From positions 4,342 to 68,341 of the forward strand of contig CALWAZ010000090.1 of the NCBI GenBank assembly GCA_944375725.1: a stretch of 64,000 bases of DNA, written 5' to 3'. The position numbers and the translations under genes are program-made. Shown here piece after piece: positions 1-64,000 of the stretch (position 1 is the stretch's first letter; every line of letters begins with the position of its first letter). Under the pieces are notes generated by a model. That model worked only from the letters and a program-made list of their open reading frames with translations, made no database searches and was not told the origin of the DNA. This DNA comes from an uncultured Merdimonas sp. (GTDB lineage: Bacteria; Bacillota; Clostridia; Lachnospirales; Lachnospiraceae).

Positions 1-15
1 GATTTCGGGAAAGCT

Positions 16-924
16 GTGTCAGTCAGGATGGCGGTCCTGGCTGTGTCGGCGGGGCTTCTGGCTCTGGCGGTCTATGGTCTGTGCGCTGCCTGGGACGGGA
101 GGAAAAGGAAGGGCAGGCTTACGGAACTGACAGAATATCTGGAGCAGGTCAATACCGGAGCGCCCGGAACACTGATTCAGGAAAAGGAGGATGAGTATTC
201 GGGCCTCCAGGATGAGATTTACAAGACGGTCACCAATCTGTATGCGACCCGGGAGGAAGCGCTGAAGGCCAGACAGAGCTTTGCGGACAACCTGGCCAAT
301 ATCGCCCATCAGCTTAAGACTCCTCTTACAGCCGCGGATCTGTCCCTCCAGCTGATGGAAAGCTCTGCGCCCGATCCCCGCATCCGTTCGGTACGCAGGC
401 AGCTTGGCCGGCTGAATGAGCTGGAGGAGGCGCTGCTGACCCTGGCCGGTATCGATGCCGGCACACTGGAGCTGAAGAAGGAGCCGGTGGATGTGTATAC
501 GGCTCTTTGCCTTGCGGCCGAAAATCTTCAGGAGCTGATGGACAGGGCAGGAGTCCGGACAGAGATTGCGGACAGGGGATGTGTGGAATTTACAGGCGAT
601 TTAGAGTGGAGCGTGGAGGCGCTGATGAATCTTTTGAAAAACTGCATGGAGCATTCCCCGGAGGGAGGGATCATCTTCTGCGGGTATTCCGAAAATCCCC
701 TGTATACAGAGATCTATATCCGGGATCAGGGGCCGGGCTTTGCCGCGGAGGACCTGCCGCGGCTGTTTGAGCGGTTTTACCGGGGGAAAAGCGGTGCGGC
801 CGGCGGCGCGGGAATTGGACTTGCCCTTTCACGGGCCTTATTTGAGATGCAGAACGGAAGCCTCACAGCCCGGAATCTTCCGGATGGAGGGGCCTGCTTT
901 GAAATCCGCATTTACAGTCACTGA
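16..924 (+). CDS. Sensor histidine kinase (HisKA + HATPase); may extend upstream of the window
   Basis: H-box IAHQLKTPLT, N-box NLLKNCMEHS, G boxes DQGPG and GAGIGL. Confidence 0.9.
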   Translation: MSVRMAVLAVSAGLLALAVYGLCAAWDGRKRKGRLTELTEYLEQVNTGAPGTLIQEKEDEYSGLQDEIYKTVTNLYATREEALKARQSFADNLANIAHQLKTPLTAADLSLQLMESSAPDPRIRSVRRQLGRLNELEEALLTLAGIDAGTLELKKEPVDVYTALCLAAENLQELMDRAGVRTEIADRGCVEFTGDLEWSVEALMNLLKNCMEHSPEGGIIFCGYSENPLYTEIYIRDQGPGFAAEDLPRLFERFYRGKSGAAGGAGIGLALSRALFEMQNGSLTARNLPDGGACFEIRIYSH

Positions 925-948
925 ACTGTCACTTTCTTCTGGTATTCT
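917..948 (+). promoter_or_regulatory. Putative response-regulator direct repeat plus extended -10 for the ABC operon
   Basis: GTCACT at 917 and 928 (11-bp period), followed by TG-G-TATTCT. Confidence 0.5.
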
Positions 949-1063
949 GATTCCAAAATAACAGCATGGTGCCGCGGCAGAGCCCCGGGATTCTGTTTGC
1001 AGAGGCGGCAGCAGCCCATGCCTCAGAGGTTCTGCCGGTCAGGAAAAGAGAAGGAGGAAAAAG

Positions 1064-1744
1064 GTGGAGATTTTAAGATGCGAGGGAATCAGAAAGGTAT
1101 ATGGTTCAGGCCCCAGCCAGGTGACTGCTCTGGATGGGATCAATCTGTCTGTGGAAAAGGGTGAATTTGTGGCTGTGGTGGGAGCTTCCGGTTCCGGAAA
1201 ATCCACGCTGCTTCATATTCTGGGAAGCGTGGATAAACCCACGGAAGGAAAGATCTATGTGGAGGGAACGGAGATCACCGGCATGCGGCCTGCCCAGGCA
1301 GCCCTGTTCCGCCGCAGAAAGGTGGGAATCGTCTATCAGTTTTACAACCTGATTCCGACCCTTACAGTTCGGAAGAACATTCTGATGCCGCTGGCCCTGG
1401 ACCGGAAAAAACCAAATCAGGAATTTTTTGAGCAGGTGACAGAGCTTCTGGGGATTGCGGACAGGCTGGATTTCCTGCCGGGACAGCTTTCCGGGGGCCA
1501 GCAGCAGAGAGCGGCTGTGGCCAGGGCGCTTATTTACCGGCCGGCTGTAATTCTGGCGGATGAGCCCGCAGGCAGCCTGGACCGGAAAAATTCGGAGGAG
1601 CTGATGGATCTGCTGAAATTATCCGGGCGGAAGCTGAATCAGACCATTCTTCTGATCACCCATGATGAGAAGGCGGCGCTGGAGGCGGACCGGATCATCA
1701 CGCTTGAGGACGGTCGGATTGTCAGTGACCGGAGACGGGGGTGA
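1064..1744 (+). CDS. ABC transporter ATP-binding protein (LolD/MacB-like)
   Basis: GASGSGKST, LSGGQQQR, ILADEP; RBS upstream of GTG. Confidence 0.93.
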   Translation: MEILRCEGIRKVYGSGPSQVTALDGINLSVEKGEFVAVVGASGSGKSTLLHILGSVDKPTEGKIYVEGTEITGMRPAQAALFRRRKVGIVYQFYNLIPTLTVRKNILMPLALDRKKPNQEFFEQVTELLGIADRLDFLPGQLSGGQQQRAAVARALIYRPAVILADEPAGSLDRKNSEELMDLLKLSGRKLNQTILLITHDEKAALEADRIITLEDGRIVSDRRRG

Positions 1745-4014
1745 ACGGTATGAAGAGAAATGGTTTCAGAGAGCCTGCGGGAGAGGGCAGCAGAGGCTTT
1801 GGAGCTTCGATCAGGACGGCGGCCTTTATTGCCGCGCTGTTTCTGTCTCTGCTCTGCAGCACTCTGTATAATATGTGGAATTATGATGTGGTGAGGTATC
1901 AGACAGAGGAAGGAAATTACCATGCCCGCCTGACCGGAAAGATTGGGGAGGAGGAGCTGGAGAGGATTCAGAGCTACGCCAATGTGGAGCGTGCCTGGGT
2001 AAATGAAGAGGAATCAGCAGGGGACGAGACCGCGGTGGACATTCTTTTGAAGGATGTGTCGAAGGCCTATGAGGATCTTCCCCGGATTGCCGCGCTGGCA
2101 GGCCTGAGAGAGGAAGATATTTCCTACCACGAGAATCTTCTGAACTACTATTTTGTGGTGAATCCGGACAGCCCGGACTCCTGGGATGCCTATCTGATTC
2201 TGGCAGTTTTTGGGGCGGCAGGTGCCATTTCCTGTCTTTCCCTGGTACTGATTATCCACCATGCCTATGGAGTCTTTATGAATGACAAAATCCGTGAGCT
2301 TGGGATACTGTCCAGTATCGGAGCATCACCCGGACAGCTGCTGAGGGGCCTTCTGCGGGAAGCCTTCCGCTTAAGCGCGCTGCCGGCCGGAGCAGGCACA
2401 GTGCTTGGAATCGCGGCGGGCGCGGGATTGATGGGCTGGATAAACAGGCTGGCGGGGAGCGTCATAGAGGGACGGCTGAAGGTTCCCTTTTCCTACCGCC
2501 CGCTGATTCTGCTGCTGACGCTGTTGTGTATCGCGCTTACTGTGTTTTTCTCAGCCTGGATGCCCGCCAGGCGCTTAAGCCGGCTGACACCGCTGGAGGC
2601 CATCCGCGGCGCCGGAGAAAGGGGGCTGAAGAAACCGAAGAGACCAGGACTGGCCGGTCTTTTGTTTGGTATCGAGGGAGAGCTTGCGGCAAATGCCCTG
2701 AGGGCCAGGAAAAAGGCTCTGCGGACCTCTGCCTTTTCGCTGACGCTGTCTTTTCTGGCCTTCGGCTTTGTGCAGTGCCTCTTTGCCATAATGACTCTCA
2801 GTACAGATCTGACCTATTTTGACCAATACCGGAATGCCTGGGATGTGATGGCAGAGGCAGAAGGGGTGGAAATAGGAGCGTTTGATAAAACAGAAGAGAT
2901 AAAGAGCCTGCCTGGCGTGCGCGACGCCCTGATCTATCAGAAAGCATCGGCCAAACGGCTGGTGGCGGAACAGGAGCTGAGTCCGGAATTTCTGGAAGCC
3001 GGCGGCTTTGAGCGGGCGCCGGACCAGTATGTGATTCGGACGGACGGGGGCTGGCTGGTCAATGTCCCTGTCTATATTCTGGATGACGCCAGTTTTCTGG
3101 CTTACTGTGAGCATGTGGGAGCAGAACAGAGCCTGGAGGGCGCGGTGATCCTGAATCAGGTCCGGGATGACCGGAATCCCAATTTCCGTATCCGGTCCTT
3201 CTTTCCTTACTTAAAAGGGGACCAGGACTCGGAGATCCTGAGGAGGGACGGGGAAGAAGAATCAGCGGCGGAAATTCCTGTTCTGGGGTATGCCAGCGAG
3301 CTTCCGGTGATGCGGGAGGAATACCAGACGCTGGATTATTATGAGATGGTACAGATTCTGCCGGTGTCTCTGTGGACAGAGATGGAAGAGCAGATTGGAG
3401 GAGCGGAAAACAGTGTCTTTATCCGGCTTCTGGCCGGAAACAGCGGGGATGGCGCGTATACGGAGCTCCCGGCAGAGGAAGAGCCTTCAGAGGAAGAACT
3501 GGAAACGCTGGGGGCAGAATTGGCGGAGGCAGCCGGAAGCGGTTATGTCCTGAAGACCGAAAACCGGATTGGAGACCGCAGAGCCAGTGACGCGGCAAAC
3601 CAGGCGCTTCAGACCATTCTCGGAGGCTTCTGTATTCTTCTTGCGCTGATTGGCGTCGGAAATGTGTTTTCCAATACCCTGAGTTTTGCCTGGCAGAGAC
3701 GCCGGGAGACAGCCCGTTATCTGTCTCTGGGCATGACGCCCGGACAGCTGGCTGAAATGTTCTGTGTGGAGGCGCTGGCTCTGGCGGGCCGTCCCGTGCT
3801 GATCGGCCTGCCGGTTCTCATCATGGCTTCCTGGCTGTTTATGAATGCGGCCTATCTGGAGCCGGCCCTTCTGCTGCCAAGGGCTCCGGTGATTCCCATT
3901 CTGGCCTTTGTCCTGGCAGTCTTCGGGGCTGTGGGCCTGGCCTATTATCTGGGATGCAGAAGGCTGATGAGGATGGACCTGGCAGAGGCCCTGAGGGATG
4001 AGACCTTCAGCTGA
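1741..4014 (+). CDS. FtsX-like ABC permease
   Basis: Two FtsX-type motifs (RELGILSSIGAS, RRETARYLSLGMT), multiple TM segments; overlaps the ATPase stop. Confidence 0.88.
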   Translation: MNGMKRNGFREPAGEGSRGFGASIRTAAFIAALFLSLLCSTLYNMWNYDVVRYQTEEGNYHARLTGKIGEEELERIQSYANVERAWVNEEESAGDETAVDILLKDVSKAYEDLPRIAALAGLREEDISYHENLLNYYFVVNPDSPDSWDAYLILAVFGAAGAISCLSLVLIIHHAYGVFMNDKIRELGILSSIGASPGQLLRGLLREAFRLSALPAGAGTVLGIAAGAGLMGWINRLAGSVIEGRLKVPFSYRPLILLLTLLCIALTVFFSAWMPARRLSRLTPLEAIRGAGERGLKKPKRPGLAGLLFGIEGELAANALRARKKALRTSAFSLTLSFLAFGFVQCLFAIMTLSTDLTYFDQYRNAWDVMAEAEGVEIGAFDKTEEIKSLPGVRDALIYQKASAKRLVAEQELSPEFLEAGGFERAPDQYVIRTDGGWLVNVPVYILDDASFLAYCEHVGAEQSLEGAVILNQVRDDRNPNFRIRSFFPYLKGDQDSEILRRDGEEESAAEIPVLGYASELPVMREEYQTLDYYEMVQILPVSLWTEMEEQIGGAENSVFIRLLAGNSGDGAYTELPAEEEPSEEELETLGAELAEAAGSGYVLKTENRIGDRRASDAANQALQTILGGFCILLALIGVGNVFSNTLSFAWQRRRETARYLSLGMTPGQLAEMFCVEALALAGRPVLIGLPVLIMASWLFMNAAYLEPALLLPRAPVIPILAFVLAVFGAVGLAYYLGCRRLMRMDLAEALRDETFS

Positions 4015-4107
4015 AAAAGGAACTGTGGGAAAAGACTCCGGGAAAGGGGCGGATGCCTTTTCATAGGCGGCCTGGTCTGTTATAATGGCTTCAGGGAGGA
4101 AACACCA

Positions 4108-4638
4108 ATGAAAAAAGAAGAGATTTTGTTTCAAAACCGCTGTGCCTATACCAGGCCGGTGATGCTGGAGATGTATAGGAAGGCTTATTCCACCGGCTTT
4201 GTTCTGCTGCTGATGATTTTTGAGCTGGTTTTCATTCTGTCTGCCCTTGCGTCTTTTGTGGGAGGAAAAGAAAATTACGCTTCCGGTTTTATGATGCTGG
4301 TCTATTTTGCGGTTACCGTATTCCTGCATGTGGGCCTGCCCTGGGTCCGGGCGGGCAGAGCCGTAAAGCAGGCAAAGGCGGTCTTCCATGGTCCGGTTAC
4401 AGTGGACGTGCTTTTTTCGGAGCATGAGCTGCAAAGCCGCAATGAGGTCACCGGGGCGGAATCTGCTGTGGAATACGGACAGATCGTCCAGGTATCCCAG
4501 TCAAAGGATCTGTATTTTCTGAAACTGAAGTCCCGGATCTTTGTCCTGCTGGACAAAAAGGGGTTTGAAAAGGGCTCGCCGGAGGAGTTTGAGCGGTTTA
4601 TCCGTAAGAAAGCGGAAAACGCGAAAATTTTGCTGTAG
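4108..4638 (+). CDS. YcxB-family membrane protein
   Basis: Two TM helices followed by a C-terminal YcxB-like domain (LLDKKGF..G..EEF..FI). Confidence 0.75.
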   Translation: MKKEEILFQNRCAYTRPVMLEMYRKAYSTGFVLLLMIFELVFILSALASFVGGKENYASGFMMLVYFAVTVFLHVGLPWVRAGRAVKQAKAVFHGPVTVDVLFSEHELQSRNEVTGAESAVEYGQIVQVSQSKDLYFLKLKSRIFVLLDKKGFEKGSPEEFERFIRKKAENAKILL

Positions 4639-4666
4639 AAAAAGAAACGGCAGGAGCCGGATCCGC

Positions 4667-5239
4667 CTATGGCGCGCAGAATAACAGGGCCCCGAAATAG
4701 GTGATGGTATTCTGGCTGTTATGATAGCGGATGCCCGCGGCCTTCGCCAGCTTACTGATCTGAAAGCCGTAACCCTCGATGGAATGGTACAGCCGGTCCG
4801 GAAACCGGCAGGGAGCGTCAGGCCAGGTGCAGCTTTTGCATCTGCCGCAGCCTTCATTGGAAAGAATCTGATAAGAGTCCAGAAATTCCCGGATATTCTG
4901 ATCGAACTGTTCCATCAGTTTCTTGAACCGGGTCATGCTCTCCAGCATGGTCTGGATGTCAAAGGAATTTTTCATATCGTATCTGCAGTTCAGAAGCAGC
5001 ATAAAATCATACTGCTCGCAACGCTGCCTGCATTCCTCCAGTGTGCCGGTGGCGGGAGGACAGGCCCAGCAGGTATTATAGCTTCTGCAGGTATTTTTCT
5101 CGCAGATGGCCCGTATCTCAGGATAAAACCGAAGGCCGGCGGTATCAATGACGCCGGCCTCGGAAAATCCTGTCTTCAGAGCTGTTTCCTTCAGCCGCCC
5201 GATGAGGGCGGCTGCTTCTGTATTCTGTTTTTTCATCAA
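4667..5239 (-). CDS. DUF2284 Cys-rich putative metal-binding protein
   Basis: CEKNTCRSY..CWACPP, GCGRCKSC..PDAPCRFP, SIEGYG. Confidence 0.8.
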   Translation of the reverse strand: MMKKQNTEAAALIGRLKETALKTGFSEAGVIDTAGLRFYPEIRAICEKNTCRSYNTCWACPPATGTLEECRQRCEQYDFMLLLNCRYDMKNSFDIQTMLESMTRFKKLMEQFDQNIREFLDSYQILSNEGCGRCKSCTWPDAPCRFPDRLYHSIEGYGFQISKLAKAAGIRYHNSQNTITYFGALLFCAP

Positions 5240-5297
5240 AATTCTCTGCCTTTCGGATTTTACATGCGGGAAGAAACACCTTCCCTTCCTTTTTCCC

Positions 5298-6668
5298 TTA
5301 TTTCAGAATGGAAGAGGGAACGTAGCCCTCGAGATTCTGACCGTTCTGGGTGAAGGAGATTTTGGTCCATTCCTGACCGTCCTCTCCGGTTACCCGTTTG
5401 ATAATCGATACCTTCGTACCGTTCTCCAGCGTAGTGCGGATATCCGCGTAGGGAGACGCATAGCTGCGCACCTGAGCCACTGCGGAGGAAGAACTTCCTG
5501 TGGAGGAAGAGCTTCCGGAAGAGCTGCTTCCGGAGGAACTGCTTCCCGTACTTCCGATGTTCAGCAGATCACCGCGGATATAGCCGGTCAGAGTGGATCC
5601 GCCGGAACGGTAAGAAATCTTGTACCATTTTTTCCCGTCATCCTTTCCTGTCTGTTCACCGACGATGGTGACGGAGGTGCCCTGTGAAAGCTTGGAACGG
5701 ATATCGCCTTTGGTGGAGGCCCAGGTACGGATATTTGCCACTGCAGGCCGGATCGCGGCCGGGGTATTCATGGAGGAGCTTCCTGAGGAAGAGGAGCCTC
5801 CTGAGGAGCCGCCGCCCGGATTGGATGTGGACAGCAGATCGCCGCGGATATAGCCGTTTAACTGGTAGCCGTTCTCCGAATAGGAAACCTTGTACCAGGT
5901 CTGGCCGTCGTCTCCTGTTTTGGAGGAGATCAGGTTTACGGTAGTGCCTCTGGACAGACGGGAACGGATATCGCCCTTGGTGGACGCCCAGGTTCTTACA
6001 CGGACAATATCGGCATTCACATATCTGGTGCCGGATACGTCAGTGCCGCCGGAGGAGCTGCCGCCGGGGTTGCTTTCCACCAGCAGATCACCGCGGATAT
6101 AACCTTCCACCGACACGCCGTTTTGACTAAAGGAAACCTTGTACCAGGTGCGTCCGTCATCTGCTCCTGTCTTGGAAGATACGATTGTTACAGCAGTTCC
6201 TTTGTTCAGGCGGGCGCGGATGTCAGCGTTTGTGGAAGCGTAAGAGCGGACAATGGCCACACTGGGCTTCACATATCTGGTGCCGGAAGCAGAGGAAGAG
6301 CTGCCGGAAGAGGAGCTTCCGGAGGAGCCGCCGGATACGCTGCCGGATACATTCACCAGGTCGGCCCGCACAAAGCCCTCTTTTGCGTCTCCGTTGTAGG
6401 CGAAGAAAACATCATACCATTTCAGGCCGTCATCTCCGGTGGTTTCGTCAAGAATTGTCACCTTGGTTCCCTTCGTCAGCTTGCAGACGATGGATGAGTT
6501 CGTAGACGCGGAGGAACGGACATTTAAAATAGGATTTTTCACTGTCCCGGTGGGCCTGGCCGCCCGGGCCCCGAACGCGGGCGCCAGAAGCAGGGCGCAG
6601 AGCGTAAAGACCAGCAGAAGCGGGAACAGAAAGCGTTCCTTTTTACGGGTATTCGGTATATTCATCAT
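5298..6668 (-). CDS. Secreted protein with five SH3b cell-wall-binding domains and Ser/Gly linkers
   Basis: Signal peptide; repeated VR..AST...I...L..GT.V.I....TG.DG..WY.V......GYIR.DLL. Confidence 0.85.
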   Translation of the reverse strand: MMNIPNTRKKERFLFPLLLVFTLCALLLAPAFGARAARPTGTVKNPILNVRSSASTNSSIVCKLTKGTKVTILDETTGDDGLKWYDVFFAYNGDAKEGFVRADLVNVSGSVSGGSSGSSSSGSSSSASGTRYVKPSVAIVRSYASTNADIRARLNKGTAVTIVSSKTGADDGRTWYKVSFSQNGVSVEGYIRGDLLVESNPGGSSSGGTDVSGTRYVNADIVRVRTWASTKGDIRSRLSRGTTVNLISSKTGDDGQTWYKVSYSENGYQLNGYIRGDLLSTSNPGGGSSGGSSSSGSSSMNTPAAIRPAVANIRTWASTKGDIRSKLSQGTSVTIVGEQTGKDDGKKWYKISYRSGGSTLTGYIRGDLLNIGSTGSSSSGSSSSGSSSSTGSSSSAVAQVRSYASPYADIRTTLENGTKVSIIKRVTGEDGQEWTKISFTQNGQNLEGYVPSSILK

Positions 6669-6862
6669 AAAAGTCCCCCTTGATGCATTTGTATATCCGG
6701 GGCCGCAGTCAGGACTGCGGCCCCTTTCTTCTGTATTCAGTATAATATCCGGTCATGGAAAAAGCAAGAAATCTGTCAGAGTATTAAGAAAATTATAAAA
6801 ATTCCGGCCGGGGTTTGCGCCCCGGCGGTGGAAAAAAGGAAACGCGCCGGTTTTAAACCGGC

Positions 6863-8608
6863 CTAGTCTGCCAGTTTAAGACCGGAAATGTCAGAGTCTA
6901 TCACCAGAGAGTAATTGGTGTAGTAGACCACGAAGCCAGGTTTGGATCCGCCCGGTTTCTTTACATGCTTTTTCTCCACATAATCCACTTCCACCTTGTC
7001 TCCTCCCCGGTTTTTGGAGTAATAGGCCGCCAGACGGCCCGCGTCTTCAAAGGCCCGGTCAGGAAGCTCCCGACCTTCGCTTTTCAGGATTACGTGAGAG
7101 CCGGGCACGCCCTTGGCGTGGAACCACCAGTCGTTTCCGGAGGCAGACTGAAAGGTCAGCTCATCATTCTGAAAATTATTCTTTCCCACATAGATGTCGA
7201 AGCCGTCGCTGGAAATATAATGAAGGGGCTTTGAGGTGATTTTTGTCTTTTTGCCCTTTCCCTTGACATTTTTGCGGCGGATATAGCCATATTCCACAAG
7301 CTCTTCCCGGACAGGGGCCAGATCCTCCTCGGTGAGGGCCATATCCAGAGAGGTCTGAATGGATTCCAGATGTTCGATTTCGCTCCTGGTCTCTTCCAGA
7401 AGGCCGGTGACGGCCTCGAAGGTTCGCTTGAGCTTACCGTATTTGTCAAAATAGCGTTTGGCGTTTTCCTGAGGGGTCAGGGTGGGATCCAGCGGAACCG
7501 TGGTTTCTTCATTGGTGTAATAGTTCAGGGCCTGCATGGAACGGGCCCCCTCCGGCACCCCATAGCCGTAGGTGTGAATCAGCTCTCCCCAGATCTTGTA
7601 TTTGTCCCGCTTTTCCGTGTCTTTCAGCTGCTTTTGCTGCAGATCGTACTTTTTGCGGGTACGCTCCAGCGCTGTCTGCACCACCCGGCGCAGATCCGCG
7701 GATTTCTGGTGGATCCGGGTCAGCGTGTTCTTTTCCGCGTAATAGGTCTCCAGAAGCCGGGAGATGTCCGGGAAGGGCTGGGCAGTCAGATCCTCATACA
7801 TGGTAAGGGGCACAGCGGAGAATTCCACAGGCTCCTTTCCCTTATAATAAATGCAGGGAGAAAACTGTTCTTCTTTTACAGCCTCCATAAGACGCAGCAG
7901 CTGATGCTCCAGCATGGCCTGTTCTTTGTCATCCAGAGCGGAAGCCGGCCGCCCGGATTCCAGGAAGGAACGGTGGCAGAGCTCTTCCGCCATGGCCGGG
8001 GAGAAGCCGGTCAGGGAGGTGTAAATGGCTTTGCCGAGAGCTGCGGGCTTTGCGCAGACAGCCCGGACCATTTCCGCCGGAGAGGCCGTGAGCGGATCCA
8101 GCTTATCCTGGGTATGGGGGATAAAGTAGGGCCGTCCGGGAAGCACCTCGCGTACAGAGCTGACGGCCAGCGACACATGCTTGATGCTGTCCAGAATCGT
8201 GCCGTCCTCCCGGCAGAAGATCAGGTTGCTGTGTTTGCCCATGAGCTCCGCGATGAGATATTTGCGGCAGAGATCGCCCATTTCATCCAGATGCTCGATC
8301 TCAAAGCGCAGAATCCGCTCCAGAGAAGGCTGGGTCACGGAGACGATGCGGCCTCCGCCCAGATGCTTGCGCAGCAGCATGCAGAAGCCCGGCGCTGTCA
8401 TGGGCGCCGCCTTGTTCTGCTCTGTCAGGTAGACCAGAGGCAGGCTGGCTGATGCCGAGAGCAGGAGCCGGTACTGGGCTGCGTTATTTTTTATGGTAAG
8501 AAGAAGCTCGTCTGCTTCGGACTGGACGATTTTGGTGATGCGGCCGCCCACAAGCAGGCTGGAAAGCTCCTTTCGCAGACACGCGGTTGTAATTCCGTCA
8601 AATGCCAT
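6863..8608 (-). CDS. rqcH: Ribosome quality-control factor RqcH (NFACT/FbpA family)
   Basis: MAFDG N-terminus, ELMGKHSN, VGKNNFQND, WFHAKGVPGSHV. Confidence 0.93.
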   Translation of the reverse strand: MAFDGITTACLRKELSSLLVGGRITKIVQSEADELLLTIKNNAAQYRLLLSASASLPLVYLTEQNKAAPMTAPGFCMLLRKHLGGGRIVSVTQPSLERILRFEIEHLDEMGDLCRKYLIAELMGKHSNLIFCREDGTILDSIKHVSLAVSSVREVLPGRPYFIPHTQDKLDPLTASPAEMVRAVCAKPAALGKAIYTSLTGFSPAMAEELCHRSFLESGRPASALDDKEQAMLEHQLLRLMEAVKEEQFSPCIYYKGKEPVEFSAVPLTMYEDLTAQPFPDISRLLETYYAEKNTLTRIHQKSADLRRVVQTALERTRKKYDLQQKQLKDTEKRDKYKIWGELIHTYGYGVPEGARSMQALNYYTNEETTVPLDPTLTPQENAKRYFDKYGKLKRTFEAVTGLLEETRSEIEHLESIQTSLDMALTEEDLAPVREELVEYGYIRRKNVKGKGKKTKITSKPLHYISSDGFDIYVGKNNFQNDELTFQSASGNDWWFHAKGVPGSHVILKSEGRELPDRAFEDAGRLAAYYSKNRGGDKVEVDYVEKKHVKKPGGSKPGFVVYYTNYSLVIDSDISGLKLAD

Positions 8609-8638
8609 AGTGAATCACTCCTCATTTTCCGCTTTTTT

Positions 8639-8844
8639 GTTACTATTTACAGCCGATTCAGACGGGGAAACAGATGTGTCGTGCTGGCGCGTAAGCATCT
8701 TTTCCCCGTCTGAATCAGGACTGTGAAACAGTCACGCTTTTTCTTCTTTTCTTTCAGACTTCTTTCAGTATACTTGACATGCTCTGGAAATTCAACTAAA
8801 ATATAATCCAAATGATCTGTGCGCAGGTGGCTGTGAATAGTAAC
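8639..8844. repeat. Intergenic element bounded by 16-bp inverted repeats, with an internal long hairpin
   Basis: GTTACTATTTACAGCC (8639) versus GGCTGTGAATAGTAAC (8829), 15/16 match; stem GATTCAGACGGGGAAA/TTTCCCCGTCTGAATC at 8655-8716. Confidence 0.75.
8767..8802. promoter_or_regulatory. Overlapping divergent sigma-A promoters for yloC (+) and rqcH (-)
   Basis: Plus strand TTGACA-17-TAAAAT (8774-8802); minus strand TTGAAT-17-TATACT (8795-8767). Confidence 0.7.
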
Positions 8845-8951
8845 GAGTGGAAAACAGGCTGTCCAGCCCTGGTTTTCCGGCGGGGAGTACAGGAGGCAGA
8901 CGCCCCGGCCTGCTCAGGGGCATGAATATAAACAGAAAAGAGAATTCCGTT

Positions 8952-9830
8952 ATGGTGAAAAGTATGACTGGCTTCGGACGCTGCGAGGTATCCGAAGGGG
9001 ACCGGAAGATGACAGTGGAGATGAAATCTGTCAATCACAGGTATCTGGATGTGTCCATCAAGATGCCAAAAAAGCTGAACTTTTTTGAGTCAGCCATCCG
9101 CAGTCTTCTGAAGAATTATCTTCAGAGGGGAAAGGTGGATGTGTTTATCACCTATGAAGACTTGTCGGAGGCTGCCGTTTCTCTGCGGTATAACCAGGCT
9201 CTTGCGGCAGAATATCTGAAATATCTGAACCAGATGGCCGAAGAGTTCGGCCTGGAACAGGATGTAAAGACCGGGGCTCTTTCCAGATATCCGGAGGTGC
9301 TGGTGATGGAAGAGGTCCAGGAGAATGAGGAAGAGCTCTGGAAGCTGCTGGAAAAGGCGCTGAAAGGAGCCTGTGAGCAGATGGTGGAGACCCGTGAGGC
9401 GGAGGGCGCCAATCTGAAGCGGGATCTGATGGATAAGCTGGATGAGCTGCTGGAGCATGTAGCCTGCGTGGAAGAGCGCTCCCCGCAGATCGTGGCAGAG
9501 TACCGGGAGAAGCTCACGGAAAAGGTGAAGGAGCTTCTGGCGGACACGCAGATGGAGGAAAGCCGCATCGCCGCGGAAGTGGCCATTTACGCCGATAAAA
9601 TCTGTGTGGATGAGGAGATTGTGCGTCTGAAGAGCCATATCAAGCATACGAAGGCCACGCTGGAGGAAGAGGACAGCGTGGGACGCAAGCTGGATTTTAT
9701 CGCCCAGGAGATGAACCGGGAGGCCAATACGATTCTGTCCAAGGCCAACGATCTGGAGGTATCCAATCATGCCATTGAGCTGAAGACCGGAATCGAAAAG
9801 GTCCGGGAACAGATACAGAATATCGAATAA
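8952..9830 (+). CDS. yloC: YicC/YloC endoribonuclease
   Basis: SMTGFGR, KSVNHRYLD, GRKLDF..QEMNREANT, REQIQNIE. Confidence 0.93.
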   Translation: MVKSMTGFGRCEVSEGDRKMTVEMKSVNHRYLDVSIKMPKKLNFFESAIRSLLKNYLQRGKVDVFITYEDLSEAAVSLRYNQALAAEYLKYLNQMAEEFGLEQDVKTGALSRYPEVLVMEEVQENEEELWKLLEKALKGACEQMVETREAEGANLKRDLMDKLDELLEHVACVEERSPQIVAEYREKLTEKVKELLADTQMEESRIAAEVAIYADKICVDEEIVRLKSHIKHTKATLEEEDSVGRKLDFIAQEMNREANTILSKANDLEVSNHAIELKTGIEKVREQIQNIE

Positions 9831-9840
9831 GGGGAAAAAG

Positions 9841-10470
9841 ATGGAGACAAAAGGCATTTTGGTGGTGGTTTCCGGTTTTTCCGGCGCCGGGAAGGGAACA
9901 ATCATGAAGGAGCTGCTCCGCAGGTATGATAATTACGCCCTTTCCATTTCCGCCACGACCCGGAGCCCCAGAGAAGGGGAGCAGGATGGACGGGAATACT
10001 TCTTCAAGACCAGGGAAGAGTTTGAGAAAATGATAGCGGAGGACGCGCTGATCGAGCATGCCTGCTATGTGGAAAATTATTACGGAACGCCCAGAGCCTA
10101 TGTGGAAGAGCAGCTTGCGCTGGGAAAGGACGTGATTCTCGAGATTGAGATTCAGGGAGCTCTGCAGATTCGGAAGCGTTTTCCGGATACGCTGCTTCTG
10201 TTTATCTCGCCGCCGGATGCGGAGACTCTTAAGAAGCGTCTGATTGGCCGGGGTACGGAGACCATGGAAGTGATCGAAAGCCGGCTGGCCAGAGCGGTGG
10301 AAGAGGCAGAAGGAATCGAAAATTACGATTATTTCATTGTAAATGATGAGCTGGATGAATGCGTGGAGCACGTGCACAGCCTGATTCAGGAAGAGCACAG
10401 ACGTGTATCCCGCAGCATGGAGCTGATCAATGAGATTAGAACAGAATTAAAAGCATTTCAGAAAGGATAA
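9841..10470 (+). CDS. gmk: Guanylate kinase
   Basis: SGFSGAGKGT, SATTRSPREGE, YYGTP. Confidence 0.96.
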   Translation: METKGILVVVSGFSGAGKGTIMKELLRRYDNYALSISATTRSPREGEQDGREYFFKTREEFEKMIAEDALIEHACYVENYYGTPRAYVEEQLALGKDVILEIEIQGALQIRKRFPDTLLLFISPPDAETLKKRLIGRGTETMEVIESRLARAVEEAEGIENYDYFIVNDELDECVEHVHSLIQEEHRRVSRSMELINEIRTELKAFQKG

Positions 10471-10479
10471 GGTGAAATT

Positions 10480-10857
10480 ATGTTACATCCCTCATATTCA
10501 GATTTGATGAAAGTAGTAAACAGCGAGGTAGAGGAGGGCGAAACTCCGGTAGTAAACAGCCGATATTCCATCGTGCTGGCCACAGCCAAGCGTGCCCGCC
10601 AGATTATCGCGGGTGAGACTCCTCTGGTAGAGGCCAATGGAAAGAAGCCTCTGTCCATCGCGATCCAGGAGCTGGAGAGCGGCAAGATCAAGATCCTTTC
10701 CGAGGAGGAGGCCGCGGCTCAGGAAGCTCTTGAGGCCAAGGCGGCTGAGGAGGCTGCCGCGCTGGCCGCGAAGGCTGCCGAAGAGCAGGAAGAGGACAAA
10801 GCGGATAAAGAGGAAGAGGCTGCGGAAGAGGAAGCAGCGGAGGATGGAGAAGAGTAA
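10480..10857 (+). CDS. rpoZ: RNA polymerase omega subunit with long acidic tail
   Basis: SRYSIVLATAKRARQI, KPLSIA; follows gmk. Confidence 0.93.
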   Translation: MLHPSYSDLMKVVNSEVEEGETPVVNSRYSIVLATAKRARQIIAGETPLVEANGKKPLSIAIQELESGKIKILSEEEAAAQEALEAKAAEEAAALAAKAAEEQEEDKADKEEEAAEEEAAEDGEE

Positions 10858-10885
10858 TCCTCTGTTTTTAAAAAGAAGCGTATGC

Positions 10886-10922
10886 GGGCCGTCTGTCACA
10901 GAGTTGTGGCGGGCGGCTTTTT
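10886..10922 (+). terminator. Intrinsic terminator after rpoZ
   Basis: GGGCCGTCTGTCACA/TGTGGCGGGCGGCTT stem with G-U pairs and a T-run. Confidence 0.6.
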
Positions 10923-11104
10923 GATTGGCAGCCGGAAGGAAGAGTATAGAAAAGTACAAATAAGTTGCACAATTTAGTAACCCCATTGCACATTTCCCGG
11001 GACTTTGTTAAGCTGAATGAAAATAAAGGGAGAGACCGCATTCCGAAGCCGGATGCGGTATTCGGCGTGACGGAAACGGCACGCTTCATGTTTCAGGAGG
11101 GAAT

Positions 11105-11839
11105 ATGATGAGAATTATCAAGGCAAAGGATTACGAAGACATGAGCAGAAAGGCAGCGGCTGTGCTGGCAGCCCAGGTGACGGTAAAGCCGGACTGCGTA
11201 CTGGGACTGGCCACAGGCTCCACGCCCATCGGAACCTATGACTGCCTGGCAAAATGGTGCGATGAGGGAGTGCTGGACTTCTCCAGAGTATCCACAGTGA
11301 ATCTGGATGAATACAGAGGCCTGGATCACGCGAACGATCAGAGCTACTACTATTTCATGAACAAGAACCTGTTCAGCAGAATCAATATTGATCCGGCGAA
11401 CACCCATGTTCCGAACGGCATGGAGCCGGATCCGGAAAAGGAAAGCAGAAGATATGAGGAGCTGATCCGTTCCCTGGGCGGAATCGATATCCAGCTTCTG
11501 GGGCTGGGCCATGACGGACATATCGGCTTCAACGAGCCAAACAGCTTCTTTGACAAATATACCCACTGTGTGGATCTGACGGAGATGACCATCGAGGCCA
11601 ACAAGCGTTTCTTTGCTTCTGCGGATGATGTGCCGAGACAGGCATATACGATGGGAATCGGAACCATTATGCACGCAAGAAAGCTTCTGATGGTTGTGAG
11701 CGGTGAGGATAAGGCGGAGATCGCCGCTGCTGCTTTCTGCGGAGAGGTAAAACCTGAGGTGCCGGCGTCCATCATCCAGTTCCATCCGGATGTGACCATC
11801 ATCGGTGATGAGGCGGCTCTGTCCAAAATTCCGGAATAA
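11105..11839 (+). CDS. nagB: Glucosamine-6-phosphate deaminase
   Basis: LGLATGSTP, NLDEY, GHIGFNEP, TMGIGTI. Confidence 0.95.
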   Translation: MMRIIKAKDYEDMSRKAAAVLAAQVTVKPDCVLGLATGSTPIGTYDCLAKWCDEGVLDFSRVSTVNLDEYRGLDHANDQSYYYFMNKNLFSRINIDPANTHVPNGMEPDPEKESRRYEELIRSLGGIDIQLLGLGHDGHIGFNEPNSFFDKYTHCVDLTEMTIEANKRFFASADDVPRQAYTMGIGTIMHARKLLMVVSGEDKAEIAAAAFCGEVKPEVPASIIQFHPDVTIIGDEAALSKIPE

Positions 11840-11864
11840 TTCTGAAATTGATTCCCGCGGCGCT

Positions 11865-11898
11865 CACCGGGCGGACGTGCCAGCACGTCCGCCCGGTG
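11865..11898. terminator. Hairpin between convergent nagB and DUF378 genes
   Basis: 16-bp perfect inverted repeat CACCGGGCGGACGTGC. Confidence 0.6.
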
Positions 11899-11944
11899 TT
11901 CTTGTCTGCGGGAATGAGGGCTGTTCTTGCCCGGACAGGGCAGC

Positions 11945-12139
11945 CTAATCCTCTGAGCGCATAAAGAAACGGAACAGGTAGAGGCCGCTGACTCCCACAA
12001 GCGTATAGACGATCCGGGAAAGCAGACTCATGTTTCCGAAAAGAAAATTCACCAGATCAAAACGGAAAAGGCCGATAAGCCCCCAGTTTATGGCGCCTAT
12101 GATAGCGATGGTGAGGAATGTACAGTCTAAGAACTTCAT
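11945..12139 (-). CDS. DUF378 small membrane protein (YuzA-like)
   Basis: IIGAINWGLIG..FDLV, RIVY.LVG. Confidence 0.88.
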   Translation of the reverse strand: MKFLDCTFLTIAIIGAINWGLIGLFRFDLVNFLFGNMSLLSRIVYTLVGVSGLYLFRFFMRSED

Positions 12140-12205
12140 ATTAAAGGGATTCTCCTTTCTGTGGGGACCGCAGGAAACTGCGGTTCCTGTATTGTTTATC
12201 AGTAA

Positions 12206-12235
12206 TAGACTGCACAGAAGAAAGAAAAATTATAC
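12206..12235 (-). promoter_or_regulatory. Putative forespore (sigma-G/F-like) promoter for the DUF378 gene
   Basis: GTATA-18-CAGTCTA on the minus strand. Confidence 0.45.
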
Positions 12236-12258
12236 ACAGAATGCCTGGCTGTAGGAAC

Positions 12259-12432
12259 CTATATGAAACGATTGGTTTTGGGATCGTAGGAATAATCAAT
12301 GGACGCAAGCGTTTTTTCCACAGACTGGCGGTCCAGATCAAGAGACTGGCACAGTTCTTCCAGTGAAGGGTACTGATCCCGAAGCTGCGTATTTATCCAG
12401 CTTAAAAGCATAACCGGATCTTTTGGTATCAT
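12259..12432 (-). CDS. DUF4250-family small protein (57 aa, absent from the ORF track)
   Basis: MIPKDPVMLLSWINTQLRDQYPSLEELC...IDYSYDPKTNRFI; GGAGGT RBS 8 nt upstream. Confidence 0.88.
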   Translation of the reverse strand: MIPKDPVMLLSWINTQLRDQYPSLEELCQSLDLDRQSVEKTLASIDYSYDPKTNRFI

Positions 12433-12571
12433 AATGCATTACCTCCTGTCGATTTGTATGATAAGTCATCGCTTCGGAACTTGCAAGCAGTAATTTTTTC
12501 TGTTACACTGAATCTGAGAGCTGTTCAGAGAAAAATCTGCCGGCTGAAAGTGATGTTAAAGGAGAAAAGAA

Positions 12572-13036
12572 ATGGAAGATAACAGCAGGGAAAGACAACG
12601 GCTGAAGGAGGTACAGAGACTGACTCTGATTGTGCTGGCAGTGATGACGGCGGTTATCATCGGATACGCGGTTTATGGACTGGTTGTAAAATCCATCAAT
12701 ATCAAAGTATTTGAAATTATGCTGGGCTGCTTTGTGATAGTCTATCCGGTACTGTCGGATGTGGTGGAGCCGTGGCGGCTGGGAATGCTGAAGGATCTCA
12801 CGCAGGAGCGGCGCACAGGGTATCTGAAGGTGATTCTGATGGATGTCATCGGATCCGGAGCTCTGCTGTACTGGATTATGGGGCTCGATTCGGAAGCCGG
12901 AAACAGCATTCTGATTCCTTTCCTGATTTATTTCCTGACGATGCAGATGAAACGGAAATACCGTCTGGAGTTTGAGGGAAAGACAGAAGAGGGCCCGGAG
13001 GAGAGCGCAGAGTCCGGAGAGCAGGACGAAAAATAA
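12572..13036 (+). CDS. Hypothetical 4-TM membrane protein
   Basis: RBS AAGGAG, four hydrophobic segments. Confidence 0.7.
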   Translation: MEDNSRERQRLKEVQRLTLIVLAVMTAVIIGYAVYGLVVKSINIKVFEIMLGCFVIVYPVLSDVVEPWRLGMLKDLTQERRTGYLKVILMDVIGSGALLYWIMGLDSEAGNSILIPFLIYFLTMQMKRKYRLEFEGKTEEGPEESAESGEQDEK

Positions 13037-13064
13037 GGTCTGGGATACCAAATACAGAGCGGGC

Positions 13065-13092
13065 TCATAAGCCTGCTCTGTCTGCATATATT
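13065..13092 (+). promoter_or_regulatory. Putative sigma-E promoter for the deacetylase
   Basis: TCATAAG ... CATATATT with sigma-E-like spacing. Confidence 0.45.
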
Positions 13093-13179
13093 GGAAAAAA
13101 GAGTTTCTCCGGCCGGCGGACAGAAGCGGCGGCATAAGAACGCTGATAAGCCTGGCTGGCAGGAGGGGCGGAGCGGTAT

Positions 13180-13998
13180 TTGAATAAAGAAAAGAGACAG
13201 AAGTTTCCGGCATGGGCCCGGGGGCTTCTGACAGGAATTTTCGGAATCGGCATGGTTCTGGCCGCGGCCGGGATCCGGGGGGAGCATACAGCACAGGAAA
13301 GGACCCAGGCTCTGTCGGGAGATACATGGCAGGAGGGAGAACCGGAAGGAACAGGGGCGGAGAAAGGAATACAGGAGGAAGCGGCTCTGCCGGAGACGGT
13401 ACCGGCGGACGGCACCGGCCGGATGGATGAGCCGATTCGGGAAGATAAAAAAATAGCGCTGACCTTTGATGACGGCCCCCATCCTTATTATACAGAGCAG
13501 CTGCTGGACGGCCTTGCCAAACGGGGAGTGAAGGCCACGTTTTTTCTTCTGGGCTGCAATATCGAGGGAAATGAAGAGGTGGTCCGGCGGATGGCTGAGG
13601 AAGGTCATCTGATTGGAAACCACACCTACTACCATGTGGATATTACGACGCTGTCACAGGAGGAGGCCTGCGCGGAGATTCAGGATACCAGCAGGAAGAT
13701 TACGGAAATCACAGGGGAACCGGTGGAATATGTGCGGCCGCCCTTTGGAAACTGGAGCCAGGAGCTGGAATGTGAAGTGATGATGATCCCTATTTTCTGG
13801 TCTGTGGACACCCTGGACTGGAGCACCAGAAACGCGGATCTTCTGGTACAGCAGGTAGTGTCCGAGGTGGAGGAAAATGACATTATTCTGATGCACGATT
13901 CCTATAAAAGCACGGTGCAGGCGGCTCTGCGGATTGTGGATCTGCTGCAGGCGGAAGGATACGAGTTTGTGACGGCTGATGAGCTGATACTGGAATGA
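13180..13998 (+). CDS. Polysaccharide deacetylase (CE4/NodB)
   Basis: TFDDGP, GNHTYYH, RPPFG, DTLDW, ILMHD. Confidence 0.92.
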   Translation: MNKEKRQKFPAWARGLLTGIFGIGMVLAAAGIRGEHTAQERTQALSGDTWQEGEPEGTGAEKGIQEEAALPETVPADGTGRMDEPIREDKKIALTFDDGPHPYYTEQLLDGLAKRGVKATFFLLGCNIEGNEEVVRRMAEEGHLIGNHTYYHVDITTLSQEEACAEIQDTSRKITEITGEPVEYVRPPFGNWSQELECEVMMIPIFWSVDTLDWSTRNADLLVQQVVSEVEENDIILMHDSYKSTVQAALRIVDLLQAEGYEFVTADELILE

Positions 13999-14008
13999 GG
14001 AGAAAATC

Positions 14009-15358
14009 ATGGATTTATTTGACTATATGCGGGAGAGCCAGATGAAGCAGGAGGCTCCGCTGGCATCCCGTCTGCGTCCCCGGACGCTGGATGAGATAGT
14101 GGGACAGAAACATATTTTGGGAAAGGACAAGCTGCTGTACCGGGCGATCCGGGCAGACAAGCTTGGCTCCCTGATTTTTTACGGACCGCCCGGCACGGGA
14201 AAAACGACGATTGCCCGGGTAATCGCGAATACCACCAAAGCGGATTTTACCCAGCTCAATGCCACAGTAGCCGGAAAAAAGGATATGGAAGCTGTGGTAT
14301 CGAAGGCGAAAGACAATCTGGGCATGTACGGGCGGAAAACCATTTTGTTTGTGGATGAGATCCACCGCTTTAATAAGGGGCAGCAGGATTATCTGCTTCC
14401 CTTTGTGGAGGACGGTACGCTGATTCTGATTGGCGCCACCACAGAGAATCCTTATTTCGAGGTAAACGGGGCGCTTCTGTCCCGGTCTGTGGTGTTTGAG
14501 CTGAAGCCTCTGGACAAAGAAGACATTCTGGAGCTCATCCGCCGGGCTGTCACAGATACGGAACGGGGGATGGGAGCTTATCATCCGGAAATTACGGAGG
14601 AGGCCGCGCAGTTCCTGGCGGATATATCGGGAGGAGACGCCCGGGCTGCGCTGAATGCGGTGGAGCTGGGCGTACTGACCACAGAAAAGAGTGAGGACGG
14701 AAAGATTCATCTGACACTGGATGTGGTTTCCGAATGCATTCAGAAACGGACGGTACGCTATGACAAAACCGGCGACAATCATTACGATACGATTTCAGCT
14801 TTTATCAAGAGCATGCGGGGGTCGGATCCGGACGCGGCGGTCTATTATCTGGCGAAAATGATTTACGCGGGAGAGGATGAGCGGTTTATTGCCAGAAGAA
14901 TCATGATCTGCGCCTCCGAGGATGTGGGAAACGCGGATCCCATGGCGCTGACTGTGGCGGTATCTGCCGCCCAGGCCGTGGAGCGCATTGGTTTTCCGGA
15001 GGCTCAGATTATTCTGGCCCAGGCAGCCGCCTATGTGGCCTGCGCGCCCAAGAGCAACTCGGCGGTGATGGCCATCAGTAAGGCTATGGAGTCGGTAAAG
15101 ACCCGGCGCACCAGCGTTCCGCCCCATCTTCAGGATGCCCATTATGGAGGGGCCGGAAAGCTGGGACACGGCATCGGCTACAAATACGCCCATAATTATC
15201 CCAATCATTATGTGGAACAGCAGTATCTGCCAAGCGAGCTTCTGGGGGAGACTTTCTATGAGCCCTCGGACAACGGATACGAGCATCAGATTCGGGAATA
15301 TTTTAAAAAGATCCGGGGAGAGCAGGAGAAGAATAAAGAAAACGGGGAAGAGGCTTGA
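14009..15358 (+). CDS. rarA: Replication-associated recombination protein A (MgsA/RarA)
   Basis: GPPGTGKTT, DEIHRFNK, ATTENPYF, KSMRGSDPDA. Confidence 0.95.
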   Translation: MDLFDYMRESQMKQEAPLASRLRPRTLDEIVGQKHILGKDKLLYRAIRADKLGSLIFYGPPGTGKTTIARVIANTTKADFTQLNATVAGKKDMEAVVSKAKDNLGMYGRKTILFVDEIHRFNKGQQDYLLPFVEDGTLILIGATTENPYFEVNGALLSRSVVFELKPLDKEDILELIRRAVTDTERGMGAYHPEITEEAAQFLADISGGDARAALNAVELGVLTTEKSEDGKIHLTLDVVSECIQKRTVRYDKTGDNHYDTISAFIKSMRGSDPDAAVYYLAKMIYAGEDERFIARRIMICASEDVGNADPMALTVAVSAAQAVERIGFPEAQIILAQAAAYVACAPKSNSAVMAISKAMESVKTRRTSVPPHLQDAHYGGAGKLGHGIGYKYAHNYPNHYVEQQYLPSELLGETFYEPSDNGYEHQIREYFKKIRGEQEKNKENGEEA

Positions 15359-15422
15359 GAAGCCTCTTTCCCCGCCGCGGGTGAAACGCCTGGACTGAAA
15401 ACTGCCGCAGAAGAAGCCGCAG

Positions 15423-15941
15423 TTACAGAGTCTCGGGTTCCGGATATTCTGTTCCAAAGGTCTCTACAGTGACAGACTTCATGACCTGGGGAGTCATGGG
15501 GCGGTCTCTGTAATCCGTCGGAGTCTGGGCGATCCGGTCTACCGCGTCCATTCCCTCGATAACCTTCCCGAAAGCAGCATAGGCGCCGTCCAGATGGGGA
15601 GAGGTCTGATGCATGATAAAGAACTGGGAGCCGGCGGAATCCGGATGCATGGCGCGGGCCATGGACAGGACACCGGGGGTGTGCTTCAGATCATTTTTGA
15701 AACCATTCTGTGAGAATTCTCCTTTGATGGAATAGCCGGGGCCGCCCATTCCGTTTCCATCCGGGCAGCCGCCCTGAATCATAAAGCCGCTGATGACCCG
15801 GTGGAAGATGAGGCCGTTGTAGAATCCTTTGTTTACAAGGCTGATAAAGTTGTTGACCGTATTCGGCGCAATATCAGGATAAAGCTCTGCTTTGATAATA
15901 TCGCCGTTTTCCATTTCAAATGTAACTATTGGATTTGCCAT
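15423..15941 (-). CDS. Cyclophilin-type peptidyl-prolyl isomerase
   Basis: FHRVI.GFMIQGG, SMAR, SAGSQFFI. Confidence 0.94.
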   Translation of the reverse strand: MANPIVTFEMENGDIIKAELYPDIAPNTVNNFISLVNKGFYNGLIFHRVISGFMIQGGCPDGNGMGGPGYSIKGEFSQNGFKNDLKHTPGVLSMARAMHPDSAGSQFFIMHQTSPHLDGAYAAFGKVIEGMDAVDRIAQTPTDYRDRPMTPQVMKSVTVETFGTEYPEPETL

Positions 15942-16042
15942 ATTCATTCTCCTTTTCAGTGCGCAGACCGTCTCTGGCCCGCGATGGTACTTACCTCTTA
16001 TATTACCGGAAAAGAAGAACGACGTAAAGGAGTTTTTGAAAA

Positions 16043-16891
16043 ATGCTGAAGGGTCTTGTAATAGCTGCTTCCGGTACACAGGTTTTGAAGGAAGAGCTGG
16101 ACAGAAGTCATTTCCCCTGGAGGGAAGCGGAAAACAGAGAGGCGGAAGGACTGGGGAAGGCAGTCAGGGAGCTTCAGGCTGAGCCCCGGGAGGTACTCTG
16201 CCTGGTAGAGACGGACAGGGATGAGAAAACAGCTCTTTCCCTGGGACTGTTCTGCGTCGGTTATCTGAATCCGGAGCTTCCGGAGCAGCGCTTGTCCGGC
16301 TGCCGGATTCTGCTGGAAGGATTTCAGGAGATCGATGTGCCCTTTTTACAGAATGTGCACACCCGGGCTCTGGGGCTTCCGGTGCAGATTGCGGAGACGA
16401 GCCGTCTTCTGATTCGGGAAATGACCCTTGCGGATCTGGATGATGTGAATGCTCTTTACCAGGAGAGCGGCCCGGTCGGTTTTCTGCAGCCTTCTGTCCT
16501 TAACAGGCAGGAGGAAGAGGAAAAAATCAAGGCGTACATCACCTATATGTACGGTCTGTGGCAGTTTGGCATGTGGGTGGTGATTGAAAAGGAAAGCGGA
16601 AAGCTGATTGGAAGAGTCGGGTTCGGTATCGCCGATTATCTGGATTTCTCCGAGATTGATATGGGATACCTGATCGGAGAGAAATACCGGCGCCGGGGCT
16701 ACGCAGAGGAAGCAAGCCGGGCAGCCCTGCGCTATGCGGGCAGTACGCTGGAGCTGCCCCAGGTGAGTGCTTACATTGACCGGGAAAACCTGGTTTCCCT
16801 CCATCTGATAGAGAAGCTGGGCTTCTGCAGGAAAAAGGATTTTATGTACCAGGGGAGAAACTTATGCCGGTATGTGCTGAAGCTGTGCTGA
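16043..16891 (+). CDS. GNAT (RimJ/RimL) acetyltransferase with an extra N-terminal domain
   Basis: ET.RL.IRE, GYLIG..YRRRGYA.EA, N..S..LIEKLGF. Confidence 0.82.
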   Translation: MLKGLVIAASGTQVLKEELDRSHFPWREAENREAEGLGKAVRELQAEPREVLCLVETDRDEKTALSLGLFCVGYLNPELPEQRLSGCRILLEGFQEIDVPFLQNVHTRALGLPVQIAETSRLLIREMTLADLDDVNALYQESGPVGFLQPSVLNRQEEEEKIKAYITYMYGLWQFGMWVVIEKESGKLIGRVGFGIADYLDFSEIDMGYLIGEKYRRRGYAEEASRAALRYAGSTLELPQVSAYIDRENLVSLHLIEKLGFCRKKDFMYQGRNLCRYVLKLC

Positions 16892-16942
16892 AATGGATCC
16901 GGTCCTGGCTGTGTAGAATTTTAAAGTGAGATTGAAAAAGAA

Positions 16943-16991
16943 AAGGAGGCTTCTCCCCGGGAATTTTATTTCCCGGAAGAGAGGCCTCCTT
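16943..16991. terminator. Bidirectional terminator
   Basis: AAGGAGGC...GCCTCCTT stem flanked by A/T runs between convergent genes. Confidence 0.65.
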
Positions 16992-17006
16992 ATTTTTCCT
17001 TAAAAT

Positions 17007-17414
17007 TTAGGAATGGCTCTTTACGTAAGCGGCTACAGCCTTGTCCTGAATCTGAATGTGATTCAGAAGCCATTCGGTAATGTTCTTATTTACCGCTTCC
17101 ACGAAGGCGTCTGTGGGGCCTTCCTCTTCCTCAAGCATGTCCAGAAGCTCATGAACAGCCTTTACGAAGGTCTGATGCTGTTCCTTGTGTGCTTCGATGC
17201 CCGGATAGCCTGCATCCTCCTGCAGCTTTTCCTCAGCCTTGAAATGAAATTCCGTATAGTCCAGAAGGAAATTCAGGGTCTGGATGGCTGTGCGCTTCTC
17301 GGTGCCCATATAGCAGCTCTCCAGCAGTTTGTTTACCCGGTCAATCAGTTCCTTATGCTGCTGATCGATCAGCTCGTTTCCGGTTTCAAGAGATTTATCA
17401 AATGTTACGCTCAT
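17007..17414 (-). CDS. Bacteriohemerythrin
   Basis: IDQQH, HFKAEE, HKEQH, HIQIQD di-iron ligands. Confidence 0.9.
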   Translation of the reverse strand: MSVTFDKSLETGNELIDQQHKELIDRVNKLLESCYMGTEKRTAIQTLNFLLDYTEFHFKAEEKLQEDAGYPGIEAHKEQHQTFVKAVHELLDMLEEEEGPTDAFVEAVNKNITEWLLNHIQIQDKAVAAYVKSHS

Positions 17415-17632
17415 GGAATGTTCCTCCTTCGGTTTTCTTTCTGTTTCCAGCGCATACTGATACAAAACTACCATTAAGTATATGCAAAATAGCAGGAATA
17501 ATCTGTTGCAAATGCAACAAATGAGAAAAAATTGCAGATACCTGGGGGATATGGTAAGATATCTGAAAAAGAAGCGCAGCCGTGTTCCTGCCGGGTACGG
17601 AGGCGGCCGGAACAGATGGAGGAAAGAAAGAG

Positions 17633-18280
17633 ATGTCTTTGAAAGGGAAAAAAATCTGCAGAGAGATAAAGGAGCATAGAATTCAGCTGATTCTGGCGGC
17701 TGGTCTGACAGTTCTTGTTACAGCCTGTCTGGCAGGCTGCGCCGGATCCGGAAAGGCACAAAACCCGGAAGCGAACAGCCTGGAAGCGGAAGCAGATGGC
17801 CAGGAGGCAGAGAATGGAGAGACTGCCGGGCAGACAGACATTCCGGAGGAGACAGAAAGTCCTGTAATCGGGCTGCTCCTTTCCAGCCGGGACGGAGAAG
17901 AAAATGAAAGCGTCGAGGCGGACATGTCGGAAATGGCGGAGGCGGCCGGCCTGGAGCTTCTGATTTATACTACGGATGTATCCGCGGAGGAGGCGGAGGA
18001 AGCCGCTGGCATGGAGACAGGCACATTTTTGATCCGGGATGTGGACCCCATAGAATTTCAGATGCTGGGGGTGAACTGGCTGGTGTCTGAGAACGCGGAT
18101 GTGATCGCGGTGCATGCCAATCACCGGGAAGCGCTGGAAGGAGTGCTGTCAGCGGCCAGAGGCGCGGGCATCCGGGTCTGTGCCTGGGGGCAGGAGCTGA
18201 CAGACGGAAGCTTCGATCTGTACGTGGAAGATGGCAGTGAGGTGCCGGAAGCGGTGCTGAAGCTTCTGGGAGAGGATTGA
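17633..18280 (+). CDS. Lipoprotein with a partial sugar-binding (PBP type I-like) domain
   Basis: Lipobox LAGC; ADVIAV...ARGAGIRV. Confidence 0.6.
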   Translation: MSLKGKKICREIKEHRIQLILAAGLTVLVTACLAGCAGSGKAQNPEANSLEAEADGQEAENGETAGQTDIPEETESPVIGLLLSSRDGEENESVEADMSEMAEAAGLELLIYTTDVSAEEAEEAAGMETGTFLIRDVDPIEFQMLGVNWLVSENADVIAVHANHREALEGVLSAARGAGIRVCAWGQELTDGSFDLYVEDGSEVPEAVLKLLGED

Positions 18281-18319
18281 AAGTTTTTGACAGAAACGTT
18301 CCATAGAAAATTTTCGCAG

Positions 18320-18386
18320 CAGCCCGAAGCGGCCTTCTGAGAAAAGAGCGTCAGCTCAGGAAATCTCAGAAGGCCGCTTCGGGCTG
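18320..18386. repeat. 23-bp perfect inverted repeat between convergent genes
   Basis: CAGCCCGAAGCGGCCTTCTGAGA ... TCTCAGAAGGCCGCTTCGGGCTG. Confidence 0.85.
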
Positions 18387-18429
18387 TACGTTATAAAAAA
18401 CGGGCTTGACAGTCCGGGCAATGCCGGAT

Positions 18430-19278
18430 TTATTCCAGATTCAGCCGTCTGGTCATGAAGTAATTGGCCAGCAGATAGGCAGCAATGCCGGTAATCAGGC
18501 TGAGCAGCGTGGAAAAAATCCAGGGCAGCCAGAAGACGGCAGCAGTCGTTGTGCTATCCGAGACAGTGGCGATAAGTGTGCTGTTTCCATAGACGAACAC
18601 TCCGGTGACTGCGGAGAAAATCATGCTGATGATGCTGGTTATCATGGATACTCCCACATAGACACCTACGGAAGCCAGAATTTTGTGGCTGTTGAAGCTG
18701 TGGCCTATGGCAATGCACATGTAGATGGTCAGGATTCCGCTGACTGCATCTATCAAAAGCAGCAGAAGGAAAAGCGGAATGCCAAGACCTGCGGGAACGC
18801 CGAAGGCATCCGGAAAACTCTCGAACATGACTGTAAGGCCTTTCGGCAGAACGCGGAGCATCTCCCCGTTGATGAACAGGCCGAATACGGATAAAATCAC
18901 CAGAATGGCATCTACGGTCTCCCAGATAAAGCATACGATCAGCTTGCTCCAGATATGAGCAGAGGCCTTCACCGGAAGCGTGTGCATCAGGTAGCCCTCA
19001 TCCGTAAACAGATTTTTCCGGAAGCGCAGGATACTCAGATAGATATAGGTAATCATGGCGGCCGCTATCAGCGCGATGACATAGAAAAATACCAGCAGCA
19101 CATTCAGAACGTTGTACCAGACATTCTGTGACAGGACAATAGACCGCGCAGGGTTATTGAATACAGTAAGCTGAAGATAAAACCGCCCGATAATAGTAAT
19201 GGCAATCAGTCCCAGATGAAGGGGTATCATCAGCCGGTTTACCGCTTTAAATTCGTTTTTAATCAGTTTTCCTAACAT
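18430..19278 (-). CDS. ABC-2-type permease
   Basis: MLGKLIKNEF, EGYLMHTLPV..HIWSK, multiple TM segments. Confidence 0.85.
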   Translation of the reverse strand: MLGKLIKNEFKAVNRLMIPLHLGLIAITIIGRFYLQLTVFNNPARSIVLSQNVWYNVLNVLLVFFYVIALIAAAMITYIYLSILRFRKNLFTDEGYLMHTLPVKASAHIWSKLIVCFIWETVDAILVILSVFGLFINGEMLRVLPKGLTVMFESFPDAFGVPAGLGIPLFLLLLLIDAVSGILTIYMCIAIGHSFNSHKILASVGVYVGVSMITSIISMIFSAVTGVFVYGNSTLIATVSDSTTTAAVFWLPWIFSTLLSLITGIAAYLLANYFMTRRLNLE

Positions 19279-19970
19279 CTGAACACCTCCCGGAACAGTG
19301 CGTCCACAGATTTGCCTTCCTGATGGCGGATTTCATCCACAGACGCGTGAAGGCGGATATGGCCGTCCTGAATAAAGATCACATCGTCCAGCACATTTTC
19401 AATGTCTGCGATCAGGTGCGTGGAGATCAGTACGGACGCGTTTTCGTTATAGTTGGTAATAATGGTCTGCAGGATGTAGTCGCGGGCAGCAGGGTCCACG
19501 CCGCCGATGGGCTCATCCAGACAGTAAAGCTGGGCGTCCCGGCTCATAACCATAATCAGCTGAACCTTCTCCTTGGTTCCCTTCGACATGGCGCCCAGAT
19601 GCTGGGTTTCATCGATTCCCAGCCGGTGGAGCATATCACTGGCGCGGTTCCGGTCAAAATCCTCATAGAAATCAGAGAAGAAGCTCAGAATATCTGTAAC
19701 CTTCATCCAGCTGTTGAAATAGGTCCGCTCCGGCAGATAGGAGACGATTTTTTTGGTTTCCGGTCCCGGCTCAAAGCCATTTATGGTGATGGAGCCGGAG
19801 GTCGGGGAAAGAAGGCCGTTGATCAGCTTGATCAGAGTGGTTTTCCCGCTTCCGTTGGGGCCCAGAAGGCCGATGATACGTCCCCGTTCCAGGGAAAGGT
19901 TCAGGCTGTCCAGCGCTGTCTTATAGCCGTAGCGCTTGGTCAGGCTCTGGCAGTTCAGAAGCTGTTCCAT
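19272..19970 (-). CDS. ABC transporter ATP-binding protein
   Basis: GPNGSGKTT, MSKG, LDEP. Confidence 0.92.
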   Translation of the reverse strand: MEQLLNCQSLTKRYGYKTALDSLNLSLERGRIIGLLGPNGSGKTTLIKLINGLLSPTSGSITINGFEPGPETKKIVSYLPERTYFNSWMKVTDILSFFSDFYEDFDRNRASDMLHRLGIDETQHLGAMSKGTKEKVQLIMVMSRDAQLYCLDEPIGGVDPAARDYILQTIITNYNENASVLISTHLIADIENVLDDVIFIQDGHIRLHASVDEIRHQEGKSVDALFREVFRC

Positions 19971-20339
19971 TTAGGATTCCTCCTTCCATTCTTTTTCCAG
20001 AAGGCGCCGGATGTCTTCCCGGCTCAGGCCGAGCTGTTCCATATTTTTAAGAAATAACTGGATCTGTTCTCTGGCAATCTGTTCCTTGAGTTCTGTCATT
20101 TTCGATACATCCTCCGTGATAAATCTGCCGCTGGTGCGCTGGGTATATACAAGTCCGCTCCGTTCCAGCTCTGAAAGAGCCTTCTGCATGGTATTGGGAT
20201 TGACTGCCGCTTCCGCGGCCAGATCCCGTACAGACGGAAGCTTCTGCCCCGGCTGATAGACACCGGCGATAATGTTGGCTTTGATGAGATCCTCAATCTG
20301 CAGGTAGATGGGACGGGAATCATCAAGTGTCCATGCCAT
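19971..20339 (-). CDS. GntR-family (YtrA subfamily) regulator
   Basis: PIYLQI, KLPSVRDLA, VNPNTM. Confidence 0.92.
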   Translation of the reverse strand: MAWTLDDSRPIYLQIEDLIKANIIAGVYQPGQKLPSVRDLAAEAAVNPNTMQKALSELERSGLVYTQRTSGRFITEDVSKMTELKEQIAREQIQLFLKNMEQLGLSREDIRRLLEKEWKEES

Positions 20340-20487
20340 ATCGTCACTCCTTTCGCTGAAAATCACCTTGCCTGAAAGGCATTTGGCAAATTGGTAAAAT
20401 TTTCCGGGGAGGGGGTATTTTCAGTTAAGACTGCCGCTCCCCGCATCCCGCCTCCGGCAGGGGAGTCAGGATATGTTTTTGTATTAT

Positions 20488-20533
20488 TGTATTACTTTAT
20501 TAATACAATAGACCGGAGAAAGCAAATTGTCAA
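20488..20533 (-). promoter_or_regulatory. Promoter and YtrA-type operator
   Basis: Minus-strand TTGACA-17-TATTGT overlapping the palindrome TGTATTA-N6-TAATACA (20488-20507). Confidence 0.7.
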
Positions 20534-20682
20534 GGAGGGGAGGAAAATCTTCAGAAATTCTTAAAAAACGGGAGGGGAAAAAGAAATTCCGCAAATTTAA
20601 GGGGATTCCGAAATCTGCCGGATGCGGCAGAAACGGAATCCTCTTTGAGCGGAGCTGTAAAGATAAAAAAGAGAAAAGGCTT

Positions 20683-22569
20683 TTACCGCGGCCGCTTCTT
20701 CCATTTCAATAATAAGGCAGAGTGAATAATGACGATGACGGAGCCTGCGTTATGTACCAGCGCTCCGGCTACGGGGCCGAGCATGCCGGTAATGGCCAGT
20801 ATAATGGCAATCAGATTCAGCCCCAGAGAGAAGGACAGGTTGCATTTGATGGTAACCATCATGCGCCTGGACAGGGCAAAGAGATGAGGCAGCTCCTGAA
20901 CCTGGTCGTCCACCAGGGCGATGTCAGCCGCGTCCACAGCGATATCACTTCCCACGCCGCCCATGGCGATGCCCACATCGGCTTTTTTCAGGGCAGGGGC
21001 GTCGTTGATTCCGTCACCGATCATACAGACAGTTTCCTGTTTTTTCTGGAAAGAATCTATCAGTGTCAGCTTATCTTCCGGAAGACATTCCGCTTTTACA
21101 TCTCCGATGCCGAGTTCTTCCGCAATGGTGCGCGCGGCATTTTCATGATCTCCGGTCAGAAGCACCGGCTGCACGTTCAGCTCTTTCAGGCCGGCGATCA
21201 TTCCGGCGCTTTCCGGGCGGACTGTGTCAGAAAGGGCCAGAAAGCCCGCGGCAGTGCCGTCTGCGGCCAGATAGATGACAGTGCAGCCTCTGTCCAGATA
21301 GTTTTCTGCGTCCCGGAGCATCGAGTCTGGCAGGGAGCAGCGGTTTTTCTCCAGCATGTTCTGATTGCCGGCCAGAATGGTCTTTCCATCTACCCGGGCG
21401 GAGATGCCCTGGCCCGGTATCATCTGAAAGCGGTCTGCGGGAAGAAGCGCAGAGCCTTTCTGAGCTTTGAAATCATGTACTACCGCTTTCCCGAGGGGAT
21501 GCTCGGAAAACTGCTCAGCAGCCGCGGCCAGAGCGAAAAGCTGTTCTTCCGGCCAGCCGGGGGAGAAGCTTTTGACAGCAGTCACTTTCGGATTTCCATA
21601 GGTCAGCGTTCCGGTTTTGTCAAAGGCGATCCGTTTCACTCCGGCCAGCCGTTCCAGCGCGTCACCTTCCCGTACCAGAAAGCCATGATGGGTGGCGTTG
21701 CCGATAGCGGCCATGATGGCAGTAGGAGTAGCCAGCACCATAGCGCAGGGGCAGAACACCACCAGGATGGTCACGGCCCGGATGACTTCTCCTGTGAAAA
21801 TCCAGGTGAGCAGGGCCGCGGACAGAGCGATAATTACGACCCAGGTGGCCCAGCGGTCTGCCAGGCTGACGATCTTGGCTTTCCCCGCGTCGGCAGACTG
21901 AACCAGACGGATCATGCGCTGAATGGAGCTGTCCTCCCCGACCTTTTCAGCCTTCATTTCAAAAGCGCCGAACTGATTGACGGTTCCGCTGGATACCTCA
22001 TCGCCCGCGGTTTTGTCCACAGGAAGGGATTCGCCGGTCATAACAGCCTGGTTGATGGAGGTCTGCCCGCTTAGGATGACGCCGTCTACCGGGATGGTTT
22101 CTCCCGGAAGGACCCGGATACGGTCGCCGATTTGTACTTCTTCTGCCGGAACTGTTTTCTCACCGCCGGCGGTGAGAAGACGGGCGGTACGGGGCGTGAG
22201 GCGCACAAGCTTTTCGATGCCGGCCCTTGCCTTTGCCACGGTCAGCTCTTCCAGAAGTCCGCCCAGCTGCATGATAAAGGCTACTTCACCGGCAGCGAAA
22301 TCTTCTCCGATGCAGACAGAGGCGATGAGAGCCAGGGATACGAGAACATCGGCTTTGATATCAAAAGCAGTGATAAGGCCGGTGACGGCTTCCAGAATAA
22401 TGGGAATTCCACAGAGAAGGATGGCAGTCCAGGCAGGGTCAAAAGGAAGTGAGGCGGGCTGGAAGATGCTGATGAGCAGAGCGGTTCCTGAGATTACAAG
22501 CAGGGTGATGTCCTTTTTTGTTCCGCCCAGTTCCAGAAAGGCCTCCAGTTTTTCAGTCAGACGTTTCAT
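20683..22569 (-). CDS. Heavy-metal P1B-type ATPase lacking an N-terminal HMA domain
   Basis: TGES, CPC, DKTGT, SEHP, GDGIND. Confidence 0.93.
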   Translation of the reverse strand: MKRLTEKLEAFLELGGTKKDITLLVISGTALLISIFQPASLPFDPAWTAILLCGIPIILEAVTGLITAFDIKADVLVSLALIASVCIGEDFAAGEVAFIMQLGGLLEELTVAKARAGIEKLVRLTPRTARLLTAGGEKTVPAEEVQIGDRIRVLPGETIPVDGVILSGQTSINQAVMTGESLPVDKTAGDEVSSGTVNQFGAFEMKAEKVGEDSSIQRMIRLVQSADAGKAKIVSLADRWATWVVIIALSAALLTWIFTGEVIRAVTILVVFCPCAMVLATPTAIMAAIGNATHHGFLVREGDALERLAGVKRIAFDKTGTLTYGNPKVTAVKSFSPGWPEEQLFALAAAAEQFSEHPLGKAVVHDFKAQKGSALLPADRFQMIPGQGISARVDGKTILAGNQNMLEKNRCSLPDSMLRDAENYLDRGCTVIYLAADGTAAGFLALSDTVRPESAGMIAGLKELNVQPVLLTGDHENAARTIAEELGIGDVKAECLPEDKLTLIDSFQKKQETVCMIGDGINDAPALKKADVGIAMGGVGSDIAVDAADIALVDDQVQELPHLFALSRRMMVTIKCNLSFSLGLNLIAIILAITGMLGPVAGALVHNAGSVIVIIHSALLLKWKKRPR

Positions 22570-22608
22570 AGAGAATGTACTCCTTTTTCAATACTTATAA
22601 ACAGATAT

Positions 22609-22671
22609 TATACCTATAGGGGTATATGTTTTTCTGAATAAAGTATATACGTATACGGGTATGGGTGTCAA
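22609..22671 (-). promoter_or_regulatory. CsoR operators and promoter of the ATPase
   Basis: TATACCTATAGGGGTATA (22609) and ATACGTATACGGGTAT (22647); minus-strand TTGACA-18-TATACT. Confidence 0.72.
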
Positions 22672-22683
22672 GAGAGGAATAAA

Positions 22684-22739
22684 AAAGCAGGTGCAAAACC
22701 TCAGACAGAGGCTTCTGTCTGAGGTTTTGCACCTGCTTT
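22684..22739 (-). terminator. 26-bp perfect hairpin after csoR
   Basis: AAAGCAGGTGCAAAACCTCAGACAGA and its exact reverse complement; T-run on the minus strand. Confidence 0.75.
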
Positions 22740-22753
22740 CCCCGCTGGGAAGA

Positions 22754-23029
22754 TTATTTCATATTCGCAAACCGTTCCACGGCCTTTGTAAAATTTTCAA
22801 TGGTTTTATCTGCGTCTCCATGCTCGATACCGTCGCGGACACAGTGCTGGATATGTCCCTCCAGAACCACCTGTCCCACTTTGTGGAGAGCTGATTTCGC
22901 GGCGTTGATCTGCGACAGGATGTCCTCACAGGGGATATCTTCATCTACCATGCGGTCAATGGCCTGAACCTGTCCGATGATTTTTTTCAGTCTGCGGTGC
23001 AGATTGTCCGCATCCATGCATTGTCTCAT
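22754..23029 (-). CDS. csoR: CsoR/RcnR-family metal-sensing repressor
   Basis: RLKKIIGQV..I.RM, C.DIL.Q, H...C ligands. Confidence 0.85.
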   Translation of the reverse strand: MRQCMDADNLHRRLKKIIGQVQAIDRMVDEDIPCEDILSQINAAKSALHKVGQVVLEGHIQHCVRDGIEHGDADKTIENFTKAVERFANMK

Positions 23030-23254
23030 TATACGCCCGCCTCCTTGTCTGCCTTCGGCGCTCTGGCAGGATCCTGCGCTGCCGGATAAATACAGATAAA
23101 TTATAGGGGGAATCTGAAAGGCTGTCAAGAAAATGTTCCCGGCGTCCGGAGAGCGGCGTGGACAGCAGCTCTGGAATCCGGAACAGGTTGACTTTGCGTC
23201 CCTGCCGGAGTACGATAGAACGGACTGGAGAGAGGAAGAAAGGGGAAGGACAGC

Positions 23255-23884
23255 ATGAGAATCGGGAAAATACGTCCTGCGGAGGAAGAAATCGGAAACC
23301 TTCTTCCGCTTATCTTATTCAGTATTTTATGGTACGGCACACTGGGCATTTCCATCATGGAAAGCGGTTTCCAGCCGGGGCTGATTCTGTTTCTGGCTGC
23401 GGGGCTTCTGCCTTTGTATCAGGCATTTACGAGTGTCCGCCGGGCACTATTTTACCGGAGGCAGCGGGCAGAGGCGGTGGCTCTGGGCAGGCCGGCCCGG
23501 GGAAGAATTGTGGGAATCTCCAGAGAGGATGTGCCTTATTATACATCAGGAAAGCACAGGCGCCTGCGGTACAGGCGGTATTATTATCTTGAGGTGGAGA
23601 CGGCGGATCCTGATACGGGAATTGTATCCAGAATCAGGAGCCAGGGATACCGGCGCCCGATACACCGCTATCTGGGCTCGGATCAGGTGAGTGTGTATAC
23701 AGATAAAAGCGGATGGAAGCATTACCTGGAGGATTTCCAGTGGAAGGAGCGCCCCAGTGATCCGGATATTTTCGGCGGCTCCCCTGACTTTGAGGAAGCT
23801 CATCCGGGTGCTGAGCGGATAGGGCAGTTCCTTTTTACAGCCGTCCTTGTGCTGATGCTGCTCCATATATTCTTCCGGTTCTGA
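23255..23884 (+). CDS. Hypothetical membrane protein
   Basis: RBS; two N-terminal TM segments, a soluble domain and a C-terminal TM segment. Confidence 0.65.
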   Translation: MRIGKIRPAEEEIGNLLPLILFSILWYGTLGISIMESGFQPGLILFLAAGLLPLYQAFTSVRRALFYRRQRAEAVALGRPARGRIVGISREDVPYYTSGKHRRLRYRRYYYLEVETADPDTGIVSRIRSQGYRRPIHRYLGSDQVSVYTDKSGWKHYLEDFQWKERPSDPDIFGGSPDFEEAHPGAERIGQFLFTAVLVLMLLHIFFRF

Positions 23885-24050
23885 ACCGGAGCAGAGGGGC
23901 AGAGGGCTGCCGGTCTGCGGGAAAGCCGGCAGGGAAAAATAGACATGACAGAAACAGGGAACCGCGGTATAATAATTCCATGCATGTTTGAATGAAAGAC
24001 CGGAGCTTTTGCTGTCCGGGGAAGTACAGGAAAAGGAGAAAAGACGGAAG

Positions 24051-25376
24051 ATGTATAAAGAAGTGGCAAAACTGATCTTATACAGAGATCTGGGAGAGGA
24101 CAGCATTCTGCGGAAACTGTCCGGAATCTTTGAGGATTATGAAAACGGCGTGGGCAGCAGAGCGGAGCTGACCACAAGAATCTATGAGCAGATGAAGGCG
24201 CTGCTGGATCTGGCCACCCTTTACGGCTTTGATGAAAACCTGTGGCACAACTATCTGACCTTTATTCTGCTGACCAATGAAAATTCCTTCAGTATGACCA
24301 GCGAAAAGGTGGGGGCCAATGATGGAAGCGTCAACCATTTTGCAAAAGGGGATTTCCGGGTATTTAAAAATCTGTTTGACTTTGATTTCGGCCCGATTGA
24401 AAAGGATCTGGGGATCGACTGTTTTTCCACTATCTGCCATTATAAAGCTATTGGAAAAAAAGAGCGCATGTACAATAAAAATGTAAGCGAAAAGGTGCAG
24501 GCGGTGAGCCGGCAGATTGAAAAGGCGGCGGATGAGGAAGAGATCTTCCGGATTATCACGGACTTCTATAAGGCCTACGGAGTAGGCATGTTTGGACTGA
24601 ACAAGGCGTTCCGCATTCAGAGCCGTCCGGAGGGCGTGGAGTTTATTCCCATCAATAATACAGAGCAGGTGGTATTGGACGATCTGATCGGCTATGAGAT
24701 TCAGAAGAAAAAGCTGGTGGATAATACAGAGGCCTTTGTGCACGGATATCCGGCCAATAACGTGCTGCTGTTCGGTGACAGCGGCACCGGAAAATCCACC
24801 AGTATTAAAGCAATTCTCAATGAGTATTATGACCAGGGCCTGCGGATGATTGAGATTTACAAGCACCAGTTTCAGGATCTGTCTGCGGTGATTTCCCGTA
24901 TCAAAAACAGAAATTACCGTTTTATCATTTACATGGATGATCTGTCCTTTGAGGAGTTTGAGATCGAGTACAAATACCTGAAAGCAGTGATTGAGGGCGG
25001 TATGGAGACAAAGCCGGATAACGTACTGATCTATGCCACGTCAAACAGACGCCATATCATCCGGGAGACCTGGAATGATCGAAGCGATATGGAGCAGGAC
25101 GATGGCATGCACCGCTCCGACACCATGCAGGAAAAGCTTTCTCTGGTGGCCCGTTTCGGTGTAACCATCAGCTTTTCCAAGCCTACCCAGAAGGAATATT
25201 GCAAACTCGTCACAGAGCTTGCGAAGCGTTATCCGGAGATAACCCTGTCCGAACAGGAGCTCTGCGCGGAGGCAAACAAGTGGGAAATGAGCCATGGAGG
25301 AATTTCCGGGCGGACAGCCCAGCAGTTTATCAATTATCTGGCGGGCCGGGAGAAGGAAGAAGAGGAACGTTCATAA
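24051..25376 (+). CDS. DUF815-family AAA+ ATPase
   Basis: [36 protein letters not shown]. Confidence 0.88.
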
Positions 25377-25440
25377 ACTCAGAAACAAAAAAGACGATAT
25401 GTATTGCAGGAGGTGTTTTTACATCTCCTGTTTTCTTTTT

Positions 25441-26241
25441 TCATAGTCCTTTTTTCCGGTACAGCCGTTCGGCGAGCCCCAGAAGCTGATAGAGGCCCAT
25501 GGCCAGAACGCAGAGAATCACGATGGACATCAGAACCATGTCAAGCTGGAATACCTGGCTTCCGTAGATAATCAGGTAGCCCAGTCCTTCCCGGCTTCCG
25601 ATAAATTCTCCGATGATGACACCCACCAGACAGAGGCCGATATTGACCTTCATGGTACTTAGAAAGATGGGGATAGAGCCGGGCAGGATGACTTTGGAAA
25701 GTACATCCTTTTTCCGGCCTCCCAGGGTGTAGATCAGCTTTGCCTTTTCCGGGTCTGCTCCGAGGAAACCGGTATAAATGGTGAGAATGCTTCCAAACAG
25801 GGCCACAGACATGCCGGCCACGATAATGGTCCGCATATTGGCGCCCAGCCATACAATCAAAAGCGGGGCCAGAGCCGATTTTGGCAGGCTGTTCAGCACC
25901 ACCAGATAGGGCTCCAGGATTTGTGAAAGCGGTTTGCTCATCCACAGAAGAACTGCGGCCAGCAGGCTTACGGCAAAGACCAGAAGAAAACTCACCAGTG
26001 TCTCAAACAGGGTGATGGCTGTGTGCCGGAAAATAGATCCGTCTGCGGTCATGGAGAGAAAGGTTTCGGTGACCCGGGAGGGACTGCTGAAAATAAAGGC
26101 GTCAATCAGATGAAGTCTGGCGCTGGCTTCCCAGATCACGAGAAAGGCCAGAAAAATCAGAATGCGGACCAGCGTGACGGTCCGCAGCTTCTGCCGCCGT
26201 TTTTTCATAAAACGCTGCTGGGCAGAGGAAAGCTCAGCCAT
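25441..26241 (-). CDS. Nitrate/sulfonate/taurine-type ABC permease (YtlD-like)
   Basis: NSLPK.ALAP, GEFIGS..GLGYLI. Confidence 0.88.
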   Translation of the reverse strand: MAELSSAQQRFMKKRRQKLRTVTLVRILIFLAFLVIWEASARLHLIDAFIFSSPSRVTETFLSMTADGSIFRHTAITLFETLVSFLLVFAVSLLAAVLLWMSKPLSQILEPYLVVLNSLPKSALAPLLIVWLGANMRTIIVAGMSVALFGSILTIYTGFLGADPEKAKLIYTLGGRKKDVLSKVILPGSIPIFLSTMKVNIGLCLVGVIIGEFIGSREGLGYLIIYGSQVFQLDMVLMSIVILCVLAMGLYQLLGLAERLYRKKGL

Positions 26242-27001
26242 GAGTATTCAGCTCCTTCCATATAAGATTGAAATATTCCTGAAATTCGGGCGCGCTGCGC
26301 GTCTGCATGGGTGTACGGTGTTCCATGTCAAAATGAATGGGAACCTCTTTCTGTATCCGGCCGGGACGCCTGGACAGCACCAGGATCTGATCGGCGACGC
26401 TGATGGCCTCGGAGAGATCGTGGGTGACCAGAACCGCAGTCTTTTCCTCTTTTTTGATAATCTCATAGATATCGTCACAGACAGAAAGGCGGGTCTGATA
26501 ATCCAGGGCGGAAAAGGGCTCATCCAGAAGCAGAAGATCCGGCTCCAGAACCAGCGTGCGGATGAGAGCCGCCCTCTGGCGCATACCGCCGGACAGCTGG
26601 GAGGGCCGGGCGTTCCGGAAGCCGGAAAGGCCATAGGTCTCCAGCATCTCATCGGCTTTTTTCAGCCGCTCCGGTGTCATTTTATTCTGGATCTCCAGCC
26701 CCAGCACCACATTGCTGTAGACAGTGCGCCATTCAAAAAGGTGGTCTCTCTGCAGCATGTAGCCAATGCTGGCCCGGGCTTCCTTCAGCGGGAGGCCGGA
26801 AAGAGAGATGCTTCCTTCCTCGGGAGTGAGCAGCCCGGAGATCAGGGAGAGCAGGGTGGATTTGCCGCAGCCGCTGGGGCCTACGACAGCAAGAAACCTT
26901 CCGGGCTCCAGAGAAAAGGAGATATCGGAAAGGGCCGGAGTCTCCCCTTCTGCCGTATGGTAAGAAAAGCTGACATGCGAAAGCTTCAGCAGTGGATTCA
27001 T
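26234..27001 (-). CDS. Nitrate/sulfonate-type ABC ATPase (YtlC-like)
   Basis: GPSGCGKST, LSGGMRQR, LDEPFSALD. Confidence 0.9.
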   Translation of the reverse strand: MNPLLKLSHVSFSYHTAEGETPALSDISFSLEPGRFLAVVGPSGCGKSTLLSLISGLLTPEEGSISLSGLPLKEARASIGYMLQRDHLFEWRTVYSNVVLGLEIQNKMTPERLKKADEMLETYGLSGFRNARPSQLSGGMRQRAALIRTLVLEPDLLLLDEPFSALDYQTRLSVCDDIYEIIKKEEKTAVLVTHDLSEAISVADQILVLSRRPGRIQKEVPIHFDMEHRTPMQTRSAPEFQEYFNLIWKELNTHG

Positions 27002-27060
27002 GGAAATGCCTCCTTTGGCTGATATATTCCTAGTTTATGAAAGGACCTCCCTTTTGTGAA

Positions 27061-27089
27061 TGATGCAAATATGATACAATCAGGATGCA
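27061..27089 (+). promoter_or_regulatory. Triple direct repeat, putative response-regulator site
   Basis: TGATGCA / TGATACA / GGATGCA at an 11-bp period. Confidence 0.6.
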
Positions 27090-27125
27090 GAATAGCCATA
27101 AAAGCAGAGAAAATGAGAGACGGAT

Positions 27126-27779
27126 ATGATACGCATACTGGTAGTGGAGGATGAGCAGGCTATTTCAAACCTGATTGCGGTGAATCTGAAAGCGGCAGGT
27201 TATGTCTGCGACTGTGTTTTTGATGGTATGGCAGCGGCGGATGCCCTGGACAAGACGGTGTACGATTTGATTCTTCTGGACGTGATGCTTCCCAAAGTGG
27301 ACGGGTATGAGCTGATGAGCTACATCGCGCCTCTGGAGATACCGGTGATTTTTCTGACTGCGAAAGCTTCTGTGGCAGACCGGGTAAAGGGCCTGCGCCT
27401 GGGAGCGGACGACTATCTGGCGAAGCCTTTTGAAATCATTGAGCTGCTGGCCCGTGTGGAGACTGTACTGCGCCGTTACCATAAGACAGAACGGATTCTG
27501 GCGGAGGGAGACGTGGTGATAGACACTGCGTCACGGACCGTAAAAAAGAATGGGGAACCGGTGAACCTGACTAAAAAGGAGTATGAGCTCCTGCTTTTAT
27601 TTGTGCGGAATAAAAATATTGCCCTGTACCGCGAGACGATCTACGAGCGGATCTGGGGTGGAGAATATATGGGAGACAGCCGGACGGTGGATCTGCATGT
27701 GCAGCGTATGCGGAAAAAAATAGGCTGGGAGGATAAGATTGTGACAGTCTATAAGGTGGGATATCGTCTGGAGGGATGA
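27126..27779 (+). CDS. OmpR-family response regulator
   Basis: VEDE, LDVMLP, GADDY..KPF, VGYRL. Confidence 0.94.
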   Translation: MIRILVVEDEQAISNLIAVNLKAAGYVCDCVFDGMAAADALDKTVYDLILLDVMLPKVDGYELMSYIAPLEIPVIFLTAKASVADRVKGLRLGADDYLAKPFEIIELLARVETVLRRYHKTERILAEGDVVIDTASRTVKKNGEPVNLTKKEYELLLLFVRNKNIALYRETIYERIWGGEYMGDSRTVDLHVQRMRKKIGWEDKIVTVYKVGYRLEG

Positions 27780-27785
27780 GAGAGG

Positions 27786-29237
27786 ATGAAATTTTCCTGG
27801 AAAATCTGTGTGTCGGTGCTGGCCTTCAGTATGATTGTGGTGGGAATCAGCGGCTATATGCTTCTGGAAGCCCTGTTTCAGTCCGGCTATCAAAGAGAGG
27901 TAAAAAGCGCGGCGGAGGAAAACCGGATGGTGCAGTATTCCTTCGGAGCATACTGGAATACCACAGTCCGGGACAGAAGCTCCGGTTTCGTGGAGACGGA
28001 TGTGAGGCGGACTGCCCAGGCCATGCAGGAAAACATGGCAGGTACCGGGCTGCGTTTTCAGTTTTACAATCAGGAGGGCACAGAGCTCTATGACAGCGGA
28101 GCGGAGGAGCTTCTGAAAGAGAGGGAACGGAAACAGCTTTTCTCGGCGGCCTCCGGGGATACGAGGGCCAGAATGCTGGTCCGGACCGGAGAGGGGTTCG
28201 GCCTGGCCACAGTAAGCACCATTCTGCTGGAGGACGGGACCCTGCTTTACCTGGAGACGGACCGGGATGTGACAGCCCTTTTCGCGGACAGACAGGCTCA
28301 GTACGGCATTTACCGGCGGTGGATGGCGGGACTGCTGCTTCTCCAGGGCCTTGGCTGTTATCTGATTGCGGTCTGGCTTCTTAAGCCCCTGGGACGGCTG
28401 TCGAAAGCAGCCCGCCGCATTGCGGGCGGAAATCTGGAGGTGCGGGCGAAGGTGGAGACCGGAGATGAGATCGGCCAGCTTGCGGCGGATTTCAATCATA
28501 TGGCGGACAATCTGGAAAAGCAGTTCGGAGAACTGGAGGACGCGGCCCGCAGACAGGAGGATTTTATCGGGAGCTTCGCTCATGAGCTGAAGACTCCGCT
28601 GACTTCCATGATTGGCTATGCTGACATGCTCCGGACCAGAGAGATGGGAGAAGAGGAGCGTTTTGCCGCTGCCAATTACATTTTCCGGGAGGGAAAACGG
28701 CTGGAAGCTCTGTCTTTTAAGCTTCTGGATCTGATGGTAATCCGCCATGGGGAACTGCGGAAACGGGAGATAAATGCCCGGTGGCTGGCGGAGGATCTTT
28801 CCGGCATTCTGAAACCGATCCTTGAAGAAGCGGGCATTACCCTGAAAGTACTGGTGGAGGATGTTTCGGTTTCCATGGAGCCGGATCTGATGAAGACAGT
28901 GCTTTTGAATCTGATGGACAACGGACGGAAGGCCATGGAGGAGGGCGGCCGGCTGTATCTGCTTGGCCGCAAGGAAAAGAAGGGGTTTGCCTTTTATGTG
29001 CAGGATACCGGCAAGGGGATGCCCGGGGAAGAGCTTTCCCGGATTACGGAGGCCTTTTATATGGTAGATAAGTCGAGAGCGAGACGCCAGGGCGGCGCGG
29101 GGCTTGGCCTTTCTATCTGCTCGGAGATTGTAAAAAGGCATGGAGGAGATTTGAGCTTTCAGAGTATTCCGGGGAAAGGAACTCTTGTCCGGGTATGGCT
29201 GCCCTCCGGAGACGGAGAGAGGGAGGCGGATGTATGA
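27786..29237 (+). CDS. HAMP sensor histidine kinase
   Basis: HAMP DEIGQLA..FN.M, AHELKTPL, DTGKG, GAGLGL. Confidence 0.93.
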   Translation: MKFSWKICVSVLAFSMIVVGISGYMLLEALFQSGYQREVKSAAEENRMVQYSFGAYWNTTVRDRSSGFVETDVRRTAQAMQENMAGTGLRFQFYNQEGTELYDSGAEELLKERERKQLFSAASGDTRARMLVRTGEGFGLATVSTILLEDGTLLYLETDRDVTALFADRQAQYGIYRRWMAGLLLLQGLGCYLIAVWLLKPLGRLSKAARRIAGGNLEVRAKVETGDEIGQLAADFNHMADNLEKQFGELEDAARRQEDFIGSFAHELKTPLTSMIGYADMLRTREMGEEERFAAANYIFREGKRLEALSFKLLDLMVIRHGELRKREINARWLAEDLSGILKPILEEAGITLKVLVEDVSVSMEPDLMKTVLLNLMDNGRKAMEEGGRLYLLGRKEKKGFAFYVQDTGKGMPGEELSRITEAFYMVDKSRARRQGGAGLGLSICSEIVKRHGGDLSFQSIPGKGTLVRVWLPSGDGEREADV

Positions 29238-30058
29238 AAAAGCATATGAAAGCCTATGTCATAGCAGGAATCAGCCTGGTTCTGGCAGCGGCAGCCGGCT
29301 TTGGCCTGCCGGGCCTGCTGCTCCGGTTCGGGGATGAGCAGCAGCTGGGGCAGATAGAGCAGGAGAAGGTCTCCCCTATGGAGATTACCGATCAGCCGGT
29401 CCTTTCGGTAGTGGAAAAGGTCCGCCTGATGCAGCGCGCCTCCTCCAATTCCATGGCCCTGGAAAAGGGCAGAAATTACAGCCAGGAAACCATTGCCGGA
29501 CAAATCAGCGGGGAGCTTCAGACGCTGGCTGCTCTGGATATTCCGGGAATCCCTGAAAATCCGGAAGACGCGGAGGTAATGGCGGAACCGGTATTTATGA
29601 TGGATGTGGAGGGAGAAAATTCCTTTATCGTCTGGAATGCGGCATTATACGCCGATGGCTGGGGGGTGGAACTGTCGATGGATGACGAGACCGGAAAAAT
29701 CCTGAGCCTGAACTGCTATGGCAGTGTGGAAATGCGTGCCGGGAGCGGAAGCGGGGCGGCAGAAAATTTCGGAGATTATCTGGGCTGCCATGTGGCGCAG
29801 GTCCGCGTTTCAGATTATGTGCCTGCGGAATACTGGGACAGCAGTGAAATGCGGGACAGCTATCAGGAGGAAATCCAGAACCAGGCAGAGGCGGGCAGCA
29901 CCTGGGAAGAAGCGAAGAAACAGGTAGATGAGAAATGGGGGCTGGGAGACCTGGGGTATCTGGCTGTGGTCAGCTACGGAGATGAGAGCGGCCTGGAGGC
30001 CCTGTACCGGATTTCCGTGTCCACGGAAAGCGGAATGATACAGATTCTTCCGCAATAA
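29234..30058 (+). CDS. Hypothetical exported protein, possible two-component auxiliary factor
   Basis: Overlaps the kinase stop; N-terminal TM segment; D.ETGKIL motif. Confidence 0.65.
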   Translation: MKKHMKAYVIAGISLVLAAAAGFGLPGLLLRFGDEQQLGQIEQEKVSPMEITDQPVLSVVEKVRLMQRASSNSMALEKGRNYSQETIAGQISGELQTLAALDIPGIPENPEDAEVMAEPVFMMDVEGENSFIVWNAALYADGWGVELSMDDETGKILSLNCYGSVEMRAGSGSGAAENFGDYLGCHVAQVRVSDYVPAEYWDSSEMRDSYQEEIQNQAEAGSTWEEAKKQVDEKWGLGDLGYLAVVSYGDESGLEALYRISVSTESGMIQILPQ

Positions 30059-30066
30059 ACGGTATT

Positions 30067-30099
30067 TGATACAGTTTTGATGCAGCTGTCCGTTAAGCT
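30067..30099 (+). promoter_or_regulatory. Direct repeat and -10 upstream of the D,D-carboxypeptidase
   Basis: TGATACA / TGATGCA at an 11-bp period, then TAAGCT. Confidence 0.6.
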
Positions 30100-30120
30100 G
30101 TTCTCAAGAGGTGAAAAACG

Positions 30121-31023
30121 ATGAGAGAACAGAGAACGGAAGAATGGGGCAGCAGGCAGGAAAAAAGGCTGGAAGACAGGCATGGACGCAGGCCGGAGCA
30201 CAGCTATGGCCGGCGGCGCCGGCAGCAGAGAGCGCTGCGCAGAAAGATATTCGGTTTCTGCCTGTTTACCTTTCTTCTGGGTGTATGGTTTGGAAGGCTT
30301 GTGTTTGCAAAAGAGGCAGGGATGCCGGTTCTGATACAGACCATGCAGGAAGGGCTCCAGGCAGCGGGAAAAGAAGGGACGGAAGACACAGACAGTACGG
30401 GGAACAGCGGGAAGGAAACCCAGCAGGGCAGCCGTTCTTCTTCCATGGCTCAAGGAAAAGAAGGAGACTGGAAGCTTACGCTGGTAAACAGGTCTCATCC
30501 TCTGGAGGAGGGCTATGTGCCTGAGCTGGCGGAAATCGAAAACAATTATTATTTTGATGCCCGGGCAGTGGGCTTTCTTCAGGAAATGCTCGCTGACGGA
30601 AGAAAAGAAGGACTTGACTTTTGGGTTTGTTCGGCTTATCGTACCATTGAAAAGCAGACGGAGCTTTACGAGAACAAGGTGCGCCGTCTGGAGGCAGAGG
30701 GCATGAGCCACGGGACAGCTCTTCAGGAAGCGGGGACCGTGGTGGCCTATCCCGGGACCAGCGAACATAATCTGGGCCTGGCAGTGGACATTGTGGCTAA
30801 GGATTATCAGATACTGGATGAGAAACAGGAGAAGACGGACGAACAGCAGTGGCTGATGGAGAACTGCTGGAAATACGGATTTATTCTGCGTTATCCTACA
30901 GACAAGACAGAAGAGACAGGCATCATCTATGAGCCCTGGCATTACCGCTATGTGGGACAGGAAGCCGCCCGGGAAATCATGGGACAGGGCATCTGTCTGG
31001 AAGAGTATCTGGGAGAGGTATAA
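30121..31023 (+). CDS. M15B D-Ala-D-Ala carboxypeptidase (VanY/LdcB-like)
   Basis: SAYR, SEHNLGLAVD, YGFILRYP, YEPWHYRYVG. Confidence 0.9.
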   Translation: MREQRTEEWGSRQEKRLEDRHGRRPEHSYGRRRRQQRALRRKIFGFCLFTFLLGVWFGRLVFAKEAGMPVLIQTMQEGLQAAGKEGTEDTDSTGNSGKETQQGSRSSSMAQGKEGDWKLTLVNRSHPLEEGYVPELAEIENNYYFDARAVGFLQEMLADGRKEGLDFWVCSAYRTIEKQTELYENKVRRLEAEGMSHGTALQEAGTVVAYPGTSEHNLGLAVDIVAKDYQILDEKQEKTDEQQWLMENCWKYGFILRYPTDKTEETGIIYEPWHYRYVGQEAAREIMGQGICLEEYLGEV

Positions 31024-31026
31024 GAA

Positions 31027-31662
31027 ATGAATAAGATAAATTATCAGAAAGAACTGGAAAAAGAGCTGGAACGTATTTCGGCTGCGGGACGGACGCCGCG
31101 CCTGCTGCTGCACAGCTGCTGCGCGCCCTGCAGCAGCTATGTGCTGGAATATCTGTCAGACTATTTTTCCATCACGGTATTTTACTACAACCCCAATATT
31201 TATCCCCCGGAGGAATTCGGAAAACGGGTGGAGGAACAGCAGAAGCTGATTCGGGAGCTCCCTGTAAAACATCCGGTTTCTTTTCTGGAAGGCCCTTACG
31301 AGCCCGAGCGCTTTTATGAGATGGCAAAAGGCCTGGAGCAGGTGCCCGAGGGCGGGGAGCGGTGCTTCCGCTGCTACCGCCTGCGGCTGGAGGAAGCAGC
31401 CCAGATGGCCCGTGCCGGAGGCTTTGATTATTTTACCACGACACTGTCCATCAGCCCCCTGAAAAACGCGGAGAAGCTCAATGAAATCGGAGCGTATCTG
31501 GCGGAAGAATGCAAGGTGCCTTATCTGTTCAGTGATTTCAAAAAACGAAACGGCTACAAGCGGTCCACAGAGCTGTCGGCAGAGTACGGACTGTACCGGC
31601 AGGACTACTGCGGCTGTGTGTTTTCCCTGCGGGAGCGTAAGAGAGCAGGAGAAAGAACATAA
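31027..31662 (+). CDS. queH: Epoxyqueuosine reductase QueH
   Basis: HSCCAPCS, YNPNI, RC..C, YRQDYCGC. Confidence 0.92.
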   Translation: MNKINYQKELEKELERISAAGRTPRLLLHSCCAPCSSYVLEYLSDYFSITVFYYNPNIYPPEEFGKRVEEQQKLIRELPVKHPVSFLEGPYEPERFYEMAKGLEQVPEGGERCFRCYRLRLEEAAQMARAGGFDYFTTTLSISPLKNAEKLNEIGAYLAEECKVPYLFSDFKKRNGYKRSTELSAEYGLYRQDYCGCVFSLRERKRAGERT

Positions 31663-31677
31663 ATAAAAGAAACGGGG

Positions 31678-32988
31678 TCAGGATAAATCGTGCCTGTCAA
31701 CATGGCTTTTTAATAGGAGAGCTAAAACAGCAGACACGATCCTTGCAATCACCGTACTCCACCAAATCATGATCTGGCCGCCGAACAGAGGCGGCAGAAT
31801 CAGCATAAGCACAAGCATGAGAAAAGGCTCTGTAAAAGTCAGTATATAAGAAAGCGCACTTTTGTCCGACGCGTAAAAGCTGGCTGTTGTCACGCGGGTG
31901 ACTGCTACAAACGGGACTGAAATGAGGAAAATCGGAATGATTTCTGCTACTTCCCTATTTACATCATTGGATGCACCGAACAAAAGTCCCAGACTTCCTC
32001 TTGTGAGATACATAACAGCGCAGCCAATTACAGCCAGAAGCGTGGCAAAGGCATATGCCAGCCTCCGGATATTTTTCAGCCGTGCAAAGTTCCGTTCCCC
32101 GTAGCTCCGGCTGATGAGAGGCTGGCTGCCATCGCCCACTCCCTGAAAGATCAGATAGACAATGCAAATGATATATGCGATGCAGGCGTATACTGCAATG
32201 GCTGATTCTCCTCCATAAGAAGCGGAAAACCGGTTGATGATAATCAAAGAGATATTGGGGGACATGGAAAGGCCAAAGGGTGCAATCCCGATTTTCAGAA
32301 TAGACGCTGATATCTTACCAATTTTTGAAAACGGAATTTTTAAGGTAAACTGCTTCTTTTGGATCATGTAGGCTAAAGCAATCAACATCGTGACGCCCTG
32401 CCCGATTACGGTAGCAGCCGCAGCCCCAGCTACGCCTTGCTCCCATACCCATACAAAAAGATAGTCCAGAATGATATTGCTGACAAATCCCGCCATCATG
32501 GCAGCCATAGCGTAAAAGGAACCGCCCAGGTTACGGATCAGGGGGACAAGCCCCGTGCCGAAAATCTGCAGGATCGTGCCAAAGGTAACGACCACGATAT
32601 ATTCTTCGGCAAGGGACAGCATTGTGCCGCTGGCTCCCAAAAGCCGCAGCAGTGGATTGCGCCAGCACAAAACCGCAGCGGTTAAAATGACGCTGGAAGC
32701 AATCATCAGCCAGTTTGCTCCCGCTGTAAACATGCGGGTATTTTCTTCCTTTTTCTCCGCTTTATTGATAGAGTAGTAAATTGCGCCGCCCATGCCAATC
32801 CCCGTCCCAGCTGCCTGGATAAAAGCAACGATAGGATATGCAATATTTACGGCAGAAAGTCCAACGTCCCCCAAACTGTTCCCCACGAAAAAGCCGTCTA
32901 CAATCGCGTAAACGCCGGACAGGGCAAAGGACAGGATGGACGGAAAAACATATTTGAAAAACAATTTCGTATCACGCGTTTGTATCAT
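31678..32988 (-). CDS. MATE-family efflux transporter
   Basis: About 12 TM segments; IVDGFFVG, NIILDYLF..GVAGAAAATV. Confidence 0.9.
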   Translation of the reverse strand: MIQTRDTKLFFKYVFPSILSFALSGVYAIVDGFFVGNSLGDVGLSAVNIAYPIVAFIQAAGTGIGMGGAIYYSINKAEKKEENTRMFTAGANWLMIASSVILTAAVLCWRNPLLRLLGASGTMLSLAEEYIVVVTFGTILQIFGTGLVPLIRNLGGSFYAMAAMMAGFVSNIILDYLFVWVWEQGVAGAAAATVIGQGVTMLIALAYMIQKKQFTLKIPFSKIGKISASILKIGIAPFGLSMSPNISLIIINRFSASYGGESAIAVYACIAYIICIVYLIFQGVGDGSQPLISRSYGERNFARLKNIRRLAYAFATLLAVIGCAVMYLTRGSLGLLFGASNDVNREVAEIIPIFLISVPFVAVTRVTTASFYASDKSALSYILTFTEPFLMLVLMLILPPLFGGQIMIWWSTVIARIVSAVLALLLKSHVDRHDLS

Positions 32989-33439
32989 TGGTATTCTTAC
33001 CTCCGGCTTCCTGAAAAAGTTTTATAAACAGCGCGCCGTCTTCACTCAATCTGTGCATACGTTCGAGCCCCATTTTTTGAATGGCAGCCAATTCCGCTTT
33101 TCGCAATGCAGGTAAAATCGTGTCGGCGTATTCTCTCCCTGCCGCAGTGAATTGGATGCGCTTATTTCTTTTATCCCCCTGCATGGGAAACAATTCAACT
33201 AATTTTCTGTTTTCAAAGTCTTTCAAAATCATATTGACGGTTTGCTTGGGGATCAGCCATCGCTGGCTGATTTTCTTTTGCGTACAATCCCCGCCCCCTT
33301 CATCAATGGCAGTCAGGGCCAGCAGACAGCTGACGGATATGCCATGTGCTTTCGCCCATTCTGCATATACGTAGTTTGTTTCCTGCCATACCGTGTAGTA
33401 GCGGTTTAATTCCTCAATCAATGCAGCGTGATTTTCCAT
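32972..33439 (-). CDS. MarR-family regulator
   Basis: TQKKI...PKQTV, DKRNK.I.FT..G. Confidence 0.88.
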   Translation of the reverse strand: MENHAALIEELNRYYTVWQETNYVYAEWAKAHGISVSCLLALTAIDEGGGDCTQKKISQRWLIPKQTVNMILKDFENRKLVELFPMQGDKRNKRIQFTAAGREYADTILPALRKAELAAIQKMGLERMHRLSEDGALFIKLFQEAGGKNTNDTNA

Positions 33440-33460
33440 CGTGTGCCTCCTCTGAAAATT

Positions 33461-33502
33461 AGTACGGTTTTGTACTGTTTTAATATAGTCCATAACCGTA
33501 CT
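33461..33502 (-). promoter_or_regulatory. Tandem MarR operators
   Basis: AGTACGGTTTTGTACT and AGTCCATAACCGTACT; TTGACA on the minus strand just upstream. Confidence 0.65.
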
Positions 33503-33667
33503 ATTTGTCAAGGGCCTGGAATTTTCTGCGCGGAAATCCTTGAATCCCTTTTCCAACTGTGCTACTATGAAAAACAGTCAGACATCCGCGCAGTCAGCCG
33601 GCTCATGTGTTTTGCCGGCCTTCTGCCGGATGCGGGAATATCACAGTGATGAGAAAGGAACATGCAT

Positions 33668-35065
33668 ATGGCACAGCTCTGGGGAGGCCGTTTCACCAAG
33701 GAGACGGACAAGCTCGTATACAATTTTAACGCTTCAATTTCATTTGATAAAAAATTTTATAAGCAGGACATGCGGGGCAGCATGGCCCATGTGAAAATGC
33801 TGGCAAAGCAGGGAATTCTGACGGAGGAGGAGCGGGACGCCATCCTTGCCGGAATCGAAGGGATCCTTGCGGATGTGGAGAGCGGAAAGCTGGAGATTAC
33901 CGATGAATACGAGGATATCCACAGCTTTGTGGAGGCTGTGCTGATTGACCGGATCGGGGAGCCGGGAAAGAAGCTTCATACGGGCCGCAGCCGCAACGAC
34001 CAGGTAGCGCTGGATATGAAGCTTTACACAAGAGATGAGATTGCAGCCATCGACGGGCTGGTGCGTGATCTGCTTGCAGTGCTCCTGCGCCTGATGAAAG
34101 AGAATACGGAGACCTTTATGCCGGGCTTTACCCATCTGCAGAAGGCCCAGCCTATTACGCTGGCTCATCATATGGGAGCCTATTTTGAAATGTTCAAGCG
34201 GGACAGAGGCCGTCTCCATGATATTTATGAGAGAATGAATTACTGCCCTCTCGGCTCCGGCGCCCTGGCGGGAACCACTTACCCTCTGGACCGGGAATAT
34301 ACGGCGGAGCTTCTGGGCTTTGCGGGACCGACCCTGAACAGCATGGATTCCGTGTCAGACCGGGATTACCTGATAGAGCTTCTGTCAGCCCTTTCCACGA
34401 TCATGATGCATCTGAGCCGTTTTTCCGAGGAAATCATCATCTGGAACACCAATGAATACCGCTTTGTGGAAATTGATGACGCCTACAGCACAGGAAGCAG
34501 CATCATGCCCCAGAAGAAGAATCCGGATATCGCGGAGCTGGTGCGGGGAAAGACAGGACGTGTCTACGGAGCGCTGATGTCCCTGCTTACGACCATGAAA
34601 GGCCTGCCTCTGGCATATAATAAGGATATGCAGGAGGATAAGGAGCTGACCTTTGACGCCTTTGATACGGTAAAGGGCTGCCTGGCCCTCTTTACCGGAA
34701 TGCTGGACACCATGAAGTTTAACAAGGAAGTCATGGAGGAGAGCGCCAAGAAGGGCTTTACCAATGCCACGGACGCGGCGGATTATCTGGTAAATCATGG
34801 AGTACCCTTCCGGGATGCCCACGGAATCATCGGCCGTCTGGTGCTTTACTGTATCGATCAGAACAAGGCCATCGAGGAGCTGTCCCTGGAAGAACTGAAA
34901 AATATCAGCCCCGTTTTTGAAAATGACATCTATGAGGCTGTCAGCATGGAGACCTGCGTGAATAAACGCCTGACCCTGGGCGCGCCCGGAAAAGCGGCCA
35001 TGGAGCAGGTGATTGCCCTGAATGAGAAATGGATGGAGGAGCATCCGGCTCTGGAAGAAAAGTAA
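33668..35065 (+). CDS. argH: Argininosuccinate lyase
   Basis: [27 protein letters not shown]. Confidence 0.96.
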
Positions 35066-35171
35066 ACCGCAGAAAAAATACTTGCAATTTCCGCGGATCT
35101 GCGGTAGGATACTTTAAGATAAAGACAAATGTACGTGGTACAAAGACATAGACAGAGGAGTGTATGAGAAA

Positions 35172-36257
35172 ATGAGCGAGAAGCTGAGAGTAGGAATTTT
35201 AGGTGGAACCGGAATGGTAGGACAGAGATTTATTTCCCTGCTGGAGAACCATCCCTGGTTTGAGGTTGTGACCATTGCGGCCAGCGAAAGAAGCGCGGGA
35301 AAGACTTATGAGGAGGCCGTGGGAGGCCGCTGGAAGATGGATACGCCTATGCCGGAGGCGGTTAAGAACATCGTGGTAATGAATGTAAATGAGGTAGAGA
35401 AGGTGGCCGCAGGCGTGGATTTTGTGTTCAGCGCCGTGGACATGACCAAGGATGAGATCCGGGCCATTGAGGAAGCCTACGCGAAGACAGAGACCCCGGT
35501 GGTATCCAACAACAGCGCGCACCGCTGGACTCCGGACGTTCCGATGATGATCCCGGAGATCAACGCGGATCATGCCAGAATTATCGAGAAGCAGAAGGAG
35601 CGTCTTGGCACAAAGAGAGGCTTTATCGCTGTAAAACCCAACTGCTCTATTCAGTCCTATACACCGGCTCTGGCAGCCTGGAGAGAGTTTGAGCCCTACG
35701 AGGTGGTGGCGACCACTTATCAGGCTATCTCCGGAGCGGGAAAGACTTTTAAGGACTGGCCGGAAATGGTGGAGAATATCATTCCTTACATCAGCGGCGA
35801 AGAAGAGAAGAGTGAGAAAGAGCCTCTGCGTGTGCTGGGAACCTATGAGGACGGCGAGATCAAGCTGGCGGCGGAGCCGGTGATCACCTGCCAGTGTATC
35901 CGTGTGCCCGTGCTGAACGGCCATACGGCGGCAGTTTTCGTCAAGTTCCGTAAGAAAGCCACAAAGGAACAGCTCATTGAGAAGCTTCGTGCCTTCAAGG
36001 GAGCGCCCCAGGAGCTGAATCTGCCCAGCGCCCCCAGGCAGTTTATCCAGTATCTGGAGGAGGATAACCGTCCTCAGGTGAAGCTGGACGTGGATTATGA
36101 GAATGGAATGGGTGTTTCCATCGGACGCCTCCGGGAGGACCATGTATATGACTGGAAGTTTGTAGGTCTGTCCCACAATACAGTCCGGGGAGCGGCCGGA
36201 GGAGCAGTGCTCTGCGCCGAGCTTCTGAAGGCCCAGGGCTATATCGCAGCCAAATAA
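35172..36257 (+). CDS. asd: Aspartate-semialdehyde dehydrogenase
   Basis: [29 protein letters not shown]. Confidence 0.95.
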
Positions 36258-36272
36258 TCAGAAAGAAAATTT

Positions 36273-37127
36273 ATGAAGAAAAAGGATATGAAAATGGTCA
36301 TTTCTGCCGCAGGAATGGCCATTTGCCTGTTATGCGGCAGCTGCGGCGGAGAAAGAACCGGAAAGACAGAAGAAAGGCTGAGAACAGCGGGGACTCTGCT
36401 TTTGGAGACTGTCCGGGAAGTCCGGCAGGAGCGGGAACAGAAGGAGCGGGAAGCCCGGGAAAGGGCTGCCCGGCTGGAAGCGTACCGTACCTGCAGCTCC
36501 GGAACCAGGATAGAGGAGGAACTGACAGAGGAAGAGACGGACAGTCTGTTCTATGGGTCTGAGATACCGGAGGAGGTTTTCCGGCGGATGAATGGAGTCT
36601 CTTATGTGGAAAATGAGGATATTGCCCTTTCCGATCTCCGGTATCTGCGGATGCTTTATGTGGGATTTGACGGCCAGCCCCATGTGGGAGAAATGGTGGT
36701 TCATGAGCAGATAGCAGATACGGTGCTGGAAATTTTCCGTATTCTGTACGACAGCGGATATCAGATAGAAAAAATGCGCCTCATCGATGATTACGGCGGC
36801 GATGACGATGCCTCCTGCCTGGATAACAACACCTCCTGCTTCAATTACCGGGTGGTGGAGGGAAGCACAAGTCTGTCCCGCCATGCCTTCGGAATGGCCA
36901 TAGACATCAATCCCTTTTACAATCCCTATGTGACTTATGAGGACGGCATAGAACATATTTCGCCGGAAGGCAGTGAGTCTTACGCAGATCGTTCGGCTGA
37001 TTTTCCCCATAAGATCGGCGGGGAGGGAGACCTGTGCCTGGAACTGTTTGAGGAGCGGGGCTTCACCTGGGGCGGGGACTGGAGGACTCTGAAGGATTAT
37101 CAGCATTTTCAGATAAACGGTTCTTAA
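36273..37127 (+). CDS. M15-family metallopeptidase lipoprotein
   Basis: FNYR, SRHAFGMAIDINP, WGGDW, DYQHF. Confidence 0.87.
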   Translation: MKKKDMKMVISAAGMAICLLCGSCGGERTGKTEERLRTAGTLLLETVREVRQEREQKEREARERAARLEAYRTCSSGTRIEEELTEEETDSLFYGSEIPEEVFRRMNGVSYVENEDIALSDLRYLRMLYVGFDGQPHVGEMVVHEQIADTVLEIFRILYDSGYQIEKMRLIDDYGGDDDASCLDNNTSCFNYRVVEGSTSLSRHAFGMAIDINPFYNPYVTYEDGIEHISPEGSESYADRSADFPHKIGGEGDLCLELFEERGFTWGGDWRTLKDYQHFQINGS

Positions 37128-37223
37128 AAAATTTTGTAGTAAATTCATCATTTCCTTCGTTATTATTTATAGAAGACAGAAAAAACAGAGACAAAGAAAA
37201 GGGCGGACGAAGGAGGAGCAGGT

Positions 37224-37853
37224 ATGAAAAAGCGATATGGGGTCCTGGTTTTGCTGCTGATGGCCCTGCTGGCGGCAGGCTGCGGCGGGAGAGACGATGA
37301 GGTTTTGTCTGAAAAGCCTGTGATTTACCTGTATCCGGAAAAGGCGGAGGAGGTAAGCGTCTGGCTGGATTATGACGGGGAACTGACCTGTACGTACCCG
37401 GCTTATGAGGACGGCTGGCATGTGATAGCAAGGCCGGACGGCACCCTTCAGGATTTGAGAGACGGGCAGGAGTATTCCTATCTGTTCTGGGAAGGCGCCG
37501 CGGATGCTCAGTATGATATGAGCACAGGCTTTGTGGTAAAAGGGGACGACACGGCAGTCTTTCTTCAGGAAAAACTGTCCGAGCTTGGGCTTACGCCTGC
37601 AGAGTATAATGAGTTTATCGTATACTGGCTTCCGAAAATGCAGGAAAATCCATGGAATCTGATTACCTTTCAGACCGATGCCTATACCAGCCAGGCGGAG
37701 CTGCGTATTGAGCCGGAGCCAGACAGTATTATCCGAGTCTTTATGGCTTATCAGGCCCTGGAAAAGCCGGTCACTGTGCCGGAGCCGATGCTGCGCCCTG
37801 TGCCCCGGAAAGGATTTACTGTAGTGGAATGGGGCGGAACAGAGGTAAAATAA
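37224..37853 (+). CDS. Conserved hypothetical lipoprotein
   Basis: Lipobox LAAGC; KPVIYLYP, YLFWEG, EFIVYWLP, VVEWGG. Confidence 0.8.
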   Translation: MKKRYGVLVLLLMALLAAGCGGRDDEVLSEKPVIYLYPEKAEEVSVWLDYDGELTCTYPAYEDGWHVIARPDGTLQDLRDGQEYSYLFWEGAADAQYDMSTGFVVKGDDTAVFLQEKLSELGLTPAEYNEFIVYWLPKMQENPWNLITFQTDAYTSQAELRIEPEPDSIIRVFMAYQALEKPVTVPEPMLRPVPRKGFTVVEWGGTEVK

Positions 37854-37861
37854 AAACGGAG

Positions 37862-37917
37862 AATACCGCTGCGCTTTGAAGGGCTGGCAGCCTGAAGGGG
37901 AAAGCAGCGGTATTTTT
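37862..37917 (+). terminator. Intrinsic terminator
   Basis: AATACCGCTGC...GCAGCGGTATT followed by a T-run. Confidence 0.6.
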
Positions 37918-38170
37918 GTAATTTTTTGTGGAAAAACGATTGATTTCCAGGAAGGTTTATGCTATTCTGCATATATCAGCCAGGTCTGCTGATTCAAAAG
38001 GAGAGCTTCTCTCCGAGTTTCCCGATTTATATGAGTTCCCGTTCAGCATGAAAGATGCAAAAGGAAGCAGTGCTGCTGTCTGCGGCGGCCGGAAAGTACA
38101 GAAGATACGTTTTTTGGCAGGAGAGCGTTGAAACTTTGCGCAATATTTTATAAAATAGGGAGGAAAACAG

Positions 38171-38827
38171 TTGCATAAAACGTTAAAAGAATTAACGCTG
38201 CTGGACAGATTTCTGTTTGATCAGACTATGGACTGCCCGGAAGCCCATGAAGCGGCCCTGCAGATTATTTTCGGCGATCCGAATCTCAGGCTTCTGACCC
38301 CGGCGCAGACTGAGAAGGAGCTCAGGACAGCCCCTTGGCTCCGTTCCATCCGCCTGGATGTCTATGCCCTGGATCAGGACCTCTCAGTCTACAGCACAGA
38401 GATGCAGAAAGAATGCAGGAATGATCTGGTAAGCAGAGAATTGAGGGATTTCCTGCATTACATTGAGCGGACGGATGACGTTTCCGCGGAGCAGACGGAA
38501 AGTGAACGAATTCGAAAGATCCATAGTTATGTTCAAAAGATAAGGACCAGTGAGGAAATGGGAGTGAAGTATATGCAGGCATGGGAAGAAAAAGCTCTTG
38601 AAAGGCTGGCCGGAAAAGAGGAAGGAAAGGCAGAAGGCAAAGCGGAAGGGAAAGCGGAGAGCGTCCTTGAGCTTCTGGAGGAACTGGGTCCGGTACCGGA
38701 GGAGCTGCGGAAGAAAATCATGGACGAAAGAGAGATGAATACCCTGAAAGGCTGGCTGAAGCTGGCGGCAAAGGTATCTTCCGTGGAGGATTTCTGTTTT
38801 CTGCTTGACAGTAAAGAAAAAATATAA
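38171..38827 (+). CDS. Rpn-family (PD-(D/E)XK) protein with an apparent in-frame internal deletion
   Basis: LDRFLF, IRLDV..D, EMQ then an abrupt jump to VSREL.DFLHYI; EGKAEGKAE repeats; TTG start with GGAGG. Confidence 0.8.
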   Translation: MHKTLKELTLLDRFLFDQTMDCPEAHEAALQIIFGDPNLRLLTPAQTEKELRTAPWLRSIRLDVYALDQDLSVYSTEMQKECRNDLVSRELRDFLHYIERTDDVSAEQTESERIRKIHSYVQKIRTSEEMGVKYMQAWEEKALERLAGKEEGKAEGKAEGKAESVLELLEELGPVPEELRKKIMDEREMNTLKGWLKLAAKVSSVEDFCFLLDSKEKI

Positions 38828-38861
38828 TAAGATAGACCCAGAAAAAGCGAACAGACATTCG
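38805..38861 (+). promoter_or_regulatory. recA promoter and LexA (Cheo) box
   Basis: TTGACA-17-TAAGAT; CGAACAGACATTCG at 38848-38861. Confidence 0.75.
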
Positions 38862-38897
38862 AAAAAAGGAATCTGGGAGAGGAATAAGGAGAAATAA

Positions 38898-39971
38898 ATG
38901 GTTAAGGAAGAAAAGCAGAAAGCGCTGGAGGCGGCTCTGGCGCAGATTGAAAAACAGTTTGGAAAGGGCTCCGTCATGAAGCTTGGCGATAAGGGAGCCA
39001 ATATGCAGATAGAGACGACGCCGACAGGCTGCCTGAGCCTGGATCTGGCGCTGGGACTGGGCGGAATCCCGAAGGGACGAATCATTGAGGTATATGGTCC
39101 GGAATCCAGCGGTAAGACTACAGTGGCCCTTCATATGGTGGCTGAGGTTCAGAAGCGGGGAGGCATCGCGGGCTTTATTGACGCGGAGCACGCGCTGGAT
39201 CCGGTTTACGCGAAGAATATTGGCGTGGACGTGGATAATCTCTATATCTCTCAGCCGGATAATGGAGAGCAGGCTCTGGAGATTGCGGAAACTATGGTCC
39301 GCTCAGGCGCGGTGGATATTATTATTGTAGACTCTGTGGCGGCTCTGGTGCCGAAGGCGGAGATCGAGGGCGATATGGGCGATGCCCATGTGGGCCTTCA
39401 GGCAAGACTGATGTCACAGGCGCTGAGAAAGCTGACTGCGGTGATCAGCAAGTCCAAATGTACGGTGATTTTTATCAACCAGCTCCGTGAAAAGGTGGGC
39501 GTTATGTTTGGAAATCCCGAGGTGACCACGGGAGGCCGGGCGCTTAAGTTCTATTCCTCTATCCGTATGGATGTGCGCCGGATTGAGACCCTGAAGCAGG
39601 GCGGAGAGATTGTGGGCAACCGGACCAGGATTAAGGTTGTGAAAAATAAAATCGCGCCCCCTTTTAAAGAGGCAGAGTTTGATATTATGTTTGGAGAGGG
39701 AATCTCCAGAGAAGGTGACATTCTGGATCTGGCTGCCAATACAGGCGTGGTAAATAAGAGCGGAGCCTGGTACGCGTACAATGGTGAGAAGATCGGCCAG
39801 GGACGCGAGAACGCGAAGCTGTACCTGAAGCAGAATCCGGAAATCTGCCAGGAGATTGAAGAAAAGGTACGGGAAGGCTTTGGCCTGGACTCGGCGAAAC
39901 CAGAGAGCGGAGAGCAGGACAGCCAGGAGAAGACGAAGGAGAAGTCTGCGGAAAAGCCTGCGGACAAGTAA
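38898..39971 (+). CDS. recA: Recombinase RecA
   Basis: [25 protein letters not shown]. Confidence 0.98.
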
Positions 39972-39984
39972 GCGGTGGGTTTAA

Positions 39985-40470
39985 ATGAGACAGAGACAGC
40001 CAGGAAAAGCTGAGGAGAAATCAGGCGACATTAAGCGCGCGAGACACCGGGCTCTCCATATTCTGGAGCGCAGCGACAGGACGGAGAAGGAGCTTCGCGC
40101 GAAGCTGGAGCAGAATTATAAGCCGGAAGCTGTGGAGGATGCGGTGGCTTATGTGAAAAAATACCGTTACCTGGACGACGTGCGGTATACGGTAAACTAT
40201 CTGAACAGCCGCGGACGGGTCAAGAGCCGCCGACAGGTGGAGCAGGAGCTTCTTTACAAAAAGGGAATTTCAAAGGAGATTCTTGAGGAAGCTCTTCAGG
40301 AGGCAGAGCCCCAGGATGAGCGGGAGCAGATCCGGCGCTGGATGGAGAAAAAACAGATTCATCCGGAGACAGCGAGTCAGGACGAGCTGCGGAAGTTTTA
40401 TCTGTTTCTGATGCGCAGAGGGTTCCGAAGCGAGGATATTTTAAGCGAGATAAGGGTTACTGCGTCCTGA
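39985..40470 (+). CDS. recX: Regulatory protein RecX
   Basis: RTEKELR.KL, YLDD..Y, L..KGI, LMRRGF; follows recA. Confidence 0.9.
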   Translation: MRQRQPGKAEEKSGDIKRARHRALHILERSDRTEKELRAKLEQNYKPEAVEDAVAYVKKYRYLDDVRYTVNYLNSRGRVKSRRQVEQELLYKKGISKEILEEALQEAEPQDEREQIRRWMEKKQIHPETASQDELRKFYLFLMRRGFRSEDILSEIRVTAS

Positions 40471-40511
40471 TTTTCAGGAAGCCGTGATTGGAAAATACGA
40501 AGTTTCAGGAT

Positions 40512-40557
40512 AAAAAGGGGCGGGACCTCGGAACGTGAGGTTACCCGCCCTGTTTTT
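40512..40557. terminator. Bidirectional terminator
   Basis: AAAAAGGGGCGGG...CCCGCCCTGTTTTT. Confidence 0.65.
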
Positions 40558-40596
40558 GTCCCGCAGCCGGCATTTCTGTATCCTGCGGAATGATGT

Positions 40597-42906
40597 TTAC
40601 AAAGTTTTCTGCTTTTTCCCAGCCAGAGAAAGAGCAATCTTCTCCGGCGTAATCGGAAGCTCCCGGTGCCATACTCCGGTGGCCCGGTAGATGGCATGGG
40701 TCAGAGCCGGGGCCGGAGTGTTGATTACGATTTCGCCGATGGATTTTGCGCCGAAGGGTCCGGTGGGCTCATAGCTGTGCTCAAATTCCACATGGAGATT
40801 TCCCATATCCAGACGGGTGGGAATCTTATACTGCATGAAAGAGGAACCGATGGGCCTTCCGTTGTGATCATACCGTACATCCTCCATCAGGGTATGGCCG
40901 ATTCCCTGGACGATGCCGCCCTCTGTCTGGACGCGGGCCAGAGCAGGGTTGATGGGGATGCCGCAGTCTACTACGGCCATATAGTCCAGGATGGTTACGA
41001 GGCCGGTCTCTTTGTCCAGCTCGATTTCTACCATTCCTACCATGTAAGGCGGGGGAGAGACCGGGGAGGAGTGGCTTGCGGTGGCCTCGGCTGCCTGGGT
41101 ATTGAACACCTGGGACTTATAGCCGATTTCCTCGAGACTGAGTGTTTCTTCCGTGCCCGTCCGCCGGACCTGGCGGCCTTCAAAGACCATTTCCGAGGCA
41201 TCGCAGCCCAGCATTTCCGCGGCGATGGAACAGATCCTTTCTTTCAGCTCCGCGCAGGCTTTTTCTACGGCCTTTCCTGTAATATAGGTGGTGGAAGAAG
41301 CGTAGGAACCGGAGTCGTAGGGAGAAGCGTCCGTATCCGCGCCGAAGACAGCCACGTCATCCACGTCACAGTCCAGGCATTCGGCGGCCATCTGCGCCAG
41401 AATTGTATCGCAGCCGGTTCCCATATCCGCAGCGCCGATGATCAGATTGTAAGTACCGTCCTCACTGAGCTTGATAGTGGCGGAGCCTACATCCACATGG
41501 GAGATACAGGAGCCCTGCATGGCCATGGCCACACCGGCTGCCCGCACTTTGCCGTTTCCCATATCCCGGACCGGATATTTCTCATCCCAGTGGAACATTT
41601 TCCGGCAGTGATCCATGCAGCGGTCAAGTGCGCAGGCATTGGCGGTTTCGTTATAATAGGAGGGCATTTCCATGCCTTCTTTGACCATATTTTTGTCACG
41701 GATTACAGTGGGATCCATGCCCAGCTGTTCCGCCAGCTCGTTGACAATGGTTTCCAGCGCGTAGATGCCCTGGGTGGCCCCATAGCCCCGGTAGGCTCCG
41801 GATGCCTGCAGATTGGTATAGACTACGTCATAGCTGAAACGATAGGCTTCCAGACCTCCTGTATACAGGGGAATGGCCTTGTGTCCGGACAGGCCTACCG
41901 TGGTGGGTCCGTGCTCGCCGTAGGCGCCTGTATTGGAAAGTGTGTAGAGGTCGATGCAGCGGATGCGGCCGTCTCTGTTGGCTCCCAGTCGGATGCGGAT
42001 CTCCATCTCATGGCGGGGCGAGCCTGCGATCTGGGATTCTTCCCGGGTGTAAATAAGCTTGGCGGGGCGTCCGGTCTTCAGCGTGACAAAGGCAGGGTAG
42101 ACTTCGCAGACCGCCGTCTGCTTGGCGCCGAAGCCTCCTCCGATCCGGGGCTTTTCCACACGGATCCGGCTTTTGGGAATGCCGAGAGCCTGGGACAGGA
42201 TTCTGCGGCAGTGGAACACGATCTGGGTGGAAGAAATCACATGAAGCCTGCCGTAACGGTCCAGCTCCGTGTAGGTGCGGAAGGTTTCCATCATGGTCTG
42301 GTTGAAGGCTTTTGTGTGATAAGTGCGGTCCAGGACAATCTCGCAGTCAGACAGCACAGCCTCCACGTCTCCGTCGCTGTTTACACCGCTGGCTGTCAGA
42401 TTCCTTTTGGGATCGCCGCCCACCTGGCAGGGGGGAAACCAGTCGTCCTCCGGATGGACCAGAATGGGATTATCCTTGGCCTTCCGGAAATCGAGCACAG
42501 GTTCCAGAACCTGGTATTTTACTTTAATCAGTTTCATGGCCCGGAGAGCCGCTTTTTCAGTCTCGGCCGCAATGATAGCCACAGGGTCTCCCACGAAGCG
42601 CACATGCCGGTCCAGGATCAGACGGTCATAGGGGGAAGGCTCCGGATAGGTCTGGCCTGCGATGGCAAACCGGGTTTTCGGCACGTCCTCCCAGGTGTAG
42701 ACAGCTGCTACGCCGGGGACCTTCATGGCAGTGGAAGTATGGATTTCCTGAACGATGGCATTGGCATGGGGAGAGCGCAGAAGCTTCACTACCAGCGCGC
42801 TGCCGGGGGTAATATCGTCCGTGTAGACAGGCCTGCCCAGCAGAAGCTGCATGGCGTCCTTCTTTCGGACCGGTTTATTGATAGATTTATATTCTTTTTG
42901 TTCCAT
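40597..42906 (-). CDS. Xanthine dehydrogenase-family molybdopterin-binding subunit
   Basis: RSPHANA, GGGFGAKQ, AYRGYG, GAKSIGE. Confidence 0.92.
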   Translation of the reverse strand: MEQKEYKSINKPVRKKDAMQLLLGRPVYTDDITPGSALVVKLLRSPHANAIVQEIHTSTAMKVPGVAAVYTWEDVPKTRFAIAGQTYPEPSPYDRLILDRHVRFVGDPVAIIAAETEKAALRAMKLIKVKYQVLEPVLDFRKAKDNPILVHPEDDWFPPCQVGGDPKRNLTASGVNSDGDVEAVLSDCEIVLDRTYHTKAFNQTMMETFRTYTELDRYGRLHVISSTQIVFHCRRILSQALGIPKSRIRVEKPRIGGGFGAKQTAVCEVYPAFVTLKTGRPAKLIYTREESQIAGSPRHEMEIRIRLGANRDGRIRCIDLYTLSNTGAYGEHGPTTVGLSGHKAIPLYTGGLEAYRFSYDVVYTNLQASGAYRGYGATQGIYALETIVNELAEQLGMDPTVIRDKNMVKEGMEMPSYYNETANACALDRCMDHCRKMFHWDEKYPVRDMGNGKVRAAGVAMAMQGSCISHVDVGSATIKLSEDGTYNLIIGAADMGTGCDTILAQMAAECLDCDVDDVAVFGADTDASPYDSGSYASSTTYITGKAVEKACAELKERICSIAAEMLGCDASEMVFEGRQVRRTGTEETLSLEEIGYKSQVFNTQAAEATASHSSPVSPPPYMVGMVEIELDKETGLVTILDYMAVVDCGIPINPALARVQTEGGIVQGIGHTLMEDVRYDHNGRPIGSSFMQYKIPTRLDMGNLHVEFEHSYEPTGPFGAKSIGEIVINTPAPALTHAIYRATGVWHRELPITPEKIALSLAGKKQKTL

Positions 42907-42926
42907 AGCTGTCTCCTTGCGCGCTT

Positions 42927-43394
42927 TTATGCGCGGTTCTGATTTCTGCGGTTTTCCAGATAGCTCCGGATTCCCCTCAGCTGTCCTTCATAACCGGAGC
43001 AGCGGCAGAGGTTGCCGGCAAGAAACATGCGGATCTCATCGTCGGTGGGATCGGGATTTTCCCGCAGAAGGGCGATGGTGTTCATGACAAAGCCGGGATT
43101 GCAGAAACCGCACTGGTCCGCGCCCTGATCGGCGATAAAACCGGCAAAATCAGCGGCCTCCTCCTGCAGCCCCTCCAGGGTATGAATGCTGTGGCCGGCC
43201 GCCCGGGCAGCCAGCATGGAGCAGGAGAGGATGGGACGTCCATCCAGCAGCACCGTGCAAAGTCCGCAGCCGGAGGTCTCGCAGCCTCTTTTTACGCTGT
43301 AACAGCCGTGGTTTCTTAAAAAATCTATGAGAAGCAGGCCGGGGTCGATATGATCTGTGACAGGTCTGCCATTCAGGGTAAGCTTCAGTTCCAT
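42927..43394 (-). CDS. (2Fe-2S)-binding subunit of the Mo-hydroxylase
   Basis: GCETSGCGLC, QCGFC, NLCRC. Confidence 0.92.
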   Translation of the reverse strand: MELKLTLNGRPVTDHIDPGLLLIDFLRNHGCYSVKRGCETSGCGLCTVLLDGRPILSCSMLAARAAGHSIHTLEGLQEEAADFAGFIADQGADQCGFCNPGFVMNTIALLRENPDPTDDEIRMFLAGNLCRCSGYEGQLRGIRSYLENRRNQNRA

Positions 43395-44185
43395 GTTTCC
43401 ATTCCTCCCAGTTCCAGAGCGCTGCGTTTTGCCAGTACGTTGATAAGATGGGTCCGGTAGGCGGCGCTTCCCCGGAGATTGCTTCCGGTCGGAGCCGATT
43501 CTGCCGCGCAGGCGGCGAAGGCCCGTGCGCTGTCCTCCGTAATGCCGTCCTTCAGAAGTCCCTGCCCGTCCCGGATCACCATGGCCCGGGCGGGGCGGGC
43601 GCCGATGACAGCACGGTATTCGCCTTCCACGCGGGAAAGGGCACAGGTGAGCACAGGAAAATCCGTGCGCTGATTTCGCATGGCCTGGTATACGAAAATG
43701 CCGGGCTTCTTTCTGACCAGAATCCGGACAAGAATATCATTGTCCTGTTTCATGGACGCAAAGGTTTCCAGGGGAAGGATTCCTCCCTTGTACAGCTCCA
43801 CATAGGTATCCATGGATAGAAACAGGGTCAGTACGTCAGAAAAGCCGAAACGGCCCCAGATACTGCCTCCCACGGTTGCCATGTTCCGGAACTGGACGCC
43901 TATGATGTCCCGCACTGCCCGGGCGGCGGCGCCGCAGGTGTAGGCGTTCAGGCCGGGATGAGTCTCCAGCTGGCGCAAGGTCACCATGGCGCCGATGGAA
44001 AACTCTTCATCTGTCTCTTCGATGGCGTCCAGGCCCAGACGGCACAGGTCGATGGCGGTGCCTATGGTATTTCGCGCCATTTTCATCCAGAGCATGCCGC
44101 CGATGATGCGGCCGCTTCTTTTCTGATTCAGCTGATAAGCTTCCTCCAGGCTTTCTGCCTGGACATAATTTTGTATATTGATCAT
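43385..44185 (-). CDS. FAD-binding subunit (YgfM-like) of the Mo-hydroxylase
   Basis: IGGMLW, FRNMATVGG, GS..YR. Confidence 0.88.
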   Translation of the reverse strand: MINIQNYVQAESLEEAYQLNQKRSGRIIGGMLWMKMARNTIGTAIDLCRLGLDAIEETDEEFSIGAMVTLRQLETHPGLNAYTCGAAARAVRDIIGVQFRNMATVGGSIWGRFGFSDVLTLFLSMDTYVELYKGGILPLETFASMKQDNDILVRILVRKKPGIFVYQAMRNQRTDFPVLTCALSRVEGEYRAVIGARPARAMVIRDGQGLLKDGITEDSARAFAACAAESAPTGSNLRGSAAYRTHLINVLAKRSALELGGMETWN

Positions 44186-44438
44186 GGTATAGAGTCCTTT
44201 TCGGGCCGCTCTGGGGAGGAAACAGATGATAAAAGTTCCTTCCGCGGGAGGCCTGTGTAGATATGTACAGTGACAGCAGTAATTCAGCCATGCAGATATT
44301 CTGATAAATACAGGTGAAGTCCGCATGGCTGTCTTGAAATTTGGCAGTCCGGCGCCGCAGGCCGCTGCTTTTTGAAAGCCGCAGGGTCCAGATTCCAGGA
44401 TTCGACACCGGATTTTGACATTATTATAGCAGTATGGC

Positions 44439-44493
44439 TTGATTTTGGAAAGAGGAATTGCTATAATCCCGTTGTAGTTTTAAAACAATAACG
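44439..44493 (+). promoter_or_regulatory. Promoter with a ModE-type operator
   Basis: TTGATT-17-TATAAT (extended TG), then CGTTGT-N12-ATAACG at 44470-44493. Confidence 0.65.
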
Positions 44494-44513
44494 ATAAGGA
44501 GAACGAAGTGTTT

Positions 44514-45623
44514 ATGAAGAAAATTCTTTCCCTGCTGCTTGCTCTGGCCATGACGCTGTCTCTGGCAGCCTGCGGCCCCAATGAGTCTGCGGCAGATACC
44601 CAGCCGGCTCTTTCCGGAGAAAACGCGCAGGAAGAAACGGCAGAAAATGTGAGTGATACAGAGGAGAACGCTTCCGCTGCAAGCGCGGAAGATGAGTCTT
44701 ACCAGACTGCTTATCCTGTCACGGTGACCGATCAGGCAGGCCGTGAAGTGACCATTGAGGAAGAGCCCCAGAAGCTGGTCAGCGGATATTATATTTCCAC
44801 CAGCCTTCTGATTGCTCTGGGACTGGAGGACAGGCTGGTGGGAATCGAGGCCAAGGCGGATACCCGTCCCATCTATCAGCTCAGCGCTCCCGAGCTTCTG
44901 GACCTTCCAAGTGTGGGGACCGCAAAGGAGTTTGATCTGGAGGGCTGCGCGGCTCTGGAGCCGGATCTGGTGATTCTTCCGCTTAAGCTTCAGGAATCTG
45001 CGGATACGCTGGAAGAGCTGGGCATTACCGCCCTGGTAGTGAATCCGGAGGATCAGGACCTTTTGCATGAGACCATAGAGCTGGTGGGAACCGCGACCAA
45101 CACAGAGGAGAAAGCCCAGTCCCTTCTGGACTTTGCGGAGGAGCAGGAAGCCCGCCTTGCGGAGGCGCTGGCCGGTGTGGAGACACCCAGCGTCTATCTG
45201 GCAGGAAATTCCGATCTTCTGTCCACAGCGGGAGACGCCATGTACCAGTCGGATATGATCCGGATGGCAGGAGGCGTAAACGCGGCGGCTGAGATTACGG
45301 ATACCTACTGGGCAGAGATAAGCTATGAGCAGCTTCTTGCCTGGGATCCGGATTATATCGTGCTGGCGTCTGACGCGGACTACACAGTGGATGATGTCCT
45401 GGCTGATCAGAATCTGGCGGACTGTACTGCTGTGGTAAATGGAGCGGTATATCAGATTCCCGGAGACGCGGAAGCTTGGGACAGCCCTGTTCCCAGCGGT
45501 ATCCTGGGAGCGGTATGGCTTTCCTCCATCCTTCATCCGGAAGAGTGTCCGGAGGCAGACAGCGCGGCGGTGATAGATGGATACTATGAGACTTTCTATG
45601 GCTTTACCTACAGTGAAAATTAG
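44514..45623 (+). CDS. Type II ABC substrate-binding lipoprotein (FepB/BtuF fold; likely molybdate/tungstate)
   Basis: Lipobox LAAC, YPVTVTDQAGR.VTI, L.PDLVI, ISYEQLLAWDPD. Confidence 0.85.
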   Translation: MKKILSLLLALAMTLSLAACGPNESAADTQPALSGENAQEETAENVSDTEENASAASAEDESYQTAYPVTVTDQAGREVTIEEEPQKLVSGYYISTSLLIALGLEDRLVGIEAKADTRPIYQLSAPELLDLPSVGTAKEFDLEGCAALEPDLVILPLKLQESADTLEELGITALVVNPEDQDLLHETIELVGTATNTEEKAQSLLDFAEEQEARLAEALAGVETPSVYLAGNSDLLSTAGDAMYQSDMIRMAGGVNAAAEITDTYWAEISYEQLLAWDPDYIVLASDADYTVDDVLADQNLADCTAVVNGAVYQIPGDAEAWDSPVPSGILGAVWLSSILHPEECPEADSAAVIDGYYETFYGFTYSEN

Positions 45624-46578
45624 ACTTTTGTGCGCAGCCGGAGTGATCCTGATGACCGCTCTGGCTGCTGCCAGTTTATTTGTGGGAAAATACCCCCTGA
45701 CGCTGGAAGGAATTCTCGGCGGAGATGCCATGCAGCTGAGAGTATTCTGGACGCTCCGGGCCAGCCGCGCCGCAGCAGGCGTCATCGGCGGCTTTGCGCT
45801 GGGTGTGGCAGGCTTTGTCTACCAGACGGTGTTCCGCAATCCTCTGGCATCCCCGGATGTAATCGGGGTTTCTTCTGGCGCCAGCGCGGGAGCGGCGGCC
45901 GGAATTTTGTTTCTGTCCGGAGCTGCCGCGGTGACGGCTTCCGCCTTTGCGGGCGCTCTGGCGGCAGTGGTTCTGGCCCTGGCGCTTTCTTCCCTGGACC
46001 GGGCCGGAAGGAACAGCACGATCGTGCTGGCAGGCATCGCGGTCCATTCGCTGGCCCAGACTGCGCTTATGTGTCTGAAGCTTACTGCCGATCCGGAACG
46101 GGAGCTGGCTTCCATCGAATACTGGATCATGGGGAGTCTGAACGGAATCAGCGGCTATTCCATCGGCGCAAATCTGCTCCTGTGTTTTCTGTGCCTTGTT
46201 ATCCTGTTTCTTCTGCACCGCCAGATTCTTCTTCTGTCCGCGGAGGAAGGGGAGGCCAGGATGCTGGGCGCAGATGTGGGGAGGCTGCGTCTCGCGGTGC
46301 TGCTGACCGCGACTCTGGCAGTCTCCTGTATCGTGAGTCTGTCCGGCCTTATCAGCTTTGTGGGACTGCTGGCGCCTCACGGCGCCAGACTTCTGACGAA
46401 GCGGAACAGTATCGGCACCATGCTGCTGGGAGGACTTCTGGGGAGTATTCTTCTGACGGGAGCCGACATCCTTGCCAGGAGTGTCTCCTCCACAGAGCTT
46501 CCGGTCAGCATCTTTACCAGTCTTCTGGGAGCGCCGTTTCTGATTTTTCTGATTATCCGTAGGAGGCAGAACGCATGA
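45577..46578 (+). CDS. FecCD/BtuC-family ABC permease (start uncertain, possibly 45613)
   Basis: RNPLASPDVIGVSSGA, FVGLLAPH, G.PF. Confidence 0.9.
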   Translation: MDTMRLSMALPTVKIRLLCAAGVILMTALAAASLFVGKYPLTLEGILGGDAMQLRVFWTLRASRAAAGVIGGFALGVAGFVYQTVFRNPLASPDVIGVSSGASAGAAAGILFLSGAAAVTASAFAGALAAVVLALALSSLDRAGRNSTIVLAGIAVHSLAQTALMCLKLTADPERELASIEYWIMGSLNGISGYSIGANLLLCFLCLVILFLLHRQILLLSAEEGEARMLGADVGRLRLAVLLTATLAVSCIVSLSGLISFVGLLAPHGARLLTKRNSIGTMLLGGLLGSILLTGADILARSVSSTELPVSIFTSLLGAPFLIFLIIRRRQNA

Positions 46579-47393
46579 GTTTTTTTAAAGTGGAAGATTT
46601 GACAGCCGGTTACGGCGGGAGACCTGTGGTTGAGAAAATTTCCTTTGAGCTGGAAGAAGGTTCTCTTCTGGGACTTCTGGGAGCCAATGGAAGCGGAAAG
46701 ACCACACTCCTGAAAGCCATATGCGGGATTCTGCCCCATCAGGGCAGCTGTGTGCTGGAGGGAACCCGTCTGGAGAAGCTGCCGCCCCGGCAGCTTGCCA
46801 GACTGTGCAGCTATATTCCCCAGCGCAGCGGCATCTCCATCGACATTTCGCTTCTGGATGTGGTATTGATGGGCTTTAACCCGAGACTGGGCCTTCTGGA
46901 GCATCCCTCTGCCCAAATGAAGGAAAAAGCCCGGCAGGCCCTGGCACAGACCGGGCTTGAAGAGCGGGCGGAGGATAATTATCTCCAGCTGAGCGAGGGG
47001 CAGAAGCAGCTCTGCATACTGGCCCGCACGCTGGCAGCGGAAGGAAGGTTTCTTCTTCTGGATGAGCCGGAGAGCGCCCTGGATTTCCGCCACCGCTACC
47101 GGATGCTGGAGCTTCTGCGGGACTGGCTCAGAGGAGGGGAGGATGGCGGACAGAAGAAAAGAGCAGCGGCAGCGGCTCTCCACGATCCGTCTCTTGCGCT
47201 GAACTGCTGTGACAGCCTGCTTCTGCTGTCGGAGGGGAAGATTCATGCGGTTCTGCATCCCGGCACAGATCCGCTGGAGCGTATGGAAGAGCAGCTTGCT
47301 GTCATCTACGGAAGCGTCAGCCTGCACAGATGCCGGGACAAAAGCGGCCGGGAGCAGCTGGTGATGCTGAAGGAAAACGGAGGACTGGAATGA
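46575..47393 (+). CDS. ABC ATPase (FhuC/BtuD-like)
   Basis: GANGSGKTT, LSEGQKQ, LDEPESALD. Confidence 0.9.
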   Translation: MSFFKVEDLTAGYGGRPVVEKISFELEEGSLLGLLGANGSGKTTLLKAICGILPHQGSCVLEGTRLEKLPPRQLARLCSYIPQRSGISIDISLLDVVLMGFNPRLGLLEHPSAQMKEKARQALAQTGLEERAEDNYLQLSEGQKQLCILARTLAAEGRFLLLDEPESALDFRHRYRMLELLRDWLRGGEDGGQKKRAAAAALHDPSLALNCCDSLLLLSEGKIHAVLHPGTDPLERMEEQLAVIYGSVSLHRCRDKSGREQLVMLKENGGLE

Positions 47394-47731
47394 GAGCAGC
47401 AGTCAGAATCACATTTTTGGATGAAAACGGAGAAAAGTTTTTCGGGGAAGGCCCCTGCCGCCTGCTTCATGCCGTGGACGCGACAGGTTCCCTGCGGGCG
47501 GCCGCCCAGTCTATGGGGATGGCCTATACCAAGGCTTTGAAAATAATGAAAAACGCGGAGAGGGCCCTGGGGTTTGCCCTGACAGAACGGACAGCGGGAG
47601 GAAAGGACGGCGGGGGAAGCTTTCTGACGCAGGAGGGAAAGGAGTGGCTGAAGCGGTATGAGAGCTACCGGGACGCCTGTATACAGGCTGACAGAGAACT
47701 GTATCTGGAATTCTTTCCGGAGCAGCGGTAA
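47390..47731 (+). CDS. modE: ModE-like winged-HTH regulator (N-terminal domain only)
   Basis: FFGEG..LL, TGSLRAAA..MGMAY.KA, GGKDGGGS.LT. Confidence 0.8.
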   Translation: MRAAVRITFLDENGEKFFGEGPCRLLHAVDATGSLRAAAQSMGMAYTKALKIMKNAERALGFALTERTAGGKDGGGSFLTQEGKEWLKRYESYRDACIQADRELYLEFFPEQR

Positions 47732-48845
47732 GCGGCATCTGCTCCTGACCGGGGACAGGGGAAGCGGAAAGTCGACGCTGCTTTCCAGGCTTTTAAAAAG
47801 GCTTTCTCCTGTGGGGCCTGTCCCTGGGATCAGAAGCTGGGCAGAGCCGGGAAGGGCCGTGTATATCAGGGAAAATATTTCCGGAGAGACGGTTCAGGTG
47901 GGACGCTTTGATCCTTCCATGCCTGGAAAAGAGAACAGGATGCGGCCTCTGCCGGATGGTTTTCAAAAGGCAGGCGTTCAGATACTGGACAGTCTGATGA
48001 GGCTGGAAGGTGAATGGGTCGCCATAGATGAGATTGGCTACCTGGAATCCGGCTGCCCGGAATACTGCGGCGCGGTTCGAAGACTGATGGCTCAGAAACG
48101 GCTGGCCGCCGCCGTGCGCAGTCAGGCTCTGCCGTTTCTGAATGAACTGCGCAGCCGCCCGGATGTGTTTCTGGTGAACCTGGACGCTCCTTTTGCAAAC
48201 CTGGGCTGTGTGATTATGGCTTCGGGACTTGGAAAACGCTTTGGCGGAAACAAGCTGATGGCAGATTTCCGGGGAAAACCCCTGATTCAGCATGCCCTGG
48301 ATGCCACAGAAGGGATCTTTGAACGGCGCGCGGTGGTGACACGGCACAAAGAAGTGGAAGAGCTGTGCCGCAGGCAGGGCATCCCTGTGGTCTTTCACAG
48401 TCTTCCTTACCGCAGTGATACAGTCCGCCTGGGACTGGAAAAACTTGGAGCGGGAAGCCGGGAGACAGAAGACAGGAGAGCAGAAAGAATGGGAACAGAA
48501 GGAATGGAAGCAGAAGGCGGGGAATTGGACCGCCTGGACGGCTGCCTGTTCTGTCCGGGGGATCAGCCGCTGCTTGGCTGGGATACGGTGGCTTCTCTGG
48601 CCCTCTGCGCGGCTTCTGAAAAGGAATTTATCTGGCGGGCTGCCTGGAATGGCAGGGAGGGCTCTCCGGTTCTTTTCCCCAGGTGGGCCTTCCCGGAGCT
48701 GCTGGCCCTTCCGGATGGAAAAGGCGGGGGCTTTGTGGCGGGAAGACACCGGGAAAGAATCCGGACCGTCTCTGCTGGAAGCCGCTGGGAGCTTCAGGAT
48801 GTGGACTGCCTGGAGGATCTGGAGCTGCTGCGGCAGTTATTTTAA
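47658..48845 (+). CDS. Fusion of an NTPase_1 (THEP1-like) domain and a molybdenum cofactor cytidylyltransferase (MocA-like) domain
   Basis: LTGDRGSGKST and IDEIG.LE; MASGLGKRFGGNKL, GDQP, P.LF, DVD...D. Confidence 0.82.
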   Translation: MRATGTPVYRLTENCIWNSFRSSGKRHLLLTGDRGSGKSTLLSRLLKRLSPVGPVPGIRSWAEPGRAVYIRENISGETVQVGRFDPSMPGKENRMRPLPDGFQKAGVQILDSLMRLEGEWVAIDEIGYLESGCPEYCGAVRRLMAQKRLAAAVRSQALPFLNELRSRPDVFLVNLDAPFANLGCVIMASGLGKRFGGNKLMADFRGKPLIQHALDATEGIFERRAVVTRHKEVEELCRRQGIPVVFHSLPYRSDTVRLGLEKLGAGSRETEDRRAERMGTEGMEAEGGELDRLDGCLFCPGDQPLLGWDTVASLALCAASEKEFIWRAAWNGREGSPVLFPRWAFPELLALPDGKGGGFVAGRHRERIRTVSAGSRWELQDVDCLEDLELLRQLF

Positions 48846-50726
48846 CCTTCCGTGGTACATATCGCTGAAAATCCCGTTCCGGCGGATCAGCTCCTCATAT
48901 TTCCCGGATTCCGTGATTCTTCCTTTGTCAAATACCAGAATGGTATCGCAGTTTTTCAGAGTAGTCAGCCGGTGGGCGATGGAAATGACTGTCATGGGAG
49001 TCTCCTTCATAAGCTTTTCGATTTCCAGCTGGATATGTTTTTCCGAGGTGTTGTCAAGGGCCGAGGTGGCCTCGTCCAGAATCAGAATTTCCGGTTTCCG
49101 GAGAAAAATCCGGGCAATGGCGATTCTCTGACGCTGGCCGCCGGACAGATTCCCGCCGCCTTCGGCGACCAGCGTATCAAATTTTTCCGGAAGCGACTGG
49201 ATAAAATCATACAGATAAGCCTTTCTGGCGGCCTTCTCCACATCCTCCAGGGGAATCCGGCCGTCCAGGCCATAACAGATATTATCGTAAATGGTACCGG
49301 CGATCAGGAAAGGGCTCTGGGGCACCAGAGCGATTTTTTCCGCGATCTCATTTCGTGTCAGCCGGGCAAGATTTTCCCCATGAATATAGACTTCGCCCTC
49401 CCAGGGCTCCATTTTGCATAAGATTTTAATAAAGGTGGATTTGCCGCAGCCGCTTGGGCCTGCGATACCCAGAAAACTTCCCTTTCTGACCGCAAGGCTG
49501 ATGTGGCGGAGCACGGGTTCTTCCTTATCGTAGGAAAAGGACAGATCCTTTACGAGGACGCTGCAGTCTTCCTCCGGAGCGGCATTTTCTGCAGGGGACT
49601 GCTCCTGTAAAATGGGATTTTCTGCAGGGGGCAGCTCCTGTAAAACTGTGTTTTCTGTCCGGGACTGTTCCTGGAAACCGCTGTCATCCTTTTCGGAAGA
49701 CGGCTCTGAAGGAAGAGCGGCCGGAGACTCATAGGAAAAGTCGCAGGGCAGCTCCATCATCCGGAAGAAATCCTTTGCCAGAACCAGGGATTCCGAGAGC
49801 TCGTCAAGAATCCGGTGCAGCTCCTTCAGCGGCGTAATCAGCTGGATAAAGCAAAGATATGAGGTCAGCACGCTTCCCACGCTGATGCTTCCCTTTGTGG
49901 CGAGAAAGGTGGAGGTTCCGATCATGAGCACGGTAAATACAGCCTCGTTGATAAATTTGAGACAGTCGTATTTTGCCATCTGCACATGATGGCGCATTTC
50001 TTTTTTTCTCAAATATTCGGATTTTTCTCCAAACCGTTTTTCTTCCAGAGCCACACTGTCTGAAATCCGGATTACCTCAATGCCGTTCAGCAGTTCCACG
50101 ATGGTGCCGTCCATGGCAGACTTGGTCTCCAGAAGATCGACCCGGATGCCCTGCTGGGTGCTGATCTGCCGGAAGACGATGAGGGTTCCTGTGGGAATGA
50201 CCAGCAGCATGGGCAGGACCAGGATAGGGGGAAGTGTGCAGAAAATGGTGATGACGGCCGCGATGCTGTTGAAAACCGCAGGCGCGAAATCCATAAAAAG
50301 CAGCTTTTCCAGCTTTACCGTGCCCTCCAGACAGCGGTTCAGCCTGCCGTGGATATTGCCGGTCATATTCTCCTTGAAATAAGACAGAGGCGCCTTCAGC
50401 AGGGAGACAAGCACCAGTCCCCGGGCTTTCTTTTCTGTCTTTGTGGCAGTATCCTCCACCATGATTCTCCGTACTATTTTGATCAGCTCATTGGCCACGT
50501 TTACGATCAGGATAAAAAGCAGGAAAGGGATCACCTTCAAAAACGCAATCCGTTCCTGAATCAGAATATCATCGGTCAGCCAGCCGATGGCCTGCGGCGT
50601 CAGCTGTGACAGGCCTGCGGAAATCATCATAATGCAGATAATGAGCAGAAACTGAAATTTCTGCCCCGGTTCCAGCAGTTTGTACAGCCTGCGGAATACC
50701 GGAAGGATATTTTTCTGTTTTTTCAT
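48837..50726 (-). CDS. ABC exporter, fused permease/ATPase
   Basis: TM domain plus GPSGCGKST, LSGGQRQR, LDEATSALD. Confidence 0.92.
   Translation of the reverse strand: MKKQKNILPVFRRLYKLLEPGQKFQFLLIICIMMISAGLSQLTPQAIGWLTDDILIQERIAFLKVIPFLLFILIVNVANELIKIVRRIMVEDTATKTEKKARGLVLVSLLKAPLSYFKENMTGNIHGRLNRCLEGTVKLEKLLFMDFAPAVFNSIAAVITIFCTLPPILVLPMLLVIPTGTLIVFRQISTQQGIRVDLLETKSAMDGTIVELLNGIEVIRISDSVALEEKRFGEKSEYLRKKEMRHHVQMAKYDCLKFINEAVFTVLMIGTSTFLATKGSISVGSVLTSYLCFIQLITPLKELHRILDELSESLVLAKDFFRMMELPCDFSYESPAALPSEPSSEKDDSGFQEQSRTENTVLQELPPAENPILQEQSPAENAAPEEDCSVLVKDLSFSYDKEEPVLRHISLAVRKGSFLGIAGPSGCGKSTFIKILCKMEPWEGEVYIHGENLARLTRNEIAEKIALVPQSPFLIAGTIYDNICYGLDGRIPLEDVEKAARKAYLYDFIQSLPEKFDTLVAEGGGNLSGGQRQRIAIARIFLRKPEILILDEATSALDNTSEKHIQLEIEKLMKETPMTVISIAHRLTTLKNCDTILVFDKGRITESGKYEELIRRNGIFSDMYHGRLK
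49585..49678. repeat. 33-bp tandem repeat (about 3 copies) in the ABC exporter linker
   Basis: TTTTCTGCAGGGG..GCTCCTGTAAAA units encoding QE....EN. Confidence 0.75.
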
Positions 50727-50923
50727 AGCGTTCCCCTCTGTTTTTCTGCGCGGGCGCGGCGGGACATGAGGAGCCCGGGCGCCGGCTTGTCACGGCCCAT
50801 TATAACACTCCGCTGCCGCGGCGGCAAACAGGAATGCTATTTGCCAGAAATATGTTGATTTGTGTCTCTTTTTCCTATATACTGACACGTATTGGATGAT
50901 TACACGAAAGAGAGGAATTATGA

Positions 50924-52252
50924 ATGAATAACACTACTCAGGCAAACGCCGAACTGATGAAGTTTGACGGAAAGCCTTCCTGGGGCGCGGTTTTCCCCCA
51001 GGCGATGCAGCATGTTCTTGCGATGCTTATCGGCAACATTACTCCGCCCATGCTGATTGCAGGTATCTGTGGTCTGAGCGCGGAGGAACAGATTATGCTG
51101 ACCCAGGCAGCGATGATTATCGGCGGTATTACCACGCTGCTGCAGCTGTTCCCGGTATTCGGGTTCGGCATGAAGCTGCCCAATGTAATGGGCGTAGCCT
51201 TTGCCTATATGCCGATCCTGACCATTATCGGAGCCAATTATGGTATAGCGGCCATTTTCGGCGCTCAGCTGGCAGCCGGTTTTGTATCGATTTTTATCGG
51301 GATGTTTATCGGAAAAATCCGCCGGTTCTTCCCGCCCATTGTCAGCGGCACGGTGGTTATGAGTATCGGTCTGTCACTGTATCAGACGGCCATCAATTAT
51401 ATCGGCGGGGGTTCCGCGGCCCAGAATAACGGGACTTTTGGATCAGGAAGATTCTGGATTCTGGCAATTCTCACGCTGATTGTGACGCTGGCCTGCAACT
51501 TTTTCGGCAAAGGCCTTCTGAAGGCCTCCGGCATGCTGATCGGTATCATCGTGGGTTATATCGCTGCCCTGATTATGGGAGATGTGGTCAGCTTTGCGGA
51601 TCTTCAGACCGCGTCCTGGTTTGCCCTGCCCCGTCCCTTCTACTTCGGGCTGGAGTTTCATCCCGACGCGATCCTGATGATGATTCTCATGTATGTGGTT
51701 CAGGCGGTTCAGACCATCGGCGACGTGTCCTCCACTACCATGGGAGGCTTTGGCCGTCAGTGTACGGATAAGGAGCTGGGAGGAGCTATCAAGGGCCAGG
51801 GACTGTGCGGCATGATTGGAGCCTGTATCGGCGGCCTTCCCACAGACCCCTATAGCCAGAATGTGGGCCTGATCTGCACCACCAAGGTAGTTTCCAGAAG
51901 GGTCTTCACCATGGTAGGTGTCATCATGCTGATAGCAGGCGTCTTCCCGAAATTCAGCGGCCTGATGGCCACGATTCCCCAGCCTGTGCTGGGCGGAGCG
52001 ACTGTCACCGTATTTGCGGCTATTACCATGTCAGGTATCCAGCTTCTGAATGAGCAGCCGATGAATTACCGCAACAGAATGATTGTGGGTATCGCGCTGG
52101 CTCTGGGAATCGGCATCGATGCGGCGCCTGAGATCCTGCAGTTTGTTCCGGAACTTCTGAACAATATCTTTGGAAGCTCCCTGATGGTTTCCTTCCTGAT
52201 TGTGTTTATTCTGAATATCATTATTCCGAAGGATGACACGCCGGAAAGCTGA
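50924..52252 (+). CDS. NCS2 xanthine/uracil permease
   Basis: QHVLAM, FPPIVSG, YSQNVGL..TKV.SR, PQPVLGG. Confidence 0.92.
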   Translation: MNNTTQANAELMKFDGKPSWGAVFPQAMQHVLAMLIGNITPPMLIAGICGLSAEEQIMLTQAAMIIGGITTLLQLFPVFGFGMKLPNVMGVAFAYMPILTIIGANYGIAAIFGAQLAAGFVSIFIGMFIGKIRRFFPPIVSGTVVMSIGLSLYQTAINYIGGGSAAQNNGTFGSGRFWILAILTLIVTLACNFFGKGLLKASGMLIGIIVGYIAALIMGDVVSFADLQTASWFALPRPFYFGLEFHPDAILMMILMYVVQAVQTIGDVSSTTMGGFGRQCTDKELGGAIKGQGLCGMIGACIGGLPTDPYSQNVGLICTTKVVSRRVFTMVGVIMLIAGVFPKFSGLMATIPQPVLGGATVTVFAAITMSGIQLLNEQPMNYRNRMIVGIALALGIGIDAAPEILQFVPELLNNIFGSSLMVSFLIVFILNIIIPKDDTPES

Positions 52253-52289
52253 AAACACCGGCAGACGGCGCACACAGTGCGGAGAAAAG

Positions 52290-52360
52290 AAACAGAGACA
52301 AAAATACGCCTGCGCGGAAAGCTCTTAAAGAGCCCGCGCAGGCGTATTTTGTCTATGTTT
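52290..52360. terminator. Bidirectional terminator
   Basis: AAAATACGCCTGCGCGG...CCGCGCAGGCGTATTTT. Confidence 0.7.
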
Positions 52361-52944
52361 CAGGTAACGCTCCGGAAGGTGATAGAGCCGGTCTCCGGAT
52401 CCATGGCATCTACGATGGCCAGGGATTCCAGCCGGTATCCCAGATTCCGGATCACGCGTCCGCCGATCTGGAAGCCTTTTTCCACGGCAATGCCCAGTCC
52501 CTCCACCGTGGCTCCCGCAGCCTCCACGATGGAAATCAGTCCCTGGAGGGCGCAGCCGTTCGCAAGAAAGTCATCGATGATCAGAACATGATCCTCCGGA
52601 CCGAGAAATTTTTTGGATACGACTACCTGATTCCTGTTCTTGTGGGTAAAGGATTCCACCTCAGCCACATACATGTCGCCGTCGATATTGATGGATTTGG
52701 ATTTTTTGGCGAAAACCATGGGAACGCCAAATTCATTGGCCACCGGATAGGCGATGGCGATGCCGGAAGCCTCGATGGTCAGAACCTTTGTCACAGGACA
52801 GTCCGCGAACCGGCGGTGAAACTCCTTTCCGATTTCATTCATGAGGGCAATGTCCATCTGATGGTTCAGAAAAGAATCCACCTTGAGGACGCCTCCTGGC
52901 TTTACAATGCCGTCTTTTGCAATTCGTTCTTCTAAGAAATTCAT
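52360..52944 (-). CDS. xpt: Xanthine phosphoribosyltransferase
   Basis: [30 protein letters not shown]. Confidence 0.95.
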
Positions 52945-53082
52945 GGGGTACCTCCTAAAGATTGGGAACAGTATACCATATTCCCTGTGAGTTGTCATCC
53001 ACTCTGTTTTGAGGGCGGCCGGGCAGCCGGAAACGCTCCGTCTGTTTTTTGTGCATGTTTTATCCAAATGGGGGAAGTTAGC

Positions 53083-53111
53083 TTGACATAATGCGAAAAT
53101 AAGTATAAAAT
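53083..53111 (+). promoter_or_regulatory. Sigma-A promoter of rny
   Basis: TTGACA-17-TAAAAT. Confidence 0.7.
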
Positions 53112-53215
53112 TTAAATGTTGTATATAGCACTTGGCTGACAGATAAATACAGAAACAAGGGACTGGCAGCCGGGTTTGATTTTGTACAATGAAAATTAAA
53201 TAAGGAGGTGCTCCT

Positions 53216-54757
53216 GTGCCGTTTTATGTTCCGATAATAGTTGCACTTGTGTCGATTGTAGTTACGGCTCTTGTGACGACTTACGTGCGGAAGACGATGA
53301 TAGAGAAAAAAGTCGGAAACGCGGAAGAAAAAGCAAGGGAAATAATAGATGACGCATTAAAGGTTGCAGAACGGTCCAAGCGCGAGGCTTTGCTGGAAGC
53401 GAAGGAAGAATCGCTGAAGACAAAGAACGAGCTGGAAAAGGAAACGAAGGAACGCAGAGCGGAGCTGCAGCGTTATGAGCGCAGAGTGCTGGCGAAAGAG
53501 GAAGCTCTTGATAAGAAGTCAGACGCGCTGGAAAGACGGGAAGCAAGCTATGCGGCCAAAGAAGAGAAGCTGGCGAAGCAGAGCGCTGAGCTGAATAAGC
53601 TTCAGGAAAAAAGAGTGCAGGAACTGGAAAGAATCTCTGGCCTTACCTCCGAACAAGCAAAAGATTATTTATTAAAGACTGTTGAAGACGATGTAAAACA
53701 TGAAGCCGCCAAGCTCGTCAAGGAACTTGAGAGCAAGGCAAAGGAAGAAGCCGATAAAAAGGCAAAGGAATATGTGGTTACGGCGATTCAGAAGTGTGCT
53801 GCCGATCATGTGGCAGAGACGACGATCTCCGTTGTACAGCTTCCGAACGATGAGATGAAAGGAAGGATTATCGGGCGTGAAGGACGCAATATCCGGACGC
53901 TTGAGACTCTGACCGGAATCGACCTGATCATCGATGACACGCCGGAGGCTGTCATTTTGTCAGGATTTGATCCGATCCGCCGTGAGGTGGCACGTATCGC
54001 TCTTGAGAAGCTGATCGTGGATGGACGGATTCATCCGGCCCGTATTGAGGAAATGGTGGAGAAAGCCCAGAAGGAAGTGGACACCATGATCCGCGAGGAA
54101 GGCGAAGCAGCCGTTCTGGAAGTGGGAATCCACGGAATTCATCCGGAGCTGGTAAAACTTCTCGGAAGAATGAAATTCCGTACCAGCTATGGACAGAATG
54201 CGCTGAAGCATTCCATCGAAGTAGCCCATCTGGCAGGCCTGCTGGCCGGCGAAGTGGGCGTGGACGTGCGTATGGCAAAGCGCGCGGGCCTGCTTCACGA
54301 TATCGGAAAATCCATCGATCACGAGGTGGAAGGATCACATATTCAGATTGGAGCGGAGCTGTGCAGAAAGTACAAGGAATCTCCGATCGTTATCAATGCA
54401 GTAGAATCACATCATGGGGATACGGAGCCGACCTCCCTGATCGCCTGCCTGGTGCAGGCGGCGGATACCATTTCCGCTGCCCGTCCGGGAGCGCGCAGAG
54501 AGACCTTGGAGACGTATACCAATCGGTTAAAACAGTTAGAAGATATCGCCAACAGTTTTAAGGGCGTAGACAAGTCTTTTGCAATTCAGGCAGGTAGAGA
54601 GATTCGTGTCATGGTAGTTCCTGATCAGGTAGATGACGCTACTATGGTATTGCTGGCAAGAGATATTTCCAAGCAGATTGAGGCTGAATTGGAATATCCG
54701 GGCCAGATCAAGGTAAATGTTATCCGCGAAAGCAGGGTAACGGATTATGCGAAATAG
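53216..54757 (+). CDS. rny: Ribonuclease Y
   Basis: TM anchor, coiled coil, KH ([10 protein letters not shown]), HD (LLHDIGK). Confidence 0.97.
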
Positions 54758-54765
54758 GAAAGACG

Positions 54766-54794
54766 AAGGATGCCGCTTCAGCGGCATCCTTTTT
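54766..54794 (+). terminator. Intrinsic terminator after rny
   Basis: AAGGATGCCGC-TTCA-GCGGCATCCTTTTT. Confidence 0.8.
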
Positions 54795-54843
54795 CGATCC
54801 CCACAGGATTTTTATAAAGAATACAGAGAGAAGGAGAAGCGAT

Positions 54844-55641
54844 ATGGCCAAAATAGGATTTATTGGAATGGGAAATATGGGTTCTGCTCTTCTGAAGGGG
54901 CTGCTGAAGGAGTTCCCGGCAGAAGATCTGGTGTTTACGGCCAAGACGGAAGAGACAAGGCGCAGGGTATACGCGGAAACTCAGGTCACCTATACCCAGT
55001 CAAACGCGGAATGCGCCAACAGCTGCAAATACGTGGTGCTGGCGGTAAAACCCCAGTACTATCCCCAGGTGCTGAAGCAGATACGCTACGCGGTCACAGA
55101 AAATCACGTGGTGATTTCCCTGGCCCCCGGCATTACCATCGAACAGATGAAGGAAGCACTGGGCTCCGATAAAAGAATCGTCCGCGCCATGCCGAACACA
55201 CCGGCCCTGATCGGAGAAGGCATGACGGGCTTAAGCTATCTGGCGGAGGAGCTTGAGCAGGATGAGATTGATATGGTACATAAAATTTTCGGTTCCGTGG
55301 GAAGATACGCGGACGTGGAGGAACGCATGATGAGCGCTGTGGTCTGCGCCAGCGGAAGCTCCCCGGCCTTTGTGTATCAGTTTATTGAGGCATTGGCGGA
55401 TGGAGCTGTCCAGTATGGCCTGCCCCGGGCCCAGGCCTATGATTTTGCCGCCCAGGCAGTGCTGGGAGCGGCCAAAATGGTTCTGGAGACCGGAAAGCAT
55501 CCGGGAGAGCTGAAAGATCAGGTATGCTCGCCCGGCGGCACTACCATCGCGGGTGTGGCCGCGCTGGAAAACGCGGGATTCCGGGGCGCTGTCATGAAAG
55601 CCTGCGAGGCCTGCTATGAAAAATCCGAGTCCATGAAATAG
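54844..55641 (+). CDS. proC: Pyrroline-5-carboxylate reductase
   Basis: GMGNMG, AVKP, RAMPNTP, VCSPGGTT. Confidence 0.95.
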   Translation: MAKIGFIGMGNMGSALLKGLLKEFPAEDLVFTAKTEETRRRVYAETQVTYTQSNAECANSCKYVVLAVKPQYYPQVLKQIRYAVTENHVVISLAPGITIEQMKEALGSDKRIVRAMPNTPALIGEGMTGLSYLAEELEQDEIDMVHKIFGSVGRYADVEERMMSAVVCASGSSPAFVYQFIEALADGAVQYGLPRAQAYDFAAQAVLGAAKMVLETGKHPGELKDQVCSPGGTTIAGVAALENAGFRGAVMKACEACYEKSESMK

Positions 55642-55717
55642 GATATTTCCGGTGAAATCGTATCATGAAATGGAAAAGCCTCTCATACACTGATCAGTGT
55701 ATGGGAGGTTTTTTGGT

Positions 55718-56308
55718 ATGAAGGGAATCCGCCTGAAGGGCCGCAATCTGTTTCTGACGCTGTTTTTGACGGGATTTGCCGCAGGCGTGCTGTATATAGC
55801 TCTGTTCGGGAGGGCAGCGGTCCATGAGACGACTCTGATGAGCGCTTATTTTTTCACAAAATACCAGCAGGTGGAGTTTGCCTCTGACGAGCTGTTTCTT
55901 TATACGCTGAAATCCCGGATGTCCGTGTTTACAATCCTGTGGCTGACAGGGCTGACGGTGCTGGGAACCGCCGCGGTCTGCGGGTTTCTGCTCTGGATAG
56001 GGGCCGCGCTGGGGATCACAGTGACCACCGCGGCCATAAAAATGGGGCCGGCGGGTATCCTTCTGTGCGCCGCGGCGGGGCTGCCTCATTTTATCCTCTA
56101 TATTCCGGCCGGTTGCTGGCTGCTGAAAAAAATATCCTCCATGTCCGGCAGCAGGGAATGGCGTACCAGGCAGTGGAATGACGGAAAGCAGGCATTCTGC
56201 CGGTATCTGCTGGTATGGGCTGCGGGCGCCGCGGTATTTCTGGCAGGGGCATTTCTGGAAAGTTATGTAAATCCCATGTTTTTAAAAACGGCTCTGGCAT
56301 TCATATAA
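55718..56308 (+). CDS. spoIIM: Stage II sporulation protein M
   Basis: TM protein with LPH...Y and LESYVNP; upstream of xerD; CATACACT sigma-E-like -10 at 55684. Confidence 0.8.
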   Translation: MKGIRLKGRNLFLTLFLTGFAAGVLYIALFGRAAVHETTLMSAYFFTKYQQVEFASDELFLYTLKSRMSVFTILWLTGLTVLGTAAVCGFLLWIGAALGITVTTAAIKMGPAGILLCAAAGLPHFILYIPAGCWLLKKISSMSGSREWRTRQWNDGKQAFCRYLLVWAAGAAVFLAGAFLESYVNPMFLKTALAFI

Positions 56309-56583
56309 GGGGCTTTCCGATTTTCCGGCCAGGATACGGTAAAAAATTTTTTTATCAATGCTTTACAATATTTGGTGTCCGGAAAAACAGAGGAAACCAT
56401 ATCTTGTGGAATGGCGGGAAACCCCTGATTTTTTCGCAAAATACGGGAAAAAAGACCATTGCTTTTCTGCTTTTTTATTACTATAATGATACATACATCG
56501 GTTATCCGGCGGAGAATCCTGTGCCACAGGATTCTTTTTCAGTGGAGCCGGTATCATTGCGAATCGAGGGGCAGAGGGGTTTT

Positions 56584-57456
56584 ATGGAACAGGAAATTAA
56601 AGGGTTTGTTTCTTACCTGCATAATGTGAAAAAGACATCTCAGAATACGGAGCTTTCCTACAGGAGAGATCTGGTCAAAATGATGCGGTTTCTGCATGAG
56701 CAGAAGATAGACAGGCCGGAGGACGTGACGGAGACAAATCTGAATTCCTATATTCTGGATCTGGAAAAGAAGGGAATGTCTGCGGCGACCGTTTCACGGA
56801 ACATAGCCGCGATGAAGGGGTTTTATCTGTATCTTTGGAAGGAAGGCAGTATTTCCGCGGATCCGGCGGAAAATCTGAAGGCACCGAGAGTAAAGAAGAA
56901 GCTGCCGGATATTCTGTCGGTGGAAGAGATGGCCAGGCTTCTGGAACAGCCGGGAGACCGTACTCCCAAGGGCCTGCGCGACCGGGCCATGCTGGAGCTT
57001 CTGTACGCCACGGGAATCCGGGTGACGGAGCTGGTGTCTCTGCGGCTTGAAGATGTAAACTGGAAGCTGGATTATATTGTGTGCCGGGACAGAAACAGGG
57101 AGCGGATAGTACCCTATGGCTACCGGGCAAGAAAAGCTATGGAAAAATACATGAAAAGCGCCAGACAGGAGCTGATTGGGGATAAGGAATGCGAGATGCT
57201 GTTTCCCAACTGCTCCGGTGAGAGCATGAGCCGCCAGGGATTCTGGAAGCTTCTGAAGCAGTATGTGAAGCAGGCGGGGATCGAGACTGAGATTACGCCC
57301 CACACCCTGCGCCATTCCTTCGCCGCGCATCTGGTGGAGAATGGAGCGGATCTTCATATGGTGCAGGAGATGATGGGACATTCGGATATCTCCACGACCA
57401 TGCTTTACGCCAACCGGGCGCGGGAGATATATGATAAGGCGCATCCGAGAGGATAA
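56584..57456 (+). CDS. xerD: Tyrosine recombinase XerD
   Basis: RDRAMLELLYATGIRV.EL, HTLRHSFA.HL, GHSDISTT..Y; spoIIM-xerD synteny. Confidence 0.9.
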   Translation: MEQEIKGFVSYLHNVKKTSQNTELSYRRDLVKMMRFLHEQKIDRPEDVTETNLNSYILDLEKKGMSAATVSRNIAAMKGFYLYLWKEGSISADPAENLKAPRVKKKLPDILSVEEMARLLEQPGDRTPKGLRDRAMLELLYATGIRVTELVSLRLEDVNWKLDYIVCRDRNRERIVPYGYRARKAMEKYMKSARQELIGDKECEMLFPNCSGESMSRQGFWKLLKQYVKQAGIETEITPHTLRHSFAAHLVENGADLHMVQEMMGHSDISTTMLYANRAREIYDKAHPRG

Positions 57457-57622
57457 AAACAGGGAAAAGGACGGCCGCGGGGCTTTGCTATCCTGTGTTC
57501 GGACACCCCGCAGACGGCCGTATGCTTCCGGACGGACTAAAAAGCAGTCCGCCTGAATCATACGGCCGTCCGCGGAGAGCCGGACACTGGGATAACCAAA
57601 GCCCCGCGGCCTGTACTGTTTT
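57456..57622 (+). repeat. Long imperfect hairpin, copy A
   Basis: Nested stems AAAACAG/CTGTTTT, GGCCGCGGGGCTTT/AAAGCCCCGCGGCC, GACGGCCGTATG/CATACGGCCGTC, CGGACT/AGTCCG. Confidence 0.88.
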
Positions 57623-57814
57623 CGGCTCATATCTTTTTCATTACAGTGAATGCGTCCAGAACCACCCTGCCAAGCTGATAGGAAAGATACGAACCAAAGT
57701 TCGGAATGAGGGACTGATAAGGTGTCAGGATTACCATCCAGTATAGTTTTGATGTTCAATCTGAGATTCATTCCAAAAGTAATAATCTGGAAGCGGCTCC
57801 GGCTGTTATCAGAA

Positions 57815-57998
57815 AAAACATAACGCATGACATAGTACAGACCGCGGCTTTCTTCCGCTGCGGTGTCCGGCTTCCCGCGTACGGCTGTATGATTCAGGCG
57901 GACTGTTTTTGTCCGTCCGGAAGCATACAGCCGTACGTGGGATGTCCGAACACAGGCGGAAGAAAGCCGCGGTCATCTTATGTCACGCGTTATGTTTT
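57815..57998 (-). repeat. Long imperfect hairpin, copy B (inverted homolog of copy A)
   Basis: Stems AAAACATAACGC/GCGTTATGTTTT, GACCGCGGCTTTCTTCCGC/GCGGAAGAAAGCCGCGGTC, CGTACGGCTGTATG/CATACAGCCGTACG; reverse complement aligns to copy A. Confidence 0.88.
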
Positions 57999-59026
57999 CA
58001 GCAGCGCTCAGCTATCTCATACAGCAGTCTCTCGGAATCCTCCCAGCCCAGGCAGGGATCCGTGATGGATTTGCCGTATACATGATCGTGGATTCCCTGG
58101 CAGCCTTCCTCGATATAGCTTTCGATCATGACGCCTTTTACCAGACGGCGGATGTCCTCGGAGTAGGAGCGGCTGTGCAGCACTTCCTTGACGATACGGA
58201 TCTGCTCTTTAAACTGCTTGTTGGAATTGTTGTGGTTTGCGTCTACGATGCAGGCCGGATTCTTCAGCTCTCTGGCGTTGTAGAGGTCCAGAAGATGACG
58301 CAGGTTCTCGTAGTGGTAATTGGGCAGGGATACGCCCCGCTCGTTTACGGCTCCGCGCAGAACGGTGTGGGCCAGGTCATTTCCGGTGGTCTGCACATCC
58401 CAGTTGCGGTAGATGAAGGAATGGCCGTGCTGGGCCGCGTAGACGGAATTCAGCATGACGGTCAGGTCTCCGCTGGTGGGGTTTTTCATTCCGGTGGGCA
58501 CATCGATTCCGCTGGCTACCAGGCGGTGCTGCTGGTTTTCCACGGAACGGGCGCCCACAGCGATATAGGACAGAAAATCCATGACATAGCGCAGATTTTC
58601 CGGGTAAAGCATTTCATCGGCGGCAGTCAGGCCGCTTTCTTCGATGGCCCGGATATGCATATGGCGCAGCGCGATGATGCCGGCCAGAGGATCGGGCTTT
58701 TTCTCAGGATCGGGCTGATGCATGATGCCCTTGTATCCTTCCCCCGTGGTACGGGGTTTGTTTGTGTAAATTCGGGGAATGATCAGAACCTTGTCCTTGA
58801 TTTTTTCCTGTACCGGGACAAGGCGTCTTACGTAATCGCAGACAGCCTCTTCGTTATCGGCCGAACAGGGTCCGATGATAACGAGAAATTTATCAGATTC
58901 ACCGGTAAATACCCTGCGGATTTCCTTATCGCGTTCTTCTTTTATCTTAGCCACATGAGGGGGGACCGGGTAGAGCTCACGGGTCTCCTGAGGTGTGGGC
59001 AGCTTCTGTATGAAATCAAATGCCAT
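57998..59026 (-). CDS. DAHP synthase (class I-alpha, AroF/G/H type)
   Basis: IIGPCS, KPRTT..GYKG, VGARS.E.Q.HR, DANH.NS, GKSITDPC. Confidence 0.93.
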   Translation of the reverse strand: MAFDFIQKLPTPQETRELYPVPPHVAKIKEERDKEIRRVFTGESDKFLVIIGPCSADNEEAVCDYVRRLVPVQEKIKDKVLIIPRIYTNKPRTTGEGYKGIMHQPDPEKKPDPLAGIIALRHMHIRAIEESGLTAADEMLYPENLRYVMDFLSYIAVGARSVENQQHRLVASGIDVPTGMKNPTSGDLTVMLNSVYAAQHGHSFIYRNWDVQTTGNDLAHTVLRGAVNERGVSLPNYHYENLRHLLDLYNARELKNPACIVDANHNNSNKQFKEQIRIVKEVLHSRSYSEDIRRLVKGVMIESYIEEGCQGIHDHVYGKSITDPCLGWEDSERLLYEIAERC

Positions 59027-59183
59027 TTCTCTGTACTCCTTACCTGTTGTATATTTTGTATATATTATAAATGACTCCCACGGCAGGTCTGCGGACCTCC
59101 TGTTCCGAAAACCTACGGTATTTATAATAATACAGGAATCCTGAAAAGTCACGCATATTTTTTGGAAGCACAGAGAATTTATA

Positions 59184-60524
59184 TCAGGAAGTCCGGGCCC
59201 TGCCGGGCTGCAGAAACTCTTTCAGGGCGTTCAGGTTCATCAGGGCGACCAGAAGCTGATTGGCGAGCAGTCCCCAGAGGTAGCCCTGGATTCCGGTCCT
59301 GGGCACGAAGAGCAGGATGAAAATAATCCGGATCATGATGCCGGTCAGGTTGTTGAAAAAGCCGGCGCCTGTTTTCCCGAGGCCGTTCAGAATACTGTGC
59401 AGAGTTCCGTTCAGGTACAAAAACGGACAGATCCAGGCAAGGGTAATGATGAAATCTCCGGCCATTTCACTGTTGAAAAAGAAGCGGCCGAGAAATTTTC
59501 CGGTAAGCAGGAACAGGAGCATGAAGGCGGTTCCCAGAAACAGACAGAAGGAAAAGGTCTTCCGGATGGTCCGCTGGAGCTGTTCCCCGCGGCCTGCGGC
59601 CTGGGACTCGGAGACTGTGGGCAGCAGCATGACAGAAACGGCGTTTGTCAGTACGTTGGGAAAGAGAATAAAGGACATGGACATACCGGTAAGGGTTCCG
59701 TATACGCTTAAGGCCCGCTCCGTGTCCAGACCGTACTGCTGCAGGGTAAAGGGAATGAGAATGGCTTCCGCGCTGGACAGAAGGTTCATGCAGACCCGGT
59801 TTCCGGTGACAGGAGCCGCTGTGAGCAGCATGTCTTTGGCAAGAAGACGCAGAGAATAGTTCCGTTTTCCGGTCCGGCGGTCCGGCCTGCGTTCGGTGGA
59901 GACGGCAAAAATTCCGAACAGCATAGAGGAGGCTTCGCCCAATACCAGGCCGATGACAGCCGCGGCCGGTGTGAGACTTCGGCCCTCTGAGACTGCGATC
60001 CGGTAAATGAGAAAGACCGCGCCTACCCGGACCAGCTGTTCCGCCAGATGGGCGGCGGCCGGAATCCCGGCCCGGCGCAGCCCGTAGAAATAACCGGTAA
60101 TGCAGGAATAGCAGGCGCCGAAGGGCACGGTGGCAGACATGATGCGCAGCAGAGAGGCGCAGCGGGCTTCATGAAGAAGCCGCGCGGCGATAAAGTCTGC
60201 CTGCGTGTAAAGCAGCAGGACAGCCAGAAAGGACAGGGAGAGGGACAGAACGAGGCCGATGTGCAGGACCGAGCGGGCGCGCCTGCGGTTTCCCTTTGCG
60301 GCCTCTGTAGACACAAAACGGGTAACGGCGATTTCGATTCCGGAGGTGGTCAGCGCATAGCAGACTCCATATACGGGAAAAATCATCTGGTAAATGCCGA
60401 TGCCTTCAGCACCGATGGTCCGGCTTAGGAATATCTTATAAAAAAAGCCGATGAAACGCGTGACAATGCCTGTGGCTGTCAGGATCAGCGTTCCGGCTAT
60501 CAGGGGATGCTTCTGCTTTTTCAT
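59184..60524 (-). CDS. SpoVB/MurJ-like polysaccharide flippase
   Basis: GT.IL...R..GF.Y.I.LSR.IGAEG.G.YQ; many TM segments. Confidence 0.82.
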   Translation of the reverse strand: MKKQKHPLIAGTLILTATGIVTRFIGFFYKIFLSRTIGAEGIGIYQMIFPVYGVCYALTTSGIEIAVTRFVSTEAAKGNRRRARSVLHIGLVLSLSLSFLAVLLLYTQADFIAARLLHEARCASLLRIMSATVPFGACYSCITGYFYGLRRAGIPAAAHLAEQLVRVGAVFLIYRIAVSEGRSLTPAAAVIGLVLGEASSMLFGIFAVSTERRPDRRTGKRNYSLRLLAKDMLLTAAPVTGNRVCMNLLSSAEAILIPFTLQQYGLDTERALSVYGTLTGMSMSFILFPNVLTNAVSVMLLPTVSESQAAGRGEQLQRTIRKTFSFCLFLGTAFMLLFLLTGKFLGRFFFNSEMAGDFIITLAWICPFLYLNGTLHSILNGLGKTGAGFFNNLTGIMIRIIFILLFVPRTGIQGYLWGLLANQLLVALMNLNALKEFLQPGRARTS

Positions 60525-60577
60525 GATGTCTGCTCCTGTGCATGGCGGTACTGTTTAAATATATTCCGGGAACAGAC

Positions 60578-60640
60578 TTGACAGAACAGGGGATGCATGG
60601 TATCATCCAATTAAATCCGATAAAAACACTCGGAATTAAT
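60578..60640 (+). promoter_or_regulatory. Promoter and Rrf2 operator of the isc operon
   Basis: TTGACA-17-TATCAT (extended TG), then the palindrome TCCGA-N9-TCGGA with AT-rich flanks. Confidence 0.68.
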
Positions 60641-60654
60641 CGTGAGGTGAGAAT

Positions 60655-61113
60655 ATGAAGCTGTCAACAAAAGGAAGATATGGACTCCGGGCTCTGATTG
60701 ATCTGGCCCTTTACAGTGAGAACGAGGCGGTCTCCATCGCCAGCATTTCCGCAAGGCAGCAGATTTCGGAAAGCTATCTGGAACAGCTTATCGCAAAACT
60801 CCGGAAGGCCGGCCTGGTGTCGAGCGTACGCGGCGCAGGCGGCGGATATAAGCTGGCAAAGCCGGCTTCGGAAATCTCCGTGGGAGATATTTTAAGGGCT
60901 CTGGAGGGCAGTCTGGATGCCGTAAAGTGTCCGGGACTGGAGGAAGACGGATTCTGTGAGGGCTCCGAATACTGCGTAACGAAATATGTGTGGCAGAAGA
61001 TCAATGACAGCATCAACCGCACAGTGGATGAGATCCGGCTGGACCGGCTCATTGAGGAGAGCAGAAAAATGAAAGATGAGGCAGGAACGGTAGGCTCCTG
61101 CTGTGTCAATTAA
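60655..61113 (+). CDS. iscR: Rrf2-family regulator (IscR-like)
   Basis: STKGRYGLRA, SYLEQL, SVRGAGGGY, three Cys residues. Confidence 0.85.
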   Translation: MKLSTKGRYGLRALIDLALYSENEAVSIASISARQQISESYLEQLIAKLRKAGLVSSVRGAGGGYKLAKPASEISVGDILRALEGSLDAVKCPGLEEDGFCEGSEYCVTKYVWQKINDSINRTVDEIRLDRLIEESRKMKDEAGTVGSCCVN

Positions 61114-61137
61114 TAGGACGGATAGGAGACAGAATAG

Positions 61138-62319
61138 ATGAAAAAACTGATTTATCTTGATAACGCGGCTACGACGAAGACTGCGCCTGAGGTTGTGGAG
61201 GCCATGCTGCCGTATTTTTCGGAAGCCTATGGAAACCCCTCCAGCATCTACAGCCTGGCAGGCGAGAGCAAGAAGGCCATTGATGAGGCCAGAGAGACCA
61301 TTGCGGAAGCTCTGGGCGCCCAGCCGGAGGAGATTTATTTTACAGCCGGCGGAACAGAAAGCGACAACTGGGCTCTGAAGGCCGCGGCAGAGTTTTACAG
61401 AAAAAAGGGAAACCATATCATTACCACAAAGATTGAGCATCACGCCATTCTGCACAGCTGCCAGTGGCTGGAAAAACAGGGCTTTGAGGTGACCTATCTG
61501 GATGTGGATGAGAATGGCGTGGTAAAGCTGGAAGAACTGAAAAAGGCCATCCGGCCTGCCACCATTCTGATTTCAGTAATGTTTGCCAATAATGAGATCG
61601 GAACCATTCAGCCCATCCGGGAAATCGGGGAAATCGCCCATGAAAAGGGAATTCTGTTCCATACAGACGCGGTACAGGCTTTCGGCCAGCTGCCGATCCA
61701 TGTAGATGATTTCCATATCGATATGCTCAGCGCCAGCGGACATAAACTGAACGGGCCCAAGGGCATCGGTTTTCTCTATATCCGCAAAGGGGTCAAGATC
61801 CGCTCCTTTATCCATGGCGGAGCCCAGGAGAGAAAGCGCCGGGCGGGCACGGAAAATGTACCGGGCATCGTGGGCCTTGGAAAAGCTGTGGAGCGCGCGG
61901 TGGGAACTATGAAGGAACGCACGGACAGGGAGAGAGAGCTTCGGGATTACCTGATCCAGAGAGTGCTCAGCGAGATCCCCTATACCCGTCTGAACGGCCA
62001 CCGGAATTTACGTCTTCCCAACAACGCCAATTTCAGTTTTCAGTTTATTGAGGGAGAATCCCTGCTGATTATGCTGGATATGGAGGGAATCTGCGCGTCT
62101 TCCGGCTCTGCCTGCACCTCCGGCTCCCTGGATCCCTCTCATGTGCTTCTGGCCATCGGCCTGCCTCATGAGATAGCCCACGGCTCTCTCAGGCTGACCC
62201 TGAATGAGGAGATCACGAAGGAGGATCTGGATTTCGTAGTGGATACTCTGAAAAAAATAGTGGAGCGGCTCCGCAGCATGTCGCCCCTTTATGAGGATTT
62301 TGTAAAAAAGGCACGGTAA
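61138..62319 (+). CDS. iscS: Cysteine desulfurase
   Basis: YLDNAATT, HTDAVQ, SGHK..GPKG, SSGSACTS. Confidence 0.95.
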   Translation: MKKLIYLDNAATTKTAPEVVEAMLPYFSEAYGNPSSIYSLAGESKKAIDEARETIAEALGAQPEEIYFTAGGTESDNWALKAAAEFYRKKGNHIITTKIEHHAILHSCQWLEKQGFEVTYLDVDENGVVKLEELKKAIRPATILISVMFANNEIGTIQPIREIGEIAHEKGILFHTDAVQAFGQLPIHVDDFHIDMLSASGHKLNGPKGIGFLYIRKGVKIRSFIHGGAQERKRRAGTENVPGIVGLGKAVERAVGTMKERTDRERELRDYLIQRVLSEIPYTRLNGHRNLRLPNNANFSFQFIEGESLLIMLDMEGICASSGSACTSGSLDPSHVLLAIGLPHEIAHGSLRLTLNEEITKEDLDFVVDTLKKIVERLRSMSPLYEDFVKKAR

Positions 62320-62392
62320 AAACGCGCGGTAAAAAACTGCGGCAATGGAGAGCGCGAAAACGCGCGGAAACTCAGAGAAGAGGAGAAAAGCT

Positions 62393-62833
62393 ATGTACAG
62401 TGAGAAAGTAATGGACCATTTTCAGCATCCCCGGAATATGGGAGAGATAGAGAACGCCAGCGGTGTAGGAACCGTGGGAAACGCCAAGTGCGGCGACATC
62501 ATGCGCATGTATCTGGATATTGATGACAACGGCGTGATTCAGGACTGCAGATTCAAGACCTTCGGCTGCGGCGCGGCTGTGGCTACCAGCAGCATGGCTA
62601 CAGAGCTGGTAAAGGGAAAGACCGTTCAGGAGGCTCTGCAGGTGACAAATAAGGCTGTGATGGAGGCTCTGGACGGACTTCCGCCTGTGAAGGTGCACTG
62701 CTCCCTGCTGGCAGAGGAGGCGATCCACGCGGCCCTCTGGGATTACGCGGAGAAGCACGGCATCACCATTGAGGGCCTGAAAAAGCCGAAATCCGATATT
62801 CATGAGGATGAGGAAGAAGAGGAAGAATATTAG
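62393..62833 (+). CDS. iscU: Fe-S cluster scaffold IscU/NifU
   Basis: CGD, FGCG, LPPVKVHCS. Confidence 0.93.
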   Translation: MYSEKVMDHFQHPRNMGEIENASGVGTVGNAKCGDIMRMYLDIDDNGVIQDCRFKTFGCGAAVATSSMATELVKGKTVQEALQVTNKAVMEALDGLPPVKVHCSLLAEEAIHAALWDYAEKHGITIEGLKKPKSDIHEDEEEEEEY

Positions 62834-62860
62834 AAACGTCAGGAGCAGGCTGGAAAGATC

Positions 62861-63952
62861 ATGGGAAAGAAAAAAGCAGTAATTGGAATGTCCGGAGGCG
62901 TGGACTCCTCGGTGGCGGCCTGGCTTTTAAAGGAGCAGGGCTATGAGGTCATCGGGGTGACCATGCAGATCTGGCAGGATGAGGCGGAAGAGGTTCAGGA
63001 GGAAAACGGAGGCTGCTGCGGCCTTTCGGCCGTGGAAGACGCCCGGCGGGTGGCCCGGCAGCTGGATATTCCCTATTATGTAATGAATTTCAGGGAAGAT
63101 TTCAGAAAATCCGTCATCGATTATTTTATCAGGGAGTATCTGGCGGGACGGACGCCGAATCCCTGCATTGCCTGCAACCGCTATGTAAAGTGGGAGGCTC
63201 TGCTGAAGCGCAGCCTGGAGATAGGAGCAGATTATATCGCCACCGGCCATTATGCCCGGGTGGAAAAGCTGCCCGGCGGCCGGTTTGCCATCCGGCAGTC
63301 TGTGACGGCCGCCAAGGATCAGACCTATGCCCTCTACAATCTGACCCAGGAGCAGCTTTCCCATACCCTGATGCCGGTGGGGGAATATTCCAAGGACCAG
63401 ATTCGGGAATTTGCGGAGAAGCTGGACCTCCGCGTGGCTCATAAACCCGACAGCCAGGAGATCTGCTTTGTGCCTGATCAGGACTATGCGGGCTTTATTG
63501 AGCGGACCACGGGGAAACCGTCGCCGGAAGGGAATTTTGTGACAGCGGACGGCCAGATACTGGGCCGCCACAAGGGAATCATTCATTACACCATCGGGCA
63601 GAGGAGAGGCCTGGGGCTTCCCATGGGACGCCGGGTGGTAGTGACAGAAATCCGCCCGGAGACCAATGAGGTGGTGATCGGCGAGCAGGAAGACGTGTTT
63701 ACGAAAGTACTGTACGCGGACAGGCTCAATTATATGGCGGAGCCGTTTTTTGAAAGCGGACGCCGGGCCACGGCAAAGATCCGTTACAACCACCGGGGAT
63801 CCGCCTGTGCCATTTATCCGGAGGGACCGGACCGGGTGCGGGTGGAATTTGATGAGCCGGTGCGGGCCGTGACGCCGGGACAGGCTGTGGTCTTTTACGA
63901 CGGAGACTATGTGCTGGGCGGCGGCACGATTCTTTCGGGCAGCCGGTTATAA
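62861..63952 (+). CDS. mnmA: tRNA 2-thiouridylase MnmA
   Basis: SGGVDS, TPNPCIACN, TGHYA, KDQTY, SQEICF, PGQ. Confidence 0.96.
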   Translation: MGKKKAVIGMSGGVDSSVAAWLLKEQGYEVIGVTMQIWQDEAEEVQEENGGCCGLSAVEDARRVARQLDIPYYVMNFREDFRKSVIDYFIREYLAGRTPNPCIACNRYVKWEALLKRSLEIGADYIATGHYARVEKLPGGRFAIRQSVTAAKDQTYALYNLTQEQLSHTLMPVGEYSKDQIREFAEKLDLRVAHKPDSQEICFVPDQDYAGFIERTTGKPSPEGNFVTADGQILGRHKGIIHYTIGQRRGLGLPMGRRVVVTEIRPETNEVVIGEQEDVFTKVLYADRLNYMAEPFFESGRRATAKIRYNHRGSACAIYPEGPDRVRVEFDEPVRAVTPGQAVVFYDGDYVLGGGTILSGSRL

Positions 63953-64000
63953 GGAAAGTTATAGGGGAATAAACTCCGGTTTCCGCTCCCGGAATATCGT

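Follow-up and report, generated by a model that had tools for sequence, protein, structure and literature searches.

The two rod-like hairpins that lie between the convergent genes for a XerD-like tyrosine recombinase and a DAHP synthase are, in the reading that we favor on balance, members of an old family of long-palindrome repeats restricted to one genus. The family would be terminator-like, would have spread in the past as DNA, and would keep its arms matched mainly by correction at the DNA level. It is uncatalogued, and it belongs to a kind of repeat that is already known, not to a new kind of RNA. The two hairpins (copies A and B) were found in the window, i.e., the whole stretch of 64,000 nt that was analyzed. 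The genome of the window is referred to as G000, and the other G numbers denote genomes of the Merdimonas-like genus.

In the favored reading, a unit is probably transcribed as the 3′ end of a gene and would act as, or embed, an intrinsic terminator and a 3′ protective hairpin. The spread as DNA may often have been into the tips of existing hairpins, and at present the copies would be inherited mostly vertically and lost by internal deletion. Arm complementarity would be maintained mainly by arm-to-arm correction of the DNA, plus selection for the hairpin; selection on one RNA strand is probably not the main cause.

The rods at the xerD/DAHP synthase locus

The earlier note had described A and B as rod-like hairpins, each next to the stop codon of one of two convergent genes; their coordinates and their anatomy both hold. 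The features of the locus are as follows.

56215–57456, plus strand: gene for a XerD-like tyrosine recombinase, 413 aa (ORF list; Pfam Phage_integrase, 5e-45, plus a SAM-like N domain)
57463–57623, plus strand: copy A, entire rod-like hairpin (fold, sequence, and the head/tail pattern common to other copies)
57469–57472: GGAC at the end of the purine-rich head of copy A
57473–57483 paired with 57601–57611: GC clamp of copy A, with conserved arms and core in the interior
57481–57601, plus strand: conserved body of copy A, 121 nt, from a TTTCTG-like module to a CAGAAA-like module
57612–57622: tail of copy A, TGT followed by a T-rich stretch
57624–57813: spacer between copies A and B, ∼190 nt, without a convincing gene
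57814–57999, minus strand: copy B, entire rod (fold; inverted repeats I4 and I5)
57973–57978: head of copy B (GATGAC), inside the outer stem and followed by clamp, conserved body and tail
57849–57967, minus strand: conserved body of copy B
57831–57839: tail of copy B, TGTACTATG
57998–59152, minus strand: DAHP synthase gene (ORF list; Pfam DAHP_synth_1, 2e-42)

The TAA stop codon of the XerD-like ORF occupies 57454–57456 and copy A comes next. Copy A folds as a single rod of −107.4 kcal/mol (z −10.7), and none of 200 shuffled sequences folded as well. Copy B, on the minus strand, also folds as a single rod, of −132.5 kcal/mol (z −17.8), and adjoins the DAHP synthase stop codon (57998–58000, minus strand). 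The A-run and T-run of its outer 20-bp stem (57815–57834 paired with 57979–57998) resemble a two-way terminator. Covariance model R1 scored the body of copy A at 128 bits on the plus strand vs. 67 bits on the minus strand, and the body of copy B at 121.5 bits on the minus strand vs. 62.7 bits on the plus strand. Copy A and the reverse complement of copy B share 81% column identity. The compensated differences between them that had been reported are all present (GGCC/GGCC vs. GACC/GGTC, GGCCG/CGGCC vs. GGCTG/CAGCC, and CTATCC/GGATAAC vs. TTCCGC/GCGGAA), and the core with its fixed mismatches is identical in the two copies, as claimed.

The interval between A and B is variable: 190 nt in the window, ∼280 nt in G018 and ∼1 kb in G041 (genus intergenic comparison), where it contains an open frame that looks alpha/beta-hydrolase-like by eye. 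A variable spacer next to a tyrosine recombinase gene, and other convergent pairs flanking 0.2–1.8 kb, would fit A and B being the inverted ends of one mobile cassette of the XerD-like recombinase (pdif-module/IMEX-like). This reading was already disfavored and we consider it very improbable: ∼50 other copies lie away from recombinases, each member of a pair simply trails the convergent gene on its side, copy A is alone at the locus in G014 and G004, and a dif-like core is not evident. A transposase between convergent pairs was also considered and rejected; the genes in such intervals, if any, encode a CAAX protease and a MarR regulator.

Size, anatomy and covariation of the family

A and B are not the only two copies. 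G000 carries ∼22–24 of them, one of which is divided between two contig ends, and there are hundreds across the genus. The covariance model finds matches in 23 of 29 genomes of the Merdimonas-like genus, and copy numbers are ∼20–60 per genome, the richest reaching at least 60 (at least 126 two-strand matches). BLAST of 299 genera of other Lachnospiraceae gave no matches, and the family was not found in phages, plasmids or IMG/VR viral contigs. Only 10 metagenome contigs matched, one of them labelled human gut. The earlier note had not recognized the element as a named family, and a scan of Rfam 15 (E up to 10) agreed: the highest-scoring models, for miRNA precursors of plants and animals, reached 27 bits vs. 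gathering thresholds of at least 83, which is generic hairpin resemblance only. In gut metagenomes the family needs to be masked or modeled, or annotation will report its members as novel sRNAs, riboswitches or CRISPR-like repeats. Assemblies, too, break at the copies, as the one divided between two contig ends shows.

A unit is 130–220 bp long and consists, in this order, of a purine-rich head with a terminal GGAC, the rod, and TGT with a T/G-rich tail. Conserved stems alternate with copy-specific stems along the rod. A GGAC head was seen in ∼60% of the copies of subfamily 1 and in the majority of those sampled from subfamily 2. Head and tail fall outside the palindrome, which makes the outermost ends asymmetric, and the sense-strand flanks are poor in C. 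At least six Ts in 12 nt were counted in the tails of 15 of 51 copies, with the tail located from the clamp because the A and T tracts pair together and join the rod, and the T fraction is 0.36. Mismatches within the rod are fixed (C·T 248 vs. A·G 145), with a bulged A in addition and a bulged T at the base. These unpaired nucleotides are the same across subfamilies; variation and expansion are tolerated in the apical loop. A 45-nt side hairpin was found mirrored, in either arm.

With a 59-pair rod laid on 48 family members, 84.8% of cells are paired vs. 73.8% in shuffles (none of 500 reached the observed value), and at most 44% are paired when the partners are slid. Both sides change at 42 of the pairs. 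This pairing pattern is far beyond chance. The claim that structure is conserved well past the needs of a terminator is supported, and the excess of fixed mismatches, bulges and conserved blocks over what termination requires suggests recognition by a protein.

Sense and antisense strands fold alike (mean difference −0.18 kcal/mol; the sense strand is the more stable in 27 copies and the antisense strand in 21), G·U and A·C are about equally frequent (174 vs. 156), G·U intermediates are scarce at covarying pairs, and the conserved blocks are in stems, not in loops. Four clean G000–G044 ortholog pairs contain five compensated double changes vs. ∼0.3 expected; the count was limited to these four because indel misalignment inflates the substitution counts of other orthologs. 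Covariation is strong, but these observations and the mirrored side hairpin favor a DNA palindrome over a strand-specific RNA.

Placement at gene ends and decay into terminators

Tabulated across the family, orientation and docking at stop codons follow the pattern seen in A and B. The upstream gene is co-oriented in 43 of 52 subfamily 1 copies and in 18 of 24 copies of the second subfamily, and the tandem gene contexts of subfamily 1 hold 20 sense vs. 4 antisense copies; in G016 the upstream gene is on the opposite strand for 6 of 24 copies. These counts use genes from a home-made codon-usage caller and are non-independent, as many copies are orthologous. The distance from stop codon to match is mostly 17–30 nt, and the units begin a few to ∼30 nt past the stop.

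The earlier note had offered a structured 3′-UTR RNA as one candidate, and the strand signature of such an RNA is missing. In its cis-acting form, the rod (GGAC/GUCC duplex blocks, Y·Y mismatches and bulges) would be bound by a dedicated factor that sets the 3′ end or the stability of the mRNA. The factor could be a termination factor, RNase III or a protein that binds dsRNA; there has been similar speculation about TRIT, the tuberculosis Rho-independent terminator motif. The lack of wobble asymmetry, the equal stability of the strands, the rarity of G·U intermediates, the conserved stems with a free apical loop and the mirrored side hairpin all make this reading rather unlikely, as do the antisense copies mentioned above (4 of 24 in subfamily 1 tandem contexts, 6 of 24 in G016) and the ready loss of copies within the genus. 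It would nevertheless account for the strong sense orientation and stop-codon docking, the head/tail asymmetry outside the palindrome, the C-poor sense flanks, and the family-model score, which is about twice as high on the sense as on the antisense strand. The unpaired nucleotides fixed across subfamilies, and the orthologous sites that persist with stems still paired despite replaced sequence, are also consistent with it, and the authors of the TRIT study suggested that a factor recognizes a double-stranded RNA motif (PMC3152330).

A pure DNA palindrome leaves two things unaccounted for, namely that the core is oriented with the gene and that the sense flanks are poor in C. Both, and the head/tail asymmetry, could be explained if the rods were a lineage-specific 3′-end system in which a dedicated host factor recognizes the repeated GGAC/GUCC blocks and the fixed bulges of the sense hairpin (as RNA or as exposed non-template DNA) and controls how transcripts of dozens of unrelated genes are terminated or processed at the 3′ end. 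Docking of new copies at stop codons might depend on this factor as well. We offer this as a speculative and improbable alternative to the palindrome family with arm correction in DNA.

As to the terminator-like role in the favored reading, the orthologous sites next to xerD are informative: relatives without a copy there carry canonical terminators at the empty site. Several copies have no T-run directly past the rod. Copy C141 has its own separate canonical terminator downstream, so at least some copies would be 3′-UTR passengers and not the terminator itself. A simple terminator scanner is blind to the rods because of its loop limit. Intermediates of decay were seen in several genomes. Short forms in G002 retain the clamp, the outer modules and a T-run, a terminator in G011 retains GGAC and a clamp-like stem, and copy B of G044 has kept its outer stem and lost its interior. 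At C152, G000 lost its copy by deletion between TAAG repeats. Decayed copies collapse to ordinary-looking terminators.

Partner enzymes, known repeats and probable past mobility

We examined partner enzymes, as the other candidate of the earlier note was a REP/PATE substrate mobilized in trans by HUH/RAYT or RT proteins. No partner emerged. PF01797 (Y1 HUH) had no matches in seven element-rich genomes (G000, G018, G014, G004, G044, G016, and G009), the first five of which belong to the window's own clade; G018 is 97% complete. The domain is found in 16 of the 29 genomes, unrelated to copy number, and none of nine Y1 loci examined (those of G020, G003, G024 and G019 included) has a rod within ∼2 kb. 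PF00078 (RT) did not track the family either. A REP/REPIN-RAYT system was rejected on the absence of PF01797 from element-rich genomes, and an IS200/IS605-derived PATE was rejected because element-rich genomes have no Y1 and Y1 loci have no family members. Integron attC sites were rejected as well: the copies are single, dispersed among housekeeping genes on many contigs, and arranged in convergent pairs. The center of the unit is conserved here and the outer part is variable, whereas attC shows the reverse.

The more general form of this idea is a single-stranded DNA hairpin (REP/REPIN-, PATE- or attC-like) on which a strand-specific enzyme acts in trans at the GGAC head and the bulged-T foot, with the exposed strand setting the orientation. 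GGAC lies directly 5′ of the palindrome, as GTAG does in REPs, and the common sequence of young paralogues begins exactly there (in the young subfamily of G010, G020 and G019 the outer 55 nt are identical). Insertions are seen beside other GGAC motifs and in hairpin tips, and the conserved extrahelical bases recall attC and IS608 ends. We regard such a substrate as quite unlikely, given the distribution of PF01797, Y1 loci and RT described above. No rod-bounded autonomous element was seen, the genes between rod pairs being ordinary, and old, unique copies make up most of the family. An orientation set by the replication strand was rejected, since plus and minus copies form convergent pairs only a few hundred nucleotides apart.

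REP/BIME elements, and REPINs with RAYT, are extragenic imperfect palindromes at gene ends of Proteobacteria with a conserved 5′ tetranucleotide. Their hairpins are maintained by compensation, persist vertically for long periods, and affect mRNA stability and termination. The Merdimonas-like family is likewise a multi-copy extragenic palindrome; its unit is 3–5 times longer than a REP, it has a GGAC head instead of GTAG, and its element-rich genomes are without RAYT/Y1. ERIC/IRU and Correia (NEMIS) MITEs are rod-forming repeats of 100–155 bp that are co-transcribed with flanking genes and have orientation-dependent effects on mRNA processing, with defined TIRs and TA target duplication. In the present family the whole unit is an inverted repeat, but it differs from them in its asymmetric outermost ends (GGAC head, TGT tail), and its sole candidate duplication is a 15-nt repeat at one site.

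With a conserved hairpin, a T-rich tail, docking at CDS 3′ ends and restriction to one lineage, the family falls with SPRITE and TRIT, a membership of functional kind and not of homology. SPRITE is a small interspersed hairpin repeat of a Firmicute, and its long duplex precedes a U-rich tract; it lies near CDS 3′ ends, is enriched between convergent genes and is confined to one species group (2011, PMC3049150). Neither a TSD nor an IS partner was identified, and co-option as a terminator was suggested (PMC3049150). The duplex of SPRITE is 18 bp long, the repeat is AT-rich and it has ∼30 copies, whereas the Merdimonas-like family has GC-rich rods of 60–110 bp with alternating stems and fixed mismatches; judged by eye, the two have no sequence similarity. 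TRIT is a sequence-conserved, terminator-like palindrome with ∼147 copies in one genus and a very narrow distribution relative to stop codons, and its authors thought that extra machinery may recognize the duplex (Gardner et al., 2011, PMC3152330). Compared with TRIT, which is short, overlaps the CDS end and is mostly bidirectional, the Merdimonas-like units are much longer, modular, mostly gene-oriented, and begin past the stop codon.

Gene-end palindromic repeats have been studied in depth in Proteobacteria, pneumococci and mycobacteria; few descriptions exist for the Clostridia, which dominate the gut. With dozens of copies in each genome, many orthologous sites, ∼29 species and clear intermediates of gain, loss and decay, this family is a good natural data set on how selfish palindromes give rise to terminators and take their place, on how the arms of long palindromes stay matched, and on why such elements follow gene orientation.

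Most copies of G018, G014, G004, G044, and G041 are at sites orthologous to G000 copies and appear, from this positional agreement, to be vertically inherited. A look for insertion sequences with ends matching the rods, which was non-exhaustive, found none. Two origins of the clamp were considered. That it is the stem of a host terminator entered at the loop fails generally, as the clamp is flanked by the conserved GGAC head and TGT tail and is common to young paralogues; some sites do show an insertion in a hairpin tip. That it arose as a duplicated palindromic target fits one site, C102, and not typical copies such as C187. The C102 site is polymorphic, filled in G044 and G041 and empty in G000, and comparison of the filled and empty states gave the 15-nt direct repeat; no direct repeat could be defined at other sites. 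Past mobility is also suggested by the young subfamily of G010, G020 and G019 with its identical outer 55 nt, by a spacer that received independent insertions of opposite orientation, and by a nested case, in which one copy is inside the apex of an older copy.

A genus-wide family of rod-like hairpins

The earlier note described two rod-like hairpins, copies A and B, behind the stop codons of an xerD-like gene and a DAHP synthase gene. Its description of their sequence and coordinates was borne out by the sequence, the ORFs and the folds, as follows.

56215-57456, plus strand: xerD-like ORF with a Phage_integrase domain match; TAA stop at 57454-57456
57463-57623, plus strand: copy A, a single rod-like hairpin; folding gave -107.4 kcal/mol (shuffles average -60.1, z -10.7)
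57814-57999, minus strand: copy B, the second rod; folding gave -132.5 kcal/mol (z -17.8)
57998-59152, minus strand: DAHP synthase ORF (domain search); ends at 57998-58000

Aligned with each other, the two copies are 81% identical and face the same way with respect to their genes, and all of the compensated differences quoted previously were found in the inverted-repeat analysis and the A/B alignment. BLAST/nhmmer searches and a covariance model scan gave A and B as the only family copies within the window. The xerD-like product is 413 aa; ∼125 residues precede the SAM-like domain, which looks long for XerD, and given this long N-terminal part it may be a different tyrosine recombinase. The A-B spacer (57624-57813) is 190 nt in the window, an apparent remnant of ∼280 nt in the related genome G018 (L170), and ∼1 kb in G041 (L173), where an open frame resembles an alpha/beta hydrolase by eye. 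Between these convergent genes the spacer probably represents a small gene in decay and not the cargo of a mobile unit.

BLAST showed that the element is multi-copy beyond A and B, in the genome and in its relatives. BLAST and nhmmer detected ∼22 copies on 19 contigs of G000, the window's own genome (assembly of 3.0 Mb in 214 contigs). One copy is divided between the ends of two contigs (C153:3-134 and C107:1-125), thus the repeat breaks short-read assembly and copy numbers in MAGs are lower bounds. Covariance model R1, built from alignment A3 (44 copies), matched 23 of the 29 genomes of the Merdimonas-like genus and gave no match in G007, G005, G001, G013, G015 and G012. Because the palindromic element matches on both strands, copy number was taken as about half of the match count, which gives ∼24 copies in G000, ∼20 each in G018 and G041, ∼50 each in G003, G010, G020 and G019, and at least 63 in G016. 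BLAST did not find the family in 299 other genera of Lachnospiraceae or in phage and plasmid collections. A search with the core pattern gave no match in IMG/VR contigs; among metagenome contigs only 10 matched, and one of these carries a human gut label. An Rfam scan returned only generic hairpin likeness to miRNA precursors, far below threshold, in agreement with the earlier note, in which no named family was recognised. We concluded that the family is real, uncatalogued and genus-wide. In a rough DAHP-synthase tree it occurs in most clades, and G002 and G011 are depleted though inside a copy-rich clade, which indicates that the family is old and was lost more than once.

Placement at gene ends and decay to terminators

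Orientation was counted against genes from a codon-usage caller trained on G000. The upstream gene is co-stranded with the element in 43 of 52 subfamily 1 copies, and 18 of 24 copies in G016 (subfamily 2) are co-oriented likewise; many of the copies counted are orthologues, so independent events are overstated. Tandem genes flank 20 sense and 4 antisense subfamily 1 copies; where the neighbouring genes converge, the copy almost always lies closer to the gene that shares its orientation. In subfamily 1 the model match mostly starts 17–30 nt after the stop codon, so the rod begins within a few nt of the stop codon, and the docking and orientation described for A and B hold for the family. Plus/minus pairs in convergent arrangement, with spacings from a few hundred nt up to 1.8 kb, are seen repeatedly: in the window, at C175, C106 and C159, and four times in relatives; such pairs rule out replication strand as the determinant of orientation. 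The genes around and between copies are ordinary (response regulator, CAAX protease, PhoU-like protein, aldolase, enolase, MarR).

Empty orthologous sites were also found. In seven genomes the xerD/DAHP locus is without a copy (G023, G007, G017, G043, G021, G012, and G005), and a canonical GC stem and T-run directly follows xerD. Intermediate states occur elsewhere. Only the clamp (a GC-rich stem) and outermost modules are left at the A site of G002, and at its C106 site clamp, TTTCTGTATCC and TGTGTCCGG form a 35-bp hairpin with a T-run behind it. In G011 the terminator looks normal and its stem starts with GGACGACC, similar to A's GGACGGCC; G044 has lost the interior of B and kept the outer A-run/T-run stem; at C152 in G000 the copy was lost via deletion between TAAG repeats. 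These decay products link the family rod with ordinary terminators. Behind the C141 copy, which has no T-run, lies a separate canonical terminator, thus some copies cannot be the terminator itself.

Anatomy, covariation and the choice between RNA and DNA

The unit opens with a purine-rich head, ending GGAC in ∼60% of subfamily 1 copies, and a GC-rich clamp specific to each copy. Further inwards are a conserved module TTTCTGTATCC pairing with GGATAWCAGAAA, a second module TGTGTTCGGAC-A pairing with GCCGGACAC (containing an A bulge and an invariant T·G pair), and a conserved CGGAC/GTCCG block with short variable stems on both sides. The apex, made up of GCTTCCGGACGGAC, an A-rich loop and GTCCGCCTGAATC, is interrupted by two C·T mismatches and has a bulged A. 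The 3' side is the mirror-image arm, the clamp complement and a T-rich tail starting TGT; the helix extends into head and tail through AC/GT pairing, with a single bulged T. Subfamily 2 (G016, G010, G020, G003, and G019) follows the same plan with extra outer stems, giving rods of ∼220 nt, and its apex is often expanded and variable. Its flanks (L204-L217, L262-L308) are G-rich and C-poor on the sense strand on both sides (C 0.10–0.11), for which palindromy is no explanation. Subfamily 2 heads resemble Shine-Dalgarno sequences (AGGAGGGGTGGAC) and the tails are TGGTTTTGGGGG.

In some copies a 45-nt side hairpin, CAAGGTGAA-TTGCCGC-nnn-GCGGCAA-GAGAAAGCACCCTGGGGTG, splits the right arm at GCCG|GACAC:

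L012:1473-1633 (the G000 C175 copy), L014, L015: side hairpin in the right arm
L141, L147:2830-2985, L148: mirror image in the left arm

The side hairpin is absent from the orthologue of the C175 copy in G018. At C211:1900-2030 of G000 the whole core is replaced by the two halves of this module, which looks like loss of the centre by recombination between two palindromes carried on the arms.

Covariation was tested on a 59-pair rod drawn on 48 copies. Paired cells reached 84.8% vs. 73.8% in shuffles (0 of 500 as high) and at most 44% with partners slid; both sides had changed at 42 pairs, in 358 cells vs. 131 expected. The covarying structure proposed from A and B is therefore real. Between orthologous copies in species whose flanking genes are only ∼85% identical, clamps and outer modules are completely different with pairing kept.

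The earlier note had offered a structured 3'-UTR RNA as one candidate, for which the expected strand signature was not found. Folding does not favour either strand: the mean difference between sense and antisense is -0.18 kcal/mol, the sense strand is the more stable in 27 copies and the antisense strand in 21, and their G·U pairs number 190 and 196, respectively. Arm-against-arm alignment of 72 copies gave 174 G·U vs. 156 A·C; covarying pairs go from U-A to C-G with G·U intermediates almost absent; and the conserved blocks are in stems, the apical loop being variable or expanded. These observations speak against the sense RNA being the sole object of selection. Among G000-G044 orthologs, four pairs that align cleanly (∼5% divergence) contain five Watson-Crick-restoring double changes vs. 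∼0.3 expected; this excess is consistent with one arm of a DNA palindrome being corrected from the other, or with very strong selection. On the other hand, the gene-following orientation, a sense-strand model score about twice the antisense score, the excess of C·T (248) over A·G (145) mismatches between arms, and the strand-specific composition of head, tail and flanks argue against a purely symmetric DNA object. The two sets of results pull in opposite directions and are not fully reconciled. An RNA or ssDNA element recognised by a factor is a less likely alternative that, if true, would be the interesting outcome. We predict, with moderate confidence, that the rod serves as a 3'-end hairpin associated with terminators, that it is selfish in origin and that its palindrome is maintained largely at the DNA level.

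Inheritance, movement and related repeats

For most copies in G018, G041, G014, G004 and G044, G000 has a copy at the orthologous site, and near-identical paralogues were not found in G000 or G016; the family is thus mostly old and vertically inherited. Past movement is indicated by a nested unit, opposite-orientation insertions, a site polymorphism and a shared outer sequence. In G014 and G004 the apex of an older, degenerate copy contains a complete unit. In one spacer the G014 copy is sense and abuts the stop codon; in G018, G041 and, as a remnant, G000, an antisense copy lies in a host hairpin farther downstream. The C102 site is filled in G044 and G041 and empty in G000. For comparison with classical MITEs (TIR/TSD), this is the one filled/empty site with a direct repeat, of 15 nt, either side of the filled copies; the repeat itself is a small hairpin. 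At least three loci in G010, G020 and G019 have identical outer 55 nt, and the likeness of these young loci starts exactly at GGAC and extends ∼15 nt into the GT-rich tail.

REP/BIME/REPIN and ERIC/Correia elements are the broader kind of such repeats. The family differs from REPINs in the RAYT search: PF01797 (IS200/RAYT Y1 transposase) was not found in G000, G018, G014, G004, G044, G016 and G009, is present in G007, which has no copies, and no rod was found within ∼2 kb of nine Y1 loci examined. The occurrence of RT (PF00078) does not track the family, and the suggested HUH/RAYT or RT partner was accordingly abandoned. Among published repeats, SPRITE in pneumococci (PMC3049150) and TRIT in mycobacteria (PMC3152330) come closest, each a sequence-conserved, terminator-like palindromic repeat at CDS 3' ends, found in one lineage and with no known mobilising enzyme. 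The family belongs with these already known terminator-like palindromic gene-end repeats.

Two further junctions were observed. In G004 C1 (L164:1950-2080) a copy is severed exactly at the apex and joined to unrelated DNA starting with a short hairpin, AATCCCCTTGTCAATCGAGGGGATT; an insertion or a rearrangement may have taken place at the tip of the rod. In L209 (G010 C40) and L308 (G019 C142), part of the left end of the element is repeated in tandem (GGATGCAAAATAAGTTGGTAGAAC, or TAAGGCGGAC twice) in the 5' flank, directly before the GGAC head of a young copy.
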